A stretch of 25,105 bases of DNA from an uncultured Clostridia bacterium. GTDB taxonomy: Bacteria; Bacillota; Clostridia; Oscillospirales; Acutalibacteraceae. This document shows, piece by piece, positions 1 through 25,105 of this stretch. The stretch is taken from contig CAMOCU010000001.1 of assembly GCA_946610835.1 (NCBI GenBank), positions 1 through 25,105 on the forward strand, in the 5' to 3' direction. Made by a program: the position numbers and the translations under genes. A model generated the notes under the pieces. That model ran no database searches and was not told the DNA's origin. It was given only the letters and a program-made list of their open reading frames with translations. The first letter of the stretch is position 1; each line of letters starts with the position of its first letter.

Positions 1-1
1 C

Positions 2-2314
2 GGGAACGTATTCGTTGGGGCAGATTATCGCAGGTGATGCAAGCCAGTCGCCGTGAAATCCCATAAAGGGCATGCTCAGCGCAGTTTCGGCGCCGTTCAA
101 ATTGGACAGGCGGATATAACCCTCTACATAAAATCCGTTGGTAAACACTTGCGCATTGTGCGCCAGTTCGGCGGCATCCAGCGAGACTGTCAGCGTGATC
201 GTGCGCGTTTCGCCCGGATGCAGGGTAAAGCTGCGGGGCATATTGCCGGAGACGATCGTGTAGCTCAGCGGAACACTTTTGCGGTTGATCACAGGCGTTT
301 CAGTCAGCACGCCGGAATAGTTGTCAAAATCCCGCGAAATCTCGTAATCGTCGGTGATCACATCCAGATCCAGATGATCATAACGCACATCCTTGTCGGA
401 AACGTTTTTGACCGTGAAGGCCATATCGAAAGTGTCCTCTATTCCGTCGCCGAGATTCAGCGCCGTATGACCGCTTTTGTCGGTCAAAACCGCGTTGGCT
501 GCCGCGGCACGACCGATATGGATCAGACCGGCGCCCACAGCGCGCGGTGAAGCGGCAACGCCGTCCGCCACGACCGGCTCAGCGGTGGACATGAGCAGAT
601 TTTCCATCAGATCGGCGCGCTCCGCAGCAGGGAGAGAAGGATACTTTTTCTCCATACTCTGTCGAAGCAGCGCGGCTGCGCCGGTTACATGAGGCGACGC
701 CATGGATGTGCCGCCCATAAATTCGTACATTCCGCCTGTGATTGCGGAAAGGATAGTGCCGCCCGGCGCGGCCATGTCAACCGTCATACGCAAATCGTCG
801 CTCACACCGTAGCTGCTGAAGTCGCTGACCTGCGGCTGCGCGGCGGGTGCGGAATGGTACTGTGCGAATTCCGTTGTGATAAATTGTGATTTGCTGTGAT
901 ACAGACGGTAAGCGTCCAGATCGGCAACAACCACAACTTCGATATCGCCGCTGTAAGAAACTGTTGCTGCCAAATCAAACAGGGATTCCGGAACGATCAG
1001 ACCAAGGATACCTTTGTTTGCAATTTTGAGGATATAGGCATTGACATCGCCTGTAACATCATAAATCAGGGCGATTTTTCCTTTCAAATCGCCGGGAAGA
1101 CCCCATTTTGCCACGGGAGCAAGCGTGCCTTCCGCAGGGAAGTTGTAGGTTGATGCAAGGCTCAAAACACTCTTGCCCTCGTCGTAATGCAGTGCCTTGA
1201 CGCCGACTTTGGCGGATTCAGAATACAGATTTTCCACCGAGGCAATACTCGAAGCATCCGGGATACCGTTCGGAATACCGTTGGTTCCGTTGTCCGGCAG
1301 CTGCGTGAATGTGTTGGTGATGGCAGAATTGCCGGCCGCGGCACAAACCAGAATACCGTTCTCACGCGCATTGGTGACTGCCTCGCACAGCAGCGCGTGC
1401 GCCGGATCGTTGGGAATTTCAAATTCCATCCCGACGCTCATGTTCATGGCTGCGATGTCAAATTTGGCGGCATCGTCAATAGCGGAAAGCAGATTGCCCA
1501 GAAAGATCTCGTTGTCAATGACGTTGATTTTGAACATCAGCACCTGCGCTTCGGGTGCCACGCCTTCGATCGAGCTGCTGTTGCCTGCGGCGATACCGCT
1601 GACGTGTGTGCCGTGATCCGGCGCAGCATCATTGAGATCGTTCACTTCCACATCTTTATCGTAATAATCGTATGCGAAAGGTACCTTTGCGCTTTTGTAC
1701 ACGTCGTCCGCGCGGACGCCTTCGGTGTGCAGTGAAGTGTCCCGGATGATGGCGGCAATGTCGTCCTTGGAATACTTCGCTGCGCTTTCGTCTGTCAGCG
1801 TCATGGCTTCATGATCCCATTGAAATCCGCCGTCAATTACGGCGACTGCCGTACCCGCGCCGTCGTATCCGAGCGCGCGCATCTCATCCGCGCCGATCAT
1901 ATCAACTGAGCCCAGACGCGCACCGCTGCCGACCGGCTCGCGTACGGCGCGCACATAACCGATTTCGATTACATCCGTAACGCCATCCAGTGCGCGCAGC
2001 TCCGCAGCGTCCCGCCGCTGTGTTTCGATCGTTACGCCGTTGAGCGCATGTGTATAGGTATGCAGTACCTGCGCGTCATCTGTTGCATCCTGTACGGCTT
2101 TGACACCGGATCGGACAGCTTTTTGTGTGCGTTTGAGCGCCTTTTGCGCGTCCTGCCCTTTTGCTGCGGCAGCAAGAACGCCATCGCCCTCAAAGCGAAC
2201 GAACAGCGTCGTCTTTTCCCGGCCGTGCATTCCTTCCGCAACAGCTGACGCAGATACGCTCACACAGCCCAGACACAGGCAGATTGTGAGTAAAACAGCC
2301 AAACATTTTTTCAT
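2..2314 (-). CDS. S8 family (subtilisin/lactocepin-like) secreted serine protease, partial (3' end runs off window); host gene
   Basis: Manual translation of an open minus frame missing from the ORF track: ATG at 2314 after GAGGAG, signal peptide MKKCLAVLLTICLCLGCVSVSASA, I9-like propeptide (YTHALNGVTI), catalytic triad VAVIDGG / DHGTHVSGIAAG / GGTSMASPHVTG, oxyanion AAGN, SDFSSYG. Confidence 0.93.
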   Translation of the reverse strand, partial: MKKCLAVLLTICLCLGCVSVSASAVAEGMHGREKTTLFVRFEGDGVLAAAAKGQDAQKALKRTQKAVRSGVKAVQDATDDAQVLHTYTHALNGVTIETQRRDAAELRALDGVTDVIEIGYVRAVREPVGSGARLGSVDMIGADEMRALGYDGAGTAVAVIDGGFQWDHEAMTLTDESAAKYSKDDIAAIIRDTSLHTEGVRADDVYKSAKVPFAYDYYDKDVEVNDLNDAAPDHGTHVSGIAAGNSSSIEGVAPEAQVLMFKINVIDNEIFLGNLLSAIDDAAKFDIAAMNMSVGMEFEIPNDPAHALLCEAVTNARENGILVCAAAGNSAITNTFTQLPDNGTNGIPNGIPDASSIASVENLYSESAKVGVKALHYDEGKSVLSLASTYNFPAEGTLAPVAKWGLPGDLKGKIALIYDVTGDVNAYILKIANKGILGLIVPESLFDLAATVSYSGDIEVVVVADLDAYRLYHSKSQFITTEFAQYHSAPAAQPQVSDFSSYGVSDDLRMTVDMAAPGGTILSAITGGMYEFMGGTSMASPHVTGAAALLRQSMEKKYPSLPAAERADLMENLLMSTAEPVVADGVAASPRAVGAGLIHIGRAAAANAVLTDKSGHTALNLGDGIEDTFDMAFTVKNVSDKDVRYDHLDLDVITDDYEISRDFDNYSGVLTETPVINRKSVPLSYTIVSGNMPRSFTLHPGETRTITLTVSLDAAELAHNAQVFTNGFYVEGYIRLSNLNGAETALSMPFMGFHGDWLASPAIICPNEYVP

Positions 2315-2342
2315 TTCTTTGTCTCCTCTCTAAGTTTTCTAC

Positions 2343-2371
2343 AATCTATCATACTTTTCTTCTCCTGTCAA
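2343..2371 (-). promoter_or_regulatory. SigA-type promoter of the S8 protease
   Basis: Minus strand TTGACA (2371-2366) - N17 - TAGATT (2348-2343) with TGn extended -10, ~30 nt upstream of the ATG. Confidence 0.65.
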
Positions 2372-2473
2372 TTCCATACGGATAATCTTAAACGGTTCTG
2401 TCGAAACTCTTAAGGAAATCTTAAGGGCTTTACGTCTTAAATACATTGTCAATCAACAGAAAAATCAAAAGAG

Positions 2474-2493
2474 TGTTACCAATTAGTTACCAT
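2474..2493. other. Putative attL region, integrase arm-type repeats
   Basis: Two GTTACCA copies (gtgttaccaattagttacca) just past the integrase stop. The att core cannot be fixed without attR. Confidence 0.4.
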
Positions 2494-2504
2494 TACGCAT
2501 CACA

Positions 2505-3572
2505 TCAGAGACAATTAACTGCGTTTTTTAGCTGCTCGAGATCTGTATGTGTATATGTAGCGATGTTGACTTTGACATCTTTGTGCCCCATAAGGCGCAT
2601 GCGCGTTTTTGTGTCGACACCTTTTTTGTTTAGCAGGCTATTATATGTGTGCCGTGTGGAATGCGGGGTTAGCTTTTCTGCATGTCTGGCGGCTATCCCA
2701 AGTTCCTCGATCGTTTGATAAAACGCTTTACGAAGCTGCTTTTTTGTATAGGGCACATATCGGCCTCCTTCGCGTCGGCAGAATATCGCGGCCTGATCGT
2801 TGGCCAAGTGTTTATCTATGTATTTTTGGATTTTTGGCGGGATCGGAACAACGCGATCTTTTCCGGTATCCGTCTTAGAGCCGCCTGTAAGCGTGTGATT
2901 TTTGGAATCATAACTAAACCGTGTAAGAGCACAGAATTCTCCGATTCGCCATCCGGTATAGCACATAACAAGGATCAAATCGGCAATTCCAACGTTCCTT
3001 TCCGCAGCTTTCTCCAAATCCAGCAAATCAAGATCGGAAAAGATTTCTTTCTCTTTTTCGTCTTTTTTGGGCAGCACGATATATGACGCATAGTTTTTGT
3101 TGATTATATCCTGCTGGATGGCGTACTGCTCCAATCGGCCTGCAAGGAGTTTGATATTGCTGAGGGTTGCGTGGGATCGTCCGCTTTCCATCGCTCGGTC
3201 AACGCAAAACTGGAACTGTGCTGTTTTAATCTCTGTAACTTTGTATCGTTTGATCGGCGCAAGCCACTTCCATGCTGCATTGTATACGTATTCCCCCGAT
3301 TTTCCAATCGTCTTGTACGTTATGGTCGACCAATCCGCAAAAAGCTTTTCAAGCGTAATCTGTGCGTTCGGGGCAGGAGGACACAGCCTATATCGGTACA
3401 GTGCTTCGAGTGCTTCTTGTCGCGTTGCGAAATATCCGATGATTTTCCGATTAAAATTACCAAGTTCATCTTCCATTCCCGGCGCTCTGGCAATCCACGG
3501 CTTTCTTCGATTTCCGGACAGCTTTGACACCGATCCGCTGCCGTTTGCGTTTCTCTTGTACTTTTTGGGCAT
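2505..3572 (-). CDS. int: Tyrosine recombinase / phage integrase
   Basis: 355 aa; N-terminal NGSGSV..LSGNRRKPW arm-binding segment; catalytic residues TGWRIGE (R), GSKT (K), PHSTRH (H-x-x-R), MGH, TYTH (Y). Confidence 0.96.
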   Translation of the reverse strand: MPKKYKRNANGSGSVSKLSGNRRKPWIARAPGMEDELGNFNRKIIGYFATRQEALEALYRYRLCPPAPNAQITLEKLFADWSTITYKTIGKSGEYVYNAAWKWLAPIKRYKVTEIKTAQFQFCVDRAMESGRSHATLSNIKLLAGRLEQYAIQQDIINKNYASYIVLPKKDEKEKEIFSDLDLLDLEKAAERNVGIADLILVMCYTGWRIGEFCALTRFSYDSKNHTLTGGSKTDTGKDRVVPIPPKIQKYIDKHLANDQAAIFCRREGGRYVPYTKKQLRKAFYQTIEELGIAARHAEKLTPHSTRHTYNSLLNKKGVDTKTRMRLMGHKDVKVNIATYTHTDLEQLKNAVNCL

Positions 3573-3598
3573 AAAAAGACCTGCCTTTCAAAAATTGG

Positions 3599-3627
3599 TT
3601 GCATTTTCCAAAGGCAGGTGATATACT
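3599..3627 (+). promoter_or_regulatory. Antisense SigA-type promoter in the integrase leader
   Basis: TTGCAT (3599-3604) - N17 - TATACT (3622-3627) with TGn extension. Confidence 0.65.
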
Positions 3628-3633
3628 TATATT

Positions 3634-3706
3634 ATCGACCTGCCTTTTAGCTGAGGGTTCGGTTGATATTCATCCGTTCGGTGTTCCCAGCACCGGGCGG
3701 TTTTTT
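3634..3706 (+). ncRNA. Putative ~70-nt antisense RNA to the int leader
   Basis: Lies between the promoter and an intrinsic terminator; no ORF; the 5' end GACCUGCCUUUU is complementary to the int SD region. Confidence 0.5.
3674..3706 (+). terminator. Intrinsic terminator
   Basis: CCGTTCGGTG-ttcccag-CACCGGGCGG-TTTTTT; two G.U pairs favour the plus-strand RNA. Confidence 0.75.
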
Positions 3707-3738
3707 ATTTCATCTCTGCTTCCTTTTGTATACGTCCT

Positions 3739-4278
3739 TTATATGTCCTTGTTTTTGCCATAGAATACTCTGCCGCTATCCAAATTCTTTTTGTATGCAC
3801 ACGCTGCGGCTGCGTAGATCAGATCATCATGCAGGCAGTGACCAGCATCGCTGCATTGCTCGAATTTTCCGCAGCATCCGAAAGTCGGAAAGGAAAACGC
3901 ACTAAGAAATATCGGCTCAAAAGCATCACGTAGAACATCAGCATAGCGAAAAAAATCGACCAACTGTACGCGCCGCCATGGGTCGCTGGGCACATCCATA
4001 ACCGGGACGTTGTACGCCCGAAGTATTTCTGCAGACTTTTCCGGGAAAGAGACAAATTGAACTTTTGATCCAAGATAGACTCGCGCAAGTGTGGAACAGC
4101 CGCTTTGACGGTATACCGTACTTCCATAGGTCATAACCAAATAAGTGATCGGAAGGTCAGCTTGCTTGCCGGTTCCGGGACGTAGCTCTAAAGATATATA
4201 GTCAAGATATCGTTGAGGGATAAAGCTTTCAACGGCTTTCAAAACAGCCTCCGCTGATTGTTGCTCAAACAGATTCAT
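3739..4278 (-). CDS. Hypothetical protein with C-terminal Cys/His (putative Zn-binding) motif
   Basis: 179 aa; RBS GGAGG; C-terminus FGCCGKFEQCSDAGHCLH...CAYKKNLDSGRVFYGK. Confidence 0.75.
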   Translation of the reverse strand: MNLFEQQSAEAVLKAVESFIPQRYLDYISLELRPGTGKQADLPITYLVMTYGSTVYRQSGCSTLARVYLGSKVQFVSFPEKSAEILRAYNVPVMDVPSDPWRRVQLVDFFRYADVLRDAFEPIFLSAFSFPTFGCCGKFEQCSDAGHCLHDDLIYAAAACAYKKNLDSGRVFYGKNKDI

Positions 4279-4296
4279 ACTTATTCCTCCGCGTTA

Positions 4297-5202
4297 TTAT
4301 GCATTCACTATATCATAGAAAGTCAGCTCATCAATTATATCAATGTCCTGCCCCGCGAGTTTGAGCTTCTCGGCTTTCTTTTGTTTTGAGGATTTTTCTC
4401 CGTGAAGAATAGCGTTGTAATCGTTGTTTCCGAGAATCAGATAATTGGTGTTCCTTGTGACGCTGTTATCTAATATACCTCCAAGGTTGACAACAAGCTG
4501 CATGGCCTCCTGTCTGACCATCTTTTCAAGGGTACCTGTAAAAACAACGTGTTTTCCAAAGAAAAAACCATCATCATCTATTTCTACAGCAGAGGGAACG
4601 ATTGTACTGATGTCAATGCCTTTTCTGTAACGCTGTTTTCTTTTTTCTTTTTTCCATAAATCCTCAATCTTCAGATTTTTTTCTGACATTGTGGCTTTTA
4701 TGGCGTCATACAATTCTTTCGTGGAAATACAATCCGCTAAGGAACGATGCGCGTTGTTGGATAGCCCTAAATATGCAGTCAAATCGGATAATCTGTGATG
4801 CTTCAATTCCGGAAAAACTTTTCTGGCAAATTGCATCGTATCCATGTAAACGTTATCGAGCGGTTGTGAGAAGCCCTCGCTAAGAAACCTGATGTCAAAA
4901 GAGGTATTGTGCCCGAGAATGACATCGTCACCAAGGAAGGATATTACAGCGTCTTTTACCTCCATAATTGAGGGCATCCCTTTAACCATTTCGTTAGTGA
5001 TTCCTGTCAATTCGGTAATAAAAGGATCAATCTCATATTCGGGCTGAATTAACTGAGCGTATTGCTCTACAATCTTATTGTCCCTAACACGAAGTATGCC
5101 GATTTCAATTACTTCATCATAATAAGCAGACAACCCTGTGGTTTCGGTGTCTAAAACACAATAATCATCAATTATTTTTTTGGTGTAATTTGTGTTCCCC
5201 AT
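4297..5202 (-). CDS. DEDDh 3'-5' exonuclease (DnaQ/Pol III epsilon-like) fused to a BRCT domain
   Basis: ExoI VLDTETTG, ExoII GHNTSFD, ExoIII AHRSLAD; BRCT FFGKHVVFTGTL...VTRNTNYLILG...SSKQKKA. Confidence 0.9.
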   Translation of the reverse strand: MGNTNYTKKIIDDYCVLDTETTGLSAYYDEVIEIGILRVRDNKIVEQYAQLIQPEYEIDPFITELTGITNEMVKGMPSIMEVKDAVISFLGDDVILGHNTSFDIRFLSEGFSQPLDNVYMDTMQFARKVFPELKHHRLSDLTAYLGLSNNAHRSLADCISTKELYDAIKATMSEKNLKIEDLWKKEKRKQRYRKGIDISTIVPSAVEIDDDGFFFGKHVVFTGTLEKMVRQEAMQLVVNLGGILDNSVTRNTNYLILGNNDYNAILHGEKSSKQKKAEKLKLAGQDIDIIDELTFYDIVNA

Positions 5203-5223
5203 CTTTACGAAAATCTTCCTCTC

Positions 5224-5865
5224 TCACATATCGAATTGTACACGAACAACTTTACCGAGCACTTTCACGTTAGTTTCGCGCAGATCGTATTCCTGTACTT
5301 CATGAGCCGGATTCGTAGACAAAGGGATCAAGTATACAATGTTGCCAGTGCGAATGAACTTTTTGACTGTCGCATCGCTATCTCCTACAAGAACGATGGC
5401 AATCTCGCCGTTTTCAACGATGTCCTGCTTACGGACGATGACGATATCATTGTCTTGGATGCGCGCAGCGTTCATGCTGTCGCCAACGATCCGCAGTCCG
5501 AAGTATTCGGCACCCCCGTTAAGCTCTGTCAGAATATATCCCTCTATGTTCTCATCCGCATAAAGCGGTAGCCCGGCACGTACGCATCCAAGCAACGGAA
5601 TTTTGTGCGTTGGATTATATGAAAACGTACCTGGGGTGTCCTCAACATCCTTTTGATCCCATCCCATAAGTTGTTCTGGTGATGAGCCAAGAGCTTGTGC
5701 AAAAGCAATTATTTTGGACTGACTGACATCTCGTATTCCAAGTTCGATTTTGTTAATAGCAGAAGACGTTTTATACCCAACGCGCTCTGCAAGCTCCTGC
5801 TGTGTCAAATTTTGAGCTTCCCTGAGACGTTTAATTCGTTCACCGATTTTCACTGTACGTCCCAC
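5224..5865 (-). CDS. LexA/CI-like prophage repressor (XRE HTH + S24 peptidase)
   Basis: HTH LTQQELAERVGYKTSSAINKIELG; Ala-Gly cleavage site CVRAG; catalytic GDSM and TVKK; implies RecA/SOS inducibility. Confidence 0.95.
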   Translation of the reverse strand: MGRTVKIGERIKRLREAQNLTQQELAERVGYKTSSAINKIELGIRDVSQSKIIAFAQALGSSPEQLMGWDQKDVEDTPGTFSYNPTHKIPLLGCVRAGLPLYADENIEGYILTELNGGAEYFGLRIVGDSMNAARIQDNDIVIVRKQDIVENGEIAIVLVGDSDATVKKFIRTGNIVYLIPLSTNPAHEVQEYDLRETNVKVLGKVVRVQFDM

Positions 5866-5876
5866 CTTTCATTACC

Positions 5877-5961
5877 ATTATACACAAAATAGCCGGAATG
5901 TCAAATATTTTTTATGTTTTTCAAAAATGTTGTTGACAATTCGGCTAAGCTATGCTAAAAT
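5877..5961. promoter_or_regulatory. Divergent lysogenic/lytic promoters
   Basis: Leftward TTGACA (5904-5899) - N16 - TATAAT (5882-5877); rightward TTGACA (5933-5938) - N17 - TAAAAT (5956-5961) with TGn. Confidence 0.8.
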
Positions 5962-6225
5962 GTCAGCAGTTAGCCAAATTGTCTATTTTGGGAGGTGATA
6001 AACATGACTGATTCAAAGGCACTTCGGGCGGCTATCATTGTTGCAGGATACAAAATTCCGCAACTCGCCGAGATGCTGGGTATTTCTGTGCAATCGTTTT
6101 ATAATAAGATTAACAATCGGACTGAGTTTCTTGCGTCAGAAATTGATGCTTTGTGCGCGGCTCTCCATTTAACAGTTGTACAGAGAATGTCTATTTTTTT
6201 TGTACGAAAATAGCCAATTTGGCTA
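5890..6225. promoter_or_regulatory. Four 15-bp repressor operators, consensus TAGCC-N5-G(G/T)CWA
   Basis: 5890-5904 tagccggaatgtcaa; 5933-5947 (rc) tagccgaattgtcaa; 5971-5985 tagccaaattgtcta; 6211-6225 tagccaatttggcta. The first two overlap the -35 boxes. Confidence 0.75.
6004..6213 (+). CDS. Cro-like XRE HTH regulator
   Basis: GGAGGTG RBS then ATG at 6004; HTH KIPQLAEMLGISVQSFYNKINNRTEF; divergent from the repressor. Confidence 0.85.
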   Translation: MTDSKALRAAIIVAGYKIPQLAEMLGISVQSFYNKINNRTEFLASEIDALCAALHLTVVQRMSIFFVRK

Positions 6226-6264
6226 TTTTGGAGAAATGTTGTAAAAACGGAAGGAGTAACACAG

Positions 6265-6549
6265 ATGACGGATCAGGAAATTCTGTCGAAACGAAAGGTT
6301 ACGATTGCTGACGCAGCAAAATATCTTTGTGTGCCGGAGAATCATCTACGTAGCGCGATAAAACATGGCCGGATTGACATTGGCAGCTGTGACCAGCCAA
6401 CAGGGCGAAGATGGGTATATCACATTGAGCCGGAGCGGCTGATTGCGTACAAGCATGCCACAAACACAGGCGATAACGCCGTTTTGTTGGCAATGATACA
6501 AGGATTGGAATCACGCGTCCGCGAGTTGGAAAACTGGCGGCGCAGTTAA
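6265..6549 (+). CDS. Excisionase-like / MerR-type HTH DNA-binding protein
   Basis: 94 aa; KVTIADAAKYLCVPENHLRSAIKHG; RBS AAGGAG. Confidence 0.7.
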   Translation: MTDQEILSKRKVTIADAAKYLCVPENHLRSAIKHGRIDIGSCDQPTGRRWVYHIEPERLIAYKHATNTGDNAVLLAMIQGLESRVRELENWRRS

Positions 6550-6585
6550 AAAAGGAGGAACTCCACGTTTGAAACACGAAGGAGT

Positions 6586-6800
6586 ATGAAAAGACAGATC
6601 GCAGAGCTGCAGCGGACGGTGAAGAATCTGGACATGCATCTTGCGGCCGAGCGGCAGGCGTGAAGATTTGGCAGATCGCTGATATGCTCGGTATCAGGGA
6701 TTATACTCTCAGCAGGAAACTACGCTATGAGCTGCCCGAAGCGGAAAAGCAAAAGATTCTGCAAATCATTGAGCAGCTTTCCAAAGAGGTGACAGAATGA
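6586..6800 (+). pseudogene. Small phage HTH gene split by an apparent 1-bp frameshift (or two coupled mini-ORFs, 6586-6663 and 6660-6800)
   Basis: The first frame gives MKRQIAELQRTVKNLDMHLAAER; a second frame continues AGVKIWQIADMLGIRDYTLSRKLRYELPEAEKQKILQIIEQL. Adding one base at ~6654 joins them. Confidence 0.5.
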
Positions 6801-6979
6801 GCGAATGGCGCGTAAGCAGCAACTATGCCGGAGGGTCGCACTTCTGGCAGGTGTACCGTCTGCGCTCGATGTGTGCGGTCGACCACGCCGGCAACCGGGA
6901 ATACAGAGGCGGTCTGTTCGACACGGAAGACGAGGCACAGCGGTATGCGGACGAGCTGAACAGAGAAAAAGGAGCCTGA
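6797..6979 (+). CDS. Small phage hypothetical protein
   Basis: 60 aa; RBS GAGGTG; ATGA-coupled to the upstream ORF. Confidence 0.75.
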   Translation: MSEWRVSSNYAGGSHFWQVYRLRSMCAVDHAGNREYRGGLFDTEDEAQRYADELNREKGA

Positions 6980-6983
6980 ACGA

Positions 6984-7415
6984 ATGGACGTTCGTTTTTC
7001 AAAAAGAGCACCGTGGTGCTGCCCGGCGTATGAAAATTACTACATCCAACACAGACCAGCAGGAAGGGACATTTATGGAAATGAGACGTATGAATACGCC
7101 TTATTTCGAAGGCTAACGTTTCGAGTCGTGAAACGATTTCGAACGCGCAAACAGGCGTATGCGTATGTGAGTCGGATGACCGGATATACCCGCTTTGATG
7201 TAAAAATGGGGAGCACTGCTATCATCGTAAACGACAGACAGTATTTGGGTGTCCTGTACGGGGAAACGCTTTTCCGGATCGAAAAGAGAACAAACGAGGT
7301 CTCGACGCGTCCGGTAAATGATATTCAGCTATCCGGCTGGTACATGCATTATACAGATTGTGTGGAAGACGCCAAACAAATAATCAGAAAAGAAGGTGAT
7401 CCCGATGACGGATGA
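6984..7415 (+). CDS. Hypothetical protein
   Basis: 143 aa; RBS AAGGAG; overlaps the next gene. Confidence 0.6.
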   Translation: MDVRFSKRAPWCCPAYENYYIQHRPAGRDIYGNETYEYALFRRLTFRVVKRFRTRKQAYAYVSRMTGYTRFDVKMGSTAIIVNDRQYLGVLYGETLFRIEKRTNEVSTRPVNDIQLSGWYMHYTDCVEDAKQIIRKEGDPDDG

Positions 7416-7701
7416 AGAGCTGCGGGCGTATCCAAAAGTAACGTGCGTGATCGCGGCGAAGTATCTCGGAATTGATCCGGAAGTGCTGCGGTGCAGCGTG
7501 GAAAGCCACGAAATCCCGATCGGCGTTGTACCGAAAGGCGAAAAGCGCCGGGGCAACATGTGGGTGAACACGGAAGCGCTGATTAAATTTAAGCATGGAG
7601 AGCTGAACAGCTCCCTGATGCTTCTGTATGCGGCGCTCTTACAAAGAGTAGAAGCACTTGAAACGGTGCTGACGAAAGAAAACGCGAGTCATAAAATATG
7701 A
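7405..7701 (+). CDS. Excisionase-like HTH protein, paralogue of 6265-6549
   Basis: MTDEELRAYPKVTCVIAAKYLGIDPEVLR; start moved to ATG 7405 behind GAAGGTGA. Confidence 0.7.
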   Translation: MTDEELRAYPKVTCVIAAKYLGIDPEVLRCSVESHEIPIGVVPKGEKRRGNMWVNTEALIKFKHGELNSSLMLLYAALLQRVEALETVLTKENASHKI

Positions 7702-7718
7702 AAATCAAGGAGGCAACC

Positions 7719-8132
7719 ATGTTTTACAAGCAAAAATACGAAGCTGCACGGGCGGCAAATACGACGCTGATCCATCAGATGCAGGTACAGCACACGGAGA
7801 TCCGCACGCTGCGGGAAGAAAACGGGATCCTGTCTGAAGCGAAAGAGAAGGCTGCGAAAGCTGCACTGAACGCGGCGAACGAGATCACCCGGCTGCAGGA
7901 AGAGAACAACACGCTCTGCGAAGCGAACGGCGAACTCAAGCGCGCGCTGGATCTGGAGATGCGTCAGAAGGAAGAGCTTGACAAGCTGCTTTGCCAGGCG
8001 CAGCGGCGTTACACCTGCCCGGAGGACTGTGCTCATCAGGCCAATTACCGCGGATGCCGCACCTGCACCCGCAACCCGCACGCAGTGGACAAATACGAGG
8101 CAGCGGATCACTTTGCCGCCTGCGGATATTAA
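7719..8132 (+). CDS. Coiled-coil protein with C-terminal Cys cluster
   Basis: AAGGAGG RBS before ATG 7719; heptad-rich body; CPEDC...GCRTC tail. Confidence 0.7.
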   Translation: MFYKQKYEAARAANTTLIHQMQVQHTEIRTLREENGILSEAKEKAAKAALNAANEITRLQEENNTLCEANGELKRALDLEMRQKEELDKLLCQAQRRYTCPEDCAHQANYRGCRTCTRNPHAVDKYEAADHFAACGY

Positions 8133-8150
8133 AAAAGGAGAGATTGCACC

Positions 8151-8540
8151 ATGACAACCGATACATACAGCAGCAAAGAGACTACATACAGAAAAGAGAC
8201 TACATACAGAAGCGAAGAGACGTTTAACGCGGAAGGCAAAACGCCGGGAGAAATCGACGCCTGGATAAAGGCGGAGAAGGAAAAGAACAAGAAAACGGAG
8301 TTTGTGCCCATGGATAAAGACGGCAACGTGCCGGACGCATATATCTGTCTCTGCCTTGACAAAGGCGAAGAAATCACGGACGGATCCGCAACGTTTTTCG
8401 GCGGCAACCACGAACTGTTAAGGTTGTTTGCTTTGCTGCACCAGTCCCTTGACGAGAATATGACGCTGAAACTTGCACATCTGCTTGGCGGGAAGCTGTA
8501 CCAAGCGGTGACTAAGAAGGAGGACAAGCCCGATGAATGA
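8151..8540 (+). CDS. Hypothetical protein with N-terminal tandem repeat
   Basis: 129 aa; RBS AAAGGAG; KETTYR x2. Confidence 0.7.
   Translation: MTTDTYSSKETTYRKETTYRSEETFNAEGKTPGEIDAWIKAEKEKNKKTEFVPMDKDGNVPDAYICLCLDKGEEITDGSATFFGGNHELLRLFALLHQSLDENMTLKLAHLLGGKLYQAVTKKEDKPDE
8175..8210 (+). repeat. 18-bp perfect tandem repeat x2
   Basis: aaagagactacatacaga at 8175-8192 and 8193-8210, with degenerate flanking copies. Confidence 0.9.
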
Positions 8541-9018
8541 CACTTTGCTCGAAGAAGAACGCCTGGAACGGCCGTTTGATCCGAATCGGAAAACGAGTGT
8601 GTGCGCATGGACTACCGCAGGCGTCAAAAAGCGCCTGACAGAGATTGCCGAAATGAAAAAGCAGAGCCTGTCGACGTACATGCGCGAGCTGCTGGAATTC
8701 GCCGCAGCCGAAGAACACATCGTCGCGAAACAAACGCCGTTTGATGCGGAGCACGAACAGGTCTGCGCGGAGAATCAAGCTTTGCGTGCGGAAAACGAAC
8801 TGCTCAAAACAGAGATCGATCAGCTCCGGCTGCAGCAGGACACGGCGGCGCAGACTGTGAGGATCGAAACGGTCGACGCTCAGCTGGAGGAAAAGCTGAT
8901 GTTTGTCGTCGCAATCGCGGAAACGCTGAACTGCCCGGAAGCAGCTACATACCGCAAACTTCTCCGGCTGTGCGGAATCGCCGAAAAATTTGACCGATGG
9001 AAGGGAGAAAGAACATGA
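8533..9018 (+). CDS. Ribbon-helix-helix (CopG-like) plus coiled-coil protein
   Basis: SVCAWTTAGVKKRLTEIAEMKKQSLSTYMRELLE followed by a heptad stretch; RBS AAGGAGG. Confidence 0.6.
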   Translation: MNDTLLEEERLERPFDPNRKTSVCAWTTAGVKKRLTEIAEMKKQSLSTYMRELLEFAAAEEHIVAKQTPFDAEHEQVCAENQALRAENELLKTEIDQLRLQQDTAAQTVRIETVDAQLEEKLMFVVAIAETLNCPEAATYRKLLRLCGIAEKFDRWKGERT

Positions 9019-9602
9019 AGCCGCATCACAAACAAGCTGCCGTCCTGCTGGGGATCCTGCTGGCCGTAATCCTGATGCTGTGTCTGCTCAAGACGCAGAT
9101 CGCCGAGGCGGATAAAGACGAGGAGGAAAGCACATGCAGCGTACAGATTGTGTATACCGAGGACACCGCATCCGAGACGACCACGGCGAGAGCGGAATAC
9201 CCGTCCGACCCGCTTGCGCCGTACTACGAGCTGACCATGGACGAGCGGGAGTGGATCGCAACGCTTGTCGCGGGCAAGGCTGTCGACCGGACACAGACGT
9301 GCCAGCAAGCCATCGCCACCGCCATCCTCAACGGAATTTTAAGCTGCCATGAGGACATCGGACAGGCCGTCCGGATGCAAAAGCTCTATGACCAAAAGAC
9401 ACCGACCGACGCGACCTATGCCGCTGTTGACGCTGTATTCGAGCGCGGCGAAGTGCTGCTGGACGATGATGTGCTGTGGTTTAACGACGTCGGTCATGCA
9501 TCGGATTTCCACGACAGCCTTGTGTACGTCTGCGAGTTCGACGGCATCGCGTTCTACAAGGCGCACAGTACGACGAGCGAGGCGGGAGGTATATCGGAAT
9601 GA
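9015..9602 (+). CDS. Membrane-anchored SleB/Hydrolase_2-like cell wall hydrolase homologue (degenerate)
   Basis: N-terminal hydrophobic helix; WIATLVAGKA...QQAIATAILN; YAAVDAVF...VLWF...GIAFYK pattern. Confidence 0.6.
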   Translation: MKPHHKQAAVLLGILLAVILMLCLLKTQIAEADKDEEESTCSVQIVYTEDTASETTTARAEYPSDPLAPYYELTMDEREWIATLVAGKAVDRTQTCQQAIATAILNGILSCHEDIGQAVRMQKLYDQKTPTDATYAAVDAVFERGEVLLDDDVLWFNDVGHASDFHDSLVYVCEFDGIAFYKAHSTTSEAGGISE

Positions 9603-11140
9603 ACGGACTGATTGTAGACAACTTCGCCGGAGGCGGCGGGGCATCGACCGGGATTGAAATGGCAACAGGACACAGCGTTGACATTGCGATCAATCACGAT
9701 CCGGCGGCAATCGCCATGCACCGCGCGAACCATCCGGCAACGCGTCACTACTGCGAGGATGTCTGGCAAGTCGATCCCGTAGAAGCTTGCGGCGGCCAGC
9801 CGGTTGCGCTGGCGTGGTTTTCGCCGGACTGCACGCACTTTTCCCGTGCGAAAGGCGGCAAGCCTGTCGATAAGAACATACGCGGTCTTGCATGGGTGAC
9901 GCTTCGCTGGGCGCTGAAAGTCCGCCCCGACGTCATCATGCTGGAGAATGTACCGGAAATACAAACGTGGGGTCCGCTGGGCGCGGACAACAAGCCGATC
10001 AAAGAACGCGCCGGGGAGACGTTTGACGGGTTTATCAAGGCGCTGACGACAGGGATGCACAGGGATCATCCGGCATTTTCCGAAGCGGTCAAAACGCTTG
10101 AACTGAACCCGGACGGCTGGATGGCTTGGGCAATCAAAGACGGTCTGCACTATACCGTTGAATACCGTGTTCTGACATCCTGCGACTACGGCGCGCCGAC
10201 GAAGCGAACACGCTTATATCTGATTGCACGTTGCGACGGAAAGCCGATTGTCTGGCCGAAGCCGACGCACGGTGACCCGGACAGCATCGAAGTGCGTACA
10301 GGGCAGAAGCAGCCGTGGCGGACTGCCGCCGAGTGTATTGACTGGTTATTACCGGCGCAGAGCATTTTCGAGCGCAAAAAGCCGCTTGCGGAAAACACGC
10401 TGCGCAGGATCGCGCGCGGGATCAAAAAGTATGTGATCGAAAATCCGCATCCTTTTGTGATTGAGAGAAACGGAAAAATCGAATCTGCCGCGTCATTGAT
10501 CCAGTATCACACCGAGACGAACCCGGACGAAGTGCGCGGACAGGCGCTCAATGAACCCCTCATGACGCAGGACACGTCGAACCGGTACGCGCTGTCGGTC
10601 GCGCATATCATGAAGAACTATGCAGGCGGGTATACCGGTTCCGGCAACGCTGCGGATAAGCCGCTCGGAACGGTCACGACAAAGGATCATAACAGCCTGA
10701 TCACAACGCACATCATGACGCTGCGCAACCATCAGGACGGACAGCCGATGGATGAACCGTTGTCGACCATCACGGCCGGCGGATCGCATCACGCCGAGGT
10801 ACAGGCGTTTCTGGTCAAATACTTCTCGACAGGCGCGGCAAAGAGCGTGACGGACCCGCTGGACACAATCACAACAAAAGACCGTTTCGCGCTGGTCACG
10901 ATCCATGGCGAAGAGTATGTCATTACAGACATCCGGATGCGGATGCTCCAGCCACGCGAACTGTTCAACGCGCAGGGCTTCCCGCCGGACTACATCATCG
11001 ACCACGATGCGGACGGCCACCCATACCCGAAATGCGAACAGACAGCAAGGTGCGGCAACGCCGTGACGCCGCCTGTCGCGTGTGCGCTGGTACTGGCAAA
11101 CCTGCCGGAATTATGTGAAGGAGCTGAAACAAATGGCTGA
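9599..11140 (+). CDS. DNA (cytosine-5) methyltransferase, phage type
   Basis: Motif I DNFAGGGG, IV FSPDC, VI MLENV, VIII YGAPTKRTRLY, IX RMLQPRELFNAQGF, X CGNAV. Confidence 0.95.
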   Translation: MNGLIVDNFAGGGGASTGIEMATGHSVDIAINHDPAAIAMHRANHPATRHYCEDVWQVDPVEACGGQPVALAWFSPDCTHFSRAKGGKPVDKNIRGLAWVTLRWALKVRPDVIMLENVPEIQTWGPLGADNKPIKERAGETFDGFIKALTTGMHRDHPAFSEAVKTLELNPDGWMAWAIKDGLHYTVEYRVLTSCDYGAPTKRTRLYLIARCDGKPIVWPKPTHGDPDSIEVRTGQKQPWRTAAECIDWLLPAQSIFERKKPLAENTLRRIARGIKKYVIENPHPFVIERNGKIESAASLIQYHTETNPDEVRGQALNEPLMTQDTSNRYALSVAHIMKNYAGGYTGSGNAADKPLGTVTTKDHNSLITTHIMTLRNHQDGQPMDEPLSTITAGGSHHAEVQAFLVKYFSTGAAKSVTDPLDTITTKDRFALVTIHGEEYVITDIRMRMLQPRELFNAQGFPPDYIIDHDADGHPYPKCEQTARCGNAVTPPVACALVLANLPELCEGAETNG

Positions 11141-11455
11141 TTACACAATAGGGCTTGATAATGAGCCGGAAAAGTTTTTTGCGTCCTATTTGCAGCTAAT
11201 CAGGAAGCATCATTTAGATCTCGAGATAGAATTTAACAAATTATGCGAAATAACTATTCGCGTATACTCAACGGTCAAAGGGAAGAGATATGGGTTCTCT
11301 GTGATGCATGATGACCAAAACATAGCTTTTTTTTATGCAAACAAACAGCTTTGTAAATTTGCCGAAATGATACAAGGGAGCCCGGAACAGGATGTGACGA
11401 CGTGAACGAGACGGGAGGTCCCGTGGAATGAAGGAGCTGAAACAAATGGCTGATT
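11116..11455 (+). repeat. 27-bp direct repeat containing RBS and start codon
   Basis: tgaaggagctgaaacaaatggctgatt at 11116-11142 and 11429-11455. Confidence 0.92.
11133..11405 (+). CDS. Hypothetical protein (AT-rich cassette)
   Basis: Start at ATG 11133 behind AAGGAG; 90 aa MADYTIGLDNEPEKFF... Confidence 0.65.
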   Translation: MADYTIGLDNEPEKFFASYLQLIRKHHLDLEIEFNKLCEITIRVYSTVKGKRYGFSVMHDDQNIAFFYANKQLCKFAEMIQGSPEQDVTT

Positions 11456-11865
11456 GCACAAATACGGCTGAGTTTCTCGCTGAGTGGGCGCGGATGCACG
11501 ACGCTCAACAGTGCGACGAACACGGTTTTCCGAAAGAGACATGTACGGACGATAACTGTATCGGTTGCCCGTTGGACATTGGTCTGGATTGCAAAGAGTT
11601 CGCTTTTCGCAATATCAACCACGCGATAACTAAGGTGCAGAAGTGGTCGAAAGAACACCCACTGCCGAAGCCGAAGACGTATGCGGATGTGTTCTTTGAG
11701 AGATTTCCAAACAATACAATTTTGACACGGTTTCCTAAAGATTTTTTGTGGATGAATAGTTTATGCCGTGATGTTTATTTTGGCGGCGTAGATTGTTGTC
11801 CGGGCAGAGATTGTAAATCCTGTTGGAACGAACCGTACCCGGAACAGGAGGCACCCAATGAATAA
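11446..11865 (+). CDS. Cys-rich phage hypothetical protein
   Basis: CIGCPL, KWSKEHP..KTYADVFFERFPN, CKSCWNEP; start at ATG 11446. Confidence 0.75.
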   Translation: MADCTNTAEFLAEWARMHDAQQCDEHGFPKETCTDDNCIGCPLDIGLDCKEFAFRNINHAITKVQKWSKEHPLPKPKTYADVFFERFPNNTILTRFPKDFLWMNSLCRDVYFGGVDCCPGRDCKSCWNEPYPEQEAPNE

Positions 11866-12328
11866 AGCAGTAATGCTGTCAATCCGGCCGGAATTGTGCG
11901 CAAAATTCGCATTCGGTGAAAAGACCGTTGAAGTGCGAAAAACGCGTCCAATGCTCGATCCGCCGTTCAAGTGTTACATATACGAGACGAAAGGTCGAAT
12001 GAAAATCAACCGTGGAGGCTGGCACCTATGGCGCATCGGATTCGGTGCTATTGTCGGTGAGTTTATCTGCGACAGAATCGAATATCTCGACATAGATTCT
12101 GAGGGTGTCGGTTTTTGGGAAAATAATGATTTTCTGTATTTGGTCAACCTGCCGGGCTGGAAAACAGCAATGACCAGACAAGACATAATCAGGTATTGCA
12201 ACGCGAAGCGACCGTATGGATGGCATATCTCCGGTCTCAAAATCTACGATGAACCGCGTCCGCTGTCTGATTTCGGGCTGAAACGCCCGCCGCAAAGCTG
12301 GTGCTATGTGAAGGAGGTGAACGAATGA
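11858..12328 (+). CDS. ASCH domain protein
   Basis: AVMLSIRP...GEKTVEVRK (GxKxxExR), GAIVGEF, WHIS, PPQSWCYV. Confidence 0.85.
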   Translation: MNKAVMLSIRPELCAKFAFGEKTVEVRKTRPMLDPPFKCYIYETKGRMKINRGGWHLWRIGFGAIVGEFICDRIEYLDIDSEGVGFWENNDFLYLVNLPGWKTAMTRQDIIRYCNAKRPYGWHISGLKIYDEPRPLSDFGLKRPPQSWCYVKEVNE

Positions 12329-12645
12329 AACGCAAGAAAATCTACGTCTGCGCACCGTACAGCGGGACACTGGAAGAGATGCTGCACAACCGCAAGCTGA
12401 CGATCGACCGCTGCTATGCGCTGTATGCACAAGGGTATCACCCGATCGCACCGCAGCTGTTTTATCCGTCTTTTCTGGATGAAGACGACCCCGAACAGCG
12501 TCAATTCGGACTGGATGCAGGTCTGGAATGGCTGGCGATGTGCGACGAAATCTTTGTCTACGGCAGCCGCACCACAGCCGGTATGCTCCGTGAGATCGAC
12601 TATGCACTCGACCACGGCATTCCCTCACGCTATGTGCCGGAATAA
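12325..12645 (+). CDS. DUF4406 / nucleoside 2-deoxyribosyltransferase-like protein
   Basis: KIYVCAPYSG...PIAPQLF...LEWLAMCDEIFVYG...TAGMLREIDYA; RBS AAGGAGG, ATG 12325. Confidence 0.8.
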   Translation: MKRKKIYVCAPYSGTLEEMLHNRKLTIDRCYALYAQGYHPIAPQLFYPSFLDEDDPEQRQFGLDAGLEWLAMCDEIFVYGSRTTAGMLREIDYALDHGIPSRYVPE

Positions 12646-12731
12646 AAAAGGCCGCCTGCGAGCTGGCACTCAACGGACGGCACAGGTAAAACCCTTAATT
12701 CTATTGTAATTATAAAATCACATATTGCCAA
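12644..12731 (-). ncRNA. Putative antisense mini-transcript (promoter plus terminator)
   Basis: TTGGCA (12731-12726) - N17 - TACAAT (12708-12703), then hairpin GCCGTC...GGCGGC and a T6 tract ending at 12644. Confidence 0.4.
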
Positions 12732-12743
12732 GGAGTGAAAAAC

Positions 12744-13268
12744 ATGAGCGAAAACCTTACACATTGGAAATCATGCTTCGACAACAAATATCTTGGCGCA
12801 TACGCTTTAGAGCCAGGAAAAGATATGGTATTAACCATAAAGTCAGCCAAGGAAGAAAAGGTAATCGGAAATGCAGGTAAAGAAGAAAAACGCCCTGTGT
12901 TGTACTTCTATGAAGCAGTCAAACCAATGGTTGTCAACAGCATCAACGGAAATACACTCAGACAGCTATTTAAATCACCGTTTTTGGAAAAATGGAAAGA
13001 TCAGAAAATACAAATATATGTTGAATATGGAATTAAAGCATTTGGTTCAATTTCAGATGGACTTCGCGTGCGGCCGTTTCTGCCGAAATCGGAAACGTAC
13101 ACCTGCGCAGACTGCGGACAGGAGATCACACCTGCCGCGAACATGACAGCGCAGCAGGTCGCAGAGCACACGCATAAGACATACGGGCGGACGCTGTGCG
13201 CTGCGTGCGGCGCGAAAGCGAAACAGGCGGCACAGGCCGCTAAACAGGAAGGAGACGTACTGTCATGA
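12744..13268 (+). CDS. Conserved-looking phage recombination-module protein with C-terminal Zn ribbon
   Basis: THWK...KYLGAY...KPMVVNSIN...W; CADC...LCAAC; RBS AAGGAG, ATG 12744. Confidence 0.75.
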   Translation: MSENLTHWKSCFDNKYLGAYALEPGKDMVLTIKSAKEEKVIGNAGKEEKRPVLYFYEAVKPMVVNSINGNTLRQLFKSPFLEKWKDQKIQIYVEYGIKAFGSISDGLRVRPFLPKSETYTCADCGQEITPAANMTAQQVAEHTHKTYGRTLCAACGAKAKQAAQAAKQEGDVLS

Positions 13269-14695
13269 AAATCACGAAAATCAAAATTCGCAATCTGTTC
13301 GGCATTAAGGAAATGGAGCTGGACGGTTCCGACATCGAAGTGACCGGCGCAAACGGCGTAGGTAAGACATCCATCCTCGACGCGATCCGCTACGCGCTGA
13401 CCAACGACAGCGACAGGCAGTACATCATCCGCAACGGCGAGAGCGAGGGAGAAATCTACATTGAGACAGACACGGGCGTCACGATCGACCGCCGCAAGCG
13501 GACAAGCCAGGCGGATTACAAGGCGGTCAAGGACGGGCGCAACATGGTCACAGCACCGGAGTCGTTCCTGCGCACGCTGTTTTCCGATTTGCAAATCAAT
13601 CCTGTCGAGTTCATCCGGCTGCCGGTCAAGGAGATGAACCGCGCCATTCTCGATCTGATCGACTTTCAGTGGGATCTGAATTGGATTCGTGCGCAGTTCG
13701 GCGAAATACCCGAAGGGGTCGACTACGCGCAGAACATTCTGCAGGTACTGTTCGACATTCAGGCCGAGAACGGTCCGTATTTCATGCGCCGGCAGGACGT
13801 CAACCGCGACATCCGCAGCAAAAACGCGGTCATTTCCGAGATTGCCGCCGCGATCCCGCACGGGTACGACGCGGAGAAATGGCGCGGCTATGACATGCGC
13901 GCACTGTATGAGCGACTGACAAAAGCGACGCAGACGAACAATCTGATCGAGCGTGCGCGGGCGTTCCGTGACAGCTACGACAACAAGGTGCGCGGCTTCC
14001 AGGCGGAACGTGAGATCGCTGCGACGGCGCTGCGTGAACAGACACAGGCCGAGCGTGACCGGCTGCGCAAGGCGATTGCGGATGCACAATCGGAAATCCG
14101 TGCCGCCGAGGAAAAGCTGGCAGCGCTCGACGGTCAGCTTGCGGACAAGCTTGCCGTGGAGGACGCCAATTACGAAAAGAAGATCGCCCAGCTGCAGAAG
14201 GACATCGGCAAGGCATCGGAATACACCGACATGGAGCCGGTCGACACGAAGCCGCTGCAGGAAGAGATCGACACCGCCGAGGCGATGCGTGCGCACCTGA
14301 ACGAATACGACCGAATGCGCCGTATGCAGACCGATGTTGAAGCGCTCAGCGAGAAGAGCGCGGAGCTGACGGAAAAGATCGAGCTGGCGCGGACGCTGCC
14401 TGGGCAGATTCTTCAAAGCGCCACGATCCCGGTCGAAGGGCTGACTGTTCAGGACGGCGTTCCGATGATCCACGGACTTCCGGTGTCCAATCTGTCCGAG
14501 GGCGAAAAGCTGCAGCTGTGCGTGGACGTCGCGCTGTCGAAGCCGAACGGCCTCCAGATCATCCTCATGGACGGTGTGGAGAAGCTGAGCGAAACGAACC
14601 GCGAGAAACTGTACGCGCGGTGCAAGGAAAAGGGCGTACAGTTCATCGCTACGCGCACGACCGACGCGAACGAATTGCAGGTGACGACGCTGTGA
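13265..14695 (+). CDS. SMC/RecN/SbcC-like AAA ATPase
   Basis: Walker A GANGVGKT, central coiled coil, signature LSEGEK, Walker B ILMDGVE. Confidence 0.92.
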   Translation: MKITKIKIRNLFGIKEMELDGSDIEVTGANGVGKTSILDAIRYALTNDSDRQYIIRNGESEGEIYIETDTGVTIDRRKRTSQADYKAVKDGRNMVTAPESFLRTLFSDLQINPVEFIRLPVKEMNRAILDLIDFQWDLNWIRAQFGEIPEGVDYAQNILQVLFDIQAENGPYFMRRQDVNRDIRSKNAVISEIAAAIPHGYDAEKWRGYDMRALYERLTKATQTNNLIERARAFRDSYDNKVRGFQAEREIAATALREQTQAERDRLRKAIADAQSEIRAAEEKLAALDGQLADKLAVEDANYEKKIAQLQKDIGKASEYTDMEPVDTKPLQEEIDTAEAMRAHLNEYDRMRRMQTDVEALSEKSAELTEKIELARTLPGQILQSATIPVEGLTVQDGVPMIHGLPVSNLSEGEKLQLCVDVALSKPNGLQIILMDGVEKLSETNREKLYARCKEKGVQFIATRTTDANELQVTTL

Positions 14696-15468
14696 CACTG
14701 ACGAAAGAGACCTACTTCTCGCCGGAAATGATGCGGGCATATATGTCCGTCAGTCAGTTCAAGACGTTCGAGAAGTGCGAATACATGGGTGTCGCTGAAC
14801 TGCGCGGCGAATACGTCCGCCCGATGACGACGTCGCTGCTGGTCGGATCGTATGTGGACGCACACTTTGAGCGGACGCTCGACTTGTTCCGTGCCATGCA
14901 TCCGGATCTTTACAAGCGCGACGGCACGCTGAAACAGGAATACAAACAGGCGGAGCAGATCATCGAGCGCATCGAACGGGACGCACTTTTCATGCGGTAC
15001 ATGGATGGCGAGCCGCAGGTCATCATGACCGGAGAGATCGCAGGCGTACCGGTCAAGATCAAGATCGACGCCTATCATCCGCACCGTGCAATCGTCGACC
15101 TGAAGATCATGCGCGGTTTTGAGCCGCTGTATGTGCCGGGAGAAGGGCGGCTGAATTTCATCGAGGCGTGGCGGTACGACCTGCAGGGCGCGGTATATCA
15201 GGAAGTTGTCCGTCAGAACACCGGAGAAACGCTGCCGTTTTTTATCGCGGCAGCCACAAAGGAACCAGTCACGGACATTGCCGTGATCCGCGTCCCGGAC
15301 GCGCAGCTTGCGGCCTGTCTCGAAATATTCAAGGCAAACGCGCCGCGCTACCAGCTTTTGAAAGACGGCGGTGCGGAGCCGGTCCGATGCGAACGCTGCG
15401 ACGCCTGCAAGATCACTAAGACGCTGACCGGCATCATGACTATGGAGGAGCTGAACAATATTGAATAA
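14692..15468 (+). CDS. PD-(D/E)XK exonuclease-like protein (DUF3799/RecE-like)
   Basis: YMSVSQFK, LLVGSYVDAHF, KIKID...IVDLK, YDLQGAVYQ; GTG start at 14692 coupled to the upstream TGA. Confidence 0.85.
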   Translation: MTLTKETYFSPEMMRAYMSVSQFKTFEKCEYMGVAELRGEYVRPMTTSLLVGSYVDAHFERTLDLFRAMHPDLYKRDGTLKQEYKQAEQIIERIERDALFMRYMDGEPQVIMTGEIAGVPVKIKIDAYHPHRAIVDLKIMRGFEPLYVPGEGRLNFIEAWRYDLQGAVYQEVVRQNTGETLPFFIAAATKEPVTDIAVIRVPDAQLAACLEIFKANAPRYQLLKDGGAEPVRCERCDACKITKTLTGIMTMEELNNIE

Positions 15469-15892
15469 CGTATGTCTAATGGGTCGGCTGACGCGCGACC
15501 CGGAGCTGAAAACGACGAACAGCGGGAAAGAGGTATGCAATTTCTCCGTTGCCGTCAACCGTCGATACAAACCGCAGGACGGACAGGAGGCGGATTTCAT
15601 CGACTGCCAGTGCTGGGGCGGCACAGCCGTTTTCGTTGAGAAGTATTTTCAAAAGGGCAAGATGATCGCCGTACAGGGCGAAATGCAGACGCGCAAATAC
15701 CAGGACAGGAACGGCAACAACCGTGTCGCTGTATACGTCAACGTGAACGCTGTCGACTTCTGCGGCGGCAAATCCGAGGACGGCGGCAGCGGACAAGCTG
15801 CGCCGACGGCATACAGCGCACCCGCTCCGGCGCCGTCTGCCGCGTCGAGTTTGGATGTGGCAATGGACGACGATGACGAACTTCCGTTCTAA
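15461..15892 (+). CDS. ssb: Single-stranded DNA-binding protein
   Basis: NNVCLMGRLTRDPELK, FSVAVNR, ADFIDC, KGKMIAVQGEMQTRKY, acidic tail DDDDELPF. Confidence 0.96.
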   Translation: MNNVCLMGRLTRDPELKTTNSGKEVCNFSVAVNRRYKPQDGQEADFIDCQCWGGTAVFVEKYFQKGKMIAVQGEMQTRKYQDRNGNNRVAVYVNVNAVDFCGGKSEDGGSGQAAPTAYSAPAPAPSAASSLDVAMDDDDELPF

Positions 15893-15906
15893 GGGTGGGT
15901 GTACAT

Positions 15907-16431
15907 ATGACCATACAAATCGACACGCGCGAAAAGCCGCGGGCAATCGTGCGCATCCGCGACTACTTCGACCGAAACGGGATTGAATATTTCATGGAAA
16001 AGCTGGACGTCGGCGACTATATGCTGATCGGCAATCCGACTTTGGTCATTGACCGTAAACAGAACCTCGAAGAGCTGTGCAAGAACGTGTCCACCGTGCC
16101 GCAGAAGGACGCATCCGGCCGCATCAAGCGCGGCAGGGACGGCAAGCCCCTGACCGATCATGCGCGGTTTATCCGTGAGCTGGAACGTGCGCGGGAACGC
16201 GGCGTGCAGCTGGTTATCCTGTGCGAGCACGGCGGCAGCATTCGGACGCTGTCGGACGTAGCAGGCTGGGTCAACCCACGGCTTCGGGAATCAAAACTGG
16301 CCATGTCCGGCAAGCGCCTGCACCAGATCCTCTTGACGCTCGAAAAGACCTACGGCGTGCAGTTCCGGTTCTGTGACAAACGACGCACAGGGTCGGAGAT
16401 CGTGCGCATCTTGTCTGGTGATGCGCTGTGA
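15907..16431 (+). CDS. ERCC4-domain structure-specific nuclease (resolvase-like)
   Basis: IQIDTREK, LDVGDY, IDRKQNLEEL, RFIRELERA. Confidence 0.85.
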   Translation: MTIQIDTREKPRAIVRIRDYFDRNGIEYFMEKLDVGDYMLIGNPTLVIDRKQNLEELCKNVSTVPQKDASGRIKRGRDGKPLTDHARFIRELERARERGVQLVILCEHGGSIRTLSDVAGWVNPRLRESKLAMSGKRLHQILLTLEKTYGVQFRFCDKRRTGSEIVRILSGDAL

Positions 16432-16985
16432 GAGACCTGTCCGTATATGCAAAAGACGCTGCTGCTGCTGTCGAGATGCGGCACGCGCTCGAAAACTACG
16501 GCATTGAAGTGAACCGGGCGGGGTATGCGCTCTGCCCGTTTCACGACGAAAAGACAGGCAGCCTGAAAGTCTATCCGCACTCGTTCTACTGCTACGGCTG
16601 CGGCAAAGGCGGCGACGTGATCACGTTGGTGCGATCCCTTTTCGATCTGTCGTTCCGCGACGCACTTATAAAGGTCAACGCAGATTTCGCGCTGGGACTG
16701 CCGATTGACAAAAAGCCGACGATCCGTCAGAGGCGGGCAGCGCAGGAGAAACGCCGGGAGCTGGAGCGTGCGCAAATGCACAGACAACGGGCGCACATTG
16801 AAAACTGGGAATCGTATCTGGATCTTGTCGTTGAATGGGAGCTGTGCGGATTATACATCAGAAACTACAAGCCGGTGCCCGGTGACGACACGCTGCATCC
16901 GTGGTTTGTCAAGGCGTTACGACGGCGAGACTATCTGGACTATCTGATGAACAGTTATGTTTTTTACGAGGAGGAAAGCGCATGA
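16428..16985 (+). CDS. CHC2 zinc-finger (primase Zn-binding domain) protein
   Basis: LCPFHDEKTGSLKVY...FYCYGCGKGGDVI. Confidence 0.88.
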   Translation: MRDLSVYAKDAAAAVEMRHALENYGIEVNRAGYALCPFHDEKTGSLKVYPHSFYCYGCGKGGDVITLVRSLFDLSFRDALIKVNADFALGLPIDKKPTIRQRRAAQEKRRELERAQMHRQRAHIENWESYLDLVVEWELCGLYIRNYKPVPGDDTLHPWFVKALRRRDYLDYLMNSYVFYEEESA

Positions 16986-18826
16986 TCTCACTACACGACG
17001 CCACGCCTGCGGATATTGCAGGTATGAATGCGCTTGAACTGCTTGACGGTGATATGCTGCTGAATCTGTACGAGATCGACAACGTCACGGAACGTGAGCG
17101 AATCCGGACTATGCTGCTGGTTCAGGCAAAGATGCTCGGCGTTAAAAAAGAGTTGGAATCCGTACTGCGGCGGTACGACAAAGAACAGTCAGAGATCGAC
17201 CGTGATTACAGCGGATCTGATCGGCACAGAACTGCGTTCTCATTTCAGGATGCCGCCCTCGATTGCGGGAAGTGGATTGCAGACGACGACGGTGTGCGCA
17301 TCGAATCGCGTGACAGCGTTATGCGCTGGGCGTCTCCGATCCCTGTGATCCCTGCAGCGCTTCTGGAGAACATAAGTACCGGAATCGAGAAGGTACAGCT
17401 GGATTTCAGCAAAGGAGATCGTCAGCGCAGTCTGATCTGCGAACGCAGTACGACCGCTTCCGCGACAAAGATCATCAATCTGGCGGACAAGGGATTGGAA
17501 GTAAATTCCGACAACGCAAAGTATCTCGTGCGGTACATCAGCGATGTTATTGCAAAGAACTTTAAGACGATACCGTACAAGGAGGCCGTTTCCGTTCTCG
17601 GCTGGAACAAGCACGGGTTCATGCCTTACACGAAGGAACTTGTTTTTGACGGAGAGCGCGAAAACCGTCATTTGTTCAAAGCGGTGTCAGAAAAAGGAAG
17701 CTTCGAGCGCTGGAGAGAGATCACGCAGGAACTTCGGCAGAACGAAACCTTGCGGATCATGATGGATGCCTCGTTCGCGTCCGCGCTGATCGAGAAACTG
17801 AACGCGCTGCCGTTTGTGTTCCATCTGTGGGGCAAGACCGGCGGCGGGAAAACTGTGTCTCTGTGCCTCGCTATGTCGATCTGGGGCGATCCTCGTCCGG
17901 GCAAGCTGGTGCGCACGATGAACATGACGCAGAATTCCATGCTTGCGACGGCTGCGTTTCTGAACTCGATCCCGTTTGCCGGGGACGAATTGCAAACGAT
18001 CAAAAGCCGCTTGGACAGCTACGATCAGCTCATCATGCGCGTGACCGAGGGCATCGACCGAGGGCGCATGACATACGACCGGAACAACGAGACGAAGACG
18101 TGGCGCTGCGCGTTCCTGTTCACCGGCGAGGAACCGTGTGTCAAACCATCCAGCGGAGGCGGCGTCGTCAACCGCGTCCTGTCCTATGAGAACACTGAAG
18201 ATCTGTTCACGGCAGAATCCGGCAGCACGGTCATGGCGTTCCTGTCTGAGCATCACGGCCACGCCGGCAGGGTTTTTACGGATTATATCGGGACGCAGAG
18301 CGATCTGCCTGAACGCTTCCGCCGACTGACGGGCGAGGTGCGCAGCTTGACCGGCACGACGGACAAACAGGCGCCCAGCATGGCGATGATTTTGCTGGCC
18401 GACCAACTCGCCGGGGAATGCATCTACAAGAACGAGCAGCCTCTCGACGTTGCCGTATCCGCGCGGTACGTGGCGGACGAAAAAGCTGTGGACGTGTCTG
18501 AGCGTGCATACAGGTTCCTGATGGACACGATCTCGCGCAACTATCGCAAGTTTAACCCAAACGATGATCGCTCTACAGATAACTGGGGAGAAGAACGCGA
18601 CGGCTTTATTTATTTTAACGTCACCGTGTTGCGGCAGGAGCTTGAAAAAGAAGGTTATGATTTCGATGCTCTTAAGCAGAATTGGTCGAAGAACGGCTAT
18701 CTTGTAAAAAACAAAGACAGCTATACGCACGTATGGCGCTATTCAGGTGTACGGTCGCGGTGTGTGAAGCTGCGCACGCCGGATGCGGTTGATTTTAATG
18801 AAATGCAGGAGGAGCTTCCGTTTTGA
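16982..18826 (+). CDS. DUF927-domain replication helicase/ATPase
   Basis: RBS GAGGA, ATG 16982; GTFERW-like GSFERW; Walker A WGKTGGGKT; Walker B AGDELQ; GRGR-like IDRGR; FTGE; GGVVNR. Confidence 0.85.
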   Translation: MISLHDATPADIAGMNALELLDGDMLLNLYEIDNVTERERIRTMLLVQAKMLGVKKELESVLRRYDKEQSEIDRDYSGSDRHRTAFSFQDAALDCGKWIADDDGVRIESRDSVMRWASPIPVIPAALLENISTGIEKVQLDFSKGDRQRSLICERSTTASATKIINLADKGLEVNSDNAKYLVRYISDVIAKNFKTIPYKEAVSVLGWNKHGFMPYTKELVFDGERENRHLFKAVSEKGSFERWREITQELRQNETLRIMMDASFASALIEKLNALPFVFHLWGKTGGGKTVSLCLAMSIWGDPRPGKLVRTMNMTQNSMLATAAFLNSIPFAGDELQTIKSRLDSYDQLIMRVTEGIDRGRMTYDRNNETKTWRCAFLFTGEEPCVKPSSGGGVVNRVLSYENTEDLFTAESGSTVMAFLSEHHGHAGRVFTDYIGTQSDLPERFRRLTGEVRSLTGTTDKQAPSMAMILLADQLAGECIYKNEQPLDVAVSARYVADEKAVDVSERAYRFLMDTISRNYRKFNPNDDRSTDNWGEERDGFIYFNVTVLRQELEKEGYDFDALKQNWSKNGYLVKNKDSYTHVWRYSGVRSRCVKLRTPDAVDFNEMQEELPF

Positions 18827-19050
18827 AGATCGAAGAAGTCAAGCCAGCGATGGCAAGCGGTACGCCGGTGCAGTTTCGTGAACTTCCGGGCAGACCGTTC
18901 ACTGTGATTGAGTATCAACTCAAACTCAGCAAATACCATCCGATCAAGAAACGCAGCGGCAAAGCGTTTTATCATGAGCTTGTGCTGCGCGATGATCAAC
19001 TCGGAACCACGATCAACGTTCTGCTTGAAGACGTGACATTTCTGGAGTAG
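18823..19050 (+). CDS. Small hypothetical protein
   Basis: 75 aa; TTG start overlapping the upstream TGA; RBS AGGAG. Confidence 0.6.
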   Translation: MKIEEVKPAMASGTPVQFRELPGRPFTVIEYQLKLSKYHPIKKRSGKAFYHELVLRDDQLGTTINVLLEDVTFLE

Positions 19051-19367
19051 TTGTCACGGGTCTGTCACGGGTCTGTCACGGGTCTGTCACGGGTTTTTGA
19101 ACCTGACCCGTGACAGATTGAAAAGCGTGAAAACCGTTGATAAATATAATAAATATTATATATATAATAATGATTATTCTATCTGTCACGACTGTCACGC
19201 CATGTAAAAGGGCCTCGCATGAGAATTCAGGTAAAATTCGCGTTTTTTGTATTTTTTTACATATATCCTCTCCAGACCCGTGACAGTCGTGACAACTGCA
19301 AAAAACGTTGATATATAAAGAAAAATCCGTGTCACGGGTTTTGAATTCCAAACAAAAACCCGTGACA
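19032..19367. repeat. Putative phage replication origin: iterons plus AT-rich unwinding element
   Basis: TGTCACGGGTY x4 in tandem (19052-19095); 12 TGTCACG cores in both orientations; AT-rich core at ~19140-19180; non-coding and directly after the helicase module. Confidence 0.8.
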
Positions 19368-19388
19368 GCATAAAAGTGGTGAAAAAAC

Positions 19389-19910
19389 ATGAAATGCATG
19401 GCAAACAGAAAGCAGGCGGCGCGGTATGCGCGGTCTGAAACGGACAGGATGGTCGGCGCGGCGGTCAGGTATTTCGCGACGGCGACGGCGCTTGTGCTTG
19501 CGGCGCGGTTTTATCAGGACGAACGAAAGATCGAGAGGATCCTGCGGGAATTGTTTCGGCAGTTCGACGCGATCCATGAGAAAAATGTCACGCTGGATGA
19601 TTTCACGGCTGTGCTGCGCGAGGAATACGGATGCGAAACGATGATCGACATGCAATCCGAACCGGAGCAGACGCCTGCCGCGCTGACGGTCGATCGGAAC
19701 CTGCGGACGCTCTGCCGGTGGCTGCTCGACGTCCTGTCCGTCAGTCTGCTTGACAAATTCCGCTGGACGCCGCCGGAGATCAAGCGCCTGCAATCGGAAC
19801 TCAAAACATACGTCCCGGCGATCCTCGCAGGCGGTCAAGACATGCCGAAGCTGCTTCGCAAGCTCGAAACGGATCACGGGATCACGCTCAAGGTGACATT
19901 GGAGGATTGA
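19389..19910 (+). CDS. Hypothetical protein with two internal helical repeats
   Basis: 173 aa; LVLAARFYQDERKIERI and SLLDKFRWTPPEIKRL. Confidence 0.7.
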   Translation: MKCMANRKQAARYARSETDRMVGAAVRYFATATALVLAARFYQDERKIERILRELFRQFDAIHEKNVTLDDFTAVLREEYGCETMIDMQSEPEQTPAALTVDRNLRTLCRWLLDVLSVSLLDKFRWTPPEIKRLQSELKTYVPAILAGGQDMPKLLRKLETDHGITLKVTLED

Positions 19911-19912
19911 AC

Positions 19913-20685
19913 ATGCAGTACATGGGCGGCAAACACTACAGCGCAAGACAGATTACGGAGGTCATCACAAATGCGGTATCAAGGCGGCAAAGCAAGAATC
20001 TCATCGGAAATTTCCAAATTGATAATTTCACGGGGGGGGGGGTACGCTTGTCAGCCTTTTCTGCGGTGCGTGCTCGGTCGAAAGCAAGTCGGCAGAACAC
20101 TTTGACCGTGTGATCTTGAATGACAGAAATCCGTACCTGATCGCGCTGCTGCGCGCGGTGCAGGACGGATGGCAGCCGCCGGATGAAATCACGGAGGAGC
20201 AGTATTATTTCATCCGCGATCGCAAAGACGATATGCAAGCGCTTGCAGGATTTGCAGGTTTTGCGTGCTCGTTCGGCGGGAAATTCTTCGGCGGTTTTGC
20301 TCGGGATAAACGCGGTACAAGAAACTTTGCACGTGCCGGAAAAGTAAGTCTGCTGCGCGATATGCAACCGCTGATGCAGGCACAAATCCTGTGCGGTGAT
20401 TACAGAGACGTACCGATCACAGACGACGCGGTGATCTATGCCGATCCGCCGTACGCGGGGACGACAGGGTACAATCACGAGCGGTTCGACACCGAAGCTT
20501 TCTGGCAGTATGCAAGAGAGATGAGCAAAGATCACAGGATGTTTATTTCAGAGATGAACGCGCCGGAGGATTTCATCCCGGTCTGGCAAAAGCAAGTACG
20601 GCGCGATATGAGCTGTAATGCAGAACAGCGGTGCGTCGTGACCGAAAAGCTGTACATACACGAGTCCCGCGCGGCAGAATTCTGA
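19913..20685 (+). CDS. Dam/D12-class N6-adenine DNA methyltransferase, frameshifted at a G11 tract, with two alternative starts (19913, 19971)
   Basis: N-termini MQYMGGK and MRYQGGK; after the tract motif I SLFCGACSV, ILND, YADPPY (motif IV), FISE. Both starts are currently out of frame with the catalytic body. Confidence 0.88.
20032..20042 (+). repeat. G11 homopolymer (contingency tract)
   Basis: tttcacGGGGGGGGGGGtacgc. Confidence 0.95.
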
Positions 20686-20736
20686 CCGTGCACAACCAAA
20701 AAGCGGTTTGATCGAACTATGAACGGAGGAAACAGT

Positions 20737-21126
20737 ATGACGATGCAGGAGCTGTATCAACTGCGCGATCTGCGGCGGGAGATCAGGATGGATACTGAGC
20801 GGCTCGCAGAGCTGGAGACGCGTGCGACACATATCACACAGTCTCTGTCCGGTATGCTGCCAGGCGGCAGCGACGGCAAAGCGCTCGAGCGTCAGGCGGC
20901 CGCAATCGCCGATCTGCGTGTATTGATCGAGCAAAAGCAAGCACGCTGTCAAACACAGCTCCTGCAGCTCGAGCAATACATACAGTCAATCCCGGACTCC
21001 CTTACAAGGCAGATATTCACGCTGCGGTTTGAGGATGGAAAATCATGGCGTTGGATAGCGATCAAAACGCGAAATACAGAAAGCAACGTGCGAAAAATAT
21101 GTAGCAGATACGCAAAAGAGCATTAG
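20737..21126 (+). CDS. Late transcriptional activator (ArpU/RinA/DUF1492-like, sigma region-4 HTH)
   Basis: LTRQIFTLRFEDGKSWRWIAIKTRNTESNVRKICSRY; last gene before the packaging module; GGAGG RBS. Confidence 0.8.
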   Translation: MTMQELYQLRDLRREIRMDTERLAELETRATHITQSLSGMLPGGSDGKALERQAAAIADLRVLIEQKQARCQTQLLQLEQYIQSIPDSLTRQIFTLRFEDGKSWRWIAIKTRNTESNVRKICSRYAKEH

Positions 21127-21127
21127 A

Positions 21128-21160
21128 TTGTCACATTTGTCACGCAACACATGGTATGAT
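21128..21160 (+). promoter_or_regulatory. Putative activator-dependent late promoter
   Basis: TTGTCAC direct repeat (21128, 21137) in place of a -35 box, then TGG-TATGAT extended -10. Confidence 0.6.
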
Positions 21161-21246
21161 GTTATTGTGACCGATCGGCCGGGAGCATGCAGGGGCTTTG
21201 ACCTCCTTTTCTGCTGCATGCTCCATTTGCAAAGGAGGAAAACTGA

Positions 21247-21603
21247 TTGCCGAAAAAAGCAAAGCGACCATGTAAGTTCCCTGGTTGCCCGAACCTCACT
21301 GAAAAAGATTACTGCCAAAAACACGCGACAGTTGCCGCGAAAGCGTATAACAGATATAAGCGCGATCCGGAAAGCAAGCGACGTTATGACGGCAGATGGA
21401 AAAGAATCCGCACAGCGTATGTACAGGAGCATCCGCTGTGCGAAGAATGCTTGCGGCATGGACATATGACGCCTGTGGAAGAAGTACACCACATTGTACC
21501 TCTGTCTATGGGGGGTACCAATGTTTTTAATAATTTAATGAGTTTGTGTCAGTCGTGCCACACTCAAAAGCATATGGAGATTGGAGACCGTAAGACGTTT
21601 TGA
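21247..21603 (+). CDS. HNH endonuclease (packaging-associated, HK97 gp74-like)
   Basis: RPCKFPGC, PLCEEC, EVHHIVPL..GGTN..NLMSLCQSCH; AAAGGAGG RBS with TTG start. Confidence 0.93.
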   Translation: MPKKAKRPCKFPGCPNLTEKDYCQKHATVAAKAYNRYKRDPESKRRYDGRWKRIRTAYVQEHPLCEECLRHGHMTPVEEVHHIVPLSMGGTNVFNNLMSLCQSCHTQKHMEIGDRKTF

Positions 21604-21680
21604 GGCCCGAGGGGGGGTCAAAATCTCTGCGGCCTTCTTCTTTTCAGCGACGTTTGGGTCACGCGCGAATTTTTCCGGAA
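21600..21680. other. Putative cos region
   Basis: Lies between HNH and terS; gcccgagggggggtcaaaatctct...gggtcacgcgcgaatttt, the usual layout for 3'-cos HK97-type phages. Confidence 0.5.
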
Positions 21681-21699
21681 ACTGAACGGGGGGATAGAA

Positions 21700-22191
21700 A
21701 TGGCCAGAGATGGGACTGTACGATCCGGGACAAAGGGGAACAAAGGCGGCGGACAATCCAATCCGAAACCGCCGGATTTATCTGTAATCCCGATAAAACA
21801 TGTAAATATTTCACAATACGAAAAGCCTGATCCGTTTCTGAACGAAAAGCAGGCCGGTGCTGTGACGCTGAAAGGGAGGGATGTATATTACAAGCTTATG
21901 GTTTGGCTCGACCAGGCCGGCTGCAAAAACATCCAGCCGAAGCTTGTGGAAGAGTATGCATTGTCCTATGCCAGATGGCGGCAAGCCGAAAAGCTTATCA
22001 GTAAGCATGGCCTGCTCGCACCGCATCCAACGACAGGCGTTCCGATGACATCACCGTTGGTCAGTGTGTCGCAGGGATATTACAAACAAATGCACGCGGC
22101 ATGGTATGCGATTTGGGACGTCCTCAAAACGACGGCAAAACCGGCTGCAGAGCAGGATGATATGGAGATGCTTCTTGCGGAGATTGGATAA
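21700..22191 (+). CDS. terS: Terminase small subunit (P27-like)
   Basis: MARDGT..G start; LVEEYALSYARWRQAE, HGLLAPHPTTG, SPLV; position. Confidence 0.85.
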   Translation: MARDGTVRSGTKGNKGGGQSNPKPPDLSVIPIKHVNISQYEKPDPFLNEKQAGAVTLKGRDVYYKLMVWLDQAGCKNIQPKLVEEYALSYARWRQAEKLISKHGLLAPHPTTGVPMTSPLVSVSQGYYKQMHAAWYAIWDVLKTTAKPAAEQDDMEMLLAEIG

Positions 22192-22192
22192 A

Positions 22193-22924
22193 ATGGGAGA
22201 TAGCGAACTTTTAAGAGGCATGTCGTCAGATTTCGGCGACGTCATGAACAGTAATTTCTGGAATTTGAATTTGCATTCCGGAGAGGAAAGACCGGGAAAA
22301 GCGAAAAAGGAAAAGGAAGTCATTAACGGCGACAAGCACATGAAGGCATCCAGCCACACGGGGACTGCAGATCATTTGCACAAACGCGTGATTGGAGAAA
22401 TCGCGCTGGAAAAAGAATTGACCTGGCATTTCAAACCGGGGCAAATCTGGCATTGCATATCCAACGGAGATGTGGATTTTTTAAGCTATTTGAGGCTGAT
22501 GGTCAAACAACAGCACGTGCGTTACATGCTGATCGCAACATGGGTCATGCAAATGACAGATGCATTGGAAATGCAAACATGGCTGGAAAAAGGATATGTT
22601 GACAGGATTGATTTTTATTTTGGCGAGATCATGCCGAATTCCTATCGGCCGGTTTACGATAAGGTTTGCAAAGACCTGATCGTGCAAGATGCACGCGTCG
22701 CTGTATTCCGCAATCATTCAAAAGTCTGCGCAGGTTACGGGGATCAATATGCATGGGCAATGGAGAGTAGCGCAAATGTTGTTTCCAATCCTCGATGTGA
22801 AAATATGACGATCTCCATTGACGAGCAGACAGCAGACTTTTACAAGGCGTGGTATGACGGGATCAAAAGCTTCCAGAGGGATTTTGACGGATGGAAACCA
22901 TGGCAAAAAACGAATATACCGTAA
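22193..22924 (+). CDS. Phospholipase D-superfamily (HxK) nuclease-like protein
   Basis: 243 aa from ATG 22193; RNHSKV...MESSANVVSNPRCEN matches the H-x-K...S-x-N...E half-site. Confidence 0.6.
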   Translation: MGDSELLRGMSSDFGDVMNSNFWNLNLHSGEERPGKAKKEKEVINGDKHMKASSHTGTADHLHKRVIGEIALEKELTWHFKPGQIWHCISNGDVDFLSYLRLMVKQQHVRYMLIATWVMQMTDALEMQTWLEKGYVDRIDFYFGEIMPNSYRPVYDKVCKDLIVQDARVAVFRNHSKVCAGYGDQYAWAMESSANVVSNPRCENMTISIDEQTADFYKAWYDGIKSFQRDFDGWKPWQKTNIP

Positions 22925-24492
22925 CACGCTTTATGGCCGACAGCAGTCATTATGACGTTCAAAAGGCAGACCGTGCTGTACGTTTTATTCAAAATTTGAA
23001 GCATACAAAAGGAATCTGGGAAAACAAGCCCTTCCTTCTGCTTCCGTGGCAGGAACAGATTATTCGGGATCTCTTCGGCGTTGTAAAAAAGAACGGATAC
23101 CGGCAATTCACAACAGCTTATGTAGAAATTCCAAAAAAGATGGGCAAATCCGAGCTGGCTGCGGCAATCGCACTACTGTTGCTGTGTGCAGACGGCGAGC
23201 CGAAAGCAGAGGTGTACGGATGTGCTGCGGATCGGCAGCAAGCATCCATTGTTTTCAACGTTGCGGCGGATATGGTTCGCAAATGTGATGCGCTGCAGCG
23301 GCGTATCCGAATTATTCCATCGCGCCGAATGATGGAAACAAAAGACGGGAGTATCTATCAGGTCCTTTCCGCAGAAGTTAACACAAAGCATGGATTTAAT
23401 GTTTCCGGCGTAGTATTCGACGAATTACATGCTCAGCCGAACAGGCGGCTGTTTGACGTCATGACAAAAGGCAGCGGCGACGCACGCACGCAGCCGCTAT
23501 TTTTCCTGATTACAACTGCAGGCACGGATACACATTCTGTGTGTTACCAGCAACATCAAAAAGCAAAAGACATTCTGGAAGGGCGCAAAATCGACGCCAC
23601 TTTTTATCCGGTTATTTACGGCGCAGACGAGGAGGATGACTGGACAGACCCAAAAACATGGTATAAGGCGAATCCTTCGCTTGGCGTAACTGTTGCGCTT
23701 GACAAAGTACAAGCCGCATGCGAGAGCGCAAAGCTGATCCCGGACGAAGAGAACACATTCAGGCAGCTACGATTGAACCAGTGGGTAAAGCAAACTGTGC
23801 GCTGGATGCCGATGCACCTGTGGGACAAATGTGCAATTCCCGCTGATCCCGAAAAGCTTAAAGGACGCGTTTGTTACGGTGGGCTGGATCTGTCCAGTAC
23901 CACAGATATTACAGCGTTTGTGCTTGTATTTCCGCCCACGCCGGAGGATGATCTGTATTATGTTTTGCCGTATTTCTGGATCCCGGCGGAAAATCTTGCG
24001 CAGCGCGTCCGGCGAGATCATGTGCCATATGACGTCTGGCAACGTCAGGGATATTTGATGATGACAGATGGTAATGTCGTGCATTACGGTTTTATTGAAC
24101 GGTTTATTGATGCACTCGGCAAAGATTACAACATCCGAGAGATTGCATTTGATCGCTGGGGTGCGGTACAAATGGTACAAAATCTTGAAGGAATGGGCTT
24201 TACAGTTGTTGCATTTGGCCAAGGATTTCGTGATATGTCGCCGCCGAGCAAAGAGCTGATGAAGCTTGTGCTCGAGGGTAAAATTGCACACGGCGGGCAC
24301 CCAGTGTTGCGCTGGATGCTCGACAATGTGACGGTGCGTACAGACCCGGCCGGCAACATCAAGCCGGACAAAGAACGTTCGACGGAAAAGATCGACGGCG
24401 CGATCGCGCTGATTATGGCGCTTTCGAGAGCAATCGTAAACGGGAATAACAGCGGCTCTGTTTATGACAGCAGGTCGCTGCTTTTTATTTGA
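22900..24492 (+). CDS. terL: Terminase large subunit
   Basis: LLPWQ, Walker A IPKKMGKS, Walker B VVFDELH, ITTAG, GGLDLSSTTD, AFDRWG, KIDGAIA. Confidence 0.97.
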   Translation: MAKNEYTVTRFMADSSHYDVQKADRAVRFIQNLKHTKGIWENKPFLLLPWQEQIIRDLFGVVKKNGYRQFTTAYVEIPKKMGKSELAAAIALLLLCADGEPKAEVYGCAADRQQASIVFNVAADMVRKCDALQRRIRIIPSRRMMETKDGSIYQVLSAEVNTKHGFNVSGVVFDELHAQPNRRLFDVMTKGSGDARTQPLFFLITTAGTDTHSVCYQQHQKAKDILEGRKIDATFYPVIYGADEEDDWTDPKTWYKANPSLGVTVALDKVQAACESAKLIPDEENTFRQLRLNQWVKQTVRWMPMHLWDKCAIPADPEKLKGRVCYGGLDLSSTTDITAFVLVFPPTPEDDLYYVLPYFWIPAENLAQRVRRDHVPYDVWQRQGYLMMTDGNVVHYGFIERFIDALGKDYNIREIAFDRWGAVQMVQNLEGMGFTVVAFGQGFRDMSPPSKELMKLVLEGKIAHGGHPVLRWMLDNVTVRTDPAGNIKPDKERSTEKIDGAIALIMALSRAIVNGNNSGSVYDSRSLLFI

Positions 24493-24505
24493 TGAGGTGG
24501 GGAAC

Positions 24506-25105
24506 ATGGCAAGCTTGAAAAAGCTGTTTCGCTCACGGAGCAAGCTTCAAAACCGTCTCGCCGGAAGCGGCGGTATGGTGTATATGGGTTATTCGACATC
24601 TGGTAATGTTGTAACAGAGCGATCTGCCATGCAGATGACTGCCGTATACGCCTGCGTCAGAATTCTTGCCGAGGCAGTTGCCGCTTTGCCGCTGCATCTT
24701 TATCGGTACAAAGACGGCGCAAAAGAAAAAGCGACAGACAATCTACTGTATTTTTTGCTGCATGACGAACCAAATCCTGAAATGAGCAGCTTCACATTTC
24801 GCGAGACGCTGATGACGCATCTGCTGTTGTGGGGCAACGCTTATGCACAGATTATACGGAACGGCAAAGGTGAGATCGTTGCGCTTTATCCGCTCATGCC
24901 TACGCGCATGACAGTGGACAGAGATGATACCGGGAGGATCGTGTACATATACAGCCGATATGATGATGAGGCGCAAAAAGGAGTAGGAACTGTAGTGTTG
25001 GATTCGTCTGATGTGCTGCATGTTCCCGGTCTCGGTTATGACGGTCTGGTGGGGTATTCGCCGATCGCAATGGCAAAGAACGCAATCGGCCTTGCGATCG
25101 CGACC
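24506..25105 (+). CDS. Phage portal protein, HK97 family (partial)
   Basis: Manual translation: SAMQMTAVYACVRILAEAVAALPLHLY...EPNPEMSSFTFRETLMTHLLLWGNAY...YDGLVGYSPI; open to the window edge. Confidence 0.95.
   Translation, partial: MASLKKLFRSRSKLQNRLAGSGGMVYMGYSTSGNVVTERSAMQMTAVYACVRILAEAVAALPLHLYRYKDGAKEKATDNLLYFLLHDEPNPEMSSFTFRETLMTHLLLWGNAYAQIIRNGKGEIVALYPLMPTRMTVDRDDTGRIVYIYSRYDDEAQKGVGTVVLDSSDVLHVPGLGYDGLVGYSPIAMAKNAIGLAIAT

Follow-up and report, generated by a model that had tools for sequence, protein, structure and literature searches.

We have identified a candidate RNA control cassette in the 166-bp spacer 5' of the integrase gene (int) of a Clostridia prophage. We are highly confident that the cassette is a real, selected feature. 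As to its function, we lean towards reading the spacer, from its predicted elements, as a countertranscript-driven attenuator of integrase read-through. By analogy with plasmids, some of which control their copy number in this way, the cassette probably keeps the integrase off in lysogens.

The window analyzed here is the whole 25,105-nt stretch of DNA, which forms the left end of the prophage and was drawn from a 59%-complete Clostridia MAG. The cassette fills the spacer between int and orf179, and orf179 belongs to a co-directional repressor operon (3739-5865) that lies 5' of int (Table 1). A terminator scan found no terminator-like site on the int strand between the repressor promoter and the spacer (3739-5865), so read-through towards int is expected. 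This layout, with int downstream and no intervening int-strand terminator, fits the proposal, made in a preliminary description of this DNA, that Int is produced by read-through from the repressor operon. The cassette was judged not to be a genomic repeat, since its 11-mer GACCTGCCTTT has just one occurrence elsewhere in the 1.67-Mb assembly and a covariance model of the leader gave a single match in the source genome. An operator shared with the cI/cro switch was likewise rejected, as the divergent promoter region (5866-5994) has other repeats; a GATAT-N7-ATATC palindrome is absent from that region. Coding on the plus strand was dismissed because the ORFs at 3599-3763 and 3663-3905 cross the terminator and have no Pfam or PHROG match. 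No tRNA or tmRNA was detected in the window.

Table 1 Coordinates of the predicted control elements and neighboring genes in the window
Feature	Position	Strand	Basis or remark
Host subtilase	2-2314	-	
Tyrosine integrase (int), 355 aa; proposed regulated gene	2505-3572	-	ORF; PF00589 E=4.9e-20; phrog_1 integrase E=9e-49
U-run UUUUU, from terminator stem to int AUG	3573-3577	-	sequence; kept in related versions
Box C: terminator 3' arm and int Shine-Dalgarno (SD) region AAAGGCAGGUC	3578-3588	-	sequence; 11-mer search
B:C hairpin: predicted int-strand intrinsic terminator and SD trap	3579-3619	-	inverted repeat; in minimum-energy fold
Predicted antisense promoter: -35 TTGCAT (3599-3604), 17-nt spacer, TG (3619-3620), -10 TATACT (3622-3627)	3599-3627	+	sequence
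Box B: terminator 5' arm; pairs with A or C	3610-3620	-	inverted-repeat search
Predicted antisense sRNA, ~73 nt: 5' hairpin (3634-3667), terminator hairpin (3674-3700), U-run (3701-3706)	3634-3706	+	folds
Box A: predicted antiterminator partner of B, 10 bp	3637-3648	-	inverted-repeat search; nt 4-15 of sRNA template
Plus-strand terminator T: 12-pair stem (3674-3700), U-run (T-run, 3701-3706)	3674-3706	+	terminator scan
orf179	3739-4278	-	part of co-directional repressor operon 5' of int
DEDDh-BRCT exonuclease	4297-5202	-	repressor operon member
cI-like S24 repressor	5224-5865	-	repressor operon member
Repressor operon promoter, TTGACA-16-TATAAT, consensus 12/12	5877-5904	-	promoter scan; likely read-through source
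Cro-like gene	5995-6213	+	

The core of the cassette is a set of three short boxes. The 11-mer occurs on the plus strand at 3578-3588 (box C) and 3637-3647 (box A), and an inverted copy with one mismatch is found at 3610-3620 on the minus strand (box B). Three matches compare with 0.38 expected, a count that none of 100 shuffles reached. The boxes run direct-inverted-direct with centres 32 and 27 bp apart, and a promoter lies in between. All three had been recognized in the preliminary description, which located A and B correctly and set box C one base off, at 3577-3587. The hairpin it had drawn between B and C is also present, but is longer than claimed, with 17-nt arms (3579-3595 and 3603-3619) that are 88% complementary and enclose a 7-nt loop. 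Directly 3' of this stem, the int-strand RNA reads C-UUUUU-AUG. The int-strand leader folds with z = -3.1, and with C included, the window leader has B:C in its minimum-energy fold with no sRNA needed; the default state could thus already be "off".

About 17 sequence-diverged versions of the cassette were found in prophages of gut and rumen Clostridia, nearly always directly 5' of a tyrosine or large serine recombinase gene. Int relatives of 43-52% identity, from MAGs and IMG/VR contigs, have the same arrangement 5' of int, and further copies were recovered with a DNA pattern for the AT-rich centre. Int proteins of the L007 and L008 types are equally close and have no cassette, being coupled directly to the upstream gene, which indicates that the cassette is not simply inherited with int. 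The leader covariance model detected diverged copies in four genomes from other families of the order and, within the family, in 13 of 150 further genera. With L172 added, 12 of the 15 best matches not used for training are followed by a recombinase gene, of the tyrosine integrase or the large serine type. Tyrosine integrases follow L154, L155, L156 (split), L160, L161, L166, L167, L170 and L171, large serine recombinases follow L153 and L168, and a Bro-N protein follows L158. Wherever flanking ORFs of a diverged version were listed, the gene upstream runs in the same direction; its type varies (M78 peptidase, DUF4411, exonuclease, SHOCT). A metagenome pattern scan for close variants yielded one new version (L172) and one false match, and blastn searches with the window version and the commonest version gave no match in cultured or GenBank phages.

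Comparison of these versions points to termination as the conserved activity of the B:C hairpin. A U-run lies 3' of the hairpin in all versions examined, and B:C stems covary between clades, which is the outcome sought when the preliminary description proposed to look for covariation across related int leaders. Hairpin stability favours the int strand in 9 of 13 versions, a weak preference (p = 0.065) among versions that are related, so that this and the other p-values reported here overstate independence. Box C of the window resembles the AAAGGAGGU consensus, and related versions show AAAGGAG or AAGGAGGU at the same place; both the window and L167 have an SD-like box C, 7-11 nt from the AUG, and a B that resembles an anti-SD. 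The SD is inside the hairpin in the window, its close relatives and L167, but not in L153, L154, L160, L161 and L166, where B:C and its U-run make up a plain terminator located 30-50 nt 5' of a separate SD. That placement in the distant versions puts the conserved level of control at termination. The conserved function of B:C is, as read from the versions compared, transcription termination, and SD masking is an extra of window-type versions. Blocking of the ribosome-binding site (RBS), which had been put forward as the control itself, is therefore retained for window-type versions only. There is no promoter space between the terminator and int, meaning that all int transcripts must cross the terminator, and an unregulated terminator at this position would be hard to square with a functional int.

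The predicted antisense promoter is nested in the DNA of this terminator, with its -35 in the B:C loop, its spacer spanning box B and its extended -10 between A and B. An in-house promoter scorer placed it as the top plus-strand site. The window -35 fits the consensus at just 3 of 6 positions, and for this reason a simple promoter scan reported only a shifted 9/12 site. Among 18 diverged versions, the antisense promoter scores at least 9 in 17, compared with 4 (L005, L009, L020 and L153) for the int strand. The -35 varies across versions (TTGCAT, TTGTAC, TTGCAA, TTGACT), and the -10 is usually TG-extended. RNA folding of the stretch 3634-3709 gives two hairpins at -32.8 kcal/mol (z = -5.7), and the sRNA lengths predicted across versions range from 70 to 83 nt. 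The plus-strand promoter and terminator described earlier, which would define an RNA starting at box A, are hence both conserved.

The antisense unit is also strongly strand-asymmetric. The U-run of the T hairpin is always on the antisense strand, on which standard pairs make up 97.7% of cells (45 of them G.U) versus 78.1% when T is read on the int strand. Both sides have changed in 12 of 13 T pairs, a number reached in none of 500 shuffles. In 16 of 17 versions the antisense form of T has the greater stability, by a mean of 6.3 kcal/mol, and the sRNA 5' hairpin exceeds its int-strand complement in stability in 16 of 17, by a mean of 4.8 kcal/mol (mean z -2.5). Such asymmetries of T and the 5' hairpin are what would be expected from selection on a plus-strand RNA, and their predicted effect on the mRNA is to leave box A poorly sequestered. 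The sRNA sequence itself differs between versions.

The third element of the proposed switch is the pairing of A with B. In the window, the A:B duplex has p = 0.001 against dinucleotide shuffles, and across versions an upstream complement of B was present at p<0.05 in 15 of 17, versus 2 of 17 for a reversed-B control; these tests and the nascent-RNA folds used hand-set terminator arms. A significant A:B was not found in L156 and L020, of which L020 was mis-parsed and has a near-twin, L107, with p = 0.002. When the nascent RNA was folded minus C, B was paired to A in 14 of 16 versions, the window among them, and adding C flipped many of these to B:C. Box A falls within the template of the sRNA 5' hairpin in all cases, and in the window this template covers A and stops at 3634, short of B. 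In L153, A:B overlaps the terminator at the bottom 3 bp only. The box sequences are unrelated between versions and the A:B and B:C pairings are both kept. In L005 and clade II, A differs from C by C-to-U changes that keep G.U pairs with B on the int-strand RNA. The earlier suggestion that B pairs alternatively with C or with A is thus supported by the recurrence of three-box alternative pairing in diverged versions.

Sequence and comparison show the elements and the alternative pairings, and also that the elements are conserved and strand-specific; from these we infer production of the sRNA, its binding to the leader as this is transcribed, and a resulting rise in termination. Transcription from the repressor operon would enter the spacer and pass the first hairpin (T), which would not stop polymerases travelling in the int direction, as it is mismatched on the int strand and has no U-run there. 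The nascent leader would then pair A with B, an antiterminator that would block B:C; polymerase would pass the U-run, the RBS in box C would be open and Int would be made. The promoter nested in the terminator DNA would fire in the opposite direction and give rise to the ~73-nt RNA, fully complementary to the A region and ending at T. On binding the nascent leader, this sRNA would mask A, B would pair with C instead, and transcription would stop 5 nt before the int AUG, with any escaping RNA having its ribosome-binding site buried. Int could be switched on in a burst before the sRNA accumulates.

Other readings of the same elements were weighed against this attenuator. The arrangement could be passive, with B:C serving as the terminator of the repressor operon and T as that of a small transcript. 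The promoter of this transcript would act mainly by occluding or colliding with polymerases bound for int, or its RNA would have an unrelated role, and A:B would be non-regulatory. Each hairpin is a good terminator on its own strand, and the window leader already forms B:C at minimum energy. Interference is also consistent with a weak int-strand -10 that overlaps the antisense -10 in an AT-rich palindrome, the int-strand promoter scoring 9.5-10.5 in L005 and L153; with promoter elements overlapping on opposite strands, RNA polymerase binding would be mutually exclusive. We nevertheless consider a passive role unlikely, given the excess of significant A:B pairing over its control, the strand-specific selection on the sRNA 5' hairpin, and the difficulty of fitting a functional int behind an unregulated terminator with no promoter space after it. 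The variability of the sRNA sequence between versions is, moreover, unlike that of a trans-acting seed. More improbable still is a purely translational anti-SD switch, in which B would mask the RBS, A would unmask it and the antisense RNA would shift the balance, termination playing no role. The SD-like box C of the window and L167 and the anti-SD character of B would suit such a switch, and sequestration of the SD by a 5' hairpin is established for IS200 tnpA. A translational switch would not, however, call for the U-run that follows the hairpin in all versions examined, and the hairpins of the five distant versions lie too far 5' of the SD to mask the RBS.

Two further readings carry very little weight with us. 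The boxes might be bound as DNA by a protein that controls the nested promoter, be it a repressor, an excisionase or Int (at arm-type sites), as three copies of an 11-mer in direct-inverted-direct order around a promoter could suggest. Against this, boxes that differ wholly between versions have kept their A:B and B:C complementarity, and where A and C differ it is by C-to-U changes that preserve G.U with B. In addition, attL and the arm sites are expected beyond the int 3' end (2315-2504), and no motif is common to the boxes and the cI/cro operator region. It is just as improbable that the sRNA is an activator, with its box A' standing in for B and pairing with C in trans so that the terminator would not form. 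The window does show an unbroken 11-nt complementarity of A' to C, but this pairing would block the SD, and hand-pairing revealed central A.C mismatches in L005 and clade II, where the complementarity is lost. Far more favourable would be pairing with the A region of the read-through RNA, to which the sRNA is complementary over its full length. The same mismatches speak against the idea, raised in the preliminary description, that the sRNA silences int by pairing directly with box C, an interaction that is not conserved. A trp-type leader-peptide attenuator was rejected, because a short ORF over the first segment is not conserved: the window has an 8-codon ORF (MNINRTLS) and L016 a GTG-started relative, and a start codon is absent at this position in L005, L172 and clade II.

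No match at the gathering threshold was obtained when the whole window was searched against Rfam 15, and permissive E-values likewise gave none above it; the best sub-threshold scores were those of L10_leader (28.1 vs 44) and Spy779816 (RF02589; 21.5 vs 67). In the literature, we found no account of antisense-driven attenuation of a phage integrase. Countertranscript attenuation is reportedly (Novick et al. 1989; Brantl and co-workers) how rep genes are controlled by RNAI/II-repC of pT181, by RNAIII of pIP501 and in pAMbeta1. On the basis of analogy, the closest analogue of the cassette is this countertranscript-driven attenuation of pT181 and pIP501, and not the control of IS200 or Tn10. The plasmid systems, as reported, share with the cassette a Gram-positive setting; a small antisense RNA (here predicted) whose promoter lies within the leader but reads the other way; and a leader with mutually exclusive antiterminator and terminator, represented here by B:C, 5 nt before the AUG. 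They are also said to resemble it in that the terminator directly adjoins the regulated start on its 5' side and contains the SD in the distal arm, and in that the antisense RNA targets the 5' partner of the antiterminator and not the terminator. The differences are that the target here is a phage integrase and there a replication initiator, that there is no sequence or covariance-model similarity, that the antisense -35 here is inside the terminator loop, and that the input here is read-through from the repressor operon whereas there it is a dedicated rep promoter.

If the attenuator reading is true, a plasmid copy-control mechanism would be extended to lysogeny control. For temperate phages that infect Gram-positive bacteria of the gut, the cassette offers a concrete candidate answer to how an integrase stays silent next to a repressor operon that is always transcribed. 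Its use with two recombinase families that are unrelated to each other points to a regulator that is modular and exchangeable. Tentatively, and with more doubt than we attach to the attenuator itself, these observations could be joined into an undescribed, portable family of RNA cassettes, specific to recombinases, that is exchanged among integrases of unrelated types (tyrosine and large serine) in prophages of Clostridia from gut and rumen. Such a cassette might act as a timer or dosage sensor: a burst of Int would come from the first repressor-operon transcripts after infection, termination would set in as the antisense RNA builds up, and Int would thereby be uncoupled from the constitutive repressor operon in the lysogen. 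The cassette also provides a candidate new RNA family for Rfam-type curation. Its roughly 150 bp would combine a strong promoter with two terminators, one of them one-way and the other switchable, and such compactness could aid Clostridia engineering.

Several other RNA-controlled systems bear comparison. In IS200 (tnpA/art200) and Tn10/IS10 (RNA-OUT/RNA-IN), control is exerted on translation or on stability by an antisense RNA that covers the SD or the start codon. The cassette resembles both in that a DNA-recombination enzyme would be held low by RNA; it resembles IS200 in combining a terminator against impinging transcription with an SD-sequestering hairpin, and Tn10 in that RNA-OUT is a stable antisense RNA of ~70 nt. 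The predicted sRNA of the cassette, in contrast, stops 46 nt upstream of the SD and overlaps the antiterminator arm only, and the conserved element is a terminator. Its control differs from that of IS200 and Tn10 because the antisense RNA does not overlap the SD, and the likeness to these transposases drawn in the preliminary description is accordingly set aside. In the immunity system of satellite phage P4, the regulator is the CI RNA, which arises by processing of the sense transcript and contains the middle one of the boxes seqA, seqB and seqC. P4 and the cassette have in common three short direct-inverted-direct boxes whose pairing leads, or in the cassette would lead, to premature termination in a phage leader, whereas the regulator of the cassette would be antisense and carry the complement of A.

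Anti-Q/prgQ of pCF10 is likewise an antisense-driven attenuator. In Shigella, RnaG is described as a cis-encoded antisense RNA that promotes premature termination of the sense transcript of icsA (PMC2879508), and its length is given as 450 nt (PMC3185424). The cassette would share with Anti-Q/prgQ and RnaG/icsA a cis antisense RNA that makes the sense transcript end early; they differ from it in genes, sizes and hosts and have no homology to it. With a different gene and no homology, the cassette is best described as working like the attenuators of pT181, pIP501 and pAMbeta1, Anti-Q/prgQ and RnaG/icsA, if our reading holds, and not as a member of any of them. A further comparison is with Spy_sRNA779816 (RF02589) of S. 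pyogenes prophage 370.3, an 89-nt RNA detected by Northern blot between int3 and the next prophage gene (PMC4829319). Both are cases of an sRNA with a predicted promoter and terminator adjoining a prophage int. The window match to this family, besides scoring far below gathering, is on the int strand and not on the sRNA strand, and no switch is described for Spy_sRNA779816 (PMC4829319). By its score it is not a relative; it is a positional precedent for an sRNA next to a prophage integrase gene.

The loops of the sRNA terminators are semi-conserved, reading about GUGUUCC-AGCAC in columns 62-76 of alignment A2, and this likeness at the apex of T, the terminator hairpin of the predicted antisense sRNA, extends to cassette versions that share no sequence in their remaining parts. 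Judged from the aligned sequences, conservation of the apex is greater than a terminator would require, and the apex may be the site of a loop-loop contact with the complementary hairpin of the int-strand RNA. The cassettes of two other loci, L107 and L113, are near-identical except for an inverted T tip (GTGTTCCAGCAC vs GTGCTGGAACAC), and the same inversion separates L088 and L135 from L132, whose cassettes are otherwise near-identical. In these pairs the hairpin apex is flipped and the stem is kept.

At the predicted antisense promoter of the window lies an AT-rich near-palindrome, which occurs at the equivalent position in all close versions and presents a -10-like hexamer on each strand. 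The antisense promoter may thus be overlapped here by a weak promoter directed towards int, in which case RNA polymerase could bind only one of the two at a time.

In the 190 bp that separate the int 3' end from the host subtilase gene is a tandem pair of 11-mers, which are candidates for attL or for arm-type sites of Int. A DEDDh exonuclease-BRCT fusion is encoded between the repressor and int in the window, and an RNase_T exonuclease is also encoded upstream of the cassette in L170. One diverged cassette copy, in L158, is followed by a Bro-N gene instead of an integrase, and in L156 the integrase 3' of the cassette is divided between two ORFs, probably because the gene is a pseudogene with a frameshift or because the assembly is in error.

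Coordinates of features in the window and at other cassette loci
Feature	Position	Details
Tandem pair of 11-mers	window 2405-2426	AACTCTTAAGG / AAATCTTAAGG
AT-rich near-palindrome	window 3620-3636	17 bp, GATATA-N5-TATATC
DEDDh exonuclease-BRCT fusion	within window 3739-5202, between repressor and int	PF00929 + PF00533
179-aa protein	within window 3739-5202, between repressor and int	no match in Pfam and PHROG searches
L107 cassette	L107:12764-12909	
L113 cassette	L113:2373-2518	
Bro-N gene	L158:1501-2620	antirepressor-type
Split integrase	L156:1019-2176	SAM-like N-terminal part + catalytic part

Follow-up and report, generated by a model that had tools for sequence, protein, structure and literature searches.

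The stretch of DNA analysed here (the window; 25,105 nt) is an entire contig of a metagenome-assembled genome (MAG) that is 59% complete and spread over 345 contigs, in which the methylase locus described below occurs as a single copy. Along the window, a host subtilase gene is followed by genes for a tyrosine integrase (2505-3572), a DEDDh-BRCT exonuclease, a CI-like S24 repressor (5224-5865) and a C5-cytosine methyltransferase (9599-11140), then by recombination and nuclease genes, a DUF927 primase-helicase (16901-18823) and an iteron-rich, AT-rich gap. An ORF of 173 aa, the methylase and a small protein with a weak sigma-70 region 4 match come next, and HNH, TerS and TerL are the last genes. 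This gene order identifies the window as a temperate prophage in which the methylase sits where the replication and packaging modules meet. The public runs containing parts of the sequence are gut metagenomes, the named ones being from sheep, goat and cattle, and related genes are found mainly in genomes of Oscillospiraceae, Ruminococcus and other Clostridia. A blastn search of a phage collection returned no match to this phage, and a promoter/terminator scan around the locus scored no better than shuffled sequences.

All features of the locus lie on the forward (+) strand. The 173 aa ORF (19389..19910) has no Pfam match, and its TGA stop codon (19908-19910) lies 2 nt ahead of the first of two predicted start codons. 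This first start, ATG 19913, is preceded at a 7 nt spacing by a GGAGG Shine-Dalgarno sequence (19901..19905) and begins a Q-type N-terminal segment, head A (19913..20031), that opens with MQYMGGKHYSARQITEVI and includes the motif MQYMGGK. A second Shine-Dalgarno sequence, GGAGGT (19957..19962), is encoded within head A at its T-E-V codons and is separated by 8 nt from ATG 19971, where an R-type segment, head B (19971..20031; MRYQGGKARISSEISKLIISR), with the motif MRYQGGK and a good fit to the family consensus, is read in the +1 frame relative to head A. From 19971 onward the head A frame overprints head B, and it is open up to a G11 homopolymer (20032..20042), the slippery tract at the head/body junction. 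The catalytic body of a Dam-family (D12 class) adenine methyltransferase follows (20041..20685; GTLVSLFCGACSVE...DPPY...stop), with motif I (SLFCGACSVE) at 20053-20082, DPPY at 20443-20454 and the stop codon at 20683-20685. The body is in the third frame, distinct from those of head A and head B, and translation of this frame showed that it is closed just before the tract by two stop codons, TGA TAA (20020..20025), so that the state in which neither head is joined to the body is a true OFF.

An earlier note on this DNA had described two starts with strong ribosome-binding sites in different frames, the G11 tract and a body in the third frame fused to neither head, all of which is exact in the sequence. 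At the assembled length, the aromatic-x-G-G-K segment of either head is not in one polypeptide with the body, and the sole callable ORF is a GTG-started one of 191 aa (20110..20685), also present as an entry in a public protein collection, which is presumably inactive since it has neither a head nor motif I. Alleles constructed in silico showed that head B is joined to the body at G10 and G13 (237 and 238 aa) and head A at G9 and G12 (256 and 257 aa), in agreement with the assignment made in the note, and that neither head is joined at G8, G11 or G14. The tract is the only homopolymer of at least 9 nt in the 25.1-kb window, where about 0.015 G or C runs of at least 11 nt would be expected from composition.

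The body alone matched Pfam PF02086 (D12-class N6-adenine methyltransferase) with an E-value of 1.9e-14 and 54 bits against a cutoff of 22. A search of the PDB with the single sequence gave no match, whereas a search with the family profile matched T4Dam (3e-9) and E. coli Dam (EcoDam; 7e-7), T4Dam being the nearest in sequence. Motif I and DPPY are invariant in the family alignment. AlphaFold2 was run on natural ON alleles of two homologues rather than on the protein of the window, one long form joined to head A (A-ON; L061, from Flintibacter muris) and one short form joined to head B (B-ON; L052), giving mean pLDDT values of 82.5 and 86.8, respectively. In the A-ON model the pLDDT fell below 50 only in a linker at residues 25-42, and in both models the head helix (residues 11-20) was confidently placed and residues 1-4 had low pLDDT. 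The B-ON model superimposed on EcoDam (2g1p) with a Z score of 17.4, an rmsd of 2.8 and 209 aligned residues, on T4Dam with a Z score of 17.3 and on Mcbe1 with a Z score of about 17; for EcoDam and T4Dam 208-213 residues were aligned at Z about 17. The A-ON model was matched by Foldseek to the same Dam structures. The models thus predict both natural forms, long and short, to be foldable, with the tract of the ON alleles encoding a Gly-rich loop between the N-terminal helix and strand beta-1.

A search with the body returned more than 500 homologues, none with more than 61% identity, a ceiling that held across 5.8 billion proteins and across viral, genome and metagenome contigs. Many of the homologous entries are truncated ORF calls that start just ahead of SLFCG. 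In others, the linker between head and body is a repeat-encoded peptide such as GGGG, ERERER or IYIYIY, and long homologues (250-270 aa) contain the stretch "...EVINxxSRR[K/Q]" or "SRW[K/Q]", which is M-x-Y-Q-G-G-K read one frame over. Long and short forms are both abundant as protein clusters. These loci were compared in a census of viral and genome loci with a SLFCG-type anchor, scanned in three frames, with metagenome loci inspected by eye only. Two heads are kept in 75 of the 102 unique loci, which are not phylogenetically independent of one another, and a simple repeat is present at the head/body junction in 71 of these 75; the earlier note had asked whether the double Y-x-GGK head and a simple repeat are conserved, and in this family they are. 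A single repeat is present in 52 of the 71, whose heads are spaced 55-75 nt from start to start (mainly 55 or 58), while in the other 19 a further G tract lies between the heads. Clustering at 75% amino acid identity gave 30 clusters, among which two heads and a repeat co-occur (14/1 vs 7/8, Fisher p = 0.014).

The junction repeats recorded in the census were poly-G (50), GA (24), AG (6), poly-A (2), AT (1) and poly-C (1), and TA repeats are present in two loci (L033 and L034). In the nearest metagenome locus (59%), the repeat encodes RQTD in three frames, which fits a unit of 4 nt. Such varied repeat chemistry at one structural position argues for selection for mutability there rather than for a single inherited accident. 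On the evidence of this census, the design of two heads and a repeat is family-wide and not a local accident. The internal ribosome-binding site is also a shared feature, Shine-Dalgarno-like matches preceding the upstream and downstream heads in 38/52 and 41/52 one-repeat loci, respectively, and the S/T-E-V-I stretch that corresponds to the Shine-Dalgarno region of head B is conserved in upstream heads family-wide.

Both heads have the properties of coding sequence. Between the start of head B and the repeat, the head A frame is open in 51 of the 52 one-repeat loci and the third frame is closed in all 52; the chance of a frame staying open is about 38% per locus, a figure to be read with the loci not being independent. 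Entropy at codon positions 1/2/3 was 0.70/0.44/1.39 for the upstream head and 0.64/0.40/1.30 for the downstream head, a periodicity indicating that purifying selection acts on both heads, each as a peptide in its own frame. The earlier note had named decay of one head as an outcome that would count against a switch; instead, the 75 two-head loci keep both with Y-x-GGK intact. Third codon positions vary freely in the downstream head, which shows in addition that the overprinted portion of the long form is under no constraint other than to remain open. The low-pLDDT linker (residues 25-42) of the A-ON model agrees with an overprinted stretch of this kind.

Head A of the window departs from its relatives at residues 8-10, which are H-Y-S where S-R-I is found in 67-68 of 70 Q-type heads. 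In the register given by alignment on K9 and K14 of EcoDam, residue 10 is a hydrophobic position conserved in EcoDam and T4Dam, and because of this substitution head A of the window may be impaired or weakened. Pseudogene decay was considered for the locus and rejected, since nothing but the phase of the tract is defective, the catalytic motifs all being intact along with the two heads and their Shine-Dalgarno sequences.

The length of the repeat differs between close relatives, in line with the variable tracts among homologues that the earlier note had anticipated. Among loci sharing at least 95% identity in the body, one cluster has (GA)9, 11, 12 and 14, others have (GA)7 vs 10 or (GA)8 vs 11, and poly-G clusters have G9 vs G11 or G10 vs G11; an Oscillibacter MAG with G10 (OFF) and Flintibacter muris with G11 (A-ON) are such a pair. 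Across these clusters the repeats extend from (GA)7 to (GA)14 or from G7 to G11, and one cluster with two tracts, also at least 95% identical, shows eight combinations of (G7-11, G7-10). The states of the 52 one-repeat two-head loci are OFF in 23, B-ON in 21 and A-ON in 8, so that natural alleles of all three kinds exist. Since OFF is common among relatives, the OFF state of the window is ordinary for the family. The large share of OFF alleles could also reflect neutral drift in silent prophages. For the present phage lineage, variation of the tract would be expected from what is seen in other lineages, its relatives being at most 61% identical.

As the window is a MAG contig, the assembled length of 11 could be off by one, in which case the allele would be B-ON or A-ON instead of OFF. 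Contigs assembled by Logan from public runs, at low depth, end at 20027 and resume at 20051, with none spanning 20028-20050. These breaks flanking the tract may simply be due to low coverage. A stronger form of this argument is that the true tract is G10 and that the gene is an ordinary intact methylase translated from head B, with head A a relic. This would be in keeping with the MAG origin of the contig, with the error-prone nature of homopolymer lengths and with a head A that is atypical at residues 8-10 next to a canonical head B. However, no error need be invoked, since OFF is the commonest state in related loci, isolate genomes included; head A moreover retains its Shine-Dalgarno sequence, ATG and Y-x-GGK and a frame open to the tract, and the switch architecture holds even if the length is off by one. 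We therefore regard an assembly or sequencing error of this kind as unlikely.

Long homopolymers can provoke polymerase slippage during transcription, and it might be supposed that transcriptional slippage or ribosomal frameshifting yields enzyme at any DNA length. Slippage may indeed make the OFF state leaky in poly-G members of the family, but it is not expected at the GA, AG, TA or apparent 4-nt repeats of many relatives, and tract length differs at the DNA level between near-identical genomes, which makes recoding at the RNA level an improbable account of the design.

Taken together, these data support at the family level the reading put forward in the earlier note, that the locus is a repeat-driven A/B/OFF phase switch on a prophage Dam-family methyltransferase, which we hold to be probable. 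The proposed contingency locus would be a translational phase switch in a temperate phage whose host is a Clostridia-type bacterium of the gut or rumen, built from two copies of an essential N-terminal segment (aromatic-x-GGK and the first helix) ahead of one catalytic body. An ATG and a Shine-Dalgarno sequence belong to each copy, the copies lie one frame apart, and translation would be expected from both starts. Slipped-strand mispairing at replication would alter the tract by at least one base. At G10 or G13, head B would come in frame to give the short form (237 aa at G10); at G12 or G9, head A would do so to give the long form (257 aa at G12), in which the overprinted head B region would be a flexible loop of roughly 20 residues. 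At G11, as assembled, neither form would be made, the frame being shut by the two stop codons. A lysogen population or phage burst would accordingly be a mix of genomes for the short form, the long form or no enzyme, and would thus give progeny with differing methylation.

Whether the two forms do the same thing bears on how such a switch would be used, and the heads themselves offer some information on this point. Residue 2 is Q in one head and R in its partner ("MQY" and "MRY" heads) in 69 of the 75 pairs, 59 of which have Q upstream and R downstream and 10 the swapped order. As the Q/R split occurs in both orders, a constraint from the overlap of the two frames does not explain the pattern. 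Residue 4 is L, M or Q in Q-type heads vs Q in R-type heads, and Y3, G5, G6, K7, S8, R9, I10, I14 and I18 are common to both types. In the window, head A has Q and head B has R at residue 2; by the common rules of DNA recognition, G is preferred by Arg or Lys and A by Gln. The earlier note had taken K9 of EcoDam to be the lysine of GGK. This is incorrect, as in the EcoDam motif K9-W10-A11-G12-G13-K14 the GGK lysine is K14 and K9 corresponds to residue 2 of the heads. The correspondence was found both in the profile alignment, the N-terminal part of which is weak (10 bits), and in the structural alignment, which pairs model residues 1-232 with EcoDam 8-270 and in which residues 1-4 have low pLDDT. 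The corrected mapping turns the idea of a change in specificity into a concrete, one-residue hypothesis, the difference between the heads falling where EcoDam reads the first base of GATC. K9 is one of two contacts of EcoDam to the first base pair and the contact is not conserved across Dam enzymes (PMC4417163), and a K9A mutant lets Dam methylate non-GATC sites (PMC6567924).

These observations would fit a tract that redirects methylation from motif 1 to motif 2 or turns it off, the two heads giving different targets. The conservation of the Q/R pair whichever head is upstream, the alignment of residue 2 with a first-base-pair contact by profile and structure, and the variability and mutant phenotype of that contact in the Dam family all point in this direction. 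Against it, the N-terminal profile alignment is weak and residues 1-4 are of low pLDDT in both models, and a difference at residue 2 could equally alter activity or stability. We therefore propose a switch of specificity tentatively, as a possibility that is appreciably less probable than the phase switch itself; the stronger wording of the same idea, in which the heads are non-redundant and slippage re-targets one body between two recognition sequences or switches it off, is likewise more doubtful than not. The main alternative, to which we give somewhat less than an even chance, is that both forms methylate the same motif, the second head serving to make two of the three frames productive, possibly with unequal expression. 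Apart from residues 2 and 4, the conserved residues are indeed common to both heads, the 20 additional residues in the long form are predicted to be disordered, and lic2A, reported to have several functional initiation codons upstream of its repeat (Dixon et al. 2007, cited in PMC3938747), offers a precedent. Heads of equal function would nevertheless account neither for a Q/R split that persists in 92% of pairs, whichever order they are in, nor for the failure of gene conversion to homogenise the two heads.

If the forms differ in target or activity, temperate phages would make epigenetically mixed progeny or modulate the methylomes of their lysogens. Were the heads to set different targets, progeny or lysogen subpopulations would carry three epigenetic marks, a hedge against both methylation-sensitive and methylation-dependent host restriction, and the swap of a cassette of about 20 N-terminal residues by choice of frame would be a new route to diversity in methyltransferase specificity, widespread in phages of gut and rumen Clostridia. 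The analysis in any case points to a large set of related Dam enzymes, encoded by gut and rumen prophages, in which two of three frames would lead to an enzyme, each with its own N-terminus, and this would affect metagenome annotation, where such genes are currently called as truncated ORFs of 191-226 aa. The switch hypothesis is directly testable because the family has cultured hosts, namely Flintibacter muris DSM 110149, Ruminococcus sp. YE282 and Acutalibacter caecimuris M00118. Of these carriers, the first has G11 and is A-ON, the second has G8 and is B-ON, and the third has two tracts.

ON/OFF switching of methyltransferases driven by simple sequence repeats is well established in the form of phasevarions. 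To our knowledge, nearly all methyltransferases reported to phase-vary through a repeat belong to bacterial pathogens and switch between ON and OFF. In phasevarions (Type III mod, Type I hsdM/hsdS), an N6-adenine methyltransferase gene is put in or out of frame by a repeat in its 5' coding region, and methylation is switched heritably and reversibly, as would be the case at the present locus. The name phasevarion, which stands for a methylation state that alters the expression of host genes, is not applied here to the present locus. Phasevarion genes, however, are two-state, chromosomal, derived from restriction-modification systems, provided with one start and found in host-adapted pathogens, whereas the present locus encodes a small orphan prophage enzyme of the Dam family, with two N-termini in two frames and, as proposed, two ON forms in addition to OFF. 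The solved enzymes of the family, EcoDam, T4Dam and DpnM, share the fold (Z about 17), aromatic-x-GGK, the FxGxG-like SLFCG and DPPY with the present enzyme at about 20-25% identity, and are without the duplicated head and the repeat, both of which the present locus has. A literature search for a dual-head methyltransferase switch, or for duplicated frame-offset N-terminal cassettes, found neither.

Phage contingency loci were first named in 2025 by Gomez, Barrick and Waters (bioRxiv 10.1101/2025.10.21.683753; PMC12633550), who mention a poly-G in a phage 'thymine methylase' gene among earlier, unstudied sightings. The loci that they describe share with the present one a homopolymer in a phage gene, hypermutable in their case and acting as a means of bet-hedging, and differ from it in being ON/OFF poly-A tracts (T2 agt and T4 rIIA), with no methyltransferase, dual start or three-state design. 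Multiple functional initiation codons upstream of a tetranucleotide repeat have been described for lic2A of H. influenzae (Dixon et al. 2007, cited in PMC3938747). In lic2A and lic1A, starts in more than one frame ahead of the repeat make more than one repeat phase productive, a feature that the present locus would share; the lic genes are not known to duplicate a functional protein motif, whereas here each start brings an essential segment of the catalytic domain and the downstream copy overlaps the upstream reading frame.

The nearest published case of a repeat-driven change in methyltransferase specificity is the H. pylori Type IIG enzyme JHP1272 / HP1353-HP1354 (Krebes et al. 2014, PMC3936762), in which a second tract changes the recognition sequence from GGWTAA to GGWCNA. 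There too, homopolymer slippage goes beyond ON/OFF, with one tract turning the gene on. In JHP1272 / HP1353-HP1354, however, slippage adds a C-terminal target-recognition domain and two tracts are needed, whereas at the present locus one tract would pick between duplicated N-terminal segments of a single body, with a change in specificity as the hypothesised outcome.

A second architecture of the Dam-family adenine methylase genes had a G tract at each of two sites, between the heads (the alternative N-termini) and in front of the catalytic body, and was found in homologous loci L045–L047, L054, L056, L058, L059, L063, L157, L160, L163, L175 and L176. Within one cluster of two-tract alleles (at least 95% identical), head-A-only, head-B-only, double-headed and OFF forms (neither head in frame with the body) occurred together, the double-headed alleles having both heads in frame and encoding 264–296 aa. 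A further locus, L112/L113, contained two methylase genes with the SLFCG motif – one bearing two G tracts and a pair of heads, neither of which was in frame, and the other with a single head, LRYHGGK, and a G8 tract, in frame.

In the (GA)n phage clade (L002–L012, L017 and L020), the start of head A was ATT, not ATG, the start region lying approximately 150–175 nt 5′ of the SLFCG anchor in the body. A T7/T8 tract was present just 5′ of head A, preceded by an ATG reading MVRYFF that was in frame with head A in L007 and out of frame in L002 and L008. A third homopolymer may gate the long form of the enzyme in this clade.

In the prophage itself, the G11 tract at the junction of heads and body (20032–20042) was the only homopolymer of at least 9 nt in the window. 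In an independent gut metagenome run (X1), Logan contigs flanking the tract stopped at window position 20027 and restarted at 20051, a break compatible with heterogeneity of the tract as well as with low coverage. The same prophage encodes a second methyltransferase, a C5-cytosine enzyme of 513 aa (9599–11140; PF00145), alongside the adenine methylase with G11. Directly 3′ of the DUF927 primase-helicase gene is a very AT-rich stretch bordered by copies of TGTCACGGGT, the repeat unit of an iteron-like array (19052–19385) with four copies spaced 11 bp apart at 19052–19097 and more, in both orientations, at 19106–19117, 19276–19286, 19330–19342 and 19358–19368; this array looks like the replication origin of the phage.

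The nearest metagenome locus, L192 (Ga0326511_10117628; 59%), had the G tract replaced, approximately 20–60 nt before the anchor, by a repeat that translates to RQTD whichever of the three frames is read, as a repeat unit of 4 nt would. Its R-type head (named by residue 2 of M-x-Y-x-GGK) lies upstream and its H-type head, MHYMGGKH, downstream, the latter resembling head A of the window.
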